DNA of 64,000 nucleotides from Armatimonadota bacterium (GCA_041690135.1 JAWLHY010000009.1:128001-192000); one strand, 5' to 3'; counted from the stretch's first letter, positions 1 to 64,000 are shown. The notes: generated by a model from the letters alone, not told the origin. Made by a program: numbers and translations.

Positions 1-57
1 AATCTCGTAAGCACTACCGAAATCGTTTGGCTCGCCGACTCCGCATCGACGCATCCC

Positions 58-2043
58 GTGCATCATCTCCTGGCAATTCTCACGCTGGTCCTCTCCCTGG
101 CTGCTTGCGCCGGTTATGGGTCGGTCTGGGTCCACTTTCTTAGCCCTCGTAAGCGGCGGGACCCTCTGCGCCCCGGTTACGCCCTGGCGCTGGGGATGGG
201 CACGCTCGCTTATCTCATCCTCGGGGTGGGCCTGGCAGGCTTCCTCAACCCCGCCGTCTTGGGCCTGCTGGTTGGCGTGGGGATACTGCTGCTGGGCAGG
301 GAGCTCTGGCAATGCCGACGTGCCGCGACAGGCTCCCTCCCGGAGCCGCAGGAGGGAGTTGCGGGCGGCGCGACGGCCCCACGGTCGCGCTCGTGGCGGG
401 TCTCGTCGGCCGGCTCGTCCGGAAGTGGGCGTGATCCCGAGCACCTGGTCGCGCTCGCCCTCTGGGCCGTTAACGGGTTGCTGGCTCTGGCTACGCTGAT
501 CTCCGCCTTGCATCCCCTGGATGGGCTCGATTGGGATAGCCTCAGCTACCACCTGGCCGCCCCGAAGATTTACCTGCGCGAAGGCCGGATCGGCTTCATT
601 GCCTACGACTCGCATACCCACTTCCCGTTTACGATGGAGATGCTCTACATGCTGGGCCTCCAGTTCGGCGGGGTGGGCGGCGCCAAGTTGTTCCACTGGG
701 CCGCGGGCTGGCTCACGGCGCTGGCAGTCGGAATCTGGAGTTCGCGACTCACGGTGCAGGGGCGGCCGGCACCGGGCTGGACCGGGCCGTTGGCGGCCGC
801 GCTCTTCGCCGCGATGCCGATCGTTTTGTGGGAAATGGGGACGGCCTACGTCGACCTGGGCACCGCCCTGTTCCAGTTGCTGGCCCTGGCGGCCCTCGTC
901 AATGCCGTAACGCGGGAAGAGGGGATCACCCTTCGCGATGCCGTGCTGGTCGGAGTCCTTTCCGGGTTCGCGCTCGGCACCAAGATGACGGCGCTGCTCC
1001 AGTTCGGCCTGCTGGGGCTGGGGCTGCTGGTCTGGGCGCTCCGGCAGCCGGGAGGGAATAGGGCGAACCGCCGGGCGGCGATCCAGGCGGTGTTCCTCTT
1101 TGGCCTGGTCGGGTTGGCGGTCGGATCCCCCTGGTACATCAAGAGCTGGCTCTGGACCCACAACCCGGTCTATCCGTTCTTCTACAGCTTCTTTTCCAAC
1201 TCGTACAGTTGGACCCGGGAGGCGGAAATCGCCTACGCCACGGAGCAGGCTTCCTTCGGACGGGGGCGCGGTCCCGAGGCGCTGTTGCTGGCGCTCTGGA
1301 ACCTGGGGATGCACGCCCGGGACTTTTACATCAACTACCGCTCGCTGGCCGGGGACCAGATCGGCACGCTGGGGCCCGTGTGGGCGGGGCTGGTGCCGCT
1401 CCTCTTCTGGACCCGCGGGGTGGACCGGCGCGCGTGGCTTTGCTTGCTTTACTTCGGCGGATCCCTGGGGTTCTGGTTTCTGCTCAGCCACCAGTCGCGC
1501 TACCTGGTTCCCATCTTCGCGCCGCTGGCCGTCGTGGTGGCGGTGGGGGTGGCGGCACTCGTCTCCCGCCCGCTGCGGATCGCGGCAGGCGTGTTCGTGG
1601 CGCTTTCCCTGGTGATGAGCGTGAAGTTGCACGCACCGCTGGCGCAGACTTCCGCGCTGGTGGTTTCGGGGGCCGTCAGTGAGGACGAATACCTGCGCGT
1701 CAGCCTGCCGGGCCTCTACGAAGCCAGCCTCTACGTGAACCAGCTCCCCTCGGATTCTCGCGTGGCACTGTACCAGGAAACCCGCGGGTTCTATATCGAC
1801 CGTAACTACTTCTGGGCGAACCCGCTGCAGCACAACCTGATTCCTTACGACCGTCTCCGCAGCGGGGCCGAGTTGGTGGACTGGCTGCAGCGGTTCGGCA
1901 ACACCCACGTGCTGATCAACTATGGGTTCAGCAAGGGCACCGAGGCCTCGCAGTGGTACCGGCTCCTGATGGACGCCATTGAGTCCCGTCGCCTCGTGGA
2001 GAGTTTCCGCTCTCGGGGTGTGGTCGTATACGAAATTCGATGA
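58..2043 (+). CDS. Polytopic membrane protein, GT-C/ArnT-PMT-like glycosyltransferase (DUF1420-like)
   Basis: Many hydrophobic helices; motifs WDSLSYHLAAPK, HFPFTMEMLY, PWYIKSWLWTHNPVYPFF, SRYLVP; overlaps the next gene (ATGA). Confidence 0.7.
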   Translation: MHHLLAILTLVLSLAACAGYGSVWVHFLSPRKRRDPLRPGYALALGMGTLAYLILGVGLAGFLNPAVLGLLVGVGILLLGRELWQCRRAATGSLPEPQEGVAGGATAPRSRSWRVSSAGSSGSGRDPEHLVALALWAVNGLLALATLISALHPLDGLDWDSLSYHLAAPKIYLREGRIGFIAYDSHTHFPFTMEMLYMLGLQFGGVGGAKLFHWAAGWLTALAVGIWSSRLTVQGRPAPGWTGPLAAALFAAMPIVLWEMGTAYVDLGTALFQLLALAALVNAVTREEGITLRDAVLVGVLSGFALGTKMTALLQFGLLGLGLLVWALRQPGGNRANRRAAIQAVFLFGLVGLAVGSPWYIKSWLWTHNPVYPFFYSFFSNSYSWTREAEIAYATEQASFGRGRGPEALLLALWNLGMHARDFYINYRSLAGDQIGTLGPVWAGLVPLLFWTRGVDRRAWLCLLYFGGSLGFWFLLSHQSRYLVPIFAPLAVVVAVGVAALVSRPLRIAAGVFVALSLVMSVKLHAPLAQTSALVVSGAVSEDEYLRVSLPGLYEASLYVNQLPSDSRVALYQETRGFYIDRNYFWANPLQHNLIPYDRLRSGAELVDWLQRFGNTHVLINYGFSKGTEASQWYRLLMDAIESRRLVESFRSRGVVVYEIR

Positions 2044-3635
2044 ACCGTGCCATCCTGTTGATCCTGGCCCTCTCGGCCCTGCTGGCGTTCGGCTACGCCC
2101 GCTCCACCCCGATTGGTGCGGCGCCCGATGAGGGGCCGCACCTCCAGTTCGTGCGCGTGGTCGCCGAGGAGCGCCGGCTACCCGTCCTGAACACCACGCA
2201 GCGCCGCGCCTCCTTTGCGGATCTCGACTACGAGTCCCACCAGGCGCCCCTCTACTACGTGCTGGCGGCGCCCTTCTACCAGGTGGGGAAGGCGGTGGCG
2301 GGCGAAGCCGGAGCCGGCCAGGGTGCGCGGCTCCTTTCTGTGCTGATGGGGCTGGCAGGCACGGCGCTGGTGTGGCTGCTGGCGCGAGAGTTGTTCCCGG
2401 CTCGTCCCGCCCTCTGGGCCGTGGCGGCCGCCCTGGCTGCCTTCCTGCCGATGCGCCTCCACGTGATGGCCTCCGTCAGCAACGACACCGCCGCCGAGGC
2501 CACCGCCTCGCTGGCGCTGCTGTTCATGGTCCGTAGCCTCACCCGGAGTTGGGGAATCCGGGAAGCTGCGTTCCTGGGCCTATCCCTGGGGGTAGCGCTC
2601 CTGGCCAAGCAGAGCAACCTCATGCTCTTTCCCCCGGCCCTGGTGGCCATCTTCCTGGCCTCTCGCCAGGTGCCGGAAGCCAGGGGCCAGGGTACGGAAG
2701 GAGAACAATTGACAATTGACAATTATCAATTATCAATTGTCAATTCCGGAAAGACCCCCAAGGACAAGAGGCAAAAGGCAGAAGGCAGAAGGCAGAAGGC
2801 CGTCTCACCCTCCCCCCCTCGCCCCTCCACCCAGCCCCCCGACCCCTTCCTAGGCCAATTCCTCCGCACGGGCCTTGTGGTCGCCGGGGTGGTGTTGTTG
2901 CTCGCCGGCTGGTGGTTCGTACGGAATCAGCAGCTTTATGGCGACCCGATGGCGAAGAAAGCGTTCGACTGGTATTTCGCGGATACTCCTACCTTCGAGG
3001 CCTTCAAGTCGATCGGGTACACGTTCGAGATGTTCCTGAAGCGGTTGGTCTTCCCGACCACATTCGCCACCTTCTGGGGTGCTTTCGGATACCTTGTACC
3101 GGACAAGCCGTACCTCTTCATGGGGGCGTATGGTCCCGGAGAGCCCAGTCGCGCCTGGGGCTACCCCCCGAAGTCGTGGGTGTACCCCATCCTGTTCTAC
3201 CTCACGCTCTTTGTGCTGCTGGGGCTGGTGGTCGGGTACCTCGCCCGCAGGTTCTCCCGGCCGGATCTGGCGGCAAGTGCTTCTCCGGAAGCGGCCCCGG
3301 ACGGCCGTATGGCCGGACTGGGTTTGCTCGGGTTGCACGCCCTCTTCGTTTTTTCCGCGTTCCTCAACTTCAACGCGACGTACTTCCAGGCCCAGGGTCG
3401 TTACCTCTTCCCTGCCCTGGGCTTCCTCGCGGTGGTCTTCGCCGGCGGCTGGCTGGCGTGGCCGTGGGCCGCTGCCGGCCTGTTCTCACAGAAGACGACC
3501 ACGGGTGCTAAGAAGAACATGGGGAATGTGGAGGCCGTGGCCGGTTGGTTGATGGGGGCCGCCCTGCTGCTTCTGGCTACCTACGCGCTGTTTGGGGTTG
3601 TCCATCCGGCCTTCAACGCTCCCCCTGTCTCGTGA
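2040..3635 (+). CDS. GT-C/family 39-like membrane glycosyltransferase (DUF2142-like)
   Basis: PDEGPHLQF, YESHQAPLYY, SVSND, QGRYLFP motifs; about 11 TM segments; low-complexity repeat-derived loop at about 2680-2850. Confidence 0.7.
   Translation: MNRAILLILALSALLAFGYARSTPIGAAPDEGPHLQFVRVVAEERRLPVLNTTQRRASFADLDYESHQAPLYYVLAAPFYQVGKAVAGEAGAGQGARLLSVLMGLAGTALVWLLARELFPARPALWAVAAALAAFLPMRLHVMASVSNDTAAEATASLALLFMVRSLTRSWGIREAAFLGLSLGVALLAKQSNLMLFPPALVAIFLASRQVPEARGQGTEGEQLTIDNYQLSIVNSGKTPKDKRQKAEGRRQKAVSPSPPRPSTQPPDPFLGQFLRTGLVVAGVVLLLAGWWFVRNQQLYGDPMAKKAFDWYFADTPTFEAFKSIGYTFEMFLKRLVFPTTFATFWGAFGYLVPDKPYLFMGAYGPGEPSRAWGYPPKSWVYPILFYLTLFVLLGLVVGYLARRFSRPDLAASASPEAAPDGRMAGLGLLGLHALFVFSAFLNFNATYFQAQGRYLFPALGFLAVVFAGGWLAWPWAAAGLFSQKTTTGAKKNMGNVEAVAGWLMGAALLLLATYALFGVVHPAFNAPPVS
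2705..2800. repeat. Heptamer tandem repeats inside a CDS: palindromic (A/T)CAATT(G/A) x6, then GGCA(A/G)AA x4
   Basis: acaattg acaattg acaatta tcaatta tcaattg tcaatt (2705-2745); ggcaaaa ggcagaa ggcagaa ggcagaa (2770-2797). Confidence 0.85.
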
Positions 3636-3744
3636 GCGGCGTGTATTCCTGAAACGAGCAGCCGGCCGTGGTACCCAATGAACCCTCAACTACCGGCAAC
3701 CAACACTCAATGGAGAGGAGTTGCGGGCCGGGAGGAGTCCCGTA

Positions 3745-4503
3745 ATGATTAGCGTGAACGCGGTTCAGGCGGGGACGACTGTCCCAGAAACGATAGAATC
3801 AGCGGAAAGCCCCAAGCGGCTTTCCCTTTCCGTAATCATCCCCGCCTATAACGAACGGGAGACGATCCAGGCCGCGTTGGCACGGGTGCGGGCGCTGGAA
3901 GGAGAACTGGGACAACCGCCGGAGATCGTCGTCGTGGATGACTGTTCTCGCGACGGCACCCGGGAGATCCTGGAAGCGGAGCCGGGCATTGTTCTGGTTA
4001 AGCATGCCGCCAATCAGGGCAAGGGAATGGCGATCCGGACCGGATTGCAGCACGTCACCGGGGATGTGGTCGCCATTCAGGACGCGGACCTGGAGTATGA
4101 TCCTCGGGATCTGTTGCGCCTGATGGAGCCCATTGCCCGAGGGGAGGCGCGCGTGGTTTATGGCTCGCGGTTTCTCCGGGGCCGGCCGGCCATGCAGTTG
4201 CCGAATTATATTTGTAACCGCCTGCTAGCGTGGACCGCAAACCTCCTCTATGGCGCGCGCTTGACGGACGAGGCTACCTGCTATAAGGTGTTCGACGCGG
4301 CACTGATCCGCTCGCTGCCCCTGGAGTGCCGCCGCTTCGAGTTTTGCCCTGAGGTCACCGCGCGTGTGCGGAAGGCGGGAGAGCGGATCGTCGAACTGCC
4401 GATCACCTACACCCCCCGGTCCTACGACAGCGGCAAGAAAATTCGCTGGTGGGATGGAGTGAGCGCCCTGTGGACCCTGCTGAAGTATCGATTCCGAGCG
4501 TGA
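3745..4503 (+). CDS. Glycosyltransferase family 2 (polyprenol-phosphate glycosyltransferase, DPM1-like)
   Basis: SVIIPAYNE, VVDDCSRDGT, NQGKGMA, IQDADLEYDP, VYGSRF; GGAGGAG RBS before ATG 3745. Confidence 0.9.
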   Translation: MISVNAVQAGTTVPETIESAESPKRLSLSVIIPAYNERETIQAALARVRALEGELGQPPEIVVVDDCSRDGTREILEAEPGIVLVKHAANQGKGMAIRTGLQHVTGDVVAIQDADLEYDPRDLLRLMEPIARGEARVVYGSRFLRGRPAMQLPNYICNRLLAWTANLLYGARLTDEATCYKVFDAALIRSLPLECRRFEFCPEVTARVRKAGERIVELPITYTPRSYDSGKKIRWWDGVSALWTLLKYRFRA

Positions 4504-5336
4504 CCCCGCGGAGGGTTTTGGAAATCTCGTGTCTCCTCCTACTCTCCGTGGCGGCGGTCGGCTGCGGCGGCGGGAAGCGGGAGGGAGGCGCCCAGCCGGA
4601 CCTGGCGCGAGAAATCCGCCGCCAGGTGAAGGGTGACGAGAAGAATAAGCCGGGCGAGAAACCGGTAGTTCCTCCTACCTTTAAAGTCTCGGCCACCGGA
4701 AACAAATTCACGATCGACGACCGCCAGGGCCGTCGCCTGATCGAGGCCCAGGTGGAAAAGGTGGACGGCACCTTTCAGCCCGGAAAAGGACAGCAGGGCG
4801 TGGTGAAGTTCGCCCAGGCAAAGTGCCGTCTCTTTCAACAGGGGAAGCCGCAAATGGACATGCAGGCGCCCTTCGCCACCTGGGATGGCGAGCGGCTGGT
4901 GGCCGACCGTACCGCGCATGCCGTAACTTCCGATGGCCAGACCGTGGTGGACGCGCAGCACGCCGTGTGGACCTCCGATACCGGCGCCTTGGACCTCCGC
5001 CAGGCGAAGGTGCAGGGGTTGAAACAGGGAAAGCTCGACTTTACGGCGGAAGGGCGCGTGGCGCGCGTGTTAGGACCGACGGTGACCGTGCCGTCCGGCG
5101 GGAAGGCATGGAACCCCCTGGGCCAGCAAGTGGAAGCCGATCGCATCGTGTGGCAACGGGAAACGGGCAAGCTGGACGCGAATGGCCACGTGGTGCTCAC
5201 GGATGGAGAGACCGTGATCACCGGTCGCCGCCTGCTGGCCGACACGCGCTTGAAGCGCGGCCGGATCACCGGCGGTGCGAAGGTTGTAACGAAGAAGCCG
5301 GCGCGGCAACGCGCGGTGGCGAGGAACTCCCAATGA
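4500..5336 (+). CDS. LptC/OstA-like lipoprotein
   Basis: GTG start overlapping the GT2 stop; lipobox-like AAVG-C; beta-jellyroll-like motifs (EADRIVW, LDANGHVVL); directly upstream of lptA/lptB. Confidence 0.6.
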   Translation: MTPRRVLEISCLLLLSVAAVGCGGGKREGGAQPDLAREIRRQVKGDEKNKPGEKPVVPPTFKVSATGNKFTIDDRQGRRLIEAQVEKVDGTFQPGKGQQGVVKFAQAKCRLFQQGKPQMDMQAPFATWDGERLVADRTAHAVTSDGQTVVDAQHAVWTSDTGALDLRQAKVQGLKQGKLDFTAEGRVARVLGPTVTVPSGGKAWNPLGQQVEADRIVWQRETGKLDANGHVVLTDGETVITGRRLLADTRLKRGRITGGAKVVTKKPARQRAVARNSQ

Positions 5337-6331
5337 TCAACAGCAGACTTCTTACTACCGTCGCCCTCGGACTGGCGTTCAGCACGAGCGCGATCTGGAG
5401 CGCGCAGTCGCAGGCCCAGCAGACTCCGCAGGTGAAGCAGCAGGTGGGAGAACTGGAGATCCTGGCGGACGAGATCGAGTTCGACGCGGACAAGAACCAG
5501 TACATCCTCGCCGGCAACGTCGATTTGAAATCGAAGGACACACACCTCACCTCGGAGAAGATGACGGTCCAGCTTACCCCAAAGAAGGAACTGGTATCGG
5601 CGCTCTGCGAGGGCAAGGTCTTCATCGATAAGAAGAACCCCGAAGAGGGGACCACGGTCACCGCGCGCAGCCAGACGGCCACCTACCACGAGGTGCAGCA
5701 GCATGCTGATCTCAAGGGTGCCGTCCGGGTCGAGCAAAGCTCCCCGCGCCTGGCAAAGCCGGCCGTCATTATCGGTGATAAGGTCGATCTCGATCTCAAA
5801 GCGGGGCGCAATGTCGTGCTGCGCGGCCCCGGGGCCCAGGCCAAGGTCCACATCGAGCCGAAGGGCGAAGCCGGTAAACCGGTCCCGGAGCCGGTAGACC
5901 TCACCGCCGACCGGATCGAGATGAACAGCAACACCCAGCAGTACGTGGCGACCGGTAAGCCCGCGATGATCCGCCCCTCGTCCCAACTGCGTGCGAAGAT
6001 CATCCGTTTCGAGTTGGATGATAAGGGCACCGAGGTGAAGATTGCTCGCGCCGAAGAGGACGTGGTGATCGACAACAAGAGCGAGAACGGCAGCCTCCTG
6101 CACGCCACCGGTAACCTGGCCACGTATCGCAAACCGGAAAACCTGGTCACGCTGGATGGCGCCGTAGCCGCCACGGTTACCCGTCCCGGGGATGAGCAGC
6201 CTTCCACCTATGCGGGCGATCACTTCGAGTACAACCTGAAGTCCGGCGGGCACAAGCTCTCCCGAGCCAAGGTAACCCTCCGCCAGGAAAAGAAGGAAGA
6301 GAAAAAGCCCGACGCCAAGGACGGCGACTAG
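5333..6331 (+). CDS. lptA: LptA/OstA-family LPS transport periplasmic protein (tandem OstA domains)
   Basis: Signal peptide; repeated ADEIEFD/ADRIEMN, LAGNVDL, ATGKP motifs; ATGA overlap with the upstream gene. Confidence 0.7.
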   Translation: MINSRLLTTVALGLAFSTSAIWSAQSQAQQTPQVKQQVGELEILADEIEFDADKNQYILAGNVDLKSKDTHLTSEKMTVQLTPKKELVSALCEGKVFIDKKNPEEGTTVTARSQTATYHEVQQHADLKGAVRVEQSSPRLAKPAVIIGDKVDLDLKAGRNVVLRGPGAQAKVHIEPKGEAGKPVPEPVDLTADRIEMNSNTQQYVATGKPAMIRPSSQLRAKIIRFELDDKGTEVKIARAEEDVVIDNKSENGSLLHATGNLATYRKPENLVTLDGAVAATVTRPGDEQPSTYAGDHFEYNLKSGGHKLSRAKVTLRQEKKEEKKPDAKDGD

Positions 6332-6428
6332 AAGTGAGTGGTTCTGACCAGCCGCCCCTGTGCTCGCACGGCCTCGCCGATGGTGGCCGCGAGCCTGGGT
6401 TACGGACTCTTCAGTCACACCTCCGGAA

Positions 6429-6477
6429 AAAGTCCGCGCAGGCGGACTTTGGTCGGTTAGCCGCGGGTTTCAACCCG
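6429..6477. repeat. REP-like palindrome (AAAGTCCGC-GCAG-GCGGACTTT ... TAGCCGCGGGTTTCAACCCG)
   Basis: Intergenic hairpin; related architecture at 58910-58945. Confidence 0.55.
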
Positions 6478-6488
6478 AGGACCTGTTT

Positions 6489-7244
6489 TTGAGCACCACC
6501 ATCCGCGCGGAAAACCTGGTCAAGAGCTTTCGCCGCCGCCGCGTCGTGGACGGGATCTCCATCCACGTCAGCCAGGGGGAGGTGGTTGGGCTCCTTGGCA
6601 AAAACGGCGCCGGGAAGACGACCACCTTCTACATGGTGGTGGGCCTGCTGCGGCCCGACAGCGGCAAGATCTATCTGGATGACCGCGACTTGAGTCGCGC
6701 TCCCATGTACAAGCGTGCCCTGGCCGGGGTCGGCTATCTTCCGCAGGAAGCTTCGGTGTTCCGCAAGCTCACGGTGGAGGAGAACCTTCAGTTGGTGCTC
6801 CAGATGCAGCCGCAGACGGTGCGGCAGCGCCTGAGCCCGCTGGCGACGCGAAAGGCGCACCGGCAGCGCATCGATATGCTGCTGGAAGAGTTCAACCTCA
6901 CCCGGCTGCGCCGGCAGCGGGGCGCGTGGCTCTCCGGCGGCGAGCGGCGCCGCGTGGAAATTGCGCGAGCGCTCGTGACCGAGCCGCGGTTCATCCTGCT
7001 GGACGAGCCGTTCACCGGGATCGATCCGATTGAGGTGGACTCGATCCAGCGAATGGTCGAAGATTTGAAGCAGCGAAACATCGGCGTGCTGATCACCGAT
7101 CATAACGTACGGGAGACGCTGGCGATCACCGATCGCAGCTATATCGTGCGGGACGGCCAGATCATTTCGTCCGGCACCTCCGATGAGATCGCCGCCGACC
7201 CCATTGCCCGCAAGTTCTACCTGGGCGAAGATTTCCGGTTCTGA
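6489..7244 (+). CDS. lptB: LPS export ABC transporter ATP-binding protein
   Basis: Walker [57 protein letters not shown]-terminal FYLGEDF. Confidence 0.95.
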
Positions 7245-7266
7245 CCTGCCGGGTCTCGAGAGGCTG

Positions 7267-8634
7267 ATGGAAACCGACATCTCCAAAGACCAACCGGCCG
7301 CCGAAGCACGGCCGGCGGGCGGACCGGACGGCACCGGCGACCCTTCCGGGCAGTCGGCTTCCGAGGCAGCCGCGCGCGCGCTGCGGGAGAAGGCGCGCCC
7401 GCACCGTCGGGAAGTACGGTTCGGGCTCATGGACGTCGTCTGGTTTCTCCCGCGCCAGGTGATGGGTCTCTTCTTTCCGAAGCTGGTCGACCGCTACATC
7501 ATCGGTGAGTTGACGGCGCCGCTGATGTTCGGCTGGACGATGTTCATCGTCCTCTTTGTCTTCTCCCTGAACCTGGTGAAGCTTGGCCAGATGCTGGCCC
7601 GAGGCGCCGATCCCTATATGATCGGCGAGATGCTCTGGCTGCGGGTGATCCTCTCCAGCGTGCTCTGCCTGCCGATGGCCATGCTGCTGTCGGGTTTGCT
7701 CTCGTTCGGGCGGCTGTCCAGCGATAGTGAGTTGGTGGCTACCCAGGCCGGTGGAATTCCCAACTACCGGTTGATCCGGAACGCCTTGCTGCTCGGTCTG
7801 GTGTTGAGCTTCGCGGGCCTGGCTCTAAACGAGTACGTGATCCCTCCCGCGGGCCGGCGCCTCGAGAAACTGGAAGACCAGATCAAGAAACAGGTGGTCG
7901 GGAAACTGGTGGAAGAAGTCATCCAGCAGAAGGTCTTCACCCAGACCGACACCGATAAGGCCGGAAAGATCATGCGGGTGGTGACGGCCTCCCGCTTCGA
8001 GCCCGCCAAACCACCGGCTCCGGCCAAGCTGCATGATGTGACTTACGTCCAGTTTGAGCGGGAGAAGCCGCAGCTCTTAATTCAGGCCGAGCGCGCCGAG
8101 CTAGTGGGCACGGATCTGAAGAAGGGCGAGCAGAAGTGGGGCTTCATCAACGCCGAATTCCAGCTCATGGCATCGGTCACCAACGGGCAGCGCTTCGTCT
8201 GGAACTCGGACTATAAGGAAGTCACCATCAGCGTCCCGCAGGAGGCCACCCAGGGCGGAGGCCTGAAGCTCAAGGACCCCACCGAACTTTCCTACTCCGA
8301 GTTGCGGACCTATATCAAGACGCTTCGGAAGCAGGGTGTGAAGAGAAAGCGCTTGCTGCCGATGCGTGTGGAGCTGGAGCGCAAGCTTTCCGTACCATTC
8401 GCGGCGGTGGTCCTGGCCCTGATCGGCGCTTCGCTCGGCATCCGGCGTCAGCGCTCTACCACGGGGGTCGGCATCGGTCTCAGTCTCCTCATCATCGTCG
8501 TCTACTATATCGGGATGAGCGTGCTGGGAATCATGGGGGAAAGTGGAAAGCTTTCCCCGCGGGAGGCCGCGTGGGGCTGCAACATCGTAGGTTTGCTTGT
8601 GGGGCTATTCCTCGCCTGGCGCAGTTCGCGCTAA
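7267..8634 (+). CDS. LptF/LptG-family LPS export permease
   Basis: LVDRYI, LPMAMLLSGLLSFGRLSSDSELVA, LNEYVIP, 3 TM + periplasmic domain + 3 TM. Confidence 0.9.
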   Translation: METDISKDQPAAEARPAGGPDGTGDPSGQSASEAAARALREKARPHRREVRFGLMDVVWFLPRQVMGLFFPKLVDRYIIGELTAPLMFGWTMFIVLFVFSLNLVKLGQMLARGADPYMIGEMLWLRVILSSVLCLPMAMLLSGLLSFGRLSSDSELVATQAGGIPNYRLIRNALLLGLVLSFAGLALNEYVIPPAGRRLEKLEDQIKKQVVGKLVEEVIQQKVFTQTDTDKAGKIMRVVTASRFEPAKPPAPAKLHDVTYVQFEREKPQLLIQAERAELVGTDLKKGEQKWGFINAEFQLMASVTNGQRFVWNSDYKEVTISVPQEATQGGGLKLKDPTELSYSELRTYIKTLRKQGVKRKRLLPMRVELERKLSVPFAAVVLALIGASLGIRRQRSTTGVGIGLSLLIIVVYYIGMSVLGIMGESGKLSPREAAWGCNIVGLLVGLFLAWRSSR

Positions 8635-8660
8635 TCGGACCGCGGTAGGGGGTTCCGCAG

Positions 8661-9953
8661 ATGGTTACCGCCCTCGTCATCCTGCTGTTACTGACGCTGT
8701 GCGGCTTTATCGCCTACATGGGGGACTTGCTGGGGCGTCGCCTCGGCAAGAAGCGCCTTAGCGTCTTCGGTCTGCGCCCCAAGCACACCGCTATCCTGTT
8801 GACGGTCGTCACCGGCGTCTTGATTGCCGGGTTCACGTTTGGAGCAGCGCTCATCATTGTTCCGGGCTTCCGCCAGGCCGTGATTCACAGCGAGCGGCTG
8901 ATGCGACAGAATCGCGACCTCGCGCGTGAGAACGCGGAGCAGCAGCAGGCGAATGTTCGCCTCGTGCGGACCAACGGCCAGTTGGTAACGGAAAACCAGA
9001 CCCTGGCCGGCAGCAACAAGTCCCTCGTCGAGCAGAACCGGAAACTGGCGGGACAGAACGAGAAGCTGCAGAAGGAAAGTACCCGGCTCGCCGGGGTGAA
9101 CACCCAGCTCAAGGCGGCTAACACGCAACTAAGCGCGGGGAACCAGCGGCTGACTGGCGAGAACCAGCGCCTGATCGCCGACCGCAACCGCCTGGCTAAC
9201 GAACGGACGCGGCTGAGTGAGGAAACGACCGCTCTTCGGCTGCGGGAATACGTGTTCCGGAAAGACGAGTTGCTCGATCGCCGGCCCTTCCCCCCAAACC
9301 CCCCCGCGGAGGTCGTCGCCGATGAGTTCCGGAACCTGCTCCTCTCCGCCGAGGAACAGGCGTTGAAGCGGAACCTCGCTCCCCACGCCGGCGCACCGGC
9401 GGTTACCCTGGTGCCGCCGCGAGGTTCTGGGTTGCGTGCTGCCGACAGCAAATCCGTGCGGTCCTGGCTGATCAAGCGGACCCGGCAGTTCCGCGGCCGT
9501 CCGGTGGCCATCTGGGCGGTGGTAGACAAGAACTGCGTGCGGGGGCAGGCCCTGCAGGTGCGGATCGAATGTTTCGCTAACGACGTAGTGTTCCGCAAAG
9601 GGGAAGAGGTGGCTCATACGCAGGTGGATGGAGCGGACACCCCGGGAGTGATCCTGATGAAGTTCATCGGCTTCCTCCAGTCCACCGTGCGCGATGAGGC
9701 CACGCGGCCGCCGCGTTCTATGATCGCGACCGAGGAACAGGGGCTGGGCGAGATGAACCCTGATGCCGTGCTGGATATCTGCAACCGGATCCGCGAGGTG
9801 GGTGGCCCCGCTGTCATCTTTGCGCGTGCTCGTACCGATACGCGGCGGGCCGGGCCCCTCAACCTGGAGTTCGAAGTCCGCCCCGCCAGTGCCGTCCTGC
9901 CGAAGTCTACCGGCTTGCAAGTGCCCTGGACGCGCCGCGCGGGCGGACAGTGA
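8661..9953 (+). CDS. DUF3084 domain membrane-anchored coiled-coil protein
   Basis: GFIAYMGDLLGRRLGKKRLSVFGLRPKHTA N-terminus followed by a heptad coiled coil. Confidence 0.85.
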   Translation: MVTALVILLLLTLCGFIAYMGDLLGRRLGKKRLSVFGLRPKHTAILLTVVTGVLIAGFTFGAALIIVPGFRQAVIHSERLMRQNRDLARENAEQQQANVRLVRTNGQLVTENQTLAGSNKSLVEQNRKLAGQNEKLQKESTRLAGVNTQLKAANTQLSAGNQRLTGENQRLIADRNRLANERTRLSEETTALRLREYVFRKDELLDRRPFPPNPPAEVVADEFRNLLLSAEEQALKRNLAPHAGAPAVTLVPPRGSGLRAADSKSVRSWLIKRTRQFRGRPVAIWAVVDKNCVRGQALQVRIECFANDVVFRKGEEVAHTQVDGADTPGVILMKFIGFLQSTVRDEATRPPRSMIATEEQGLGEMNPDAVLDICNRIREVGGPAVIFARARTDTRRAGPLNLEFEVRPASAVLPKSTGLQVPWTRRAGGQ

Positions 9954-9959
9954 TTTACC

Positions 9960-10403
9960 GTGAAGGGTGACCCCGTCCTCCCCCGTGTTTTGGCCGTGGA
10001 TCCCGGCCGGGATAAGTGCGGTCTGGCAGTGGTGGACCCCGAGCGCGGCGTGTTGGCGCGTGGAATTGTCCCCACGGTTTCCCTGGAATCGGCGGTGCGC
10101 GAGTGGATACAGGAGCAGCGGCCCCATCGGCTGGTGATGGGTGCGGGTACCTCTCACCGGGAAGCCCGCCAATGCCTGGAGCGAATGGGACTGCCCGTGG
10201 ACGTGGTATGCGAAAGCCACACGACCGAACGGGCGCGTGTCCGGTACTTTGAGGAACACCCCCCGCGGAGCTGGCGGCGTTTGATCCCTTTAGGTCTGCA
10301 GGTGCCGCCCCTTCCGGTGGATGATTATGCAGCAGTGCTGATCGCGGAGGACTATCTGGAGTCCCTTACCGCGGCTGAAGTAGGAGCAAGAGACGATCGA
10401 TGA
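9960..10403 (+). CDS. YqgF/RuvX-like RNase H-fold nuclease
   Basis: LAVDPGRDKCGLAV, ESHTTERAR, VDDYAAVLIA; commonly next to DUF3084. Confidence 0.8.
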   Translation: MKGDPVLPRVLAVDPGRDKCGLAVVDPERGVLARGIVPTVSLESAVREWIQEQRPHRLVMGAGTSHREARQCLERMGLPVDVVCESHTTERARVRYFEEHPPRSWRRLIPLGLQVPPLPVDDYAAVLIAEDYLESLTAAEVGARDDR

Positions 10404-11206
10404 TCCCCAATAAGACGAAAGCGCGCTTGAAGGCCGGTGAGGCGGTAGTGGGAGCCTGGCTGGCGGTGCCTTCGGTGGTTTCCGCCCGGTTCATGGCGCA
10501 GTTGGGCTTCGACTACCTGACGGTGGACATGGAACACCAGCCCATCGACCTGGAAAACGCCTCGGCCATGTTCGGGGTCATTGCCGCCGCCGGGGTCACC
10601 CCGCTGGCGCGGATTCCCTGGAATACTCCCGAGAATATCAAGCGCGTCCTGGACTGTGGCGCTCACGGGATCGTGGTGCCGATGGTCAACACTCGTGAGG
10701 AGGCGATCAGCGCCATTGAGGCCGCCAAATACCCGCCGCAGGGCATCCGCAGCGTAGGTGGCTCCCTGCATGCCATGAACTTCGGCGCCGACCCGGCCAC
10801 CTACTACGCGCGGGCAAACGACGAGATCCTGGTGGTCCTCCAGGCGGAGAGCCCACAGGGCGTGGCCAATGCGGACGAGATTATGAGCCTCCCCGGAGTG
10901 GACGCCGTGTTCATCGGTCCGAACGACCTCCTTTGCCAGATGGGGGAGACCCCACGGATGGAGAGCGACAGTTCCCAGTTCGTGGAGGCGCTGGACCATC
11001 TTTTGAAGACGGGCCAGAAGCACGGTGTGGCCGTGGGGATTCACACCGCCGGTCACGAGCCCTGCAACCGGCGGATGGCGGAGGGCTTCCGTTTCATGGC
11101 GGTCGCCTCGGATGCTCGCTTCCTGGTGGCGGGTGCCCAGGCCGAGCTCAAGAAGCTCCAGATCCCGAACCGGACGCAGGAAGCGCGCGAGGTTCTTCGG
11201 TACTGA
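10400..11206 (+). CDS. HpcH/HpaI aldolase family protein
   Basis: VDMEH, KRVLDCGAHGIVVPMV, KYPPQGIRS, GVDAVFIGPNDL. Confidence 0.9.
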   Translation: MIPNKTKARLKAGEAVVGAWLAVPSVVSARFMAQLGFDYLTVDMEHQPIDLENASAMFGVIAAAGVTPLARIPWNTPENIKRVLDCGAHGIVVPMVNTREEAISAIEAAKYPPQGIRSVGGSLHAMNFGADPATYYARANDEILVVLQAESPQGVANADEIMSLPGVDAVFIGPNDLLCQMGETPRMESDSSQFVEALDHLLKTGQKHGVAVGIHTAGHEPCNRRMAEGFRFMAVASDARFLVAGAQAELKKLQIPNRTQEAREVLRY

Positions 11207-11240
11207 ACTCGCTATTGCGAGAATGTTGATCCCGGAATCG

Positions 11241-11292
11241 AAGGAAGCCGGAGCGACCCCAGGCGTTTTGGGGTCGCTCCGGCTTCCTTTTG
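11241..11292 (+). terminator. Rho-independent terminator
   Basis: 20-bp perfect stem AAGGAAGCCGGAGCGACCCC / GGGGTCGCTCCGGCTTCCTT running into a T tract, after the operon. Confidence 0.85.
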
Positions 11293-11449
11293 TGCCTGGA
11301 CCAGGGCGCTACACAGGCCGTCACGCCTGTGGCAGCACTCCCAATCGGAATTGGGGTGGCTGCGGCGCCGGGTTTCCCCATTTCCGTGTTGCGTTCACGT
11401 AGGAAACAAACGGGCTCTCTAGCGAACCTATACGTAACAGAGGGCTGCT

Positions 11450-12154
11450 ATGAAAAAGACCCGAATACTCGTCATTGACGATGAGCCTCAAATCGGCCGG
11501 ATGCTCCGCACCCAGCTCGCCGCGCGCGGGTATGAAGTGGAGCACGTCGGTACCGGTAACGAGGGACTAATCGCCGTCGGGGAGAACCCGCCGGACTTGA
11601 TCTTGCTTGACGTAGGCTTGCCGGACATCGATGGAGTCGAGGTATGTCGTCGGCTTCGCGAGTGGACCGCTATTCCGATCATCTTTCTCACGGTGCGCGA
11701 CGAAGAGCGCTTGAAGGTGCGGGCACTGGACGTAGGTGGCGACGACTATGTGACCAAACCTTTCGGCATTCCGGAGTTGCTGGCCCGCGTGCGTGCCGTT
11801 ATGCGCCGCGCCCAGGAACAGCCGAGTGCTTCTTCGTCCGTGTTCACGAGCGGTGATCTACGCGTGGACTTTACGGCCCGCCAGGTGACAGTGGGCGGCA
11901 AAGAAGTCCGACTCACTCCCACGGAGTACGAACTGCTGCGGCTGTTCATACTCCACGCGGATAAGACATTGACGCACCGTCAACTGCTCACCCAGATCTG
12001 GGGCCCGGAAGCGACCACGGAGACGCAGTATCTCCACGTCTTTATCCGGCAACTCCGGAGAAAACTCGAACCGGACCCCACGCAACCGCGGCACTTCGTT
12101 ACGGAGCCTGGTGTCGGCTACCGGTTCCGAACCCGCCCCCCCGTCCCTGCATAA
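11450..12154 (+). CDS. OmpR-family response regulator, KdpE-like
   Basis: ILVIDDE, LILLDVGLPD, DDYVTKPFG, LTPTEYELL, YLHVFIRQLRRKLE, TEPGVGYRF. Confidence 0.9.
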   Translation: MKKTRILVIDDEPQIGRMLRTQLAARGYEVEHVGTGNEGLIAVGENPPDLILLDVGLPDIDGVEVCRRLREWTAIPIIFLTVRDEERLKVRALDVGGDDYVTKPFGIPELLARVRAVMRRAQEQPSASSSVFTSGDLRVDFTARQVTVGGKEVRLTPTEYELLRLFILHADKTLTHRQLLTQIWGPEATTETQYLHVFIRQLRRKLEPDPTQPRHFVTEPGVGYRFRTRPPVPA

Positions 12155-12190
12155 CGGGTACCGGGGGGCAGATGTTGGATCAGGGTTTGC

Positions 12191-12334
12191 AAGTTGGAAG
12201 GTTAGCAGGTTGAAGGTTGAAGGCTGAAGCTCCCTCGGGGGGCCAGGAGTTGAAGGTTCGGTCCCTCCAAACCGCACCCGTTGCCTGCCTCAGGGGTTTC
12301 TAACCTTCAACCTTCAACTTTCTAACTTTCAACT
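12191..12334. repeat. Inverted arrays of AGGTTGA-like short repeats between convergent genes
   Basis: aggttgaaggttgaaggctgaag (about 12207-12229) vs aaccttcaaccttcaactttctaactttcaact (12302-12334). Confidence 0.7.
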
Positions 12335-12358
12335 CGGATCCATTCCCGCCAAACCGGA

Positions 12359-13390
12359 TCAACTTCTGGTACAGGAGCGGTCGACCGCCTCGGCGACCCG
12401 GCCCACCTCCTGGATCAACTGGGTGAATTGATCGGGGCGGAGGGCCTGGTTGCCGTCCGATAGGGCTGTTGAAGGGTCGGGGTGGACTTCCACAATCAGG
12501 CCATCGGCGCCGGCGGCCACGCCCGCGCGCGCGATCGGGGTGACCCACCGCGTGTGCCCGGTGGAGTGGCTGGGATCGAGAATCACCGGTAGGTGGGACC
12601 AGTGCTTCAGCACCGGGATGGCGTTGATATCGGTGGTGTTGCGGGTAGCGGTATCCCAGCAGAGGATGCCGCGCTCGCAGAGCATCACGTCGTGGTTACC
12701 TTCGACCATCACATACTCCACGGCCTGGAGCATCTCCGTGAGCTTCGCCGCCGGCCCGCGCTTCAGCAGTACGGGCTTCCGCGTCTTCCCGACCCGCTGG
12801 AGGAGGCGGAAATTCGACATGTTCCGCGCGCCGATCTGGAAAACGTCCGCATACTCGTTCACGATCTCCAGGTCGTCGGGATCGAGGATCTCCGTCACGA
12901 TAGGAAGTCCGGTCTCCTCACGGGCTTCGGCCAGGATCTTCAGTCCCTCGAGCCCCAGGCCCTGGAAACTGTAAGGCGAGGTCCGCGGCTTGAAAGCGCC
13001 GCCGCGCAGCAGCTTACCGCCGGCCGCTTTTACGGCACGGGCGGTCTCCAGCACCTGCTCGCGGTTCTCCACGCTGCACGGGCCGCCGATCACCACCACT
13101 TCGGGGCCGCCGATCTTCACCCCCTGGATGTCGATCACCGTGTCTTCCGGGTGGTAATGGCGCGACGACAGTTTGAACGGCTCCGAGATCATCTGGACCT
13201 TCTCCACTCCCTCCAGCGACTCGAACTGGTCCACCAGCGTGACCTTGGCCGAGTCGACCACGCCCAGGACCGCGATGACCTTTCGCTCCACGCCCGGGTT
13301 GACAAAGGGCGTGAAGCCGCGCTGCTGGACCGCGTCGATGACTTTCTCGACCTGCGTGGGTGATGCGCCGTACTCCATAACGATGACCAT
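12359..13390 (-). CDS. aroF: 3-deoxy-7-phosphoheptulonate (DAHP) synthase, type I-beta with N-terminal regulatory domain
   Basis: GGPCSVE, RGGAFKPRTSPYSFQGLG, QIGARNM, LCERGI, LDPSH, IVEVHPDP; GGGGAG RBS before ATG. Confidence 0.93.
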   Translation of the reverse strand: MVIVMEYGASPTQVEKVIDAVQQRGFTPFVNPGVERKVIAVLGVVDSAKVTLVDQFESLEGVEKVQMISEPFKLSSRHYHPEDTVIDIQGVKIGGPEVVVIGGPCSVENREQVLETARAVKAAGGKLLRGGAFKPRTSPYSFQGLGLEGLKILAEAREETGLPIVTEILDPDDLEIVNEYADVFQIGARNMSNFRLLQRVGKTRKPVLLKRGPAAKLTEMLQAVEYVMVEGNHDVMLCERGILCWDTATRNTTDINAIPVLKHWSHLPVILDPSHSTGHTRWVTPIARAGVAAGADGLIVEVHPDPSTALSDGNQALRPDQFTQLIQEVGRVAEAVDRSCTRS

Positions 13391-13468
13391 GATTGTCTCC
13401 CCGAGGGTGGCGCCGTACCGCGAAACCGGAACGGCCAGGAACTGCAAAGGACGAATGCGAACCAAACG

Positions 13469-13515
13469 AAAAAACCGCGAGCCACAGGACCTCTTTGGCC
13501 CTGTGGCTCGCGGTT
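13469..13515 (-). terminator. Attenuator terminator in the aroF leader
   Basis: Minus strand AACCGCGAGCCACAGG-loop-CCTGTGGCTCGCGGTT followed by a T tract, about 80 nt upstream of aroF. Confidence 0.85.
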
Positions 13516-13538
13516 CAAACCGGCGGTCGATGCTCAGA

Positions 13539-13646
13539 TCAGAAGGTGAGAGAGCGCACCGGAGTCGAGCCAGGGCCGCGCCGCCCAAAATACGGGCGGC
13601 GATAGGTAAAGTAGAAGGCCCAGGTTGTGTTCGACCGGCGAATCAC
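13539..13646 (-). CDS. Aromatic-amino-acid leader peptide (35 aa: MIRRSNTTWAFYFTYRRPYFGRRGPGSTPVRSLTF)
   Basis: GTG start after a purine-rich RBS-like stretch; 7 aromatic codons within 12 (W,F,Y,F,Y,Y,F); lies between the promoter and the terminator. Confidence 0.8.
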   Translation of the reverse strand: MIRRSNTTWAFYFTYRRPYFGRRGPGSTPVRSLTF

Positions 13647-13687
13647 TTTCACCCACCTGCGCTGCGCACGTGCGCTGCTACGGCTGA

Positions 13688-13716
13688 AGTATAGCAACGC
13701 ACTTTCCGGGCGTCAA
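13688..13716 (-). promoter_or_regulatory. Sigma70 promoter of the aroF leader
   Basis: Minus strand TTGACG-N17-TATACT with extended -10 TG. Confidence 0.85.
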
Positions 13717-13899
13717 CCGCCGCCCAGTCCTGGAAATGATCCGGAAAAAATCTTTGCCCGGCTGTCGATTTCGGACCAGCCCCATCGATTAGTTGATGAG
13801 TGGGCGCGCTGCGCGGCTAATGAAGCTGCGGAAGGGCCGGAGTGAACGGGTCCGGAAGCGAGACCGGGCTCCGAAGGCGGAGCAGAGAGGAAGAAGAAG

Positions 13900-14328
13900 A
13901 TGCGGTTCATGGTACTGATCAAGGCGACGGCGAACTCCGAAGCGGGCATTCTCCCGGATGAGAGGCTCCTCACCGAGATGGGACGATACAACGAGGAACT
14001 CGTGAAAGCGGGAGTGATGCTTGCGGGGGAGGGGCTTCACCCCAGTTCGAAGGGCGCCCGGGTCAAATTCTCCGGCGACCAGCGGATCGTGACGGACGGT
14101 CCTTTTCCGGAGACGAAGGAGCTGATTGCGGGTTTCTGGTTGTGGCAGGTTAACTCGAAGGAAGAGGCGATCGAGTGGGTCAAGCGCTGCCCTAATCCGA
14201 TGCCGGGCGAAGAGCCGGAAATCGAGATCCGGCAGGTGTTCGAGGCGGAAGACTTTGGTGAGGCGTTTACCCCCGAACTGCGGGAGGCCGAAGAGCAACT
14301 GCGCGCGGAACTGGCGGAGCGCGCGTAG
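13900..14328 (+). CDS. YciI family (DGPF domain) protein
   Basis: GEGLHPSSKGARV, TDGPFPETKELIAGFW. Confidence 0.92.
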   Translation: MRFMVLIKATANSEAGILPDERLLTEMGRYNEELVKAGVMLAGEGLHPSSKGARVKFSGDQRIVTDGPFPETKELIAGFWLWQVNSKEEAIEWVKRCPNPMPGEEPEIEIRQVFEAEDFGEAFTPELREAEEQLRAELAERA

Positions 14329-14425
14329 TCGGTGGGCAGTTGGAAGATGGCAGTGGGCTGCAAGCAGTAGGCAGTAGGCAGTAAGCGGTGAGTGACTTTC
14401 AAATCAAGAAAGTGAAGGAGTAACG

Positions 14426-14836
14426 ATGAAGACGGTTCCCTATCTTGTTTTCAACGGTCAGTGCCGGGAGGCGTTCGAGTTCTACGCGGAGTGCTTTGGC
14501 GGTCAGATCGCTGTAATGCTTACCCACGCCGATACTCCGGCGGCGGAGCAGTGCTCGGCAGCGATGCAAGGCCTGATCATGCATGCTCGCCTGGAAATGG
14601 AAGGCGGCACCCTGATGGGCTCGGACTGCCCGCCGGAGATGTTCCAGCAGCCCCAGGGAATCAGTGTATCGCTGCACCCCACGGACCCCACCGAGGCGGA
14701 ACGGATCTTCGCCGCGCTGGCGGAAGGCGGATCGGTGCTGATGCCGATTGCCGAAACCTTCTGGGCGGTCCGCTTCGGAATGGTCACCGACCGCTTCGGC
14801 ATCCCCTGGATGATCAACTGCGAAAAGGCAGCCTGA
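14426..14836 (+). CDS. VOC/PhnB-family protein
   Basis: PYLVFNGQCREAFEFY, IMHARL, ETFWAVRFGMVTDRFGIPWMIN. Confidence 0.92.
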   Translation: MKTVPYLVFNGQCREAFEFYAECFGGQIAVMLTHADTPAAEQCSAAMQGLIMHARLEMEGGTLMGSDCPPEMFQQPQGISVSLHPTDPTEAERIFAALAEGGSVLMPIAETFWAVRFGMVTDRFGIPWMINCEKAA

Positions 14837-15068
14837 TGTCCTGCGCCGGGGGCCTCCCGTCCGGGAGGCCCCTGTCCCCTCACCCCTTGGTCGAACGAAC
14901 GTCGCCTTGCCCATTAGTGTGGAATCGCCGCTTGCAGCGGCGCTTTGCGATCCGGACCTCGGATCCCGCCACCACTGGGTGAGCACGCGTCCTGGGTTCG
15001 AGTTTGGTCGATTGCTGCCCGCTGTTCTCCTACAACGACTCTCAGGGACCTGCTAGCCCAAATCAGGG

Positions 15069-15809
15069 TTACGTGTTCAGTCCGTCGTTCAGGAGGGCTT
15101 CGGCTTCTTGCCGGATAGCCGCTTCCAGCCGCGGCAGCGGTAGCCGCGCTCCCGTGCGGGGATCTTGCTTATCCTCGAACCAGAACCAGTCTCCGGAGAC
15201 TTCGGCATAATCCCATTCGCGGAGCACCGCGCAGAGTTCTCGGCAGCCTTCCACGGGTGAGACCACGCCGTCGACGATCTTCCGAGCGATCTCACGAAGG
15301 CGGTTCTGCCGGATCTCTTCCGGTTGCGGCAGCGTCCAGCCGAGATCCTCCAGAGTGCGAGCGAAGTAGTGCTCGACCTCCCACCAGGCGTACGGCGGCG
15401 AGAGTCCCGCGAGGATCCGCAGGTGCGGGGTATCCAAGCCACACAGGAGACCCTGGTTGGCCCAGTCCACATAGTCTCCGGTCACGACCCTGCCGAGGGC
15501 GCGCTTCCATAGCAGGTTGTCGAGTTGCTTCTGCTGGCTTTGGTTCAAGGGATTGCTCACGTCATCGACCGGTGCGGCAACTGGATAGGTGATGCAGTGG
15601 TCCCGGAACCAATCGACGCGCCCCTGCGCTTCGCGGATGGCAGTAGCCTCGCTGTCACAGATGCTACCGGCTTCGCGGGGAAGCCAGCACCGCTCGTGGG
15701 GCTCATCACTCCACACTTCCTCCGCGAAGCCGTAGGTGCTGTCCGACCTCTGAAAGATGATCACCCGCCGATTGCCCGCGGCGTTCTCAAAAGCTCTAAC
15801 GGCGTGCAT
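15069..15809 (-). CDS. Hypothetical protein
   Basis: 246-aa ORF with GGAG RBS, co-oriented with its neighbours. Confidence 0.6.
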   Translation of the reverse strand: MHAVRAFENAAGNRRVIIFQRSDSTYGFAEEVWSDEPHERCWLPREAGSICDSEATAIREAQGRVDWFRDHCITYPVAAPVDDVSNPLNQSQQKQLDNLLWKRALGRVVTGDYVDWANQGLLCGLDTPHLRILAGLSPPYAWWEVEHYFARTLEDLGWTLPQPEEIRQNRLREIARKIVDGVVSPVEGCRELCAVLREWDYAEVSGDWFWFEDKQDPRTGARLPLPRLEAAIRQEAEALLNDGLNT

Positions 15810-15899
15810 CCTCGTTGTTCTCCTCCATCAGCGGAGAGCACGGACGTTTTACCGTCCCCGCCATTCCCTCGTGTCCGGAAATGCAGAGGGGTCGTTCGT

Positions 15900-16142
15900 C
15901 TATTGCAAGGGAATGCCGAGTTGGCGCGCCTGGGAAGCCGCGTCGCGGGCACCCCAGCGTCGCTGGATCTTGCCGTCCTGGATTACGAACCATTCCATGG
16001 CCACCAGTTCGTAAGACCTTCCCCAGGGCCCCCTGGATCTCGGCATTTCCGCGAAGAGGGCGGCCAACTGGTCCAGGTCTCCCCGGTTGAAGGCATCAAC
16101 CTACTCGCATACCACTTCTTTGTTCTGTTCCTGCACAGCCAT
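15900..16142 (-). pseudogene. SnoaL-like ester cyclase remnant
   Basis: MAVQEQNKEVVCE*VDAFNRGDLDQLAALFA then, after a frameshift/deletion, GRSYELVAMEWFVIQDGKIQRRWGARDAASQARQLG*. Confidence 0.7.
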
Positions 16143-16166
16143 TTCGTTAGACTTTCTCTCACCCGC

Positions 16167-16649
16167 CTATAACCTGGCCCATGCCGCGCGAAGGCGCTCA
16201 AGTTCTTCCAGCGGGAAGTCGTGCTCGATCCACCTGGCTTGATACTCCGCGACGCCATAGCGCCAATGGAGGCCCTCCAGGGCATCTTTCACCTGTTCAA
16301 GGAAAGAGGCGACCGAAGTGCTTGCCTTAAAGACGGTCTCGTACTCTCCGGAAGATGCGAAGCCCCAACTTGCCCAGTCCCGGTAATGGCGGATCTCCGC
16401 TGCCAGATCTCCGTTCTCACTTCGCTCCAACAGCATCTGATGTTCGCCCGGCTCCGCCATGAATGTCACTGTTACCCGGTCAGCGCCCGCATGGAGTGCG
16501 AGAGCCGCTGCGGCCAGTTCGCGCAGTGAGTCGTGAAGATAGGAGACGACGATTCGCAGGGAGCGTTCCGCCGTGTGAACGCAGCACTTTGCCCACCCTC
16601 CTTCCATCAGCACATACTCGATTTGCAATTGACTAGGCCCAACTCTCAT
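16167..16649 (-). CDS. Hypothetical protein
   Basis: ATGA overlap with the upstream gene; SYLHDSL, AEPGEH motifs. Confidence 0.65.
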   Translation of the reverse strand: MRVGPSQLQIEYVLMEGGWAKCCVHTAERSLRIVVSYLHDSLRELAAAALALHAGADRVTVTFMAEPGEHQMLLERSENGDLAAEIRHYRDWASWGFASSGEYETVFKASTSVASFLEQVKDALEGLHWRYGVAEYQARWIEHDFPLEELERLRAAWARL

Positions 16650-19396
16650 TTGCTGCTGCCGGATCTCTTCAGTGGCAGCCACTGTAGGGGACGAGCAACC
16701 GTTTCCTTTCCGGCGTTGACGGTCACCTCTAGATCCGCCCCATTCCAGGCCCCCGGACCCTTCACCTGCGGAGTTTCGCGAACGCGGTAGACGCGGAGCA
16801 CCCGGTAGGTGCCGGGTTCCAGGTCCTCGATACGGGCCGCTCCGTCCACTACCTCGGCATCCGTCCAGCGTATAGATCCCGCGCTCGGGCCGGACGTCCT
16901 GGCGATGCCGATGCTTATCAGCCCTCCGCGGGCTGGCTGATTTCCGATCCGTACGGGTAGCACCAGGCGGCCGCCGTCCTTTTGGTTCAGTGACGGCACG
17001 CGGACCGCTCCCGGGTAATAGGGTACCCCCGGCGCAGTCGCGTTTGCGCCGTCAGGCGCCTTCAGGAAGTTCTGTATTGGCTTCAGCGGAACATTGGTGA
17101 GACGGAAGCTGCCGACCGGCCGCAACGGCGGCCACACGCGCAGCGACAACCGGATCTTGACCACCGGCTCAGAGACAACGAAGCGAGTACGGAACTCCCA
17201 AACCCCACTGCCGCGGTGGTCGTATGAGTGCTCCTTCTTGTGTACTTTTCCGGACCGGCCAATGAGCAGCGCCTCCAACTCGCCGCCGTCCACACCTTCG
17301 AGCCGGCTCGTGCGAGGACCGCGAATGCGTCCTCGCAGCAGATACTCCGTACTCGCGGGCAGCCCCGGCGCTGCCGGAACGGGCTGCGAAGTGAGACTAT
17401 CCACCTCGCAGCGAACGTCATTTGTGACCTGTACGGCACCCGCTGCCGGAACAGGTATTGAGAACTCAGAGTTCAAAGGGAAATGCTTGTCATGCGCCAT
17501 CAAATCTCCCTCCAGCCATGAGATCCTGGTGGCGTCGGGATGAGGTGCGTTGAGAGTGACTTGCTGCGACCACTGAAAACCATCATCCCGGGGACTTGCT
17601 GAAAGTTTGGTGGAAGACTGTGCCGTGAACAGGTTCCCGCGATCATCCCGTCCCAGTACGTTTCCCAGCCGGGCAACGTGCGTGGATTCCACTCCGGTGC
17701 CGGTTCCCGACAGGTCTAAAGTGAGCCGGGCACGATTTGTCCTCCGCGACGGAGTTGAGAGTTCCTGGCTGCGCGTATAGCTTGTCTGGAGATTGTCGAC
17801 ACGGGCTACCATCCGATCGCTTCTGGGAGGCCATTCGGCACGGCCATCTACCACCGGAGGTTCCCTCTCGAGAGGCATGTCGAGGGGAGGCAGGACCGCT
17901 TTCTTACCTGCCTGCACTTGCACCACCGTTTCGCCGTTTAGCCACCAGCGAGGCAATTCGATAGCGCCATGTTCGCGGGGACGGTAGAGGCGGAGGACGC
18001 GGTAAGTGCCCGGTCGGACTCCCGCAAGTTGGGCGGGTTCGGTAGTGACTTCCAGTTGGTGCCACTCCGTACGCCGGGACCCGTCAGCCGGTGCCAGGCC
18101 CACACTCAGGAAGCCGGCCGGGGCCGCGTGCTCACCGACCTGTATGGGACTAACCAGAATACCCCCGGGTACGGCGAAATCGGGGCTATTCCGGTCGAAG
18201 TCGCTTTCGAAAAGGGCTCCGTAGTAGAGTGTGTCAGCTCCCCGGTAGAGATCCGGTAGGGGCACATCCCGGATACGGAAACTGCAGCGCTTTCGGGACT
18301 CCTGGCGTTCGCCAAACTCAAAACGGATGCCGGTCACAGGTTCATCAATAACGGGATAGGTACACGTGACATTCCACACCATTCCCCCTTCCCCACCTAT
18401 CCGCTCGCTCCTGCAGCCCGGGGGAGAATAGGTGCGCCCGGAGGCCCCAACCAGCACGGGGCCAACACCACCCTCGTAGCCGTTGGAATGAGCAAGTCGT
18501 CTCATGTCCAGCCCATGCAGTCGAAGTAGTAACTGAGGACCCGCCATGTGCCGGCTCCCTGGCGCGAACTTCCGCGCAGGTGGGGTGAATTCGAGGAACT
18601 CCACCGACCCCTCTCCCGCCGGACACCGGATACCTCCCTCGGGAATGGGAAGCGGTACTTGCAGTTTGCAGAGGGGAAGTATGGGTTTCTCGATCACATC
18701 CCCTTCCAACCAGTCCAGCCGGGTAGCGCCTGGCTGGATACCCTCAAACCTTAGCTGCGCGGTCCACTCATCCGGATACGCGTGTTGGACTCGGCCGGCT
18801 CGTGGGTTCTCCAGCGATCGTAAGATCCCACCGCGGTTGTCGCGAGCAATGACGTTGGTGACGGATGTCACAGCAGCGGCATTTGCCTCGGTTGCAACCC
18901 CGTGAAGTCGCAGGCTGAGCTGGTCTCCGGCCGCGCCATCGCGTACGCTGCCGGAGACGCCCACCCAACGGACCTGCAGACGCAGGCCGCTTGCGGTCGT
19001 GCTGCTACCGGCGCCGAAGACCGGAAGCGACCCCTGGATCCCTTCTTGAATGAGCGCGAACCCTCCACGCTGCGTTTCGGGGCGCAACCGGTAACGGTCG
19101 GCCAATTGCCGGAAGGCGGTGGCGAAAGTGGCGCCCGACCAGTCGAAACTGGCGGGGTCCTCCAGCGACACCAGCGGCGGATCAACACCGCCGGGGATGT
19201 CGGTCGGTTCCCACGGTTTGAGTTCGATTGGAATTCCGGAAGCACGCTGCAAAGCGAGAACCGCTTCCTGGCAGCTCACTTTCTCGAGCTTCAAGCCCAG
19301 GTGGGAGTCACCTCCCCAAGCCGGCATCAGTAGAACGGCGGTTGTTACCATCAACAGGCCGAGAGCGGCGGAGCGCGACATGGCAACCTCTCTCAT
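16646..19396 (-). CDS. Secreted protein with an internal duplication of about 390 aa
   Basis: Signal peptide; paired motifs ARDNRG/GRDDRG, ATRLDWLEGD/ATRISWLEGD, PGTYRVLRLYR/PGTYRVLRVYR. Confidence 0.75.
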   Translation of the reverse strand: MREVAMSRSAALGLLMVTTAVLLMPAWGGDSHLGLKLEKVSCQEAVLALQRASGIPIELKPWEPTDIPGGVDPPLVSLEDPASFDWSGATFATAFRQLADRYRLRPETQRGGFALIQEGIQGSLPVFGAGSSTTASGLRLQVRWVGVSGSVRDGAAGDQLSLRLHGVATEANAAAVTSVTNVIARDNRGGILRSLENPRAGRVQHAYPDEWTAQLRFEGIQPGATRLDWLEGDVIEKPILPLCKLQVPLPIPEGGIRCPAGEGSVEFLEFTPPARKFAPGSRHMAGPQLLLRLHGLDMRRLAHSNGYEGGVGPVLVGASGRTYSPPGCRSERIGGEGGMVWNVTCTYPVIDEPVTGIRFEFGERQESRKRCSFRIRDVPLPDLYRGADTLYYGALFESDFDRNSPDFAVPGGILVSPIQVGEHAAPAGFLSVGLAPADGSRRTEWHQLEVTTEPAQLAGVRPGTYRVLRLYRPREHGAIELPRWWLNGETVVQVQAGKKAVLPPLDMPLEREPPVVDGRAEWPPRSDRMVARVDNLQTSYTRSQELSTPSRRTNRARLTLDLSGTGTGVESTHVARLGNVLGRDDRGNLFTAQSSTKLSASPRDDGFQWSQQVTLNAPHPDATRISWLEGDLMAHDKHFPLNSEFSIPVPAAGAVQVTNDVRCEVDSLTSQPVPAAPGLPASTEYLLRGRIRGPRTSRLEGVDGGELEALLIGRSGKVHKKEHSYDHRGSGVWEFRTRFVVSEPVVKIRLSLRVWPPLRPVGSFRLTNVPLKPIQNFLKAPDGANATAPGVPYYPGAVRVPSLNQKDGGRLVLPVRIGNQPARGGLISIGIARTSGPSAGSIRWTDAEVVDGAARIEDLEPGTYRVLRVYRVRETPQVKGPGAWNGADLEVTVNAGKETVARPLQWLPLKRSGSSK

Positions 19397-19992
19397 GCGG
19401 AGTCAGGTGCTGCCCGGTAGGGGGCGTAGCCATAGTATTTCGGGCGGTCGTCGAGGCGCACGTGGAGCCAGGAGACGCCGGCACCCGCGGTGCTGACCCA
19501 GACCGGCGCGCTTCCCAGCCGGCGTTCTACGGCTCGGCCCACTCGCTCCCATAGGGCATGCTTCTGTGGGTCCGGCGCCCGGCGCAGGAAGGCGGCCAGG
19601 TGTCCGTAGGCCGAATGGTCGGCAATGGGGCATGGAACGACCAGGGTCGCGTCGTTGCCCAGGTTCCGGAACTCCACCACGCCGCTTTCGGCGCCGGGAC
19701 CGCGGAGGTAGGCGGCGAAGGGCGTAAGGTCCGGGTGGCTGGCCAATCCGGGGCTGTTCAGCAGGACGAACTCGAACGGTTTCCCCACCGTGGCGGAAGT
19801 GATCGGCGGAGTTTCCCAGCGGAAGGCCGTGTAAGGGGAGCCGGCGAGCAGGTCGATGAAGAACCCGCGGAACTCCGCGTCGTCCCGCCACAGGCGCAGG
19901 ACCTCGGCATACGAGATCACCGCGCCATTCGCGTTGATGGTGGTCCGGATACCCCGGCCGTCGGAAAGACTTTGGCTTGGTGCCGTCCACAT
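19393..19992 (-). CDS. DUF6940-like protein
   Basis: FRWETPP, FEFVL, LGNDATLVVP, WVSTAGAGVSWLHVRLDDRPKYY. Confidence 0.75.
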   Translation of the reverse strand: MWTAPSQSLSDGRGIRTTINANGAVISYAEVLRLWRDDAEFRGFFIDLLAGSPYTAFRWETPPITSATVGKPFEFVLLNSPGLASHPDLTPFAAYLRGPGAESGVVEFRNLGNDATLVVPCPIADHSAYGHLAAFLRRAPDPQKHALWERVGRAVERRLGSAPVWVSTAGAGVSWLHVRLDDRPKYYGYAPYRAAPDSA

Positions 19993-20028
19993 GGTGGTGC
20001 AATCGGTTACGTTACCGGTGAATCCGAG

Positions 20029-20541
20029 CTATCGGTGAAGCCAGTGGTTGACTATTAAGATCACGGCGATCTGTCCGGCGAGGTTCATGAGGGCACAGGC
20101 AAGCAGAAAGCCACAACCCAGGTGCATTCCACCGCGGTCGGCAAACTCTTCGACCGCCCGCAGTTTTCGATCCACTTCTTCGGCAATCTTCTCGTCCTGC
20201 TCGTCATTCAGGGTAGGGATGGTATGGGACTCTGAAGCCATTAGGCGAGCGACAAGAGTTTTGGCGGCTGCATAAACCAGTCCGCACCCCAGGGAAAGAA
20301 GCCCCGCAACGCGTAGCATCCCGCCGAGCACGCCGGCACTGAGCGCGTCGGCGGTGAAGCCGACCCAAAGCATCATCGAATACAGCCTCGCATCGCTCTC
20401 GTCTTTACGCGACGCTGCATCGGCACAGGCCATCTGGCACATAAATGCCAGCACGGATGCCAGGCTGGCGACCAGTATCAAAAAGCCTTGTACCGGAGAT
20501 GGGTGCATGACGCCTATCCCGTTGGGTATTCGTTCAGCCAT
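20029..20541 (-). CDS. Hypothetical membrane protein
   Basis: About 4 hydrophobic segments; overlaps the upstream stop. Confidence 0.55.
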   Translation of the reverse strand: MAERIPNGIGVMHPSPVQGFLILVASLASVLAFMCQMACADAASRKDESDARLYSMMLWVGFTADALSAGVLGGMLRVAGLLSLGCGLVYAAAKTLVARLMASESHTIPTLNDEQDEKIAEEVDRKLRAVEEFADRGGMHLGCGFLLACALMNLAGQIAVILIVNHWLHR

Positions 20542-21382
20542 GTCCACTGAACCGGCGGTGGAAGGCGGCGAGCGTCTCCTGTCCGGGCGAGTGGTCCAGC
20601 ACGGAGAACAGCACCCGCTCGAAGCGGCCGGACCAGGCACCCTCCCGCAGGTGTGCCGCGAAGGCCTCGGCCACCACCTCCGGGTCGTTGCGGAAGACGC
20701 CACAACCCCAGGCCCCCAGCACCAGGTGCCGGTAGCCGTGGGCGGCGGCCAGCGCCAGTACGTATTCTGCCCGGCGCCGGAAGATCGCCGGGATCTGCGG
20801 CAGCTCCCGCGGACGATGTTCGGCCGTGGCGCCGGCGTTCGGGGCGGCGCTGGTGATGAAGGCGACCGTGTGCGGCTCTTCCAGCAGGCGGCCGGAGTCG
20901 TCGCGGAACACCGGGCAGCCGGGGGACAGGATCATCGCGTCCGAATAGAGCGGCGACGGGGACTCGCGGTGGCGCCGGTAGTATTCTCCGGCCTGGAGCA
21001 GCGACGTGTAGAGGGCGGAACTGCGGGCAAGCGACTCTTCCTGGGCCTGGCTGCCGCTGAGGAAGCCGCCCCCCGGGTTCTTGGCGGAGGCAAAGTTCAA
21101 CGCCGCGACCGGCCCGCCCTCGGAAGCCGACAGCCGGGCAATGCCGGAGAGGGTCGTCTCGTTGACCACCTCAAAGGTGGTCCGGTAGCCGGGGTCTGGT
21201 TCCGACAACACCTTTCGCCGCAGTTGCTCCAACACCTCTGGAGGAAAGAAGCCGGTGCCCTCCATGCAAGCTTGCACGGCGGCGGCGATGGAGACCGTCC
21301 GGCCGCTGGGCGCCGTGTAGGTGCCGCGATCGGCGATCTCCACCGTTTGCCGGGCCACTTCCATCCGGGAGTTGCGGTTCAC
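20534..21382 (-). CDS. TIGR02452/DUF2263 family, bacterial PARG-like macrodomain ADP-ribose hydrolase
   Basis: LNFASAKNPGGGFLSGSQAQEESLARSS (GGG-X6-QEE), LVLGAWGCGVFRND. Confidence 0.9.
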   Translation of the reverse strand: MNRNSRMEVARQTVEIADRGTYTAPSGRTVSIAAAVQACMEGTGFFPPEVLEQLRRKVLSEPDPGYRTTFEVVNETTLSGIARLSASEGGPVAALNFASAKNPGGGFLSGSQAQEESLARSSALYTSLLQAGEYYRRHRESPSPLYSDAMILSPGCPVFRDDSGRLLEEPHTVAFITSAAPNAGATAEHRPRELPQIPAIFRRRAEYVLALAAAHGYRHLVLGAWGCGVFRNDPEVVAEAFAAHLREGAWSGRFERVLFSVLDHSPGQETLAAFHRRFSGHG

Positions 21383-21479
21383 CTGTTCTGCCTTTTGCCC
21401 CAAAGCTTATGAACTGGTGATCTGTTAACCGCAAGACCCTGCGGTTCCTTGTCCGTTTGAGGCCGGTTCAGTATTGGGG

Positions 21480-23255
21480 CTATTCGTTGAAGAGCTCCCG
21501 GTGAATGCGGGCGATCTGCTCCGGGTCGATCTTGGGTTGGCGGTCGTAGGTGAGCAGGCCATTGATCTCCTGTTCGATGTCGGTGAGCTGCGTATAGCAG
21601 AAGCCGGAGACGAACGGCAGCGCGGCGATGCCCTCCATGATGTCCCGGTAGCGGGCGACCAGTTCGTCCTCCGACTCGATGGAGGCGTAAACGTTGTACA
21701 GGCGGTCCCATTTCTCGCGCGGCACGTCCGGGCGCATCAGGATGCCGCCCACCTCCGTGAGCATCACCGGTTGCCCGCGGTAGTGAGAGCCCTGGGCCAG
21801 GATGACCCGGCTGCCGCTCCAGATGCGCTCCGGGAGCGGGCCTCCTTCGAGGGTTTCCGCGTAGTGGGCCTTGAGCGCGGCGGCGTTGTGGCTGTAGTCG
21901 TGGATCGCCAGGATGTCGGTGATGTCCGTGTGCTCCCAGCCGTCGTTGTCGATCACGGGGCGCGTGGCGTCGAGGCGGCGGGTGGCGGAGACGATCCGCT
22001 CCAGGAAGGCATACTGCCCGGCATGGCCTTCCCGCAGGTCCGGAAAGCCCATGCTCTCGTTCACCGGTACCCAGGTGATGATGCAGGGGTGGTTGACGTC
22101 GCGGCAGACGGCGCGTTCCCACTCGGCCATCAACTGCTCTTCCGCTTCCGGCGACCAGGCGCGTCCGTTCGGCATCTCCGCCCACACCAGCAGTCCCAGG
22201 CGATCGCACCAGTAGAGCCAGCGCGGGTCCTCGATCTTCTGGTGCTTCCGCGCGCCGTTGTAGCCGAACTTGCGAATCCACTCTACATCCGCTTTGAGCG
22301 CTTCGTCCGAGGGCGCGGCAAGATAGCTCTCCGGCCAGTAACCCTGGTCCAGGACCATGGCGAGGTAGGTCGGCTTCCCGTTCAGGAACAGCTTGCCGTT
22401 CTCAAGGCGGACGCTGCGCAGGCCGGTGTAGGAGGTGACTTCGTCCAGTTGCCGATCCCCATCCAGCAGACGCACGACGACATCGTAAAGATGCGGCGTC
22501 TCCGGGGTCCAGAGGCGGGCGTTGGGAATCGCCAGTCGAACCAACGCCACGGCGTGGTCGGTTTCCACCGTGGTGGAGGCCACTTCGTTTTCGCCGTCGA
22601 GCACACGCACTTCCACATTCCATCCGGTAGAAGGGGCATGGAGATAGGTGGTGACCGTGATCTCGCCAGTCTCGGCGTGAGGGGTCACGCGGATATCCTC
22701 GATGCGGATCGGCGGCGCCGGCTCTAGCCACACCGTCTGCCAGATGCCCGTGGTGCAGTAGTAGTCGATGCCATGCGGCTGCCCCGTGCTGGATTGCTTG
22801 CCGCGGGGCTGCCGGGGGTCCTGGCAATCCTCCACCCGGAGACAGAGACGGTTCACCCCCTCCTGCAGGTAGGGCGCAATATCGAACCAGAACGGCACGT
22901 GGCCGCCGCGGTTGTGCCCCACCTCGCGGCCGTTCACCCAGACGGTGGTTCGGTAGTCGACGGCCCCGAAGTGGAGAAGTAGATCGCGCCCTCGCCAGTC
23001 GCCCGGGATTTCGAAATCACGAGCGTACCAGACGAACTCGTGGATGCCTTTGTCGTTGATGCCGGAGAGCTCGCACTGGTAGGGGAAAGGTACGAGGATG
23101 CGCTGCGAGAGAGGCTGGCCGTCGAACCACCGCTGCTCCAGGCCCTGGTTGGCGTCGTCGAAACAGAACTCCCACTCGCCGTTCAGGTTGAGCCACTCGC
23201 TCCGGACGAACTGCGGGCGGGGGTATTCGGGTCGCGGGATGTTTTCAGTCTTCAT
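21480..23255 (-). CDS. Glycoside hydrolase family 2
   Basis: PRPEYPRPQ, LLHFGAVDY, TGIWQTVWLE, LDQGYWP, RKHQK, WVPVNES, MLTEVGG, YTQLTDIEQEINGL. Confidence 0.92.
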   Translation of the reverse strand: MKTENIPRPEYPRPQFVRSEWLNLNGEWEFCFDDANQGLEQRWFDGQPLSQRILVPFPYQCELSGINDKGIHEFVWYARDFEIPGDWRGRDLLLHFGAVDYRTTVWVNGREVGHNRGGHVPFWFDIAPYLQEGVNRLCLRVEDCQDPRQPRGKQSSTGQPHGIDYYCTTGIWQTVWLEPAPPIRIEDIRVTPHAETGEITVTTYLHAPSTGWNVEVRVLDGENEVASTTVETDHAVALVRLAIPNARLWTPETPHLYDVVVRLLDGDRQLDEVTSYTGLRSVRLENGKLFLNGKPTYLAMVLDQGYWPESYLAAPSDEALKADVEWIRKFGYNGARKHQKIEDPRWLYWCDRLGLLVWAEMPNGRAWSPEAEEQLMAEWERAVCRDVNHPCIITWVPVNESMGFPDLREGHAGQYAFLERIVSATRRLDATRPVIDNDGWEHTDITDILAIHDYSHNAAALKAHYAETLEGGPLPERIWSGSRVILAQGSHYRGQPVMLTEVGGILMRPDVPREKWDRLYNVYASIESEDELVARYRDIMEGIAALPFVSGFCYTQLTDIEQEINGLLTYDRQPKIDPEQIARIHRELFNE

Positions 23256-23334
23256 GGTGTCGAGGAAAGCACGCGCTATGCTTCATCTTGACACCATACC
23301 CCAACTTGGTCGCGACTGTCGTATCGGAGGGTTG

Positions 23335-23676
23335 TTACAGGAGACCTTGTTGTTCGAGGTCTTCAAGGGCCTGGCGGGCGGCGGCGTAGGGGCGGGAGGT
23401 GCGTCCGGCGGAGACGGCGGCGAGGATGGCGGGCAGCCGCTCCTGGTGTTCCTCATTGAGGGGGGCGGGCTCGCAGGTGGCGTTGAAGCAATAGCGGCAC
23501 CAGGCGACGTACTCTCCCTGGCCGCGGGTGCTGATCCAGACGGAGACGGTGCGGGTGCCGGTGCTGCAGTGCTCGCACGTTTCCTGGTAGGCTTCGAGGA
23601 GGTAGCGCAGGCGGCCGGAGGGCAGCCGGAGGGTGACGACTTCGGGGTGGGCGGCGGGAGTGGACGCTTTGGGCAC
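23335..23676 (-). CDS. Hypothetical protein with two CxxC motifs
   Basis: CEHC and CRYC; AGGA RBS before GTG. Confidence 0.5.
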   Translation of the reverse strand: MPKASTPAAHPEVVTLRLPSGRLRYLLEAYQETCEHCSTGTRTVSVWISTRGQGEYVAWCRYCFNATCEPAPLNEEHQERLPAILAAVSAGRTSRPYAAARQALEDLEQQGLL

Positions 23677-23777
23677 GGTGAATCCTCGACCGGTAGGAGA
23701 AGCGGCAGTTCATCGTAACAGCCCCGGCCACCGATGACAACAGACGGGGTCGGGGTCGGCGAGGGGGCGAACAGCCT

Positions 23778-24389
23778 CTATCCGGGCCCGGAGTTCCGGA
23801 CTTCGCTGTTTCTCCGCCAGCGGGAGCGGAGGTGGGTGAGGGCCCAGCCGGCGAGGGCGAGCAGGGCTATCGTGAAGAGAGCGGCGAAGACCGGCGCCAG
23901 CACGCTGAGGAACAGGCCCACGCCGGTGACCGCATCCTCGATGAAGGAGAGGGCGGTGTTCCCGGCGCCGAGGTGGAGCGGGGAGGTGGCGGTGCTGCTC
24001 GCGCGGGTGAAGCTCTTGCCGGCGTGGATGGTAAAGGCCGTGCCGCCGCCCGCGATGAGGCCCAACGCCAGCGCGGTGGTGGGGTCCAGCTTGACCATCA
24101 CCGCGGAGACCAGCACGGTGCCGGCCGCCGGGCGCAGCACCGTGCCTGCCGTATCGAGGAAGTGGTCGACGGCCACGATCTTATCGCCCAGCACCTCCAG
24201 CAGGGTGGCCACCCCGAAAATGATGAGGCTGTCGGTCCGCTCCAGGAAGCTGTAAGCCTCGCCGAGCTGGAGGTAGTCCGCCCGCCCGAGCGCCCCCACG
24301 ATCAGGCAGGGCAGGAAGGCCCGCAGCCCGCTGCAGGCCGCCAGCCCGATCCCCATGCAGAGCTGTAACGCCAACTCCATGCCGTTCAT
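23778..24389 (-). CDS. DUF4126 membrane protein
   Basis: GIGLAACSGLRAFLP, EVLGDKI, DHFLD, LSFIED. Confidence 0.88.
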   Translation of the reverse strand: MNGMELALQLCMGIGLAACSGLRAFLPCLIVGALGRADYLQLGEAYSFLERTDSLIIFGVATLLEVLGDKIVAVDHFLDTAGTVLRPAAGTVLVSAVMVKLDPTTALALGLIAGGGTAFTIHAGKSFTRASSTATSPLHLGAGNTALSFIEDAVTGVGLFLSVLAPVFAALFTIALLALAGWALTHLRSRWRRNSEVRNSGPG

Positions 24390-24482
24390 CGATTGCCGAT
24401 ACCTCCCGTTCTACATCCACTAAACGCTATCGATGGGGTTCGGTTGCGGTCCACGATCATGACGACCAGGGCGGGTGGGAGC

Positions 24483-24631
24483 CACAGATTTCACAGATTA
24501 TTGGGAGAGAAGAAAGCGGACCGCACGGATAGATCGAGAGGTCGGGTGATCCAGGTTGGGAATCGCATTTGGGTAACGGATGGGCCTGGAGATGTGAATT
24601 GTTCTCCTCTTTCTAATTTGTGAAATCTGTG
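24483..24631. repeat. Inverted repeat pair CACAGATTTCACAGATTA / TAATTTGTGAAATCTGTG
   Basis: 18-bp inverted repeat with 1 mismatch, 113-bp spacer. Confidence 0.7.
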
Positions 24632-24639
24632 ACTCCAGC

Positions 24640-25638
24640 TCAACGGGATTTGGGGCGGGCGGGTTGGCCGGTACGGGCGGACTCGTAGATGGCATCCATC
24701 AGCTCGCTCTGGTTGATGCCGTTCTGGACGCTGGTGCGGGGTTCGTCGTGACCCAGGATCGCGTTGATGAAGTTGTCGTTGGGGGTCTCGGCCTGGCCGG
24801 TGAGGGGCAGGTCCTGAACCTCGCCGACGCCTTCCTTATAGACGTTGATCCACTTGCCGTTCCAGCCGTCGATGTCCACGCGGCCGCCGTCGAAGGAGAG
24901 GTACATGCCGGCGCCGCTGTTGGGGCAGTTCCCGGCGATGGTGATGGTGGCCAGGGTGCCGTCGGCGAAGCGGATGTTGACGGTGCCGTTGATGTCGACC
25001 GGCGTGTCCAGGTTGTCCACGAAGGCGAAGACTTCGGCCACGGGCTGCTCGACGGTCCAGACCAGGCTGTTGAACAGGTGCGCGCCGCTATCGTACATCT
25101 GCCCGCCGCCGGAGAGGGCCGGGTCCTGCCGCCAGGTGCCGCGGGTGCCCTTGCGCCAGTTCTGGGTGAGCCAGCCGGTCACCGTTTCGAGGCGGCCGAG
25201 CTCCTTACGGCGGACGAGATTCCGCAGGTAGTGGAACTGGGGTGTGCATGGCGTGTTGTAGCCGATCACGAAGACCTTGCCGGACTGCTCCACGACTCCC
25301 TTGAGCGCGTGGGCCTGGTCCGCATCGGTGACCATCGGCTTCTCCATCAACACGTGGCAGCCGGCCTGCAGGGCCTGCTTGCCATGCTCGAAGTGGAGGG
25401 TGTGGGGCGTGACGATGGTGACCGCGTCCGGTTTTGCCTCCGCATACATCCGGGCCGGGTCGGTGAACACCGCCGGGCGAGAATCGTAGTCCGCGAGGTG
25501 CTTCGCGAGGAAGCGCTCCACGCAGGCTTCGTCCACGTCGCACAGGGCGACGATGCGGGCATCGGGGTTCGCACGGAAGCGCTGGGCATGGTGGCCGGCC
25601 ATGCCGCCACAGCCCAGGATGGCTACGTTAACCGCCAT
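24640..25638 (-). CDS. Gfo/Idh/MocA oxidoreductase
   Basis: ILGCGGMA, HVLMEKP, GGGQMYDSGAH. Confidence 0.9.
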   Translation of the reverse strand: MAVNVAILGCGGMAGHHAQRFRANPDARIVALCDVDEACVERFLAKHLADYDSRPAVFTDPARMYAEAKPDAVTIVTPHTLHFEHGKQALQAGCHVLMEKPMVTDADQAHALKGVVEQSGKVFVIGYNTPCTPQFHYLRNLVRRKELGRLETVTGWLTQNWRKGTRGTWRQDPALSGGGQMYDSGAHLFNSLVWTVEQPVAEVFAFVDNLDTPVDINGTVNIRFADGTLATITIAGNCPNSGAGMYLSFDGGRVDIDGWNGKWINVYKEGVGEVQDLPLTGQAETPNDNFINAILGHDEPRTSVQNGINQSELMDAIYESARTGQPARPKSR

Positions 25639-25787
25639 TGACCAGGTGTCCTTTCAACGTTGAGAGGTTCGATGAGTGGGAGATCTGGATCATCCCAGGT
25701 GCATTGCCTTTGACGGGTGCGGTTGGCAGGAGTGCCCTCACCCCTACCCCATATGTGTTGCCATAGGCGACTGCGGTGCCCAGAGAG

Positions 25788-25826
25788 CCCTCACCCCTAC
25801 CCCTCTCCCACGCTGCGGGAGAGGGG
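25788..25826. repeat. REP-like palindrome CCCTCACCCC..CCCTCTCCC...GGGAGAGGGG
   Basis: Hairpin seen directly; partial second copy at about 25735. Confidence 0.65.
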
Positions 25827-25934
25827 AGTTCCGTGTGCGGTACGGAGCGTTGCTTGCGGATGGTAAGTGCCGCATGCAGTGCGGAGCGAACGCGGGTGCG
25901 TCTCCCCTCTTCGGTGGTTGCCTTCTGGGGTCTG

Positions 25935-26297
25935 TTACTCCTCCCGATGTACAGCATCCGGGGAGAAGGCGGGTAGGCAGACGGCGAGGTACTCGGCGCC
26001 CTCGGGGCCGGGGGTGCTGTACTGGACCCACTCCCCGGCGGGCGCGATGACCGCCTGTCCGGCTTCCACGTCGAGAACGCCGTCCTTATGGGTGACGCGC
26101 AGGGAGCCGCGCAGGACGACGGTGTACTCGTCGAATTCGGGGGTCTGGGCCGGCTCGGTCCAGCCGCTGGGGCTGGTCATCCGGGCGATGCTGACGGCGG
26201 CGGTGCCGGAGTTGACCCGGCCGATGAACTCCTCGATCCGCTTCGGCTTGTTGCCCGCCGCGGCGATGATCGTGGGGGAGGCGATGTGGATGGGCAT
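25935..26297 (-). CDS. Cupin domain protein
   Basis: KPKRIEEFIGRVN, QTPEFDEYTVVLRG, WVQYSTP, CLPAFSP. Confidence 0.88.
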   Translation of the reverse strand: MPIHIASPTIIAAAGNKPKRIEEFIGRVNSGTAAVSIARMTSPSGWTEPAQTPEFDEYTVVLRGSLRVTHKDGVLDVEAGQAVIAPAGEWVQYSTPGPEGAEYLAVCLPAFSPDAVHREE

Positions 26298-26329
26298 GGT
26301 AATCCTCTCTATCTCTTTGTTGTACTGTG

Positions 26330-29300
26330 TTACCGGAAGTTATGGGCTTCGGGGGCGTTGAAGGTGCGGAGGGCGTGGTGGGCCTTGCGGGCGGCGGCGC
26401 TCTTGACGGCGTCCGGGAGGGCCTCGGTGAGCGGCCAGGCCTCCTGAGCGACCAGGTTCACGCGGAGCGCCTTGCGCTCCAGCACGCCGCGGATGAGCAG
26501 CAGCGGTTCGGTGCGGTAGAGCACCCGCTGGGTTTCGAGCAGCTCCGGGCGGACCACCACGTTCAGCATACCGGTCTCGTCTTCCAGCAGGAGGAACATG
26601 ATCCCCTTCGCCGTCTCCGGCCGCTGGCGGGTGGTGACGAGCCCGGCCACCTCCACCACGGATTGGTCCGGGCATTTGCGCAGGCTCCGGATCGGCACGA
26701 TCTGCCGGGACAGCTTCGGGCGCAGCAGCCCCATGGGGTGCGCCTCCACCGAGAGCGACATGACCCGGTAGTCGTGGGCCATCCGCTCCCAGGCGCCGGC
26801 GGGGGACAGCGGAACCTCGTCTTGCTCGGTGGGGAGCTCCAGCGCGGGCTGGAAGGCGACGGGGACCGTGCCGTGCTCCCCGCGCTCCACGTACTGGCGG
26901 CCGCGGTGGAAGCCGAGCAGGCCCAATTGCCAGAGCAACTCCCGCCGGTTGAGGCCGAAGCCGTCCAGGGCGCCGGCCAGGATCAGGTTCTCGAGGATGC
27001 GGTCCGGGAAGCGGGTGCGCCGGATGAGGTCGGTCAGCGACCGGAAGGGCCCGCCGGCCTCTCGCTCGGCCAGGAGCTCGGCGCCCTTGCTCTGGCCCAA
27101 CCCCTGGACCGCGCCCAGGCCGAGCTGCACGATGCGGCCATGCACGGTGCAGCCGAGGAGACTCCGGTTGATCTCCGGCGGCAGGAAGCGGATGCCGCGG
27201 CGCTGGGCATCCTTGATGAGGGTGTCCGGCCCGTAGAACCCCATGGGCTGACAGTTCAACAGCGCGGCCACGTACTCGGCCGGGTGGTACTGGAGCAGCC
27301 ACATGGACTGGTAGGCGAGGACGGCGAAGGCGGCCGCGTGGGACTTGGGGAAGCCGAAGGCGGAGAAGGCGACGACCTTCTCGAAGACCCGGCAGGCGAT
27401 CTCCGGCGATACTCCCCTGCCGGCGGCCCCTTCCAGGAACAGCTCGCGGAAGCGCTCCATGTTCTCGCGAGAGCGCTTCCGGCTCATGGCGCGGCGCAAC
27501 TGGTCGGCCTCTCCGTCCGTGAACCCGGCGAGGTGCTTGCAGACCTCCATCACCTGGTCCTGGTAGAGGATCACCCCCAGGGTATCGGCCAGCACCGGCG
27601 CCAGGAGCGGGTGGTCGAAGCGCGGCCGGAAGTGGCGCTCGCTGCGCTGCCGCTCGCGCTCCTGGACGTAAGGGTTCACCGCGTTTGCCACCACCGGGCC
27701 GGGCCGGACGATGGCGACCTGGATCGCCAGCTCCTCCACCGTGCGCGGGCGGGTGCGGACCAGCATCCCGATTTGCGCGCGCGACTCGATCTGGAACGCG
27801 CCGACCGTCTCGCCGCGGCAGATCCGGTTGTAGACGACCGGGTCATCGAACGGGATCCGGGAAAGGTCGACGGGCCGCTTGCCGTTTGCCGCGATCAGGT
27901 CGAGGCACTCTTCCACCGCCGAGAGCATGCCGAGCGCCAGGAAGTCGATCTTGATCATCCGGGCGGCGTCCACCGAGTCCTTATCCCACTGGCAGACCTG
28001 CCGGCCGTCCATGGCGGAGTGCTCCACCGGCACGATCTCCACCAGCGGCCGGGAGGAGATGACGAGGCCGCCCACGTGCTGGGAGAGGTGGCGCGGCATG
28101 CCCCAGAGCTGCTCGCTGAGCTCGGAGAGGTGCTGCCAGAGGCGGTTGTTCTGGTAGGCGGAGAACTCCGCGAGCCGCGCGATCTCCTCGCCCACCTGGG
28201 TGCGGTTGTCGCCCAGCTTCGCCAGGCGGTCGAGCTCGGCGGGGGGGAGGGCCAGCGCCTTCCCCACCTCGCGGACGGCCCCCCGGAAGCGGTAGGTGGG
28301 GAAGATGCAGACCATGGCGACGTGATCCTCGCCGTAGTGCCGGTGGACGCGCCGGATCAGCTCCTCCCGGATGTCGCGGGGGAAGTCGAGGTCGATGTCC
28401 GGCACGGTGTTGAGCGCCTCGTTCAGGAAGCGGCCCGGAAAGAGCCGCGCCTGGACCGGATCGACCGGCGAGAGGCCGATGAGGTAGCAGATGATGGAGG
28501 AGACAGCGGAGCCGCGGCCCCTCCCGGGCGGCAGCTCGAACTTCCCGCGGGCGGCGGTTCCCCGGATCTCCGCCGCCACCTGCTTGCTCATCTGGAGCAG
28601 GTCGCGGTAGACCAGGAAGAAGCCGGCGAGGCCGTGCAGCTTCACCAGCCGCAGCTCTTCCGCCAGCCAGCGGCGCGCCTCCGCCTTTCGCTCGGAGCTC
28701 TCCCGCGCATACTTGACCTCGAGCGCCTCCCCGCAGAGGATGGCGAGCGCCTCGTCCGCCGTCCGGAACTGGTCGTCCTCCGCCTCGTTGATGAAGTCGG
28801 GGAATTGGTAGCCGAGGTCGCGAGTGATATCGAACGCCCGGCAGCGCTCCCCGATCTCCCGCGCGTGGGCCAGCGCCTCCGGGTAGGCGGCGAACCGCTC
28901 CCGGAGCACCTCCGCCGGCTGGAGGAAGAACTCGCTGTTCGGGCGGCGGTAGCGGCGCGCCTCGTGGAGGGAGACCCCGTGGCGAATCGCCACCAGCGTG
29001 TCCTGCAGGCGGTGCCGCTCGCGGATGTGGTAGTGGGTGTTGTTCGTGGCCACCAGGGGGATCCGCAGGCGGCAGCCCAGCTCCGCCAGCACGCGGAGAC
29101 GACGGGTGTCCCCTCGCACCAGGTTCTGCTGTACTTCCAGGAAGAAGTTGCCGTCCCCGAACCACCGCCGGTAGCGCTCCGCGGCCGCCTCCGCCGCGGC
29201 CCAGTGGTCCTGATCCAGCAGCCGGGACACCTGTCCCTCGCGGCAGCCGGAGAGGGCGATGAGGCCGCCCGCGTGCTCCGGCAGGGCGGAATAGGGGAGC

Positions 29301-29608
29301 CGGGGGGAGCGCCGCTCACTCTCCCGGTGCGCGAGCGAGAGGAGCCGGCAGAGGTTGGCGTACCCCTCCGGCGTTTCGGCCAGCAGGACGAGGTGCGACT
29401 CGTCCTCCAGCGTGACCTCCGCCCCGGTGATGGGCTGCAGCCCGGCGTGGTGGGCGGCCTGCGCGAATTCGAGTGCCCCGTAGAGGCCGTCGTGATCGGT
29501 GAGCGCCAGGGCGGTGTAGCCCAACTCGACGGCGCGCGCAACCAGCTCCTCGGGGTGCGAGGCGCCGTCCAGGAAGGAGTAACAGGAATGGCAGTGGAGG
29601 TCGATCAA
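26330..29608 (-). CDS. dnaE2: Error-prone DNA polymerase III alpha subunit
   Basis: PHP HCHSCYSFLDG/TDHDG, catalytic PDIDLDF, KIDFLALGML, FGFPKSHA, CQPMGFY, OB-fold RQRPETAKG, C-terminal AHNFR; start codon uncertain (TTG 29608 chosen). Confidence 0.92.
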   Translation of the reverse strand: MIDLHCHSCYSFLDGASHPEELVARAVELGYTALALTDHDGLYGALEFAQAAHHAGLQPITGAEVTLEDESHLVLLAETPEGYANLCRLLSLAHRESERRSPRLPYSALPEHAGGLIALSGCREGQVSRLLDQDHWAAAEAAAERYRRWFGDGNFFLEVQQNLVRGDTRRLRVLAELGCRLRIPLVATNNTHYHIRERHRLQDTLVAIRHGVSLHEARRYRRPNSEFFLQPAEVLRERFAAYPEALAHAREIGERCRAFDITRDLGYQFPDFINEAEDDQFRTADEALAILCGEALEVKYARESSERKAEARRWLAEELRLVKLHGLAGFFLVYRDLLQMSKQVAAEIRGTAARGKFELPPGRGRGSAVSSIICYLIGLSPVDPVQARLFPGRFLNEALNTVPDIDLDFPRDIREELIRRVHRHYGEDHVAMVCIFPTYRFRGAVREVGKALALPPAELDRLAKLGDNRTQVGEEIARLAEFSAYQNNRLWQHLSELSEQLWGMPRHLSQHVGGLVISSRPLVEIVPVEHSAMDGRQVCQWDKDSVDAARMIKIDFLALGMLSAVEECLDLIAANGKRPVDLSRIPFDDPVVYNRICRGETVGAFQIESRAQIGMLVRTRPRTVEELAIQVAIVRPGPVVANAVNPYVQERERQRSERHFRPRFDHPLLAPVLADTLGVILYQDQVMEVCKHLAGFTDGEADQLRRAMSRKRSRENMERFRELFLEGAAGRGVSPEIACRVFEKVVAFSAFGFPKSHAAAFAVLAYQSMWLLQYHPAEYVAALLNCQPMGFYGPDTLIKDAQRRGIRFLPPEINRSLLGCTVHGRIVQLGLGAVQGLGQSKGAELLAEREAGGPFRSLTDLIRRTRFPDRILENLILAGALDGFGLNRRELLWQLGLLGFHRGRQYVERGEHGTVPVAFQPALELPTEQDEVPLSPAGAWERMAHDYRVMSLSVEAHPMGLLRPKLSRQIVPIRSLRKCPDQSVVEVAGLVTTRQRPETAKGIMFLLLEDETGMLNVVVRPELLETQRVLYRTEPLLLIRGVLERKALRVNLVAQEAWPLTEALPDAVKSAAARKAHHALRTFNAPEAHNFR

Positions 29609-29696
29609 TGTTCGGGTGTTCGGGCACCCCTGTGGGGCGTAAATGTTCGGGTGGTCAGGTGCTCGGGTGTTCGGGTGTTCAGGCAATTGATCTTGA

Positions 29697-30030
29697 TCGT
29701 CATTGCGAGGAGCGGTGGATCTGCAGTAACTTCTCAGCCCAGATGAGCCTCCCGTCGAAGCTCCCAGCCAACGGGTCTGAACCCATGAGCGACGCGGCAA
29801 GCCCCCTGGTCAGGGAACTTGTCGTTACACGGGATCCTTATCCTCATCCTGATCCTAATCCACTCCGCCCACTGGTCAGGGAACTTGCTCTTACACGGTC
29901 CAGCAGCCTCCGCCCTGAGAACTCGTCATTACCCGGGACTCCTTGTCCTAATCGTAATCCTGGTCCTAATCGGTCTCACCCCCTGGTCAGGGAACTCGTC
30001 GTTACACGATCCGGCAGCCTCCTGCACAGG
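29697..30030 (-). repeat. Composite CCCTGACCAGGG/GAT(A/T)AG repeat element, inverted copy
   Basis: GTCATTGCGAGGAGC end; CCCTGGTCAGGG at 29804 and 29981, near-match at about 29869; (C)CTTATC/CTAATC hexamers. Confidence 0.8.
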
Positions 30031-30933
30031 GTAGTCGTCCTGAAGCTGGACACTTTACCCACGACCTGGCCCTCCTCCATTCGCTCCCAGGTCTGGACAG
30101 CGCCTGGTTGATCTGCACCGTGCGCACGTATCGCTGGGAAACGGTGTCTCAAGCCTCTCCTTCGTCAAGGGCGAGTTCTTCGGTCTTGATGCAGTTGGCT
30201 GATATGCAGGGAAGGCAACGGTTGCACCTTTTTGCACGTTTTTGCATAAGTAGAGGCCGTTTTTTGGAAGTGCGAAGTTAGAGGTGCGAGGTGAGAAGTG
30301 CGAGCTTCCGTCCGTTCTGCCCCCCCACCCCGCCACCCAAGAGGTACCCGGCTGGGGGAGTCTCCCGGCCCCATCGCGGGTTCCGCCACTCCGCGGGTGG
30401 TAAGGTTCCAAGTGCCTTCTGCCCCCTGCCTCCGCCCCCTGCCTCCGCCCACTGCCCACTGCCTTCTGCCAACTGCGTACGGATCCCGGGTTGGACAGTT
30501 TTGGACACGTGGGAAAGATTTCGGGCTCCATCCGGCTCTCCAGGTGTGAGGCGCGAAGTGCGAAGTGTGAAAGCCAGCCTGTGGCGGGGTGGGCGTGAGC
30601 GTTAACCTGGGCGGGTGCGGTGACCAGGACATTGCCACGGTGTGCGTTCACATTGATGGGTACGGTGACCAGGTAACCTCACCCCCCCGCCCCACCCAAA
30701 GGGTGCCCACCGACGCAGAGAAGGGGGAGCCCACGCACTGAACACAGTGGAATGCACAGTTCGGAATTGACGCATCCAGGCCTTTGTCGAGTAAGGGCGG
30801 CACGGTGCTCTCCCGGGCATCGGCTGCGTCGATCCGTCTCCTACCAATTAGATTACCAGGGAAAGGCCGGATATTCAAACATTAGTTATATGATTTGGGC
30901 GGTATTCGGGTATTCGGGTGTTCGGGTGGTCAG

Positions 30934-31104
30934 CAGGGCGGTTCAGTTTTCGGTAGGAGTCAATGGGTAGCCCCGGAGGGGCGGCCAGAGGTCGGGCGCC
31001 CGCATGCGGGCAGGGGGGCGCCAGCCCCCGGACTTGGCGCCCGCACAGAAAAGCCCTGAAGGGGCGACAGAGCAGCGCGCCGTGAGGAAAACTGAACCGC
31101 CCTG
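30934..31104. mobile_element. MITE (171 bp) with 18-bp perfect terminal inverted repeats and a 2-bp AG duplication
   Basis: CAGGGCGGTTCAGTTTTC ... GAAAACTGAACCGCCCTG; removing it restores a GGTGGTCA octamer array. Confidence 0.8.
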
Positions 31105-31257
31105 AGGTGGTCAGGTGGTCAGGTCTTCAGGCAGCCAGGCGCTCTTGTGGGGGAATGTTGGAGTCCTGGTGAGGGTGAGCGTTTAGGTTGGGGAAATTTA
31201 GGTGGGATGCTGGGGGCGGGGCGGGTGCGGGTCTCCATAAGGGGCGCTGCGCGGGCT

Positions 31258-31440
31258 AACGCGAAAACGCGAAAAAGCGAAAGACGCGAAAGAGGTGGGG
31301 ACGGAAGGCGGAAGGTAGTAGGCGGAAGGCAGTGGGCAGTGGGCAGTCGGCGGAAGGCAGTCGGCGGAAGGCAGGGGTAGGGATAGGGGGCAGTCGGTTA
31401 GGGGGCGGGGTGGAGTAGGGGTAGGAGTAGAGGGGGGAGG
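31258..31440. repeat. Mixed short tandem repeats (CGCGAAAA-like; GGCAGTG/GGCGGAA heptamers; GTAGGG hexamers)
   Basis: Seen directly; similar arrays at 14335-14390, 30413-30475, 31800-31860 and 39583-39610. Confidence 0.7.
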
Positions 31441-32017
31441 GGCAGACCTGGGAGCCTGGTCGGGATTCCGCAGGCGGCGACCATGAACGTGGTCCGGCCG
31501 GACGTGAACGATCCCATACGGGCGCATGCGCCGGCCCATCCAGATGAACCCGCCTGAACGCGACTAAGGGTGGGGCTCGGCCGGCTCATCAAAAGTGAGC
31601 CACGAAGCGAGGCTTGATACGCTCGATGGCCGGGTCTACCATGGGAAGTGTTGGGGGCTCGCCTGCCGGTGGGGGAGTATGTCGTCCTGCCGGGTCCGCG
31701 GTTTCGGATGTGCCGGGAACGTCCATCGTCCTTCCGGTGCCGGGCGAGCCCCGTTCCTCTTGCATTGCCGTTAGGGAGAGAGTGGCCTGCTGGAGGGAGC
31801 CGGTGGGCAGAAGGCAGTAGGCGGAAGGCAGGAGTAGTAGTAGGAGTAGGAATTGGGGGCAGGAGGGGCGGGGCGCTCGGTCGATAGGGATCTGGATCGA
31901 TAAGGATATGGATAAAGAGAGCCGGGTAAGGACGGGTGCGCTGACCCGGGGCAGAAGCGATTAGGACTACGATTAGGGGCAGGACTACGATCAGGATGAG
32001 GATCCCGGCAACGACAG

Positions 32018-32920
32018 GTGACCTACCAACGGCGGATGGATCAGGACCGGGATAAGGATAAGGATTTGGAGGTCCGGGTGGGAAAGCCTGCGTTGATTCG
32101 AACTTGGCAGCTCGGCACGGTGACGATCGGGCTGCGGCTGGATCGGGCTACGGTGCGCTGGGGCGAACCCCTGGAGGGGGTGTGTCAGGTCGAGACCGTC
32201 GATAATGGCGTGTGGCTGGCGTGGGTCGAGTGCCGCATGACGCTCCTGCGTGGCTACGAGCACGCGGAGAACTCTCCGGTGCCCCACGGGGAACCGATCC
32301 GGTGGGCGGACGTGCGGGTCGGGGTGCGCGAGCGGGTGGAGTTGCCGTTCCGGCTGCCGATCGCGCCGGGGAGCGGCGTGGGAGTGGTCGGGCAGTTGGA
32401 AGCGAGGGCCTGCGGGAAAGGGACGGGCAAAGAGGCGGCGGTGACCGTCCTCTTCGAGATCCTGCCACCGGCGATGTGCACGGAGCTGGCCCGCGTGCTG
32501 GGAGAACTCTCGGGGCTCACCGAGTTGGAATGGCTCCTACCCCTGGGCTCCGAGCCCGGTGTGGTGCTCGCGCGCCTGACCACCCCTGACGGAACGCAGC
32601 CTTCTCCCCTGGAGTGGATGGAGTTGCGGGCGCATCACGATGGGAGTCTCCTGCACGGACACCTCCGGGTCCGGGTGCGGTCTCGCCCACGCGGCGGTCT
32701 CCTGGCATGGCTGGGCCAGAGCAAGCTGCGGACCCTCTCCTTCTCTTACCCCGCGCACAATCCAGAGGCAGGTTTCCGGATGGTGGAGGAGCAGTTGCGC
32801 CCCTTTCTCACGGGATCCGTGGACCTGCCGATCCCGTCGGGGAGCGCGTCGCTACCGGCAGAGTCGGGACTGCCGATTCCGGCGGAGGGTGCGGAGCGGG
32901 ACGGGGCGGTGGATCGATAA
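32018..32920 (+). CDS. Hypothetical protein, possibly Spo0M/arrestin-like fold; true start probably downstream of the repeat-derived N-terminus
   Basis: LRLDRATVRWGEPLEG, ELPFRLPI; the N-terminal DQDRDKDKD is translated repeat. Confidence 0.5.
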   Translation: MTYQRRMDQDRDKDKDLEVRVGKPALIRTWQLGTVTIGLRLDRATVRWGEPLEGVCQVETVDNGVWLAWVECRMTLLRGYEHAENSPVPHGEPIRWADVRVGVRERVELPFRLPIAPGSGVGVVGQLEARACGKGTGKEAAVTVLFEILPPAMCTELARVLGELSGLTELEWLLPLGSEPGVVLARLTTPDGTQPSPLEWMELRAHHDGSLLHGHLRVRVRSRPRGGLLAWLGQSKLRTLSFSYPAHNPEAGFRMVEEQLRPFLTGSVDLPIPSGSASLPAESGLPIPAEGAERDGAVDR

Positions 32921-33105
32921 GGATCTGGACCGATAAGGATAAGGAGTACCGTAGGCACCTTTCCGGAGTGATATCGAGGCAAGGGCTTTGCGATGGGCAG
33001 ATTCTCTGGCCCCCCCGGAAAAGTCCAATAGAATGAAGTGAGCGGCTACTCGACAGGTGAGGGTGAGACCGCGCGGAGATGCGTTGGATGGGGGGCGGAT
33101 TCACG

Positions 33106-33420
33106 ATGAAGAACACACTCATTGTCCAGTTTCCGGCTGGCAAGGTCCCATCCTACGACCGTGTCATCGAAATCGAGGATACGCTCATCCAGGCATTCGC
33201 GCAGAATCGTGCGGCCATCGTTGACGGTCACGACTTCGGGTGTGCCGCAAACATCTTCATCTTTCCGAAGGGCCCATGGGACAGGTGCATTGAGATCGCT
33301 ATGGCCTACCTGAAGTTGAAGAAGGCGCTGGACGAGGTTCTGGTGATCAAGCGCCTCAAGAATGAAACTTACGAGGTCGTCTGGCCCAAGGGGTTCACCG
33401 GCGAGTTCGAGCGCGTCTGA
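33106..33420 (+). CDS. Small hypothetical protein (cassette-like)
   Basis: LIVQFP, VDGHDFG, NIFIF, YEVVWP; lower GC than its flanks. Confidence 0.7.
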   Translation: MKNTLIVQFPAGKVPSYDRVIEIEDTLIQAFAQNRAAIVDGHDFGCAANIFIFPKGPWDRCIEIAMAYLKLKKALDEVLVIKRLKNETYEVVWPKGFTGEFERV

Positions 33421-33539
33421 AGGCGAGGTGTAGACAACGTCCGCTGGCGCTCTCCCGATAGCAGCGCTTCCGGCTCCATTCCCCCAAACCGTTCCTTCCG
33501 TGCCACCGCTCTTGCCGCCGCAGGTCGATGGGAGACGTG

Positions 33540-34256
33540 ATGAGCCTATACCGGTCGCGCTGGGTGGTCCCGGGTCTCGTAGGGCTGCTGCTATCAGCCG
33601 GGGCGAAGCTGGGGGCCACGGCTCCAACCTCCCTGTATCCTCCCGCCATCCTGCTGGACATGGAGCGGGGCGATGTGGATACTCTCGGCCGGGCGGAGGG
33701 GATCACGGTGCTTCGCATCGATCCCGACGACGACGGCGCGGGGCATGCCGGCTGGCCCAAGTACCTGGTGGGGCGGGCCGCGAACGGCAAGTTCGTCTGG
33801 CGGTTCCCACGCCGGCTGATCTTTCCGGGCACGGGCGAGCACTCGGAGGCGGAGATCCGCGCTCACTATGAGAGCCTCGATCAGGCCTGCCTGGTACCCG
33901 AACGTGCCGCCGTGGTGGCCATCGGGCGGCGACAGTACGGCCTGCGAGCGCGGGACGGCTCCGTGCTCTGGCGGAAAGCCGGTCCGCGCGTTCCCGTCTT
34001 ATCCCTTCAGCCCCACCGATCCGGCTGTTTCGCCCTGGTGATACCGGACCACCACCTGGGAGACAACAACCCGGACGGTCCCGAATTGCATTCATCTCTT
34101 GCCTTTATCCAGGCCCGCACGGGTGAATGGCGGTGGCTTCGTCGCGTTCCCGCAGCGAGCCGGCTGGTTTTTAGGGATGGCATGCTCTTCCTCTACAAAG
34201 GGGAAACGCTGGTCGAGCAGTTTCAGCCCGCATCGCTGTTGGACGGAGCGAAGTGA
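33540..34256 (+). CDS. Secreted protein with PQQ-like beta-propeller fragments
   Basis: Signal peptide; ANGKFVW, RDGSVLW, RTGEWRW. Confidence 0.55.
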   Translation: MSLYRSRWVVPGLVGLLLSAGAKLGATAPTSLYPPAILLDMERGDVDTLGRAEGITVLRIDPDDDGAGHAGWPKYLVGRAANGKFVWRFPRRLIFPGTGEHSEAEIRAHYESLDQACLVPERAAVVAIGRRQYGLRARDGSVLWRKAGPRVPVLSLQPHRSGCFALVIPDHHLGDNNPDGPELHSSLAFIQARTGEWRWLRRVPAASRLVFRDGMLFLYKGETLVEQFQPASLLDGAK

Positions 34257-34279
34257 GAAGACGCCCAGCCGCTTTGCCG

Positions 34280-34465
34280 GGTTGATGAAGATAAGGATAA
34301 GGATAAAGAGATCCGAGTAAAGACGGGTGTCCTGACCAGGGGCGGAGTGGATAAGGACGAGATTGATGAAGATAAGGATAAGGATAAAGAGTCCTGCTCC
34401 AGAACGACTTCCCTGACCAGGGGACCGCACCATTCGGGGAGCGATGGTGCGTAGCCGTCGCAATC
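34280..34465 (+). repeat. Composite CCCTGACCAGGG/GATAAG repeat
   Basis: Palindromic cores at about 34331 and 34411 with GATAAG tracts. Confidence 0.8.
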
Positions 34466-34571
34466 AACACACGGCAAATGCTGCAACAAACGGTCCGGCA
34501 ATGGTTCCGGGTTCCGGCGCTTCGACGGGAGTGGGGAAATCAGATAGGATCGAGGTAGGAGGAGTTCCGCG

Positions 34572-34859
34572 ATGACGAGAACGGCACAGGTCCTGGAAGG
34601 CACCTGGGAAGAAATCCAGCGGCAGGGAGAACATCTGGCGGGCAAGAGACTCCGCGTTCACGTGCTTGAAAACGGTCTGGGAGGCGAGACAGGGCCGGGA
34701 GACGAAACCCATCCTTCCCAACCCTTCTATGCCACAGCCACGCCGGCGGAGCGCGCGAGAGCTTTCCGGGAGTGGGCCGAGAGCCACAGCCGGGAAACGC
34801 CCGTGCTCTCGGATGATGCGATCAGCCGGGAGAGCATCTACTTCGGCGAGCGAGACTGA
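34572..34859 (+). CDS. Putative antitoxin
   Basis: LEGTWEEI ... LSDDAISRESIY; translationally coupled to the PIN toxin; AGGAG RBS. Confidence 0.75.
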   Translation: MTRTAQVLEGTWEEIQRQGEHLAGKRLRVHVLENGLGGETGPGDETHPSQPFYATATPAERARAFREWAESHSRETPVLSDDAISRESIYFGERD

Positions 34860-35299
34860 TGGCGTACCTGGGAGACTCCAACCTCTTCCTCCGCAGCGCC
34901 GAGCCCGCCCATCCCATGTATCCGGAGGCGGTGCATGCCATTGAAACGCTCCTGGAACAGGGTGAAGAGATCTTCCTCGTTCCGCAGAACCTCTACGAGT
35001 TCTGGGTCGTGGCCACCCGCCCCCTGGAGAGGAATGGCCTCGGGATGACCGCTGCCCAGGCCGAAGCCGAACTGGACCGTATCGAGAGCCAGTTCCCCGT
35101 CCTTCCCGACACTGCCGCAGTCTATGGCGAATGGCGCCGCCTCGTCACCCGGTACGGCGTTATTGGCGTGCGCGCTCACGACGTACGACTGGTAGCAGCA
35201 ATGTTGGTCCACAAGATCACTCACCTCTTGACCTTCAACGTGGACGATTTCCGGCAGTTCCCGGAGATCACGGCTGTCCACCCCCAAGCAGTGCGTTAG
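34859..35299 (+). CDS. vapC: PIN-domain VapC toxin
   Basis: GDSNLFLR, PQNLYEFW, HDVRLVAAM, LLTFNVDDF. Confidence 0.88.
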   Translation: MAYLGDSNLFLRSAEPAHPMYPEAVHAIETLLEQGEEIFLVPQNLYEFWVVATRPLERNGLGMTAAQAEAELDRIESQFPVLPDTAAVYGEWRRLVTRYGVIGVRAHDVRLVAAMLVHKITHLLTFNVDDFRQFPEITAVHPQAVR

Positions 35300-35341
35300 C
35301 CGCACTCTGTCTTGGTCTTGAAGCGGATAAGCAGTCGGCTG

Positions 35342-35526
35342 CCCTGACCAGGGGCGAGTGGATTAGGACGAGGATAAGGATAAAGAGTCCCGTCACAGAA
35401 CGACTTCCCTGACCAGGGGGATGGCCACGTCGCTGATGGGTTTTGCCTCTGGAGGCTGAGCGCTTCGGCGGGAGGCTCATCTGGGCCGGGGATGTTGCTG
35501 CTGGTTTATCGCTCCTCGCCATGACC
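35342..35526 (+). repeat. Composite CCCTGACCAGGG repeat ending in GCTCCTCGCCATGAC
   Basis: Aligns by eye with 37417-37535, 58645-58830 and the reverse complement of 29697-29815. Confidence 0.8.
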
Positions 35527-35777
35527 TACCGTGTTTATTGCCTCATGTTGATCGTGGGCATTGGCTGACGGCCTGGCAGTACGGGTGCCGGCGGTGCAGG
35601 TCGGTTACGGCTGGCTTGATCGGGGGACCGCACCATTCGGGAAGCGAAGGCGCGTAGGTGACGGAAGCCACTCCGGCTGCTGGAAGGTGAGGGCAACGAG
35701 CACACGATCGTTTTCCGCCGGGGCGAGATGGTGGACATCCTCTGCCCGCAGGCAGAGAAGGGCAGCGCTTCAGGCGC

Positions 35778-35865
35778 GGTCGGACAGTCACTGCACCTGA
35801 CGGAATGGACGGCGACTATCGTTTCGCAGAGGCGGAGTTCGCCGTGGGTAGGTTTGGGGTTAGGC
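35778..35865 (+). other. Degenerate attC-like site
   Basis: CACTGCACCTGAC ... GTTAGGC (35859-35865). Confidence 0.45.
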
Positions 35866-35903
35866 CACATTGACGGGTGCTTGGTGGTGAACGGTGATAT
35901 AAG

Positions 35904-36275
35904 ATGCGCCTTCGACGGATCCTCGGAATGGGGGCACTGCTTGTCCTGGTTCTACTGGCTATCGGCCAACTGCATTCGCGGCTGATGGCATCGATTCCAC
36001 CGCCTCCTCCGGCATTCGTTGGTGAATGGCTCGGCACCGGGAGATTCCGTTCGTTGGAGTTTCACAAGAACGGACAGTGGGGTGGTGATACGGCAAATTC
36101 CACCACCATCGGGCCCTGGAAGCACCTGGGGGGAGAGGCCGTCGTGATAGAGTATCCAGCACAAGATGGTTCGCCGCGTGAGGCCACATGGCATTTGCGT
36201 GTGCAGCCGGATCAATCGCGGTTGCGGGTTCGCTTTCCGAATGGGAAGGAAGAAGTCTTCTCTCGGGTCCGATAA
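35904..36275 (+). CDS. Hypothetical exported protein in an integron-type cassette
   Basis: N-terminal hydrophobic helix, FVGEW; bounded by GTTAGGC and GCCTAAC. Confidence 0.6.
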   Translation: MRLRRILGMGALLVLVLLAIGQLHSRLMASIPPPPPAFVGEWLGTGRFRSLEFHKNGQWGGDTANSTTIGPWKHLGGEAVVIEYPAQDGSPREATWHLRVQPDQSRLRVRFPNGKEEVFSRVR

Positions 36276-36304
36276 GCCAGCGGTGGTGTGCGTTCTGTAA
36301 AGCC

Positions 36305-36356
36305 GCCTAACCTCTGCTGCGCCGGATCCGTAGAGACGGGGTGCCTGGCGTTAGGC
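36305..36356 (+). other. Short attC-like site
   Basis: GCCTAAC (36305-36311) ... GTTAGGC (36350-36356). Confidence 0.55.
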
Positions 36357-36382
36357 CGCGTCGTGTCCCGGGAGGAGATCCT

Positions 36383-37183
36383 GTGCCCGAGAGGCTGAAG
36401 CATCACCACGAGATTTGCGAGTTACTGGGAGTCCAACCGGTCGCCTCTCCGGAGCGCCTGCAGGTCCTTGCGGCACGGGAACAGGCGTGCGGGGTGCGCT
36501 TTCCGGAAGCCGTGAGGGAGTGGTTCCTGGTCGAGGACGCCGAGTGCTTGTTCCACGAGAACACCAACGAGGATCACCTGACCCGCCTCGCGGAGCTGGG
36601 GAACCCGGCGGAGACGGCGCAGGGTTGCCTGTGCGTGGCTACCGAGAACCAGGCGGCCGTGGCCTGGTACGTGCGCCTGGATGAAGGCGAGGACCCTCCG
36701 GTCTACGATAACCAGGACCACTGGAACGAAGACCTATCGAGCACTCCCTGGCAGCGGGTCTCCAGGACCTTCAGCAACTTCCTCTTTGACATGATCGCCG
36801 GCAACCGTTTTGGCGGCTGGTATTCCGGGACGTATCTCACTGCCCGTGATCTGCTGCCGGACCAGGAGGCCCTGGAGGTCCTGCGGCAATCCTTTCGGGA
36901 AGGGCCGACGACGGACGAGGCGGAGGTCCGGGTGCTGCGCTTCTATGACCCCGGCGGTGTGGTGCTTATCCAAAGCGCGACCGCAGAGGAGATCGCCCAG
37001 GGGCTAGCGGAGTGGACGATCGATGCGGCCTCCCCGGAAGCGCTCTACCGGCTGGCGAGGACCGTCTGGCCGATTGGGACGCTCTCCCGCACGCTGAGGC
37101 CGGACGGGACCAACGGGTACGAAGCGGAGAAGGTGCTCCGCCGGCTGCGGTCGGAGGGACGGGGTGGATGTGGATCCGGATAA
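36383..37183 (+). CDS. SMI1/KNR4 (SUKH) family immunity-type protein
   Basis: EQACGVRFPEAVREW, ENQ, DPPVY, TFSNFL; GGAGGAG RBS. Confidence 0.75.
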   Translation: MPERLKHHHEICELLGVQPVASPERLQVLAAREQACGVRFPEAVREWFLVEDAECLFHENTNEDHLTRLAELGNPAETAQGCLCVATENQAAVAWYVRLDEGEDPPVYDNQDHWNEDLSSTPWQRVSRTFSNFLFDMIAGNRFGGWYSGTYLTARDLLPDQEALEVLRQSFREGPTTDEAEVRVLRFYDPGGVVLIQSATAEEIAQGLAEWTIDAASPEALYRLARTVWPIGTLSRTLRPDGTNGYEAEKVLRRLRSEGRGGCGSG

Positions 37184-37540
37184 GGATAAAGAGTTCCGGG
37201 TAAGGGCGGGTGCCCTGATCTGGGACAGGGGCGATTAGGACGAAGACTACGATTAGGATGAGGATTCCGGCGAGGACAGGTGCCCTGACCAGGGGGCGGA
37301 GAGGATAAGGACGAGGATAAAAAGTCTTGTGTAAGGGCAACTTCCCTGACCAGGGGGGCGGGTGGATAAGGATGAGGATGAGGATGAGGATAAAGAGGCT
37401 CGCTCCCTGACGAGTTCCCTGACCAGGGGGCTGGCCGCGTCGCTTGTGAGATCAGGTTCGGGTGGTTGGGCGCTTCGGCGCGGGGTTCATCAGATTCAGG
37501 GAAGTTGGTGCGGGTCTATCGCTCCTCGCCATGACTGCCG
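37170..37540 (+). repeat. Composite CCCTGACCAGGG/GATGAG-GATAAG repeat, about 4 tandem units
   Basis: Cores at about 37213, 37283, 37343 and 37417; ends with GCTCCTCGCCATGAC. Confidence 0.8.
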
Positions 37541-37967
37541 TTTTCATTGCCCGAACGCCTGACTGCCTGAAAGCCTGAACGATGCTGTTGGGAAATTTGA
37601 TCGCGGGCAGTTGCACTGCCCGCGGAAGCCTTCGTCCCGCAGGCCTACGCCCCGTATGGGTGGCACTGCGGAAGCCTGTGGTCTCGCAGCCGTCTCGGAT
37701 TACCGGGATCGCCAATGCCAGGCCCCAGGACGGGGGCGGCGCAGTGCAACTGCGCACGAAGTGTTCCGGCTGCAGTCCAATCCATACGGACGCATGCGCT
37801 GCAGCCGATCTCGGAGGATTTACCAACAACATCCTGAACGCCTGAAAGCCTGAATGCCCCACGCCCAACGCCCGAGCCCCTCCCATCTTCATCTTCATCT
37901 TTCAAATCTGCGTCATCTGTGGACTTCCCCTGCCCATCGGCGGACGGGACGTCCGCGCTCCCCAGGT

Positions 37968-38258
37968 CTACCTTGCCCGCTGTTCGAACCACTGGTTGCC
38001 GAGGCGGTCGTGGAAGAGGGTGAGGACTTCGCCGTTGGCGAGCTCCAGCTCGTAGTAGGTGCGGCTGACGGGCTGCTCGGTCCACCAGCGGTCGTCGATG
38101 CGCCAGCAGTCGCGCAGGCCCGCCACGGGCTGCAGGCGTTTGGCCATCCATACGGACCGCGGTTCTCCCCGGGCGCCGACCTTCACCTGGATCGGCCGGG
38201 GGGTGTTCAGGGGTCGTAGCGGATCAGTCCGAAGTTTTCTTCCGGTAACAGGGACCAC
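37968..38258 (-). CDS. Small ImuB-C/DUF6504-like protein
   Basis: GGAGG RBS + GTG overlapping the imuB end; WRIDDRWW, RTYYELEL, LFHD, WF. Confidence 0.75.
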   Translation of the reverse strand: MVPVTGRKLRTDPLRPLNTPRPIQVKVGARGEPRSVWMAKRLQPVAGLRDCWRIDDRWWTEQPVSRTYYELELANGEVLTLFHDRLGNQWFEQRAR

Positions 38259-39445
38259 GGGTCTACCTCCACAATCCGAAACAGGGCCGGGCGGCCGCGC
38301 AGCCGCCGGCGCTCGCGCAGGTGTTCGAGTTCTTGCTTCAACTGCTCCTGGCGCTGGACGCGCTCGTCTTCGAACAGTCGTTGCTGCCCGTCCAGCCGGG
38401 GGGCCAGGGCGGTGAGCTCGACGGTGAGTTGGGTCAGCACGCCGGAGGGGAGCACGCCCTCCAGGCGGCGTTTCAGCTCGGCGAAGGCGTTCCGGGGGCA
38501 TTCGGTGGGCCGGCGTAGGGTGAGGCGTCGCTCCCAGACTTCGCCGCTCTCCAGGGCGACCTCCATCCGGACCTGCCGCACTCCCCGGTCGCCGCGCTCC
38601 GGCCGGGCCCAGGCACGGCGCAGTACCTGCTCCAGCGCCAGGTGGAATAACTCGGTGGTGGGGGGATAGCGGAACGCCCACGTTTCCCGGACCACCGGCG
38701 CCGGACGGTAGGGAACCAGCGGCTCCCGGTCTTCGCCGCACGCCAGGCGGTGGAGGCGCTCTCCCGGCCGCCCGAAGCGGGCCAGCATGGCCGACCGGGG
38801 CAGCCGCGCGACCCGGCCGAGGGTGCGGAGGCCCATCAGGTCCAACTGGCGCGCCACCTCCGGGTCGGCCGGCAGCAGGGTGCTGGGGGCCTCGCGCAGG
38901 AAGAGGGTCTTGGCTTCGTCGCTTACAGCCACCGGGCGGGCCGGGGTGGCCTGGTGCGCCGCGACCCAGGCGGTGAACTTTCCGGAGGCGAGGCCCAGGC
39001 GCGGCGAGAAGGGCGGGGGTACCACTGTGCACACCGCCGCCGCCAGCTCTTCCGGACGCTCCGGGTCCAGGTGCGGCAGGCCGGTGAGGTCCAGGTAATA
39101 CTGCTCCGGGGATTCCGTCTCGATGCTCGGGCTAAGGGTGTCCAGGGCCTCCAGCAGCCGCAGGTGCCACTGCTGGTAGTGGAGGACGTCGAACGGGAGC
39201 ACCGCGGCGCCCGGGCACCGCTGCGGGACCGTATCGGCCGGGGATCCGGGCTCCAACCCCGCCGCCCGCGCCTCGGGGGAGCAGTCGCGCACCCGGGTGA
39301 TCTCCCCGCTCTTTCCGGATTCCGCCGCGATCACCACCAGGGGTCGCCCGGCGAGATCCGGCCGCCGCGCGCGCTCGGCACAGATGGCGAAGTGGGGGAG
39401 CCACACGCACGCCACGGACTGGGGAACGGCGAGAGAGCCGGACAC
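38207..39445 (-). CDS. imuB: ImuB-like inactive Y-family polymerase
   Basis: Y-family layout (CSPEARAAG, YLDLTG, LGLASGKFTA, MGLRTLG, ARFG) without the catalytic Asp motifs; beta-clamp motif QQRLF. Confidence 0.82.
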   Translation of the reverse strand: MSGSLAVPQSVACVWLPHFAICAERARRPDLAGRPLVVIAAESGKSGEITRVRDCSPEARAAGLEPGSPADTVPQRCPGAAVLPFDVLHYQQWHLRLLEALDTLSPSIETESPEQYYLDLTGLPHLDPERPEELAAAVCTVVPPPFSPRLGLASGKFTAWVAAHQATPARPVAVSDEAKTLFLREAPSTLLPADPEVARQLDLMGLRTLGRVARLPRSAMLARFGRPGERLHRLACGEDREPLVPYRPAPVVRETWAFRYPPTTELFHLALEQVLRRAWARPERGDRGVRQVRMEVALESGEVWERRLTLRRPTECPRNAFAELKRRLEGVLPSGVLTQLTVELTALAPRLDGQQRLFEDERVQRQEQLKQELEHLRERRRLRGRPALFRIVEVDPWSLLPEENFGLIRYDP

Positions 39446-39506
39446 GGGAATGGGTTCCTCCTGGGTCGATGTCGCCTGCCTGTAGTTCTTACCGGCAAAG
39501 GGGGCT

Positions 39507-39526
39507 ATGCAAACTCATGTTTGCAT
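39507..39526. promoter_or_regulatory. Putative LexA/SOS box
   Basis: ATGCAAAC-TCAT-GTTTGCAT perfect dyad about 60 bp upstream of imuB; resembles GAAC-N4-GTTC. Confidence 0.6.
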
Positions 39527-39801
39527 GAAGTGGCGGGGGTTGACCAGCGTCCGCGTGTCAAAAAGTGGAGGGGACAGATCTCGCGCAAAGACGCAAAGGA
39601 GCAAAGGAGAAGAGAAGGAGAGCGGGTTGGGAGTAGAGGGGGGAGGGTGGAGAGATGCGATCACGATTACGATAAGGACTGCAATTAAATCCCTGGATGA
39701 TTCGTGAACAATACGGGTGTGACTGCCAGGCTGGCTACCGCCAGTTATGTCCGCCGTGTATCGGCCGGCGCGGTTCGCCGCCGTTGATATGCCCGCACCA
39801 C

Positions 39802-40160
39802 CTAGCTTCCGTCCGATGGGGAGGATGCTTCTTCCAGGCGCAGGCGAAACGAGAAGGTGGAGCCCTCCCCGGGGGTGCTCTCCACCGAGATGTCGCTGCC
39901 GAAGAGCTGCATCAGCTTCTGGCTGATCGCCAGGCCCAGGCTGGTTCCGCCGAACTTCGACATGATTTCGGGAGAGGCCAGGGTGAACTCCTCGAAGATC
40001 GTTCCCAACTGGTTGGCGGGAATGCCGATTCCCGTATCCCGGACGGAGACCTCGACCAACACGGCACCGGGATACCGCTCCACGACTGCCGCATCGATCC
40101 GGATACAGCCGCTGTCGGTGAATTTCACCGCGTTGCCGGCAAGATTCGTCACTACCTGTC
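39802..40160 (-). pseudogene. Truncated histidine kinase (HATPase_c only)
   Basis: NLAGNAVKFT, DTGIGI, GGTSLGLAIS, STPGEGSTF; no H-box or sensor region upstream. Confidence 0.8.
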
Positions 40161-40806
40161 CCCAGAGCTATACCCCATAGGCTCACGACACCTATCTTCG
40201 ACAAATCGAGCTGGGGGCGATGCGCGCTTCTGTTAGATAGGTAGCACCAGGTAAAGAGGAAACCATTGCTCCGTTGTTCGTTTTAGTCTGCTTGCCGGAA
40301 GTTGAAGAGGAAGTATGGTTGCTGGTGTAGAATAGTAGATACGGTAGGGTCCGACGTGCAGCCGAGCTCACGGCCGCCTTGTTATGGGGCAGCCGCTCGC
40401 GCCCCAAGCCGACAAGCGGAGCGTGCGAGGCGAGGAAGGCGTGGAAGGCTGCGGTCAGGGGCGTACCTGTAGGGTGCCGGGTGACCCTTCGACAGCGGGA
40501 GCTTCCTGCTTGCCGCCGATGAATGCGACCAAACGGCTTGAATTCGCATGGTTGCTATTTAGTTCTGCAAGCTAACGGCCGAACCTTAGTCGAGTGATCG
40601 CGAAGAAATAACCCACTGGATGGTTACTCTCGCCACTCCAGGTGCACTACTATTTGAATATACGAGGGCACGCAGGGCGCTTCCCGCCAGCCAGGACTTT
40701 TCCGACCCTTGCCAGCGCTCTCCACCTGGGGACGGACCCGTTAGACGGTCATCTGTAGCTACGCTCGCTCAACGGTGGGCGATCCGGATTACAAAGTGAG
40801 TGAGTC

Positions 40807-42699
40807 ATGTTGCATCGCTTGATCTCCGGAGGGGCACTCCTGTGCACCCTCACGGCAGTTTCCTCCGCCCCCGCGGTGATGGAGAGGATGAGTCGGGTGC
40901 GGCCCGCGCTGGTTCGCTCGGAATCGAAGCCGGCATCCTACCTGGGTGGCTCGACCTCGGGTGATGTGCGCTCCCTCATTGTTCGTGTCCGCGAGCCACA
41001 CCGAGGCGTACAGGCGCTGCGGAAAGCGGGTGCGACCATCACCCGGACGTACTCCCACTTCCCCCTGGTGGCGATTCGCGCCGATTCTGCGATTCTCCAG
41101 CGCGTTCGCGCCTCCCCGGAGGTGTTGCATATCAGCCCGGATGCAGCGGTCCAGCGGACCACGGAGTTCGCCCTCCCGGCGATCAGCGCGGACCTGGCCC
41201 AGCAGTCCGGCGCGAGCGGAAGCGGAGTCGGAATCGCGGTGGTCGACAGCGGCGTAGACCAGCACGAAGACCTCGGTGGGGGCGCTGGTCCCCGTGGCAG
41301 TCGGTGCATTGCCGGTCAGGACTTCCTCACCGGCTCCCAGAAGATGGTGAATAACGACCAGTGCGGTCATGGGACGATGGTCGCGGGTATCGCCGCCGGT
41401 AACGGTCTCGCCAGCACCTACAACGATGGGCGGCGCTGGACGACACGGCGCTTTGCGGGCGTGGCGCCCAAAGCGAACATCATCAATCTTCGGGTGCTGG
41501 ACCAGCACGGCCGGGGCGATGTCGCCACCGTCCTGGCGGCCCTGGACTGGTGCATCCAACATAAGAACCAGTACGGCATCCGGATCGTCAATCTCTCCCT
41601 GGGCCATCCTCCCGTGGAGAGCTACCGGACGGACCCGCTTTGCCAGGCGACCGAGACGGCCTGGAAGTCCGGCCTGGTGGTGATCTGCGCGGCCGGCAAC
41701 CGGGCCCGGGTCAACCAGGACAGCAGCACCGGCGGGAGCCGGTACGGAACGATCAACAGCCCCGGTACGAGCCCGTATGTGATCACCGTCGGCGCGGCGA
41801 AGGACCTCGGTACGGCCTCGCGTGATGACGACGGGGTGGCGAGCTACAGCGGGCGTGGGCCGACTTTGCCGGATCACATCCTGAAACCGGACCTGATCGC
41901 TCCCGGTAACCGCATCATCAGCTTGCGGCATCCCGGCAGCGCACTCGAACGCGCTGCGGACCGCACCAATCTCGTGCCCCTCGATTACTACTGGGTCAAC
42001 CCGATCGCGAAGGGCCGGGAACAGTATTTCAACCTCTCGGGGACGAGCATGGCCGCGGCGATGGTCAGCGGGGCGGTGGCGCTGATGCTCGAGCAGGATC
42101 CCGGCCTCTCTCCCGATACCGTCAAAGCGCGCCTGATGCTCACGGCCCGCAAGGTGTGGCGCGCGGACGGCACCACGCCGGATATCTTCAGCCGCGGTGC
42201 CGGCCTGTTGGACGTAAAACGGGCGCTGTTGTGTCCGGTTACCGCTACCCGCCCCGCCTTCTCCCCCTGGTGCGAGCGCACCGAGCACGGGATCCGGATC
42301 CGGATGCAGCAGAGCCTGACCGGCGAGCAGGCGTTGTGGTCGGACCAGGCGCTGTGGGCGGACCAGGCCCTGTGGGCGGATCAGGCGCTGTGGGCGGACC
42401 AAGCCCTCTGGGCGGATCAAGCGTTATGGGCGGATCAGGCCCTCTGGGCGGATCAAGCGTTGTGGGCCGATCATCACGTGCGCTCGGATCAGGCGCTGTG
42501 GTCGGACCAGGCGCTCTGGGCGGACCAGGCCCTGTGGTCGGACCAAGCCCTGTGGGCGGACCAGGCCCTCTGGGCGGACCAGGCTCTGTGGGCGGACCGC
42601 CAGATACAGGCGGATCAGGCGTTGTGGTCGGATCAGGCGCTGTGGTCGGACCAGGCCTTGTGGGCGGATATCTTCCGCGCATGTATCAGTGGTGATTGA
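40807..42699 (+). CDS. Secreted S8 (subtilisin/AprX-like) serine peptidase with C-terminal hexapeptide repeats
   Basis: Signal peptide, prodomain, triad IAVVDSG / GHGTMVAG / SGTSMAA, oxyanion AAGN. Confidence 0.92.
   Translation: MLHRLISGGALLCTLTAVSSAPAVMERMSRVRPALVRSESKPASYLGGSTSGDVRSLIVRVREPHRGVQALRKAGATITRTYSHFPLVAIRADSAILQRVRASPEVLHISPDAAVQRTTEFALPAISADLAQQSGASGSGVGIAVVDSGVDQHEDLGGGAGPRGSRCIAGQDFLTGSQKMVNNDQCGHGTMVAGIAAGNGLASTYNDGRRWTTRRFAGVAPKANIINLRVLDQHGRGDVATVLAALDWCIQHKNQYGIRIVNLSLGHPPVESYRTDPLCQATETAWKSGLVVICAAGNRARVNQDSSTGGSRYGTINSPGTSPYVITVGAAKDLGTASRDDDGVASYSGRGPTLPDHILKPDLIAPGNRIISLRHPGSALERAADRTNLVPLDYYWVNPIAKGREQYFNLSGTSMAAAMVSGAVALMLEQDPGLSPDTVKARLMLTARKVWRADGTTPDIFSRGAGLLDVKRALLCPVTATRPAFSPWCERTEHGIRIRMQQSLTGEQALWSDQALWADQALWADQALWADQALWADQALWADQALWADQALWADHHVRSDQALWSDQALWADQALWSDQALWADQALWADQALWADRQIQADQALWSDQALWSDQALWADIFRACISGD
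42325..42666 (+). repeat. 18-bp coding tandem repeat: 17 x (D/E)QALW(A/S) plus 2 in-register variant hexads
   Basis: 342 bp = 19 x 18; synonymous codon variation between units. Confidence 0.95.
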
Positions 42700-42793
42700 T
42701 GCGTGGGATAGGTAGCTCGTCGCTGCCTCTCCCCACAACTCAGCAAGTTCAAGCTCGCCCCGCACTCGTTGCCGCGGCTTCGGCTTACCTGTA

Positions 42794-42823
42794 GCCTGCC
42801 GGATGGAAGAGCATCCGGCAGGC
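42794..42823. terminator. Strong hairpin after the S8 gene (terminator or mRNA stabiliser)
   Basis: GCCTGCCGGATG-GAAGAG-CATCCGGCAGGC; no clear U tract. Confidence 0.45.
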
Positions 42824-42979
42824 GTCTACCCTAGCTTCCTTCAATACCGACCGTAGTTTGGCCGGAGAATAGCTGGCAAGGCCGCATCGTTCCCACGGGG
42901 TGGTGCGAGGTGTTTCCTAGCGTAAGTGCGCCTCGCTCTGTACCGGCCATTCGCTGAATCAGCAGAAAGAGTGCCGTCA

Positions 42980-43738
42980 GTGAGATTCCGAAAAGCATTT
43001 ACTTTGATAGAACTGCTGGTTGTTATAGCGATAATTGCTATCTTGGCCGCAATTCTTTTCCCGGTGTTTGCCCAGGCCCGCGAGGCGGCACGGAAGGCGT
43101 CCTGCCTTTCCAACCAGAAGCAAATCGGGATGGCGATCTTGATGTATGCGCAGGATTATGAAGAGGGAATCGTTCCGTGGCTCGCGCCGTCCAATGGCAC
43201 CCCGGCCAGCCAGCGAATCTGGAGCACCCTCCTACAGCCGTACATCAAGAACGGCGCGAACTACTCCAGCACGTCCAGTGGGGTGATGCGGTGCCCCTCG
43301 TGGAGTGAACAGCGAGTGTTGCAGGCGGCCCAGGCATGTGGCACCACCGCCAACGTTGCGCCGATTTTTCCCGCGACCGAGCTCTACTCCAGTTATGGGA
43401 TTGCACTTCCCATCTCTGGAGGCGACGGCTCCGCCGCCAATCCCTACTTCCGGCAGCCAGGCAGTGGCGGCACGGTGGTCACCATCCTCCCTGCGGTGAC
43501 ACGAACCAGTGAAACGGCCATTGTCGCGGATGGCTTCACCGGATTCAAGCAAGGACTGAGCCCGGGCAGCGTGCGGATCGTCTTCGGGTGTGAGGCCCAA
43601 CGCGCGCATAACGAAGGGGGCAACCTGGTCTTCCTGGATGGCCATGCCAAATGGATTAAGGGAAACCCGGAGTCCTACGTATCGCAAAGCTTTAGCGGAT
43701 TGCATTACCAGCGGTACTTCTCCTACGACATGGAATAG
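42980..43738 (+). CDS. Prepilin-type N-terminal cleavage/methylation protein (DUF1559, H-X9-DG)
   Basis: [33 protein letters not shown] ... [16 protein letters not shown]. Confidence 0.9.
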
Positions 43739-43845
43739 GGACGTGCTGCGGGTGTGCCACCTTCGGTTCGACAGCGCGCTAGTGCCGATGGAGCCGGCTC
43801 ACGAGGCGTCGCCAGCCAACAGCAGTTGGACTTCTGGGGATCAAC

Positions 43846-46377
43846 ATGCGTTTTAGCGACCTGCCTCCCCGCCTGAAGTTGTTTATCGCTGGGCATCTGT
43901 GTGTAATTCCGCTGGTCTTCCATGCTCTAGCCAGCGCGCATCTGCGACCGGATTGGTGGTTGGTCGCATTGCTCCTGCTCTCCACGCTGGTTTTCAGCAT
44001 GTGGAAGGTGGAGCTCACCATCTTGCAGGGGCGCATGACCCCGACCTTCGCGGTGGTATGCCTGGCGTTGCTGCTGCAGGGGTTGCCGGCGGCCCTTCTG
44101 TGTGCCGCATTTGGTGCATTGGTTGGAAGCTTCGTGCGCTCGGAACGGGGTGGCTGGACAATCACACTGCTTCGCCCCCAGGCATATCGGGTGTGGTTCA
44201 ACGTAGCCAACTGCGTGCTGGCCTGTGTGACCGCGGCGACCGTCTTCGCCCTTGTAGCGGGATTCCTCCACCACACCGCGTTAGGTAATGTTCTGGGACT
44301 GCTCGCTTTCACTTCCGTCTACTTCGTGATCAATACGGCGGGAGTTGCGACAGCCCTGGCACTCCGAGAGCAGGAGTCATGGGTCTCGATCTGGAAGCTT
44401 AACTTCCTTTGGACGGCTCCCGGATTCTTCGCCTCGGCCTCCGCGGCGGCGGGAATCCGGGCAGCATATCAATACCTCGGGGCCTGGTCCCTTTTGCTTC
44501 TGCCGCCACTCTACCTCGTCTCCTATTCCTACCGGTTGTACATGGACCGGCTGCATCTGTTCTCGGAGAAGATGCAGCAGGACATGGCTCACATCAAAGA
44601 GCTGAACAAGCTTAACCAATCCATCATCGCCTCGCTGGCCACCGCTATCGACGCAAAGGATCACTACACCTGCTCCCACATCAACCGGGTCCAGTGTTAT
44701 GCACTGACGCTCGCACGCGCCGCCGGGCTCGCCGAAGCGGATGTGGAGGCCGTAAAAACAGGGGCGTTGGTGCACGACATCGGGAAGTTGGGAGTACCCG
44801 ATCACATCCTGAACAAACCCGGTAAGCTGACCGCTGATGAGTTCAAACGCATCCAGGCTCATGTAGCGATTGGCGCCGAAATTCTAGAGCCCGTGCCGTT
44901 TCCCTTTCCCGTGGTGGACGTGGTGCTTACGCATCACGAGCGCTGGGATGGGCTGGGTTATCCCAAGGGACTCAAAGCCGAAGAGATCTACATTGGCGGA
45001 AGAATTATTGCGATTGCGGATGTGTTCGATGCCCTCACCTCCGACCGACCCTACCGGCGGGGTCTCTCGGAAGAAGAGGCACTGCGAATTCTGAAGGAAG
45101 GCGCCGGAAAGCAGTTCGATCCGTCCTTGGTGGAGCTGTTCGACCAGGTACTCCCGGAAGCCATCCGGGAGATTGCGGCCATGGAAGCCCAGCACGCCCT
45201 CCAGGCATCCGAGCCCGGAGTCGCGCCGGATGGTCCCTCCGCCTGGGTTCAGATCCGGCAGGCGGCCGTGGAAATGGCTGCCGTTAAAGACGTAGCCCAA
45301 CTCCTGGCCGAGCAGGAGACGGTAGAGGACTTGATGGGAGTTCTGCTCGACCGCACGCTGAACTTGCTACCGGTGGATACCACGATTTGCTACCTGATGC
45401 CACCGGGCGAGACTCAACTGACGGCGACGGCGGTAGCAGGCAAGTACGCGGAGAAACTCACCGGGATGGCAATTCAGCTGGGGGAGGGCATGGCCGGCTG
45501 GGTGGCCGAGAAGCAACAGACGCGGATAAACGTGTCTGCCTCCCTGGACCTGGCGCGGCGGTTCACGCCGGAGGAGGTTATGGAGCTGAGCGCCGCTACC
45601 GCCGTTCCCCTAAAGTCCGACACCGGTACTTTCGGGGTGCTGGCAGTGTACACGATGGCCTACAGCGTTCTTTCCGAGCATCACCTTCACCTGCTGAGCG
45701 TGCTTGCGGAACATGCGGTCCCCGCCTTCCAGAATGTCCAGCGATTCGAGGCACAGCGACAACTCGCGCTTAAAGACTCCCTCACGGGGTTGTTGAACAG
45801 TCGTGCCCTGCTTTCCCAACTGAATCAATTGCTGGGAACTGGCGAGAGACAGGCGAAGGGAAGAGAGGAATGCTTCAGCCTTCTGGTGCTCGACCTGGAC
45901 AATTTCAAAGAGGTTAATGACCGGCTGGGTCACCTGCGGGGCGACGATCTGCTGCGAGCGGTTGCCGCGACGCTGGAAGGGGTGCGCCGGAGTGGGGATG
46001 TGGTTTGTCGCTATGGAGGCGACGAGTTTGTCCTCTTGCTCCCCGGAACGGCAAGAGCACAGGCGGAACAACTGGTGATGCGACTGCGAGAGACTTTTGC
46101 GGCGTTGCCGCCGGTCGATGGGCAGGTGCGAGTGGGTTTGAGCGTGGGCGTGGCGAGTTTTCCGGAAGACGGAGCTACGGGCGACGTACTGCTCCACGTG
46201 GCGGATCGCAGGATGTACGACGACAAACTCCAGCGACGCTGCAGGGTTAGCCGGACACAGGTGCGCGTCCGAAGTCAATCTCTTGCACGGCCCAAGCAGG
46301 CCCGTCCTGTGGGATGCGGCATGGGTGCTCCTTCGCCAGCCCCCCGAACCAGCGGTTGGCATAGTGGACCTGGATGA
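43846..46377 (+). CDS. Membrane sensor (possibly MASE9-like) + HD-GYP + GAF + GGDEF c-di-GMP enzyme
   Basis: About 7 TM N-terminus; HDIGK, HHERWDGLGYP; GAF GEGMAGWV; DNFKEVNDRLGH, RSGD I-site, GGDEF. Confidence 0.88.
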   Translation: MRFSDLPPRLKLFIAGHLCVIPLVFHALASAHLRPDWWLVALLLLSTLVFSMWKVELTILQGRMTPTFAVVCLALLLQGLPAALLCAAFGALVGSFVRSERGGWTITLLRPQAYRVWFNVANCVLACVTAATVFALVAGFLHHTALGNVLGLLAFTSVYFVINTAGVATALALREQESWVSIWKLNFLWTAPGFFASASAAAGIRAAYQYLGAWSLLLLPPLYLVSYSYRLYMDRLHLFSEKMQQDMAHIKELNKLNQSIIASLATAIDAKDHYTCSHINRVQCYALTLARAAGLAEADVEAVKTGALVHDIGKLGVPDHILNKPGKLTADEFKRIQAHVAIGAEILEPVPFPFPVVDVVLTHHERWDGLGYPKGLKAEEIYIGGRIIAIADVFDALTSDRPYRRGLSEEEALRILKEGAGKQFDPSLVELFDQVLPEAIREIAAMEAQHALQASEPGVAPDGPSAWVQIRQAAVEMAAVKDVAQLLAEQETVEDLMGVLLDRTLNLLPVDTTICYLMPPGETQLTATAVAGKYAEKLTGMAIQLGEGMAGWVAEKQQTRINVSASLDLARRFTPEEVMELSAATAVPLKSDTGTFGVLAVYTMAYSVLSEHHLHLLSVLAEHAVPAFQNVQRFEAQRQLALKDSLTGLLNSRALLSQLNQLLGTGERQAKGREECFSLLVLDLDNFKEVNDRLGHLRGDDLLRAVAATLEGVRRSGDVVCRYGGDEFVLLLPGTARAQAEQLVMRLRETFAALPPVDGQVRVGLSVGVASFPEDGATGDVLLHVADRRMYDDKLQRRCRVSRTQVRVRSQSLARPKQARPVGCGMGAPSPAPRTSGWHSGPG

Positions 46378-46566
46378 AGCGAGTAGGAGGTAGGCAGCCG
46401 GTTCCCACCCGGGGAGGTCCAACCCGAAGCAGGATGCAGCGCTCCCTCGGCACAACTCTCGACTATACATATGCGCGATGGCGGAAAGCGCGCCGTATCG
46501 CAACTTCCAGAGGAGACCCTGGAGGTGAGTACGCGGATGGATGGGCGGGGTGAAGGAGGCGTGCCA

Positions 46567-47574
46567 ATGGAGATTCCCGCAGAAACGATGAACGCGGAGA
46601 CCCTCCCCCGGGAAACGGAAACCCTTCGGGTGCTGGCGGTAGACGACGATCCCGCACTTCAAAAGCTCGTGCAGGCCGGGCTGGGTGACCTGGGGTATGA
46701 CGTGGACCTGGCGGGGAGCGTACCTGAAGCCCGGGCCTGCCTCCGGAACCGGCCGTACTCCCTGGTCCTTTCGGACTACGACATGCCGGGCGCCAACGGG
46801 TTGGACCTGCTGGCGTATGTTACAGAGGTCTATCCCGACCTGCCGTTCATCATGCTGACCGGTCACGACGCAACTTCGCTGGCTCGCAGCGCCATCGGCT
46901 CGGGCGCTCTCGACTTTCTCGCCAAGCCATTCGGCATCCAGCAACTGGCGCGGGCCATCGAGCAGAACCGCGCTCGCCTCCAGCGAGAGCGGGCGCGCAC
47001 TGCGGAGCTAACGAGCGAGATCCTCACGGGAACCATCCGGGCGCTGGTGGCCGCCGTGGATGCCAAGGACCCCTACACGGCGTGCCATTCCGAACGAGTC
47101 ACCCGGCTGGCGTTTTGCCTGGGAGAGGCAGTAGGCCTACCTCCCGACCGGCTGCGGGTGCTGGAGTTCGCCACGCTGCTGCACGACGTCGGCAAGATCG
47201 GCGTTCCCGATGCCACGCTGCTCAAGCCGGGTGCATTGGACGAAGCGGATTGGGCTTTGATGAAACAACACCCTATTCGCAGCGCCCAGATCGTGAACCA
47301 GGTGGGCCAACTGGCGGAGGTGGCCAACGTGGTCCGCCACCACCACGAGCGTATTGACGGCAAAGGCTACCCGGACGGCCTGGCCGGCGAGGCGATCCCG
47401 TGGCTGTCGCGTTTTATCGCGGTGGCGGATGCCTACGAGGCCATGACCGCCGACCGGGGCTACCGGCGGGCCCTGCCGGTGAAACAGGTGCGGGAGATCA
47501 TCCGGCAGAACCTGGGCACCCAGTTCGATCCGTACCTCGGGGAGGTTTTCCTCGGTCTTACGGACCTGCCTTGA
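46567..47574 (+). CDS. REC + HD-GYP c-di-GMP phosphodiesterase (RpfG-like)
   Basis: LAVDDD, SDYDMP, AKPF; HSERV, HDVGK, HHERIDGKGYP. Confidence 0.9.
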   Translation: MEIPAETMNAETLPRETETLRVLAVDDDPALQKLVQAGLGDLGYDVDLAGSVPEARACLRNRPYSLVLSDYDMPGANGLDLLAYVTEVYPDLPFIMLTGHDATSLARSAIGSGALDFLAKPFGIQQLARAIEQNRARLQRERARTAELTSEILTGTIRALVAAVDAKDPYTACHSERVTRLAFCLGEAVGLPPDRLRVLEFATLLHDVGKIGVPDATLLKPGALDEADWALMKQHPIRSAQIVNQVGQLAEVANVVRHHHERIDGKGYPDGLAGEAIPWLSRFIAVADAYEAMTADRGYRRALPVKQVREIIRQNLGTQFDPYLGEVFLGLTDLP

Positions 47575-47605
47575 GGTGTGTTGGGCGTTCGGGCGTTGGG
47601 CATTG

Positions 47606-47695
47606 GGCCACCCCTCGGGTGGTAAACATTCAGGCTTTCGGCCACCCCTCGGGTGGTAAACATTCAGGCCCACCTGCGGGGGGGGGGTAAACGTT
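47606..47695. repeat. Tandem 30-bp hairpin repeat (2 exact copies + 1 degenerate)
   Basis: GGCCACCCCTCGGGTGGTAAACATTCAGGC at 47606 and 47640. Confidence 0.8.
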
Positions 47696-47853
47696 GGGAA
47701 TATTTCGTTAGCTGAAGGCCCACTGGTCCGAAGCGCCTCAGGGTACTTGTCAGCGCCCGGTTGGTGGCGTCGGCACGACCCACTCGGGCAGTGAACGACC
47801 CGGCAGTTTTTCGCGGGCGCGCCATTCCCGGAAATTGAGAAGATTAACTAAGA

Positions 47854-48276
47854 ATGTCTGCAAGAACTCGACGGCTCGTTGAACACAGCCTCCTGGCCGC
47901 CTTTTTCGTTGGGCCTTTGCTACACTACTGCGCCGCGATTCTGCTCTTTGGTATGGGAGCCGTCAGCAGTGCGGCGTTCACTTCCGGGGCAGTCGGTAAT
48001 CTCCTCATCGGCGCAATCGCAGGGGTTCTTGCAGTGGCGATTGGCCGGGGACGCCGTATCCATCCCATGCACGTGGCCAACCGGACCAGCATGGTCGCGC
48101 TTTCACTCTGGGCCATCCCCTACTTCGGCATTGCCATAGTGAACAGAGTCGCCCCACAAGTCTACGGCACACTGGGGACGATTGTCGTCGTAATGACTGC
48201 GACAGCCTGGTTGACCGGCTTTCTGGGCATCACGCTTGCGGGCCGCGCATTCCCCCAAGACTGGGATAGTGAGTGA
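47854..48276 (+). CDS. Hypothetical 4-TM membrane protein
   Basis: Four hydrophobic helices. Confidence 0.55.
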   Translation: MSARTRRLVEHSLLAAFFVGPLLHYCAAILLFGMGAVSSAAFTSGAVGNLLIGAIAGVLAVAIGRGRRIHPMHVANRTSMVALSLWAIPYFGIAIVNRVAPQVYGTLGTIVVVMTATAWLTGFLGITLAGRAFPQDWDSE

Positions 48277-48286
48277 GCCCACTTGA

Positions 48287-48450
48287 TCACGCGGAAGGTT
48301 CGCTGAGCTCCCGCTCCAGTTCTTCCACCGTGGGCAGGGCAGTGCGGATTTCCTCGGGCAGGGTGGCGGTCAACTCACATTTGCAAGCACTGCTTGCAAA
48401 ATTGACTCATCCGGCCAGGGCTGAGCGAAGGCACGCATGGAGTCGAGGTT
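48287..48450 (-). pseudogene. YhcG/DUF1016 PDDEXK nuclease remnant (internally deleted)
   Basis: MRAFAQPWPDESILQAVLA joined to LPEEIRTALPTVEELEREL*. Confidence 0.6.
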
Positions 48451-48600
48451 CTGCCGGCCAAGAGTAATATAACATCCTCTATTTGGGATGGCGAAGACAC
48501 TTACGCCCGCCTGATGGCGAAACTTCGGCCCCGCCGCTGTCTCATACGCTTCTAAACTCCCTCCGCCCTGCCCTTACGCCTTCTGATAAGATTTGTTTCC

Positions 48601-51600
48601 ATGCCCGACCGCCGCGTCTACCGCCCCACCGCTCTGCTAGGAACTTCCTGGGTCGTCGCTCTCCTGGCCCCAGGCATGGCAGCCCTCTCGCTAACTGCCG
48701 CCCCTTCGCGACCCACCGCCAGACCCGCCCCGCCAGCGGCGAAAGCCGTGTCCCCGCCAGCGGCCGCAAAGCCGGGATCCGGCACCGTTTCGCTTTCCGG
48801 ACCCTGGCGCAAGGGGTACCGGCTGGCCGCGGGCGAGACCGTGGAGATCTCGGTGCACCTCGACCGCCCCTCTGCTCTCCCTCCGAACGGTCGGGTGCGG
48901 GTGGAGTGGACGCTGGAGCGGCCGGACAATCCGGCGGAGGTCGTCCGCACTCCCGAGAAGGGCGGGCCTCGCCCGGTGGACGCGTTCGAGATCTACACCG
49001 CCCCCACCGCCAACTGGCAGAAGGTCCTCCACGCCCTGGACGGAGATGTCTATCTCCTCTACCGCGCGCCGGTGAGCGGCGCCTATAGCCTCAAGCTGGC
49101 GCCCGTTACCGACGAGAAGTGGGTGGGCGACGCGCCCCGCTGGCGAGAGAAGGGTCTGGCCGCGGAAATCTTCCCGCTGCCCCGGCGCACCCCCTGGCCC
49201 CGGGGGGCAGCGGCTTCCGTCTCTCTCTCCGTCCACCGCATCGCCCTCGGCACGGCAGAGCAGGCCCAGCGTCTCGGGAGTGTGGTAGAGGTCGAGCCGA
49301 ACGATACCCCGGAACAGGCGCAGCCGCTCGCGCTGCTGCCGGATGCCCCTCCAACTGGGGGCCAGGGGACCGGGGTCCGCACCTACGAGATCACCGGCAC
49401 TTCGGACGACCTCGAGTATTTCGACAACGGGCGTACCGGCCGCTCCGGCGACGACTGGTTCCGGGTGGAGTTGCAGGGGACCGAGCCCCGGCTGGTGACG
49501 GCGCAGCTCAGCATGCCGGGGCAGTTCCTCGCGGCGCGCATCCGGTGCTATCAATTGCAGAACGGGGCCAGCCCCCGCGTCCCGCTGGGCGCTCTCCTGC
49601 CGATCGCCGAGTACGTGGGGAAGGTCAACCCAGAGCGCCTACCGTGGCAGGAAGGCAAACAGATCCAGTTCCCGGAAGCGCAGGACCCGAACGAGCGGGC
49701 CCACCGGCAGGACGAGCCGCACAGGGCGAACATCAACCGGATCCTGGAGCCGGGCAAGGTCTACTACTTCCGAGTGGAAGCCAATGCCCCCGCCTACCAG
49801 TTCCAGATCCGCGTCTTGAAGCCCGCCCCCTATACCGACCCCCGGATGGCGGTGCGGCAGGCGATGTACACCCAGATCGGGCAGGTGGATGCCTGGCTGA
49901 CCAACCGCCCGCGCGGCGCCAGCCTGGAGCGCCGGATCCGGGACACCGGCAATCTCCTCGGCACCGGGTGCATGAGCTGCCACACCCAGTCCGGGGTCTG
50001 GGGCCCGGCCGTCCCGATCCAGAACGGGTACCGGGTGGAGAACCGGCAGAACTACGACCACCTCCTCAACGTGATGTACGAGTGCCTGCGGCCGACGAAC
50101 GAGTTGAAGGACGCCGCCAACAACAACAGCGTCCCCCCGCTGGATCTCGGCGACGGTCCCGCCGGAACGCGCGTAGCCGGCTTCAACATCGCCACCGTCG
50201 AGCGGGTGATTCCCCCGCGCAAGCTGCACGCGAAGCAGCAGATCCGCGCCGCGAACCACGTCCTCCTCACGGGCGATCCGGACGGGATCAACGCCGCCGG
50301 GCCCGGTTCGAACGTGGGCGAGGCGATCGTCCAGCTCTTCGGCGCGGAGAGCCTGGGCGCCGCCTGGAAGCAGACCGGCGAGCCCCGCTACTTCCGCGCC
50401 CTGGAGACGCGGGCGCGCGAAATCTTGAAGGACGTGCCGGCCTACACCGATGACATCGCCGTCCGGCTCGATTTCTTCGGCCGCGTTTTCCCGTTGGATC
50501 GTTATGCCGAGCAGGCGCGGAAGGCGGCCGAAGCGGAAAAGGCGGCGGGACAGCCCCAGAAGGGCGGCCCCGCGGAGGTCGCGGCACTGATCGAGCAGGC
50601 GCGGGCCCAGGTTCTCCTCGACGAACACCGGCTCCGGCAGATCCAGAACCCGGACGGCTCCTGGGGCTTCCACCCCGGCTCCAGCCCCGATGATGGGAAA
50701 AGCTGGGCCCGCGGCAACAGCGATTGGGACCCCGCGCCCACCGCGCTCGCGATCACCGGCCTGACCTCCCTCGGCCGGACGAAAGATGATCCGGCCATCG
50801 CGAAGGGTGTCCAGGCGCTCCTGCGGATGCAGGACCCGTCCGGCCGCTGGAACAAGGCGGCGATCACCGGCTTCGTCACCACGGGCTATGCCTTGCACGC
50901 GCTGGGCCGTCTCTACCCAGAGAAGCCGCGCACTCCCATGCGGAGCGAGTTCATCCCGCCGGCCGGCGAGACCTTGCCGGCCGCCGTGCGGCGAGTCCAG
51001 GCGCTCGCTCTCACCGGCGAGCCTCGCTTTGCCGACCTGCTGCGCCAGGCCGCCGCCCATCCCAGCCCGCTCGTGCGCTATTGGGCCCTGGTCGGCCTGG
51101 GCACGATCCATACCGACGCCGGGGTGCCGCTCCTGCTCGGCGCACTGAAGGACAGGGCGAAGCCGGTCCGCGACGCCGCCGTCTGGGGACTCCGGCAGAC
51201 TCTCCTCGACGACCGCGGCTGGCCCGCGCTCTTCGCCGCTTACGAAAAGGGCGACGATTATACCCGGGAGGGAGTCCTCCAGGCGCTCGGGATGCGAGCG
51301 GACGCCGTGCTGCCCGGCTCCTCGCTGGATTGGAAGCGCCTGGCGCGGACGCTCGACCGGGCGATGAACGACGACCCGCACCCGGCCGTCCGGGCCTGGG
51401 CGAGCAAGGCCGCCTGGCAGTGGTGGATCTGGAACCCTCCCGTCCGGCCGGCGGTGAATGCCGCTTGGATCCGGATGCTGGCGCGGCCGGAGCCGAACGC
51501 CCTGGTGGAGCACAACAACCGCTACTCCAGCCAGGCGCTCTTCATCGCCAACGGACACCGGGCCAACGGCTCCCAGGAGCACCAGTACCGGGAGCTTTCC

Positions 51601-53247
51601 GCCCTGTTCGAGGCGCTGCGCCAGCGGCTCGAGACCGCGGACCCGCCCACCAAGTCGCGGCTGGCCCGGCGGCTGGTTGCCGTGGGGGCCACCTTCTACC
51701 AGACCGGCGAAGGCGACGGCGGCAGCCCGGGGCAGATGGGCTACGCGACGCCGGGATCCGGCGCCCTGTTCGGGCAGGCGGTCCTCGTCTACCTGCGGGA
51801 AGTGGAGCCTACCCGGGATATCCGCGCCATCACCGCCGGCCTGGAAGGGGCCGCGAACATCCCGCACGGCCCGCTTCAGGAGTTCCTCATCGACTATGCG
51901 CTCAAGGCGCCCGAAGAGCTCCGCCGCACCGCCGCGGAGGCGGTTTCAGACCCCCGCTCCGCAATGCTGGAGGCGGCGCCGGAGCGGGTCGGTCCGCTGA
52001 TCGCCCAGGTGCAGCGGGGCGCGGCAGACCCCGCGCGGCGTCCTACCCTCTCCGATCCGGTGATCAAGCTGTTCGGCTCAATCAACTGGCTGGTTTCGAA
52101 AGACCCTGAGGCGCAGCGCCACTTCCTCGACCTGATGATCCCGAGGTTTGAGCGATACATCAGCCCTGAAGAGATCCGCTCCCTCTCCGATCCCACCGCG
52201 AAGGCGGCGGCAGAGCGGGAGATGGAGGCGGCTTGGTACCTGGCGGATGAGATGGGCGAGGTTTTCGACTCCAATCCGGACCTTCGCCTGGATATGGTCT
52301 TCCGGAAGTACTTTCCGGCGGAGTTCCGGAACCCGCTGGAGCGTCACTTCTGGGTCCGCAGCGTCACCTGGATCCTGGAACACAAGCACGCCCCACCCGC
52401 GGCAGTACCGGCGGGCGAGCAGCCGGGCCCGCCGAAGAAACCGGTTGATCTGAAGGCGGACCCGGGTCTGGTCATCAAGGACCGTGCCCTTCAGCTCTAC
52501 CTCGACGCGCTCCGTCCGGACGCCCTCCCCCAGACCCGCGCCGTCGCCGTGGGGATCTCGAACCGCACGGCGGTCCGGCGCAACCCCGAGGTCCTGCTCG
52601 CGCTCTCCCGGCTTCTGGAGGTGGAGAAGGACGAGCGGCTCCGGAAGATCGCCGAGAACGTGGTCAAACAGGGCTCGGAACGGTTTGTTCCGGACCTGGT
52701 CGAGGCCCTGAAGCACGAAAAGCGGCCCGGCAACGGGCTGATGGAGGACGGAACTGTCAACCCGCTCTTCCTGGAGGACGTCACCTATTTCCGGGACTAC
52801 GTCATCCCCGAGTTCGCCCGGGCGAAGCGCTCCGACCAGAAGACGTGCATGGGCTGCCATGGGAACCCGGGAGCCGTTCCTTCCTTCACCCTGAAGCCGA
52901 CCGACGACTACGGCTACCTTTCCGTCGCCGACCTCCTCTTCAACTACCGGGAGTCGCAGGCGCGCGTCAACCTCGCCGACCTGGAGCGCAGCAAGCTCCT
53001 GCGCAAGCCGCTGAACGTCCAGGACGGAAAGGAAGAGGGTCACCAGGGCGGCCGGCGCTACCTTCCGCAGGACGAGGGCTACCTCATCCTCCGGAAGTGG
53101 GTGGAGAACCAGCCGAAGGTCCGCGCTGCGGTAATGAGCGCCCGCGAGCCGGGACGGCACCCACTAGCAAGCCTGCTTGCTCGACTGCGATCGCCCGCTC
53201 TCAAGCCGCGGGGAGCTAGAGGAGGTGCTCAAGCAGGTCCACGGTGA
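48601..53247 (+). CDS. Large secreted multidomain protein: PPC-like domain, 2 CxxCH motifs, prenyltransferase-like QW repeats, HEAT repeats
   Basis: Signal peptide; EVEPNDTPEQAQ; CMSCH, CMGCH; QNPDGSWG, QDPSGRW; HPSPLVRYWA, DPHPAVRAWA. Confidence 0.8.
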   Translation: MPDRRVYRPTALLGTSWVVALLAPGMAALSLTAAPSRPTARPAPPAAKAVSPPAAAKPGSGTVSLSGPWRKGYRLAAGETVEISVHLDRPSALPPNGRVRVEWTLERPDNPAEVVRTPEKGGPRPVDAFEIYTAPTANWQKVLHALDGDVYLLYRAPVSGAYSLKLAPVTDEKWVGDAPRWREKGLAAEIFPLPRRTPWPRGAAASVSLSVHRIALGTAEQAQRLGSVVEVEPNDTPEQAQPLALLPDAPPTGGQGTGVRTYEITGTSDDLEYFDNGRTGRSGDDWFRVELQGTEPRLVTAQLSMPGQFLAARIRCYQLQNGASPRVPLGALLPIAEYVGKVNPERLPWQEGKQIQFPEAQDPNERAHRQDEPHRANINRILEPGKVYYFRVEANAPAYQFQIRVLKPAPYTDPRMAVRQAMYTQIGQVDAWLTNRPRGASLERRIRDTGNLLGTGCMSCHTQSGVWGPAVPIQNGYRVENRQNYDHLLNVMYECLRPTNELKDAANNNSVPPLDLGDGPAGTRVAGFNIATVERVIPPRKLHAKQQIRAANHVLLTGDPDGINAAGPGSNVGEAIVQLFGAESLGAAWKQTGEPRYFRALETRAREILKDVPAYTDDIAVRLDFFGRVFPLDRYAEQARKAAEAEKAAGQPQKGGPAEVAALIEQARAQVLLDEHRLRQIQNPDGSWGFHPGSSPDDGKSWARGNSDWDPAPTALAITGLTSLGRTKDDPAIAKGVQALLRMQDPSGRWNKAAITGFVTTGYALHALGRLYPEKPRTPMRSEFIPPAGETLPAAVRRVQALALTGEPRFADLLRQAAAHPSPLVRYWALVGLGTIHTDAGVPLLLGALKDRAKPVRDAAVWGLRQTLLDDRGWPALFAAYEKGDDYTREGVLQALGMRADAVLPGSSLDWKRLARTLDRAMNDDPHPAVRAWASKAAWQWWIWNPPVRPAVNAAWIRMLARPEPNALVEHNNRYSSQALFIANGHRANGSQEHQYRELSALFEALRQRLETADPPTKSRLARRLVAVGATFYQTGEGDGGSPGQMGYATPGSGALFGQAVLVYLREVEPTRDIRAITAGLEGAANIPHGPLQEFLIDYALKAPEELRRTAAEAVSDPRSAMLEAAPERVGPLIAQVQRGAADPARRPTLSDPVIKLFGSINWLVSKDPEAQRHFLDLMIPRFERYISPEEIRSLSDPTAKAAAEREMEAAWYLADEMGEVFDSNPDLRLDMVFRKYFPAEFRNPLERHFWVRSVTWILEHKHAPPAAVPAGEQPGPPKKPVDLKADPGLVIKDRALQLYLDALRPDALPQTRAVAVGISNRTAVRRNPEVLLALSRLLEVEKDERLRKIAENVVKQGSERFVPDLVEALKHEKRPGNGLMEDGTVNPLFLEDVTYFRDYVIPEFARAKRSDQKTCMGCHGNPGAVPSFTLKPTDDYGYLSVADLLFNYRESQARVNLADLERSKLLRKPLNVQDGKEEGHQGGRRYLPQDEGYLILRKWVENQPKVRAAVMSAREPGRHPLASLLARLRSPALKPRGARGGAQAGPR

Positions 53248-53670
53248 CCTGGATGCGGCGGTGCTCGCTGCCTACGGCTGGCTGGTGACGCTGACCGACG
53301 AGGAGATTTTGGAGCGGCTGGTGGCCTTGAATGCGGAGCAGGTGGCGGAGGAGCATCGCAGCCTGGTCCGTTGGTTGCGGCCGGAGTTCCAGCACCCGCA
53401 GGGAGCGGCGCGAACGGCCCTGGATAAGGCGGAGGGAACGGAAGCGGTGGCAGCGGTCGACCCACTTGCAGCAAACCGTGTGGCGGGCGGGAATGCGGGA
53501 GCAGGCCAAAGCAGTGCGGACGGCGCTGTCGGCGGCGGGGAGCCGTGATGACTGCGGAGCAATGGGAAGGCGTTCAAGGGGGCGCGGCAGAAGCGGGTGG
53601 GGACGCTGCTCTCCACGCTGGTGTCGCTGCGCCAGGCGCGACAGGTAGCTGAAGGGCACTACACGGCCTC
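53225..53670 (+). pseudogene. C-terminal remnant of an MmeI-like type IIG restriction-modification methyltransferase
   Basis: LKQVHGDLDAAVLAAYGW, DEEILERLVALN, VRWLRPEFQ; frameshifted tail. Confidence 0.7.
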
Positions 53671-53809
53671 AGGGTGTGCACCGTTTAAGGACCCTTTTCA
53701 ATAGCGTTCGTGAACCCGCCTGGGTGACGGTACATTCGCTGTGCATAAAAGAAGCTATGTTAACCCACTACCCGGGCCGCGGCCAGTGCAGGATATTCCG
53801 ACTCGATGC

Positions 53810-53866
53810 GACCAATTGGTCGCTGCAACCGATCCGTTCAGATGACGGTTGTGCTTAGGGTTAGGC
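53810..53866 (+). other. attC-like site
   Basis: GCTGCAACCG ... CGGTTGTGC ... GTTAGGC. Confidence 0.55.
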
Positions 53867-53879
53867 CAGTGGAGACGAG

Positions 53880-54614
53880 TTGCTAGTGTCCGAGACTTTT
53901 GCTGAACTTGACATTCCATTCCCCCTTTTCGAAGGACCGTCCGACCAGGCGACCGAATACTGCGGCTTGGGCGCCTGCTCCTTGTGTAGGAGTGACCAAC
54001 AACACTGTTTCACGCTCGGTATCGGCTGTGCCGTCATGTTGGCTTGTCCGAATTGCGGGACGCTGAATGGCCTGGACGCTGATGATCGTGAGGATGGCCC
54101 ATGCCGCCAGTGCCAGGCCACCGTACCGTTTCCCGCTATTGCGGACGAGGAGATCCAGGCGTGCTACTCTTGTCTCCGTGCCGGTAGAGCAGCCATCACG
54201 AAGGACACGGAACTGGGAATGATCTCGTGGGAGCAGGCGTTCGAGGGGGTCACCCACGGCCGTCCCGGGCTGCACCGGCCTGATTTCGAGATGGTCCCCA
54301 AAGAGAGCGATTGGGTCGGTGTACGGTTACCTCAGGAGATAATGTTCGAGCTGTTGCGGACGCCGACGTACAGCAGCATCCAGGGTGAGCAGTGGCAGTT
54401 CTGTTGCGGGCAGCCGATGGTGTTCGTCGGCGAGTGGAGCCAAGAGGCGTTTGCTCGGCGTGCTCCGGACGGAAACGGTCAGCGGTTCTTTGAAGAGATC
54501 GTGCAGGACAGCAAGCCGGGTCTGTGGGAAGATCGGCTGGACGACGTCATTGAGGTTTACGTCTTCCGCTGTGCGCTGTGCGAGAGACTAACGGCGCACT
54601 GGGATACTGATTAA
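53880..54614 (+). CDS. CbrC/UPF0167 family Zn-binding protein
   Basis: Multiple CxxC; ELLRTPTYSSIQGEQWQFCC, YVFRCALC, HWD. Confidence 0.8.
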   Translation: MLVSETFAELDIPFPLFEGPSDQATEYCGLGACSLCRSDQQHCFTLGIGCAVMLACPNCGTLNGLDADDREDGPCRQCQATVPFPAIADEEIQACYSCLRAGRAAITKDTELGMISWEQAFEGVTHGRPGLHRPDFEMVPKESDWVGVRLPQEIMFELLRTPTYSSIQGEQWQFCCGQPMVFVGEWSQEAFARRAPDGNGQRFFEEIVQDSKPGLWEDRLDDVIEVYVFRCALCERLTAHWDTD

Positions 54615-54617
54615 CGG

Positions 54618-54707
54618 GCCCGATCTCCGCTGCACCTGACCCGGCACGGGTGCTTCGGGTGCGAAGTCATCGGTCGGCGGCCGGTCCGTTGAGCTTGGTT
54701 GTTATGC
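54618..54707 (+). other. attC-like site
   Basis: GCTGCACCTGACC ... GGTCCGTTGAGC ... GTTATGC. Confidence 0.6.
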
Positions 54708-54724
54708 ATCGCCCGGGTGATTTC

Positions 54725-55402
54725 ATGCCCCTTACCAAGTCGCAGATTGCCACACTCAAGCGCAAGGCGGCCGACAACTCGTTAGAGGTCGAGTACCTGC
54801 TGAAGATCGCCAAAACCGCCGATGTCTCGGCGGTTCCGTTATTGAGCGACTTGGCTGCACGGCACGGTTGGTCCTACACCGGCTGGGAAGGCGAGGCTCG
54901 GGTTGTTCCGTTCGCGAAATGGGTCGAGGCGATCTCCGTCTACCTGACGGACGGGTGCGACGGACTGGTAAGCTACGCCCAGCGGCCGCCGGAGACGTCG
55001 TGGTCGTTTGCCCTTTCCGTCCTCAAATCGCTGCGCACGCCCGCCGCGCTACTTGCTATTGCGGAGCTGGCGGATCTCGTTCGCGATCATATCGATGAAC
55101 GTCCAGATGACGCGCAAGAGGTTGTAAACGCGGTGGACAATACCGTTGGTGGGAGGGATGCCCCAGAAATCTCGGAAGCAGCTCGCATGCGGCTTAGAGA
55201 CTTCCTGCACGCCGTGCTTTCTTCATCGCTTGCGGAAGTTTGGGTGGGTTCGGCGATCTTCGCGCTAGGCAAGGTGGGCGATGCGTCATCGTTGTCGATC
55301 ATCAGGAATGTGCGCCCGCTCGGCGGGTTCTGGCGCACAGTGCCGAAGCAGGCAATACGAGAGATCAAGAACCGTTCCGGCGGCTCGGCGAGCGATGCAT
55401 AA
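54725..55402 (+). CDS. Hypothetical helical (HEAT-like) protein in a gene cassette
   Basis: Starts after GTTATGC; stop codon lies within the complementary GCATAAC (55397-55403). Confidence 0.65.
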   Translation: MPLTKSQIATLKRKAADNSLEVEYLLKIAKTADVSAVPLLSDLAARHGWSYTGWEGEARVVPFAKWVEAISVYLTDGCDGLVSYAQRPPETSWSFALSVLKSLRTPAALLAIAELADLVRDHIDERPDDAQEVVNAVDNTVGGRDAPEISEAARMRLRDFLHAVLSSSLAEVWVGSAIFALGKVGDASSLSIIRNVRPLGGFWRTVPKQAIREIKNRSGGSASDA

Positions 55403-55585
55403 CCCGCCGTTGCATTGGACCGCGCTGCGCGCTCTGATCAGCAATGGAACTGCTTCTACTTCCGGAGCCTAATCGAATGGGCTCCTCCACATCCGCACGA
55501 GTTGGATGGAACGGCTTACCTATGTGTAAGTTCTAGGATTGCGCCGCGTAGAATCTCTAGAGTTATCTGGCATGTCTGTTAAGGA

Positions 55586-55925
55586 TCATACTTGGCCAAT
55601 CCCCAGGCTCTCGCGGGCGCTTTCGACCACGGCGCATGTCACCCGCTCCAACTGGTTGGCGTCCAGCAGCCGTTCCAGATGCGCCAGCAAGCGGTGGAGC
55701 AACCGGAAGTTGCCCCCAGTGACGCGGACGACGGTCTCGATCACCTCCACGTTAAAGGGTGCGGCATCCGCTAGCACCACGCCGGCCGGCGTCAAGCGCG
55801 CCTCGACGCGGCGCCGTGCGGAACGGAACGCCGGTTTCACGGGCAACTTGGACTAGCGGCGCCCCCTGCTCCAGGTGCAGTTGGAGTAAGCGGAAGCGCT
55901 CCAACTGCTCGTTGGCGGTGCTCTT
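55586..55925 (-). pseudogene. Fused remnants of a Mu/Tn552-like transposase HTH and an AAA ATPase C-terminus
   Basis: ERFRLLQLHLEQGAPLVQVARETGVPFRTA; RVTGGNFRLLHRLL ... ARESLGIG. Confidence 0.65.
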
Positions 55926-56147
55926 CGGAGACAGAGGTGTGCTCGTCCATCGACGGCGTGGACCCAGTGGCGCGGGAAGATTACGCCACTTACCGCCGAA
56001 TTGACACCGGTCCATCGGGATCGGTTCGGCAGCAATCGGACCCTAAGGTGATCGTGAAGAACACTCTTTGTGAGTAGTGCGCCAGAATGGCAAGGACCCA
56101 AGCATTAGCGGCAGACCTACTGCCGGTCTTCTGAAAGCAGGCAAGGT

Positions 56148-57365
56148 ATGCGCACTCCACCTAACCGTGTCCACCAGCCTGGCAGCCACCGGGCATGGTG
56201 GGCCTCGCTTTCTTTGCTGGCCGCGGTGGTTGTGGCGCCGGTCCCGGCGCCTGCGGCCGGGCTGCGCGGCGACGGCCTAGCGGACGACACCGCAGCGCTA
56301 CAGAAAGCACTGGATACGCGGAAAAGTCTGCATCTGGGGCCGGGCCGCTACCGCATCACCCGGCCGCTGCGCCTGCCGGCCGGCGCCATCGTCACCGGCA
56401 CCGGCACCCTCCTGGTCGACTTCGACAGTGGGAAGATGGATGCGTCCAACGCCGCCCTCTATGGACAGGGAAAGGACATCCGCCTGGAGGGGATCACCAT
56501 CTCCAAGCGCTTCCGCGACGGCTCTTATGGGGTCGGCGTGTTGATCGGCGCGGGCAGCCGGAACGTAGTGATCCGCAACCTGGAAATCAGCGGCTACAGC
56601 GCGCGCTACGGCATCCACCTGGTTGAGACGGAAAACTTCGAGATCACCGGCTGCTACATCCATGACTTTCTGATGGACACTGCGGCGGACATGATCCTGG
56701 ACTCCCCGGCGGGCATCCGGATTACGCGTTGCAAGGACGGCATCCTCAACAGCAACCGCATCCTTCGGATCGAAGTGGGCGCGCAGGGGTATGCCTCCCT
56801 CTCACCCGAGCGGCCCAAATACGGCCGGCAAGGCTACCAGTCTGACTGCATCACGGTGATGCAGAGCCAGGCCATCACGGTGATCGGCAATGTGCTGGAC
56901 ACCAGCGGCGAGGGGATTGATCTACTCCTCTCGTCCGAGTGTGCGGTGAGTGCCAACCGCATTCACAATATCTGGCTGCAGGGCATCAAGATGCTGGGTG
57001 TACGCTACACCTCGGTGACTGGGAATGTTCTGCGAGCGTGCTTGCAGGGCATCGGGCTCGCGGAGCATGTCTCCATGAAGACGGACTGCCTGGGTAATAC
57101 GGTGACGGGGAACACTATTCTAGACTCGGGTGCGCCCGGAGCCTTTCGCGTGCCTGACCTGATGCGGAGGGGTCTTGCCGGAGCCTTCGGTATCGACCTG
57201 AGCGATCGCTGCGTGGACAACCTCATCGCCCACAACACAATCCTCGATACCCAGGCACAAAAAACGATGACTCATGCGGTGCGGCAGGAGAAGAAGCTCC
57301 GCAACATCATAGAGGGCAATAATACAGGCGCCGAGTCAGAGCCGCGGCCGGGCCAGCCCCAGTGA
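56148..57365 (+). CDS. Secreted right-handed parallel beta-helix protein (pectate-lyase-like superfamily)
   Basis: GDGLADDTAALQKAL, GRYRITRPL; repeated GN/I beta-helix motifs. Confidence 0.8.
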   Translation: MRTPPNRVHQPGSHRAWWASLSLLAAVVVAPVPAPAAGLRGDGLADDTAALQKALDTRKSLHLGPGRYRITRPLRLPAGAIVTGTGTLLVDFDSGKMDASNAALYGQGKDIRLEGITISKRFRDGSYGVGVLIGAGSRNVVIRNLEISGYSARYGIHLVETENFEITGCYIHDFLMDTAADMILDSPAGIRITRCKDGILNSNRILRIEVGAQGYASLSPERPKYGRQGYQSDCITVMQSQAITVIGNVLDTSGEGIDLLLSSECAVSANRIHNIWLQGIKMLGVRYTSVTGNVLRACLQGIGLAEHVSMKTDCLGNTVTGNTILDSGAPGAFRVPDLMRRGLAGAFGIDLSDRCVDNLIAHNTILDTQAQKTMTHAVRQEKKLRNIIEGNNTGAESEPRPGQPQ

Positions 57366-57379
57366 TATCGCTTCTGCAC

Positions 57380-57536
57380 TGGAATGCAGTAGGGCAGTGG
57401 CGCAGCGGGAGAGCCGCGGCTCCAGTCCCGGCATTGCCATCAGGATGAGGCCCGACCTTGTCCGGTCGAAGAGGTTACGGAACTCCTCCAGGCTGGGCAT
57501 CTTGAGCCGGTCCGCCTCATCGACCACGTTCTGCAC
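57380..57536 (-). pseudogene. Transposon AAA ATPase fragment (Walker B region)
   Basis: VVDEADRLKMPSLEEFRNLFD ... GLILMAMPGLEPRL. Confidence 0.65.
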
Positions 57537-57650
57537 GTTCCTTACGCAAGACGGATCATAAGATGCCGTGCAGCCCGCAGCCGGCGACCCGCTCGAACGG
57601 AGGCGCGCTGTGGTGATGCTGTCCTGTTGGGAGAGATAAGCCGTGGCGCC

Positions 57651-58172
57651 TCACACTTGCGCAGGGGAACCGCTCTCCCCCGTCCCCAATCCGGCACTGG
57701 TGCGGTTGATAAGGGCGGCCAGCGCATTCACCTCCGCTTCACCACCGATGTAAATGGCACCTGTGGTAGGGTTGGTATCAAAGCGAAGTTCAAACGCTCC
57801 CGTTTTCCCGATTGGATTTGCCACCGCAGTACCGGTCCAGTGCTCACTCCCAAGCTTCCTTCCGAAAGCTTCACGGATCACGTCGACACCTTGCGACGTG
57901 ACGAGAATGCGAAGAAGGGTGTTTCGGTCAACGACAGCATACGCTAAGAATGCGCCTCCCACGATGAGCGCGTTGAGCTGGAAATGGTGTTCCAGAACGG
58001 CACGCCAGGCGAACGTGCCGAGAGCGAGACACCCGAAGCCACCTACCAACCAGACCCGCCCAGATTGCGACTTGCGCGCCAAACCCTTTCGCTTCAGCGG
58101 CGCCCTCAGTTCTAGGGTCCCGTCGGTGTCTGAGAGCACCGTCCAGCCGTAGGTCGTCAGTGTACTATCCAT
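57651..58172 (-). CDS. Hypothetical membrane protein
   Basis: Two TM helices followed by a soluble domain. Confidence 0.55.
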   Translation of the reverse strand: MDSTLTTYGWTVLSDTDGTLELRAPLKRKGLARKSQSGRVWLVGGFGCLALGTFAWRAVLEHHFQLNALIVGGAFLAYAVVDRNTLLRILVTSQGVDVIREAFGRKLGSEHWTGTAVANPIGKTGAFELRFDTNPTTGAIYIGGEAEVNALAALINRTSAGLGTGESGSPAQV

Positions 58173-58296
58173 AAGTCAGCATCCACCTGCGTTTCAGTCA
58201 CCCACGGGGAGCAGGCGAAGCAACGAATAGCGCCCATTGACGGGCATAGGGCGGGGAAGGGGAGGCGGGTGAAGAACGATGCGAGAGAGGGGCAGA

Positions 58297-58368
58297 TGGG
58301 CCCAACAGGATTCGAACCTGTAACCAAGGGATTATGAGTCCCCTGCTCTGCCGTTGAGCTATAGGCCC
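58297..58368 (-). tRNA. tRNA with CAT anticodon, most likely tRNA-Ile2 (lysidine-modified); CCA not encoded
   Basis: GGGCCTATAGCTCAACGGCAGAGCAGGGGACTCATAATCCCTTGGTTACAGGTTCGAATCCTGTTGGGCCCA; extended -10 TGGTAGAAT upstream. Confidence 0.92.
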
Positions 58369-58579
58369 GCGGAGCGCTGCCGACGAGGGCATTCTACCAT
58401 GCTTTGGCCTCCGGGCGGAGGGGTTCCTCCCGGATCTCCACCGGAAGCCGGCACCCGACCCCTCGAGATCGCCATCGGGATCGGGATCGAAGCCGGTTCG
58501 GGTCTGGCGGGGCTGGGAACCGTGGGACGCCGGTTCACCGGATGCGGGAGCGTGCGGTGTGGGTTCCGTGCGGGGCGAT

Positions 58580-58832
58580 CTGACCAGGGGGCGGAGTGGA
58601 TTAGGATCAGGACAAGGATCAGGAGTCCCGGGTAAGGACGAGTTCCCTGATCAGGGGGCGGAGTGGATTAGGACGAGGATAAGGATAAAGAGTTCCGGGT
58701 AAGGACGACTGCCCTGATCAGGGGGCTTGCCACGTCGCGTGCTGGTTCTGTTTCCGTGGTAGAGTGCTTCGGCGGAGGCTCATCCGATCCGGGGAAGTTG
58801 GTGCGGGTCTATCGCTCCTCGCAATGACGATC
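58580..58832 (+). repeat. Composite CCCTGA(C/T)CAGGG repeat ending in GCTCCTCGCAATGAC
   Basis: Cores at about 58580, 58645 and 58712; same family as 29.7-37.5 kb. Confidence 0.8.
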
Positions 58833-59002
58833 CTGGACAGCACCTGGACTCGCAACCACACGCCTGGGAAGCTAAGGATCCGTCAAGGAATAACGGCTAC
58901 GTCGTTCCCAGCCGACGGAGGTCGGCTTCGCCTTGTGTAGCCGGGGCACCCACTTGTGGGTCGTCACTCGCCCAACCGTAGCGGTTATCGTTTGGCAGTC
59001 CC

Positions 59003-60205
59003 TTAGCCGCCGAGGGCGTAGGTTTCGAGGCGTTCGATTTCCTGGGCGGCGGGGACGACGTGGATGGTGAACTGGGGCGCTTCTTTCCAGTCCAGGACTC
59101 GCTCCTTCTCCAGGGCCTGGTTGACGTGCATGTCGGGGGCGTCCCAGAGGAGGTCGCCGTTGCGGAAGGTGAGGTAGCGGCCGAGGTACTGGTCCACGTA
59201 GCGGTCGCGGTGCTCCTGGTAGGCCTCCACGCACCGGATACCGGCCTGGAGCTCCGCTTCCCGGGCGGCATTCCCCTCGCCGTAGGGCTTCACCTCAAAC
59301 GGCTGGCGGACCGCGGCAGGGTCTTCGCCGAGGACCTCGATCCCGGCGGGGTCGGCGATGCCGACGCCGGCGTCGTGGGCGAGGCGGATGCTGTTGCGGC
59401 GGTACCAGTGGGGGTGGTCGGGATAGTCGCCCAGGGGGTTGAAGCCCATCACCTGCATGCCGACGCTGTCCGTGGAGACGCAGTTGTCGCCGGCCAGGAG
59501 GACACCGGTCTCGATGGGGGTGCCGCGCCACTCGCCGTGGTTGGCGGTCATGATGCCGTCCACCACGCAGAGCGCGGGGCGGAAGAACATGGCCAGGTCC
59601 ACCTGCACGCGGGGGAGGCGGATGAGGCGGTCGTGGAGGTAGTGGCGGGGCTGGCCGTAGACTCGCCAGGGGGTGAGACCGAAAAGGTTCTTGATGGTGA
59701 GGGTGCAGCCGAGGGAGACGTGCGCCTTCATCTTGGCGACAGAGACGCAGGCGTCGGCATCGGCGAGATCCCGGTGGAGGCGGTACTTGCGGAACTGGAG
59801 CGGCTCTCCCGGCACCTCGACTTCCACGAAGGGGCCCTGGCCGAAGTCCACCATCCGCACGTTCGGGTAGCGGGCGGCCATCTCGAAGTAGCCGAGCTTC
59901 TCGTAGAGGGCCTGCGCGGTGTCGTCCGTGGGGGCATCCCCGATGACGATCTCCGCGTCCGTGACCTCCCGCAGCGAGCGGATGACGCCTTCCACCACCG
60001 CCGGCTCGGTCAGCTCGGTCTGGCGGCCCTGGGTGAGGCGGACGCGGTCGATGCCGATGTTCGGCTTCAGGGCGATCTTCCGCTTGCCGGCGAACCGTTT
60101 TCGCAGTCCCCCGACCATGGCGATGGCTTCCTGGGTCCGGTCCGCGATGGCGGCCTCGCTGGCGGCCGCCGGGCAGCGGAGGAGGGCGACTCTAGGCGCG
60201 GGCAT
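59003..60205 (-). CDS. DUF362 domain protein
   Basis: IALKPN, VAKMKAH, TLTIKNLFG, VVDGI, VSTDSVG. Confidence 0.88.
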   Translation of the reverse strand: MPAPRVALLRCPAAASEAAIADRTQEAIAMVGGLRKRFAGKRKIALKPNIGIDRVRLTQGRQTELTEPAVVEGVIRSLREVTDAEIVIGDAPTDDTAQALYEKLGYFEMAARYPNVRMVDFGQGPFVEVEVPGEPLQFRKYRLHRDLADADACVSVAKMKAHVSLGCTLTIKNLFGLTPWRVYGQPRHYLHDRLIRLPRVQVDLAMFFRPALCVVDGIMTANHGEWRGTPIETGVLLAGDNCVSTDSVGMQVMGFNPLGDYPDHPHWYRRNSIRLAHDAGVGIADPAGIEVLGEDPAAVRQPFEVKPYGEGNAAREAELQAGIRCVEAYQEHRDRYVDQYLGRYLTFRNGDLLWDAPDMHVNQALEKERVLDWKEAPQFTIHVVPAAQEIERLETYALGG

Positions 60206-61187
60206 TGCGCAGCTCCTGTTTCTCCATGGTCTCCATGCGCGCGATGGTCCGCTGGTAGGGCGCCAGGTCTTCCATCAGGCGGGTCATCGCATCGGTGTGG
60301 AGCACGACTTCCTCGATGTCTTGGATGATCTGGTCGGGCGCACAGGCCCGCACCTCGTCTCCCACCAGGGCCACGGCATCCTCCAGCAGGCACAACTGGT
60401 GGTTGAGGTTGACCAGCACCCGGCCGATCTTCTCCATGCCTTCCCACCGGCGCTGGAGGATGGTGAGGCGTTTTTCCAGCAGTTCTCGGGTATCGGGGTT
60501 CGCCTCCGCGGCGATGCGCGCCTCCAGGCGGTCCATCTCTTCCCGGTAGTCCCGCTGGATTTCGTCGACCATCTCTTCCGCCCAGCGGTCCGCGGCATCC
60601 AGGTGGGGGTTCACCGCGCCGCGAGGGGGCGTCTCCGCCAGCACCACCCGCAGCTTCCGCTTGCCCTCGCGCTCCCCCGTGACCTCGACATGATGGCGGG
60701 GAACCCGGGGCCCGGAGCCCCGGGCCAGCTCTTCGACCCGGTTTTCGTGGACCAACGAGAGGAGGTAGTTGCGGTACTCCGCTTCCGTGGCCGCAAAGGA
60801 GAGGAAACGCTCCAGGAGCGAGTCGACCTTGCGAACGACATTCGGAAGCCAGGTCTGGCGCACGGCCTCGCGCCCAGCAAGGTGGTCGCGGATTTCCTCC
60901 AGCCGGGTGTAGCGGTCCTGCATCTCGGGGCGCAGCTCCGGGAGTAACTGCTGCTTCAACCGCTCTCGCTTGCGGTCGGCCGCGGCCTGGACACGTCCTT
61001 CCAGGCAGGTGCGGTACCACCGGGAGCGCGGCAGGAACGCCAGGTAAGCCGTTTCCAACCCCAGGACGAGGAGCGCGGGCGCCGGGTGCTGAAAGACGAC
61101 CGCCAGGCCCGCCGCCGCCAGGAGCGCCGCCAGGTTCAGCGGTTCACGCAGTGCCTGGAGATAGGGGTGGGGGACCGGTTTTTCCAT
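60192..61187 (-). CDS. Hypothetical protein with N-terminal TM helices and coiled coils
   Basis: Hydrophobic N-terminus, charged helical body; overlaps the DUF362 start. Confidence 0.65.
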   Translation of the reverse strand: MEKPVPHPYLQALREPLNLAALLAAAGLAVVFQHPAPALLVLGLETAYLAFLPRSRWYRTCLEGRVQAAADRKRERLKQQLLPELRPEMQDRYTRLEEIRDHLAGREAVRQTWLPNVVRKVDSLLERFLSFAATEAEYRNYLLSLVHENRVEELARGSGPRVPRHHVEVTGEREGKRKLRVVLAETPPRGAVNPHLDAADRWAEEMVDEIQRDYREEMDRLEARIAAEANPDTRELLEKRLTILQRRWEGMEKIGRVLVNLNHQLCLLEDAVALVGDEVRACAPDQIIQDIEEVVLHTDAMTRLMEDLAPYQRTIARMETMEKQELRNARA

Positions 61188-61332
61188 GGGCGGTGTGGGG
61201 AACGCACCGGCGCCCAAGAGCGGCCGGAGACCGGATCTCCTTCCGGAGAAGGTGGGGAACACCCGGAGTGCAATGATCCGAGCTAAGTTCCCCGCCGGGG
61301 CCGTGGGTGCCTCCCTGGTTGGATGGGGTCCC

Positions 61333-62340
61333 CTAATCGCAGGCGATCGTCCTGCCGGAGCGGGCGCTTTCGTAGGCGGCTTCGATAATACGGCTGGCTT
61401 GCATGCCGCCCGATCCGTCATAACGCGGCGGCTCGCCCGCCAGGAGGCGCCGGGTGAAGTCGTCGAAGAGGGGGAAGTGGACGTTGTCGTGCTTCGGAAG
61501 CTCCCAGAGCTGCTCTTCGCCGTTCCGGATCAGGTGCAGCTCCGGGCCGTCGACCGGCGTGGCGCAGAGGGTGCCTTCCGTGCCGGTGATCTCGAATCGG
61601 TCGGGGGAGTGGGTCCGGTAGCCGTGGCGGGTCACGACGTGGACGCCCGAGTGCATCCGGATCAGCAGTGATTCCATATCGGGGGCCGCGATGGGCAGCT
61701 CGCGGCACTCGGCAAAGGCCGCTATCCGGTCCGGCTCGCCCAACATCCAGCAGAGGAGGTCGAGGCGGTGGCTGCCGGTGTCGACCAGGGCGCCCCCACC
61801 GGACTGCTCCGCCTGGAGGCGCCAGTTGCCCGGCTGGATGCGCGCCGGGTCGAGACGGCTGCAGAGATGGATCTCGGCCGAGACCGGCTCCCCGATGGCG
61901 CCCTGGTCGAGCAGCTCTTTCATGCGGATCAACTTCGGATAGTAGCGCCGGTAGTAAGCGACCTGAAGTGCGACCCCGTTCGCGGCGCAGGCGTCGATCA
62001 TCCGGCGGCAGTCGGCCACGCTGTTGGCCATCGGCTTCTCGCACAGGACGTGCTTGCCCGCCTCCGCCGCGGCCAGGACGTCGTCCACGTGCCGGTGGTG
62101 CTCGGTGGCCACGTAGACGGCCGTGATCTCCGGGTCGGCGAGCACCTCGGCGCGGTCGGTGGTCCAGCGCGGAGCACTGTGGCGCCGGGCGAAGTCCTGG
62201 GCCAGGGATGCGGTCCGGCTGTGGAAGACGACCGGCCGGCTCTGTTCCTGCGCGTTGATGGCGGGCGCACCGCGCTTGTCGGTGATATCCCCGCAGCCGA
62301 GGATCCCCCAGCCGACGGAGGGAATGGAACGGGAGCTCAT
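61333..62340 (-). CDS. Gfo/Idh/MocA oxidoreductase
   Basis: WGILGCG, KHVLCEKP, GGGALVDTGSH. Confidence 0.9.
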   Translation of the reverse strand: MSSRSIPSVGWGILGCGDITDKRGAPAINAQEQSRPVVFHSRTASLAQDFARRHSAPRWTTDRAEVLADPEITAVYVATEHHRHVDDVLAAAEAGKHVLCEKPMANSVADCRRMIDACAANGVALQVAYYRRYYPKLIRMKELLDQGAIGEPVSAEIHLCSRLDPARIQPGNWRLQAEQSGGGALVDTGSHRLDLLCWMLGEPDRIAAFAECRELPIAAPDMESLLIRMHSGVHVVTRHGYRTHSPDRFEITGTEGTLCATPVDGPELHLIRNGEEQLWELPKHDNVHFPLFDDFTRRLLAGEPPRYDGSGGMQASRIIEAAYESARSGRTIACD

Positions 62341-62440
62341 CGTGAGGGTTCTCCAGATAACAGCCGGAGAGGCCCCCGGCTCGGGTGCCGGGAGCCTCTT
62401 TAAGTTGCGGTCTGCGTTACGCGGCCGGACGGGCTGCGGA

Positions 62441-63865
62441 TCAGGCGGTGTTCAGCTCTTTCAGGGCGGCCTGGACTTCCGGGTCATCCGGCACCAGGGT
62501 GGCGGCATGTTCCAGGGTCTCGCGGGCGGCGAAGCGGTCGCCCTGGCTGTTCTGAATCCGGCCCAGATCTACCAGGAACGCCGGGTTCTCGGGGTCCATC
62601 TCCAGCGCCTTGCGGATCGCGTCTTCCGCCGGGCGCCACTGTTCCCGCTCGGCCAGGGTACGGGAGAGCTCCCACCAGATGAAGGGCTCCTGCGGAGCCA
62701 GCCGGGCCGCGCGGCGGAGGCAGCGTTCGGCCTCTACCGGCTCGTTGATGCGACGGTAGGCCGCGCCCAGCGGGAACCAGATTTCGCCAACGTCGGGATG
62801 AGCGTCGGCCAGCGGGCGCAGCAGCTCGATGGCCTGGGCCGGGTCATCCCCAAAGGCGAGCTGCATGCCCTGCTGGAAGATCATTTGTTCTTCGCTGGGA
62901 GCTTCCGCCTGCTGGAAGCCGTGCACCAGCGCTTCCTCCACCATTTCCCGCTGGTCGCCTTCCGGATACCGGCGCAGGAAGTGGTGCAGCACCTCCTGGG
63001 CTTCCTCGGGAGCGCCCAGTTCCGCCAGTACCCGCGCCAGGCTCCAGTGAGAAAGACCGGCTTCGGGGCGCAGCTCGATGGCCCGGCGGAAGAGCTCCTC
63101 CGCACTGGCGAGCTGATCCTCGCGCTCTTCATCCTCGACCCCCTCCTGCGACGAGAGCGCGAGGTGGCACATGCCGGCGTCCTGCACGGCTTCGTAGAGC
63201 TCGTCGTCCAGCTCCATCGCGAGTTCGTAGTGGAGCAGAGCCGATTCGATATCCTCGTTCAGCTTCTCGCGGGCGATGCGGCAGAGGTGCTCGGCCGTGC
63301 CGGGGTTCCACCCCATCACGAGATCCCGGAGCGATTCGCTCCGCTCGGCGTCGGCGGTCTCCGCCAGCTCCCGGAGTGCGCCGTAGTATACGTGGCAGAA
63401 GTTGATCTCGAGCTGGACCTGGGCGCCCTCTTCCACCCCCTGCTCAGTGAGGGGCGGATAGATCAGGACAGGCAGATCGCCCTTGAAGCTCGGGGGCAGG
63501 AAGTCCGGCCGTCCGCCCTGCAGCGGTACGACCTGGAGGTCTCCCTCGAACAGGAAGCGACCCGCGCCGTAGGATTCGAGCACCAGTCGCTGAAGCATGC
63601 CGGCCCGCTCGGGGTCTTGCGTCTGGCCCAGCTCCCGCAGGGCGCCATAGAAGATGTGCGCGGGGCTGATCTCCAGGTTGACGTTGTCGCCTTCCTGGAG
63701 GTTGCGCTCGCTGAGCGGCGGATAAACGAGGACGGGGATCGGCCCCTCGAACCACCCGGGAATGAACGGCGGGCGCTGCTCGCCTTCCGGGGCGGGAATC
63801 TGCAGGAGATCTCCGTCGTGGAGGTGCTCGGCTAGAACTTGTGCTTCGTCGACAGGTTCACTCAT
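62441..63865 (-). CDS. TPR-repeat protein with a duplicated N-terminal domain
   Basis: TPR motifs (FRRAIELRPE, RKALEMDPEN); PVLVYPPL/PVLIYPPL and YGALREL occur twice. Confidence 0.85.
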   Translation of the reverse strand: MSEPVDEAQVLAEHLHDGDLLQIPAPEGEQRPPFIPGWFEGPIPVLVYPPLSERNLQEGDNVNLEISPAHIFYGALRELGQTQDPERAGMLQRLVLESYGAGRFLFEGDLQVVPLQGGRPDFLPPSFKGDLPVLIYPPLTEQGVEEGAQVQLEINFCHVYYGALRELAETADAERSESLRDLVMGWNPGTAEHLCRIAREKLNEDIESALLHYELAMELDDELYEAVQDAGMCHLALSSQEGVEDEEREDQLASAEELFRRAIELRPEAGLSHWSLARVLAELGAPEEAQEVLHHFLRRYPEGDQREMVEEALVHGFQQAEAPSEEQMIFQQGMQLAFGDDPAQAIELLRPLADAHPDVGEIWFPLGAAYRRINEPVEAERCLRRAARLAPQEPFIWWELSRTLAEREQWRPAEDAIRKALEMDPENPAFLVDLGRIQNSQGDRFAARETLEHAATLVPDDPEVQAALKELNTA

Positions 63866-64000
63866 GGTTTCTAAAGGACGAAAAGTTGCGGGAACGGTTT
63901 CGGCGTACCCTATCGCGAATCGCGAGGAAAATCACGTCGTAGTTCATTCCCCGCCCGGGGAGTTTCTACCCGGGAGTTTGAAAGGGCCTCCGACCGGAGG

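Follow-up and report, generated by a model that had tools for sequence, protein, structure and literature searches.

The window analysed here, a 64,000-nucleotide stretch of DNA from an Armatimonadota bacterium, carries on its + strand a subtilase of the S8 family that ends in a long array of tryptophan-containing hexapeptide repeats and, downstream of it, a membrane sensor with a MASE9-like input domain. The recurrence of repeat-tailed S8 proteases beside a MASE9-like sensor suggests a protease-to-sensor signalling module that has so far escaped description, and we found no published account of either the hexad tail or the S8-MASE9 pairing in the literature. The neighbourhood is conserved across two phyla in several gene arrangements and has been re-formed repeatedly, and from our point of view it is very probable that the pairing is functional. 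An earlier note on this DNA had proposed that the protease tail gives rise to peptide signals that are sensed by the neighbouring membrane protein, a reading that is partly supported by the present analysis.

The S8 gene (40807..42699, + strand, as are all features below) is a 630-aa open reading frame with the layout of a pre-pro-enzyme followed by the Trp-hexad tail. Residues 138–454 (41218..42168) match Peptidase_S8 (PF00082) with 162.8 bits against a cut-off of 21.8 (E 1.5e-47) and are modelled by AlphaFold2 with a pLDDT mostly above 90. As the earlier note had claimed for a subtilase with a D/H/S triad, D147, H188 and S414 occur in the catalytic Asp-His-Ser order and, like the oxyanion residue N298, fall into invariant columns of an alignment of 88 sequences. 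The N-terminal region (40807..40968) probably represents a Sec signal peptide plus linker, as judged from the sequence and from a hydrophobic helix at residues 3–19 that AlphaFold2 predicts with low confidence, and we infer that the protease is secreted. Residues 55–117 (40969..41157) form a putative I9-like propeptide, for which the Inhibitor_I9 profile (PF05922) gives an E-value of 0.0057 and 17.7 bits, under its cut-off of 21.2, and AlphaFold2 a beta-alpha-beta domain with a pLDDT above 90. The best matching solved chains are 9ues_B and 3afg_A, the latter being Tk-SP, at E-values of about 1e-38 (3AFG, 8.5e-39).

The tail (42325..42666) starts at residue 507 and consists of 19 hexads that are all in register, namely 17 canonical (D/E)QALW(A/S) units in blocks of 8, 6 and 3 and the two variants DHHVRS and DRQIQA between the blocks, exactly as had been described before and as can be seen in the translation. 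It is followed by the C-terminal cap DIFRACISGD (42667..42696), which has the family-wide ending x-[AIV]-[IL]-x-G-[DE], and the stop codon. Tandem Repeats Finder reports the array at 42328..42668 with a period of 18, 18.9 copies, 78% matches and a score of 328. At the DNA level, 16 of the 17 canonical hexads are distinct, the twelve copies of DQALWA are encoded by twelve different 18-mers, and the canonical units differ from one another by synonymous changes only, save for one D-to-E and five A-to-S replacements. The earlier view that the peptide rather than the DNA is conserved thus holds in the window, and it turned out to be general across the family.

Tailed S8 proteases are a large soil-bacterial family with members in Acidobacteriota and Armatimonadota. 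Among the 120 nearest S8 homologs, 117 carry C-terminal hydrophobic-W-(G/S/A) motifs and 110 end in G[DE] plus 0–4 residues, G629 being a nearly invariant column of the 88-sequence alignment. Outside S8 proteases the tail is almost absent: when 1.84 billion representatives were searched with the tail only and 51 repeat-bearing proteins were taken for a domain check, 39 had a Peptidase_S8 domain, one a PKD domain and 11 no domain, and at least six of these 11 visibly start within the end of an S8 domain. Within the 9.1-Mb genome to which the window belongs, arrays were found only in S8 paralogs. In 53 tails with at least five identical units, 90% of the copies are distinct in DNA, with a mean nucleotide identity of 0.82, which shows that the repeat units are under peptide-level selection throughout the family. 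Identical units reach up to 14 copies per tail, with all six residues constant within a protein, whereas only hydrophobic-W-(G/S/A) is constant across proteins and the other positions vary (SNALWG, SSAMWG, DQSIWG, TGVVWG and others), a pattern that would be expected of a fixed cleavage site combined with a variable peptide body. Some homologs space their motifs by long P/T-rich linkers, a regular W spacing with turn-like G-[DNST] dipeptides and, in Acidobacteria, a low-complexity S/N/G/A composition are seen as well, and S8 proteins partnered with histidine-kinase-type sensors have few and heterogeneous W motifs. In one related genome (G041), the unit TGVVWG is common to three different S8-sensor pairs, and hence units are not private to a pair.

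The models suggest that the tail is probably disordered. In the full-length AlphaFold2 model, built with the 88-sequence alignment, it has a pLDDT of 35–47 and no secondary structure, which together with the linker-separated motifs of the homologs agrees better with short linear motifs than with a folded domain. Modelled alone, as the earlier note had proposed, and without an alignment, the tail gave a single long helix with a pTM of 0.31 and no beta structure (pLDDT 76 in the best model, 45–76 in all five), so that disorder is not certain for the Ala-rich version in the window. The alternative that the tail folds as a beta-solenoid was not borne out, as no strands were predicted either in the full-length protein with the alignment or in the tail alone. 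Among the repeat families of Pfam, none had a match to the tail at E-values up to 0.01.

The sensor gene (43846..46377) encodes a polytopic transmembrane region followed by HD_5 (residues 266–428), GAF (491–627) and GGDEF (642–798) domains. The HD-GYP domain (44641..45129) is matched with an E-value of 4.6e-39 and retains HDIGK and HHERWDGLGYP, the GAF domain (45316..45726) matches GAF_2 at 5e-10, and the GGDEF domain (45769..46239) matches PF00990 at 7.6e-37 and TIGR00254 at 1.8e-39. The latter has an intact GGDEF motif with an RxxD I-site, RSGD, five residues ahead of it, the segment being read as RSGDVVCRYGGDEF. Based on profiles and motifs, the HD-GYP and GGDEF domains are predicted to be a phosphodiesterase and a diguanylate cyclase, respectively. 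The description of the protein as a 7-TM sensor fused to HD-GYP, GAF and GGDEF domains consequently stands for the domains and their HD, GYP, GGDEF and RxxD motifs, but the transmembrane region is better seen as a divergent MASE9, a domain to which its description assigns eight predicted TM segments, including a short pair that makes up a hairpin inside the membrane (bioRxiv 10.1101/2021.11.05.467447). Comparison of the N-terminus with MASE models, which the earlier note had advised, did yield a match to Pfam MASE9 (PF20972), yet with 16.8–18.6 bits it lies below the cut-off of 24.3. Since relatives score higher (17 of 27 homologs match at E up to 0.1, the best at 6.5e-8, and the paralog C1:1569244 of the same genome reaches 25.9 bits), we call residues 1–245 (43846..44580) MASE9-like. 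In a crude hydropathy scan the hydrophobic stretches of this region reach no further than about residue 173, and the order of domains, with the MASE9-like one at the N-terminus, is that of an architecture, MASE9-HD-GYP-GAF-GGDEF, given in the published text. According to that text, MASE9 is a promiscuous sensor domain of the membrane whose periplasmic loops are all short and for which no ligand is known, and ligand binding within the membrane is suggested by its describers (bioRxiv 10.1101/2021.11.05.467447).

The linkage of repeat-tailed S8 proteases with such sensors had been set beforehand as the test of the proposal, and it was found on both samples. Across 41 related genomes, 13 of 31 MASE9-like genes are found no more than 1.3 kb from a tailed S8 gene, with gaps of 19–370 bp in 8 of the 12 cases measured, and 14 are unpaired in the DNA examined. 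MASE9-like genes are present in 13 of the 14 genomes with a tailed S8 and in only two of the 27 without one. Of the 78 S8 loci taken from records named as Armatimonadota or Acidobacteriota, 38 have a MASE9-like gene (E 1e-24 or better) within 7 kb, in 25 cases divergently head-to-head and in 10 directly downstream, and 40 have none alongside in the DNA examined. On the S8 tree the pairing was gained or lost at least 12 times and is still clustered, none of 500 shuffles giving as low a number. In the window's own genome, three of four MASE9-like genes sit beside three of four tailed S8 paralogs and none beside other S8 matches; in G041, four of six MASE9-like genes and all five full-length tailed S8 genes are paired. 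With the queries used, no MASE9-like gene was detected in two genomes that do have a tailed S8, G012 (99% complete) and G042 (a 5.0-Mb chromosome), which means that the tail must also have a role for which MASE9 is not needed. The output behind the MASE9-like input beside S8 may be HD-GYP/GAF/GGDEF, HD-GYP alone or a hybrid histidine kinase. As one transmembrane input domain is thus combined with differing outputs, it appears to be the sensor domain, and not c-di-GMP in itself, to which the protease is tied.

Two further genes of the window, both co-oriented with the protease and the sensor as had been stated before, encode a type IV/T2SS-type pseudopilin (42926..43738; profile matches to N_methyl and DUF1559, H-X9-DG) and a REC-HD-GYP response regulator (46471..47574; Response_reg E 7.5e-24, HD_5 E 5.6e-36). 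Neither is a conserved part of the S8-MASE9 module. With the pilin included, its genome has at least 123 matches to this family, and the closest paralog belongs to a further S8-MASE9 locus; no REC match adjoins the S8-MASE9 pair in 40 other loci, where a few REC matches occur several kb off. Throughout the 78 S8 loci no conserved neighbour family besides the sensor cluster was found, RiPP-type modifying enzymes included, nor was any conserved c-di-GMP effector or DNA-binding response regulator.

In the mechanism that we favour, the tail would be the C-terminal pro-region of a secreted pre-pro-subtilase resembling Tk-SP. The protease would cut it, intramolecularly or between molecules, at hydrophobic-W | G/S/A positions and thereby release many copies of one short amphipathic peptide ending in Trp; where homologs separate their motifs by long linkers, two cuts would be needed per peptide. 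Within the membrane or at its surface, the adjacent MASE9 domain would then detect either this peptide or the state of tail cleavage, switch the cytoplasmic HD-GYP/GAF/GGDEF output and so set c-di-GMP, and in paralogous pairs the MASE9-like input would drive a hybrid histidine kinase instead. What we infer here comprises tail cleavage and the position of the cut, release of the peptide, the nature of the ligand and the way in which information flows. Removal of the tail from the protease we consider somewhat more probable than its retention, and for the complete chain from tail cleavage via the Trp-ended peptide and MASE9 to c-di-GMP we would put the probability at roughly one in three. The narrower idea that each protease cuts its own tail into about 17 identical Trp-ended hexapeptides, and that MASE9 reads these inside the membrane as a signal of the autocrine or quorum type, seems doubtful to us. 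Against a strict picture of one precursor and one receptor stand the roughly half of tailed S8 proteases that have no adjacent sensor, the genomes G012 and G042, the sharing of TGVVWG by three pairs and the otherwise unpaired subclade of the window S8.

A more modest explanation would be that the tail is only a C-terminal pro-region, be it a pseudo-substrate or autoinhibitor, an aid to folding or export, or a timer that is degraded upon activation, while MASE9 senses the state of the envelope or membrane within a shared regulon and c-di-GMP or a phosphorelay controls production or secretion of the protease. Such a role would suit the confinement of the tail to S8 proteases, its presence in G012 and G042 and at the roughly half of loci without an adjacent sensor, the divergent head-to-head order of 25 loci, which is typical of regulator-target pairs, and, by analogy, the precedent of Tk-SP, whose C-terminal segment is removed. 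However, a pseudo-substrate needs few subsite residues, yet as many as 14 copies agree in all six positions although their codons often differ synonymously; proteins of the HD-GYP/GGDEF kind do not regulate by binding DNA, and the loci lack a conserved c-di-GMP effector or DNA-binding response regulator; and the variation of the output domain behind a constant membrane input suggests that the link is on the input side. We rate this explanation as rather unlikely. Unlikely, too, and close to the alternative of the earlier note, is a sticky surface or matrix element in which Trp "stickers" set in polar spacers bind polysaccharide or envelope or self-associate (as a beta-meander, amyloid-like structure or condensate) and hold the protease in a c-di-GMP-controlled matrix. 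c-di-GMP enzymes commonly govern matrix production, and the link to these enzymes, the regular W spacing with its turn-like dipeptides, the low-complexity composition in Acidobacteria and the persistence of the tail without MASE9 would all agree with it. Binding modules, though, normally span many enzyme classes, whereas this tail occurs almost only on S8; no beta structure was modelled; the outward-facing positions of structural repeat proteins usually vary between repeats, unlike the six fixed residues here; the long variable linkers of homologs argue against one contiguous fold; and some of the partner sensors are histidine kinases and not c-di-GMP enzymes.

One could also imagine that the tail stays uncut and, inserted at the membrane interface, binds MASE9 as a multivalent ligand on a tether or as a docking element, the sensor either reporting the protease or, from the inside out, holding and releasing it in analogy to LapD-LapG. 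The adjacency data would be explained equally, identical units would suit multivalent binding, and the short periplasmic loops and the intramembrane ligand site suggested in the text on MASE9 would be compatible with it. Yet to our knowledge MASE9 has no periplasmic domain such as LapD uses, and in the closest solved relative, Tk-SP, the C-terminal segment is removed; we regard this arrangement as improbable. Least probable in our opinion is that nothing but a rearrangement brought S8 and sensor together in the window, the two having no joint function at this locus. The two genes are 1147 bp apart with the pilin gene between them, the window S8 belongs to a well-supported clade of five on the S8 tree whose other four members are unpaired (one of these at a contig end), and the closest relatives of the sensor pair with S8 proteins of another subclade. 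On the other hand, the 9.1-Mb genome has no more than four MASE9-like and four tailed S8 genes, and three from each group lie next to one another, which makes chance juxtaposition within 1.2 kb very unlikely; moreover, a second S8-MASE9 locus of this genome harbours the closest paralog of the pilin.

If the narrower idea of a self-cut tail read as an autocrine or quorum-type signal is true, the orphan MASE9 domain would gain its first class of ligands, and this would be the first peptide-to-c-di-GMP signalling route of such a kind. It would also represent a one-gene "precursor plus maturase" design that is widespread in soil Acidobacteriota and Armatimonadota, and the lineage-specific units (SNALWG, SSAMWG, DQALWA and others) would act as dialects.

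Among known systems, LapD-LapG likewise pairs a periplasmic protease with a c-di-GMP protein of the inner membrane, information flowing from the inside out. LapG is a cysteine protease, however, and LapD has a periplasmic domain and a degenerate GGDEF-EAL, whereas Pfam finds S8 and MASE9-like/HD-GYP/GAF/GGDEF domains in the window and none of the LapD-LapG family features, so that we rejected a system of this type. The left-handed beta-helices or solenoids built of hexapeptide repeats share the six-residue period but found no support either: no strands are predicted, no Pfam repeat family matches and all six positions are fixed, not just the inward-facing ones. Tk-SP ranks with the best matches of known structure for the catalytic domain of the window protease (the phmmer alignment covering only residues 132–468 of the latter) and combines an N-propeptide with a C-terminal extension; we know of no sensor partner for it. 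In this enzyme of Thermococcus kodakarensis (PDB 3AFG), maturation removes the N-propeptide as well as roughly 100 residues that form a C-terminal segment, and it differs by a beta-jelly-roll domain in its C-terminal part and by a segment that the excerpts of its description do not present as a repeat array (PMC3599501). On the sensor side, proteins of MASE9-HD-GYP-GAF-GGDEF type described in the text of Galperin and Chou have exactly the architecture of the window sensor, whose domain lies below the Pfam cut-off. The words protease, peptidase and neighbor are absent from the main text of the MASE9 paper (bioRxiv 10.1101/2021.11.05.467447), and the pairing with S8 and the fusions to histidine kinases are consequently additions to it. 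As for peptide signalling, tandem identical units kept by peptide-level selection, as in a multi-copy precursor, were found here; a MASE9 neighbour, as the candidate for a dedicated receptor, occurs in the 38 of 78 loci and for the 13 of 31 MASE9-like genes given above, with no MASE9-like gene in some genomes. S8 proteases that free peptide signals are known from yeast Kex2 with alpha-factor and from Bacillus subtilisin, Epr and Vpr with Phr. In plants, as far as the excerpted accounts of IDA and RALF go, subtilases free a short peptide that a membrane receptor reads, to which the window offers a proposed parallel only. If our best explanation holds, the window protease would work like these systems, among which alpha-factor has its peptides freed from tandem identical copies. 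In the Kex2, Phr and plant cases precursor and protease are separate proteins, whereas the repeats of the window are fused to the protease itself, and the presumed receptor would be a MASE9 c-di-GMP enzyme or hybrid kinase instead of the GPCR, RRNPP regulator or receptor kinase employed elsewhere.

The S8 subtilase gene of the window (40807..42699, + strand) encodes a protein of 630 residues with a Peptidase_S8 match at residues 138-454 (E 1.5e-47), in which Asp147, His188, Asn298 and Ser414 occupy invariant columns of an 88-sequence alignment. The AlphaFold2 model built with this alignment is confident for the catalytic domain and for a beta-alpha-beta domain at residues 55-117, the Inhibitor_I9 match of which is weak (17.7 bits, under the cut-off), and it places a hydrophobic helix at residues 3-19; we read the N-terminus in this model as a putative signal peptide plus propeptide. 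From residue 507, the protein consists of 19 hexads in a single register, 17 of them (D/E)QALW(A/S) in blocks of 8, 6 and 3 that are split by DHHVRS and DRQIQA, and it ends after this tail with DIFRACISGD. The array reaches a Tandem Repeats Finder score of 328, and 16 of the 17 canonical units are distinct in DNA, the amino-acid changes being restricted to one Asp-to-Glu and five Ala-to-Ser. The catalytic triad, the hexad blocks, the codon differences and the downstream genes had been described in an earlier note on the sequence, correctly in every particular that could be checked from ORFs, Pfam and a reading of the repeats.

Upstream, at 39802..40167 on the minus strand, lies an ORF of 116-121 residues that matches HATPase_c only (E 4e-22). 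No HisKA or sensor part was found upstream of it in any frame, and its sequence suggests what is left of a truncated histidine kinase. Between it and the S8 start are about 640 bp in which no convincing ORF was seen. A promoter and terminator scan of 40100-47900 returned no promoter-like and four terminator-like sites, numbers not above those of shuffled sequences. A search for sequencing runs covering 40200-47600 listed none.

The tail is a family trait and not a peculiarity of the window gene. A word-indexed search, in which 8000 candidates were scored, found 5553 proteins at E<=0.001, that is, S8 proteins in general. The best 120 of these 5553 homologs measure 427-887 residues and bear the source names Armatimonadota, Chthonomonadaceae, Terriglobales or Bryobacterales. 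Of the 120 nearest homologs listed, 117 carry three or more hydrophobic-W-(G/S/A/T) motifs within the last 220 residues (units such as NAIWGT, RALWGN, QVIWGT or DSVVWG), 104 carry two or more W-W pairs spaced by six residues, and 110 have a C-terminus of G-(D/E) plus 0-4 residues. The last W hexad is followed, across the family, by a conserved cap in which three residues precede x-[AIV]-[IL]-x-G-[DE] (42667..42696 in the window), which by its sequence looks like a degenerate final hexad minus the Trp. Neither Pfam nor NCBIfam contains a match to the Trp-hexad tail. In the close relatives P0001-P0006, copies of QALW(A/G)D sit between long Pro/Thr-rich or Pro/Tyr-rich linkers, so the motif behaves as a short linear element.

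Several loci deserve a separate remark. At L055 of the window's own genome (G000:C1:1561000-1580999) and in P0002/P0006, the hexads are mostly replaced by Pro/Tyr/Asp/Glu-rich low complexity, for example PPPPDDYYPPP, after which a few terminal W motifs remain, and a close S8 homolog in a related genome (L040, G004:C81) contains a masked run of N, translated as X, inside the tail region, which hides its number of repeats. Tandem pairs of tailed S8 genes are frequent (L043, L045, L049, L051, L053, L158), with up to 10 tailed copies in one genome (G002), and at L158 a single MASE9 sensor is flanked by two of them.

For the window and 78 further loci, we compared, copy by copy, the DNA that encodes the most frequent hexapeptide of each tail. 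Identical peptide copies number five or more in 53 tails; there, a mean of 90% of the copies are distinct 18-mers, and their mean pairwise DNA identity of 0.82 corresponds to about three synonymous differences per unit. Within one protein all six residues of the unit are kept while the codons drift; between proteins the constant part is hydrophobic-W-(G/S/A), and the other three or four positions vary (SNALWG, SSAMWG, NSVIWG, DQSIWG, AQGLWG, TGVVWG). Judged from these comparisons, selection acts on the repeat peptide and is unusually strict. Structural solenoids normally hold constant just their inward-facing positions; identity of the full unit is the pattern shown by multi-copy peptide precursors.

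When the tail alone (134 residues) was searched against 1.84 billion representatives, 361 sequence clusters were found at E<=0.001. Many of the 150 matches listed are unrelated low-complexity proteins, and 65 of the 143 new proteins among them have at least three W-W(+6) pairs. Of 51 matches chosen by eye for six-residue W spacing and then scanned with Pfam, 39 carry Peptidase_S8 (Laminin_G_3 insertions or a long extension at the N-terminus occur among them), one carries PKD and 11 are without a domain; at least six of these 11 are fragments, since they start inside a recognisable S8 domain end. Arrays of seven or more W-W(+6) pairs are restricted to two S8 paralogs in the own genome (25 contigs, 9.1 Mb); the rest of the six-frame matches are noise from the wrong frame, isolated W pairs in proteins without repeats, WD40-type repeats or a degenerate S8 paralog on contig C1.

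In the full-length AlphaFold2 model, tail residues 517-622 have a pLDDT of 35-47 and no secondary structure. The tail alone, modelled without an alignment, gave a single long helix (mean pLDDT of the five models 76, 73, 61, 54 and 45; pTM 0.31) that is inconsistent across the models. We do not rely on this helix because the family tails are mostly Gly/Ser/Asn-rich; for such tails, as found in most homologs, a single helix is an unlikely prediction. A beta-solenoid, proposed in the earlier note as the alternative fold, is absent from both the full-length run with alignment and the tail-alone run, so that AlphaFold2 lends it no support.

Downstream of the protease and on the same strand, Pfam and NCBIfam identify an N_methyl/DUF1559 pilin (42926..43738), a sensor of 843 residues with a polytopic N-terminus followed by HD-GYP, GAF and GGDEF, all motifs being present (43846..46377), and a REC-HD-GYP protein (46471..47574). 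A comparison of the sensor N-terminus with MASE profiles had been suggested, and it points to MASE9: the direct match of the N-terminal 245 residues is weak (16.8-18.6 bits; cut-off 24.3), 17 of 27 homologous domains match (best E 6.5e-8), and a sensor paralog of the own genome lies above the cut-off with 25.9 bits. MASE domains are common inputs of c-di-GMP and two-component signalling, mostly without a known ligand. MASE9 was defined by Galperin and Chou as a domain of eight TM segments with a hairpin in the membrane; it is described there as having no known ligand, with binding suggested inside the membrane, and MASE9-HD-GYP-GAF-GGDEF is among the architectures reported (bioRxiv 10.1101/2021.11.05.467447). 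The words protease, peptidase and neighbor are absent from the main text of that preprint.

The REC-HD-GYP gene was rejected as part of a module, as no REC match lies directly beside an S8-MASE9 pair in other loci, and so was the pilin, as the genome abounds in pilins (at least 123 matches), with one telling exception. The closest pilin paralog (G000:C8:117820-118602; 53% identity, E 1.5e-77, the next being 1e-34) sits between a MASE9-hybrid kinase and an S8 paralog, and a pilin subfamily may thus travel with the S8-MASE9 module in the own genome, in two cases only. Just past the REC-HD-GYP gene, a 34-bp unit is repeated 2.1 times with 94% matches (47599..47669). The 1548-residue protein encoded at 48601..53247 (+), with HEAT repeats, a short squalene-cyclase-like (prenyltransferase fold) stretch and a C-terminal CxxCH-like motif, is unrelated to the S8-sensor finding.

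Both the S8 protein and the TM domain (245 residues) served as queries against 41 genomes, namely the own genome and those of 40 relatives that represent 22 families of the phylum. At E<=1e-60, 46 S8 matches fall in 14 genomes, often several per genome and in tandem, and 31 MASE9-like genes were found in 15; both are present in 13 genomes, only S8 in one (G012), only MASE9 in two (G006, G007) and neither in 25. A tailed S8 adjoins 13 of the 31 MASE9-like genes, at gaps of 19, 27, 36, 58, 58, 98, 291, 369, 370, 870, 1147 and 1278 bp by ORF coordinates in twelve cases, the S8 of the thirteenth being cut by a contig end. Fourteen have no S8 within about 8 kb, and four, on short contigs or contig starts, stand outside the neighbourhood comparison. 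MASE9-like genes (HMM, E<1e-83) number exactly four in the own genome, as do the tailed S8 paralogs; three of each kind are neighbours, and none of the other S8 matches there lies near a MASE9-like gene.

A scan of the S8 C-terminal alignment against one genome per species yielded 78 loci, mostly from Acidobacteriota (Terriglobia, Bryobacterales) and Armatimonadota. Thirty-eight of them have a MASE9-like gene at a distance of up to 7 kb (best-match E 1e-24 to 1e-53), a lower bound because several loci end at contig ends; the gene is divergent and directly upstream in 25, directly downstream on the same strand in 10 and placed otherwise in 3. Searches of three of these genomes in full paired four of six MASE9-like genes and all five full-length tailed S8 genes in the cultured Paludibaculum fermentans (G041; locus L143/L158), and two of three of either kind in G043; in G042, which has one tailed S8, no MASE9-like gene was found. 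The conserved neighbourhood of repeat-tailed S8 proteases and such sensors, for which the earlier note had proposed a test, is present in both surveys. Clustering of the ORFs of the 78 loci returned only the S8, its antisense shadow ORFs and the sensor/GGDEF cluster, and no further conserved neighbour. From our point of view, the S8-MASE9 link is very probably functional.

All complete MASE9-like partners in the 78-locus set carry HD-GYP; the 39 partner ORFs comprise 17 with HD-GYP+GAF+GGDEF, 13 with HD-GYP+GAF, 4 with HD-GYP alone, 1 with HD-GYP+GGDEF and 4 short ones without any of these. Beside tailed S8 genes we find MASE9-like domains with HD-GYP-GAF-GGDEF, HD-GYP-GAF (L058) or HD-GYP alone (L061), as well as fusions to HisKA-HATPase-REC hybrid kinases (L054, L059, L060, L062) and to a PAS-containing hybrid kinase (L055). 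The outputs vary and the membrane input domain is constant, which is a classical sign of an S8 link on the signal-input side. A quick tree inferred from 64 MASE9-like domains brings the paired members of the window's taxonomic family together as one group of 8 (support 89); a well-supported group of 6 unpaired ones stands apart from it. In a second quick tree, inferred from 99 S8 catalytic domains (11 of 110 candidates were dropped for want of a serine motif or of 300 domain residues), the paired state requires 19 changes, at least 12 of them forced by well-supported branches; labels shuffled among these relatives, which are not independent, need 33 on average, and none of 500 shuffles was as low as 19. 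Gain or loss of the neighbourhood has thus happened many times over, and we read its repeated re-formation in two orientations as a sign of selection for proximity.

The closest solved relative of the window S8 is Tk-SP (3AFG; E 8.5e-39), which is described as losing its N-propeptide on maturation, together with a segment of some 100 residues at the C-terminus (PMC3599501). The aromatic-small constant junction, the unit identity, the restriction to S8 proteases and the predicted lack of a stable fold suggest a tail that is cleaved by the protease as a pro-region. In the mechanism that we propose, the tail would be a C-terminal pro-region cleaved between W and G/S/A, cleavage would release many copies of one Trp-ended peptide, and this peptide, or the cleavage state of the tail, would be the input of the MASE9 sensor, which would then set c-di-GMP. 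The MASE9 neighbourhood, the variable outputs and the proposed in-membrane ligand binding make this the best candidate input. Removal of the tail we hold to be somewhat probable, and to the whole chain from tail cleavage to c-di-GMP we give a probability of roughly 0.35; that a self-processing multi-copy signal would be the first MASE9 ligand is rather doubtful.

Several observations count against this reading in its strong form. The window S8 falls into a well-supported clade of five of which the other four are unpaired, one lying at a contig end (7 to 1 unpaired in the wider clade of eight), and the window sensor begins 1147 bp downstream with the pilin gene in between. One could therefore see fortuitous neighbours in the window, which is very improbable in view of the three neighbouring pairs of the own genome. 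The tail also occurs without a MASE9-like gene having been found, in G012, in G042 and at about half of all loci, and must for this reason serve the protease itself. A pro-region without any signalling would suit these loci and leave the linkage on the input side unaccounted for; we regard it as unlikely. As to whether unit and sensor co-vary, a check proposed in the earlier note, the units map onto MASE9 clades in the quick tree; the same is expected from shared descent, and we claim no co-evolution. TGVVWG is common to three S8-sensor pairs in P. fermentans, so a unit is not a channel private to one pair. In the S8 proteins that accompany kinase-type sensors, the W motifs are few and mixed.

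Two further readings keep the tail on the enzyme. As a sticky matrix element, it would agree with the regular Trp spacing and with tails present without a sensor; an anchoring module is expected on many enzyme classes, which the Trp-hexad tail does not show, and we consider this improbable. A tethered docking ligand would fit the identical units and the sensor next door, less so the C-terminal segment that Tk-SP removes, and is quite improbable.

The conserved, repeatedly re-formed S8 partnership provides a concrete and testable candidate for what MASE9 reads. If peptide release holds true, soil phyla that are abundant and little studied would couple proteolysis outside the cell to second-messenger control in a compact new way; otherwise the tail stays an S8-specific module in need of an explanation. 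The S8, HD-GYP, GGDEF and GAF domains are ordinary members of known families, the sensor domain is MASE9-like and the architecture of the window sensor has already been described for MASE9 proteins, and we found no description of the Trp-hexad tail or of its pairing with MASE9 in Pfam, NCBIfam or the literature searched. Kex2 with alpha-factor and the Bacillus Phr peptides are cases of subtilases freeing peptide signals from precursors, and plant subtilases are described as freeing IDA and RALF in this way. These would be the nearest analogues in the possible mode of action. Unlike in any of them, the precursor is here fused to the enzyme, and the presumed receptor is a c-di-GMP enzyme.
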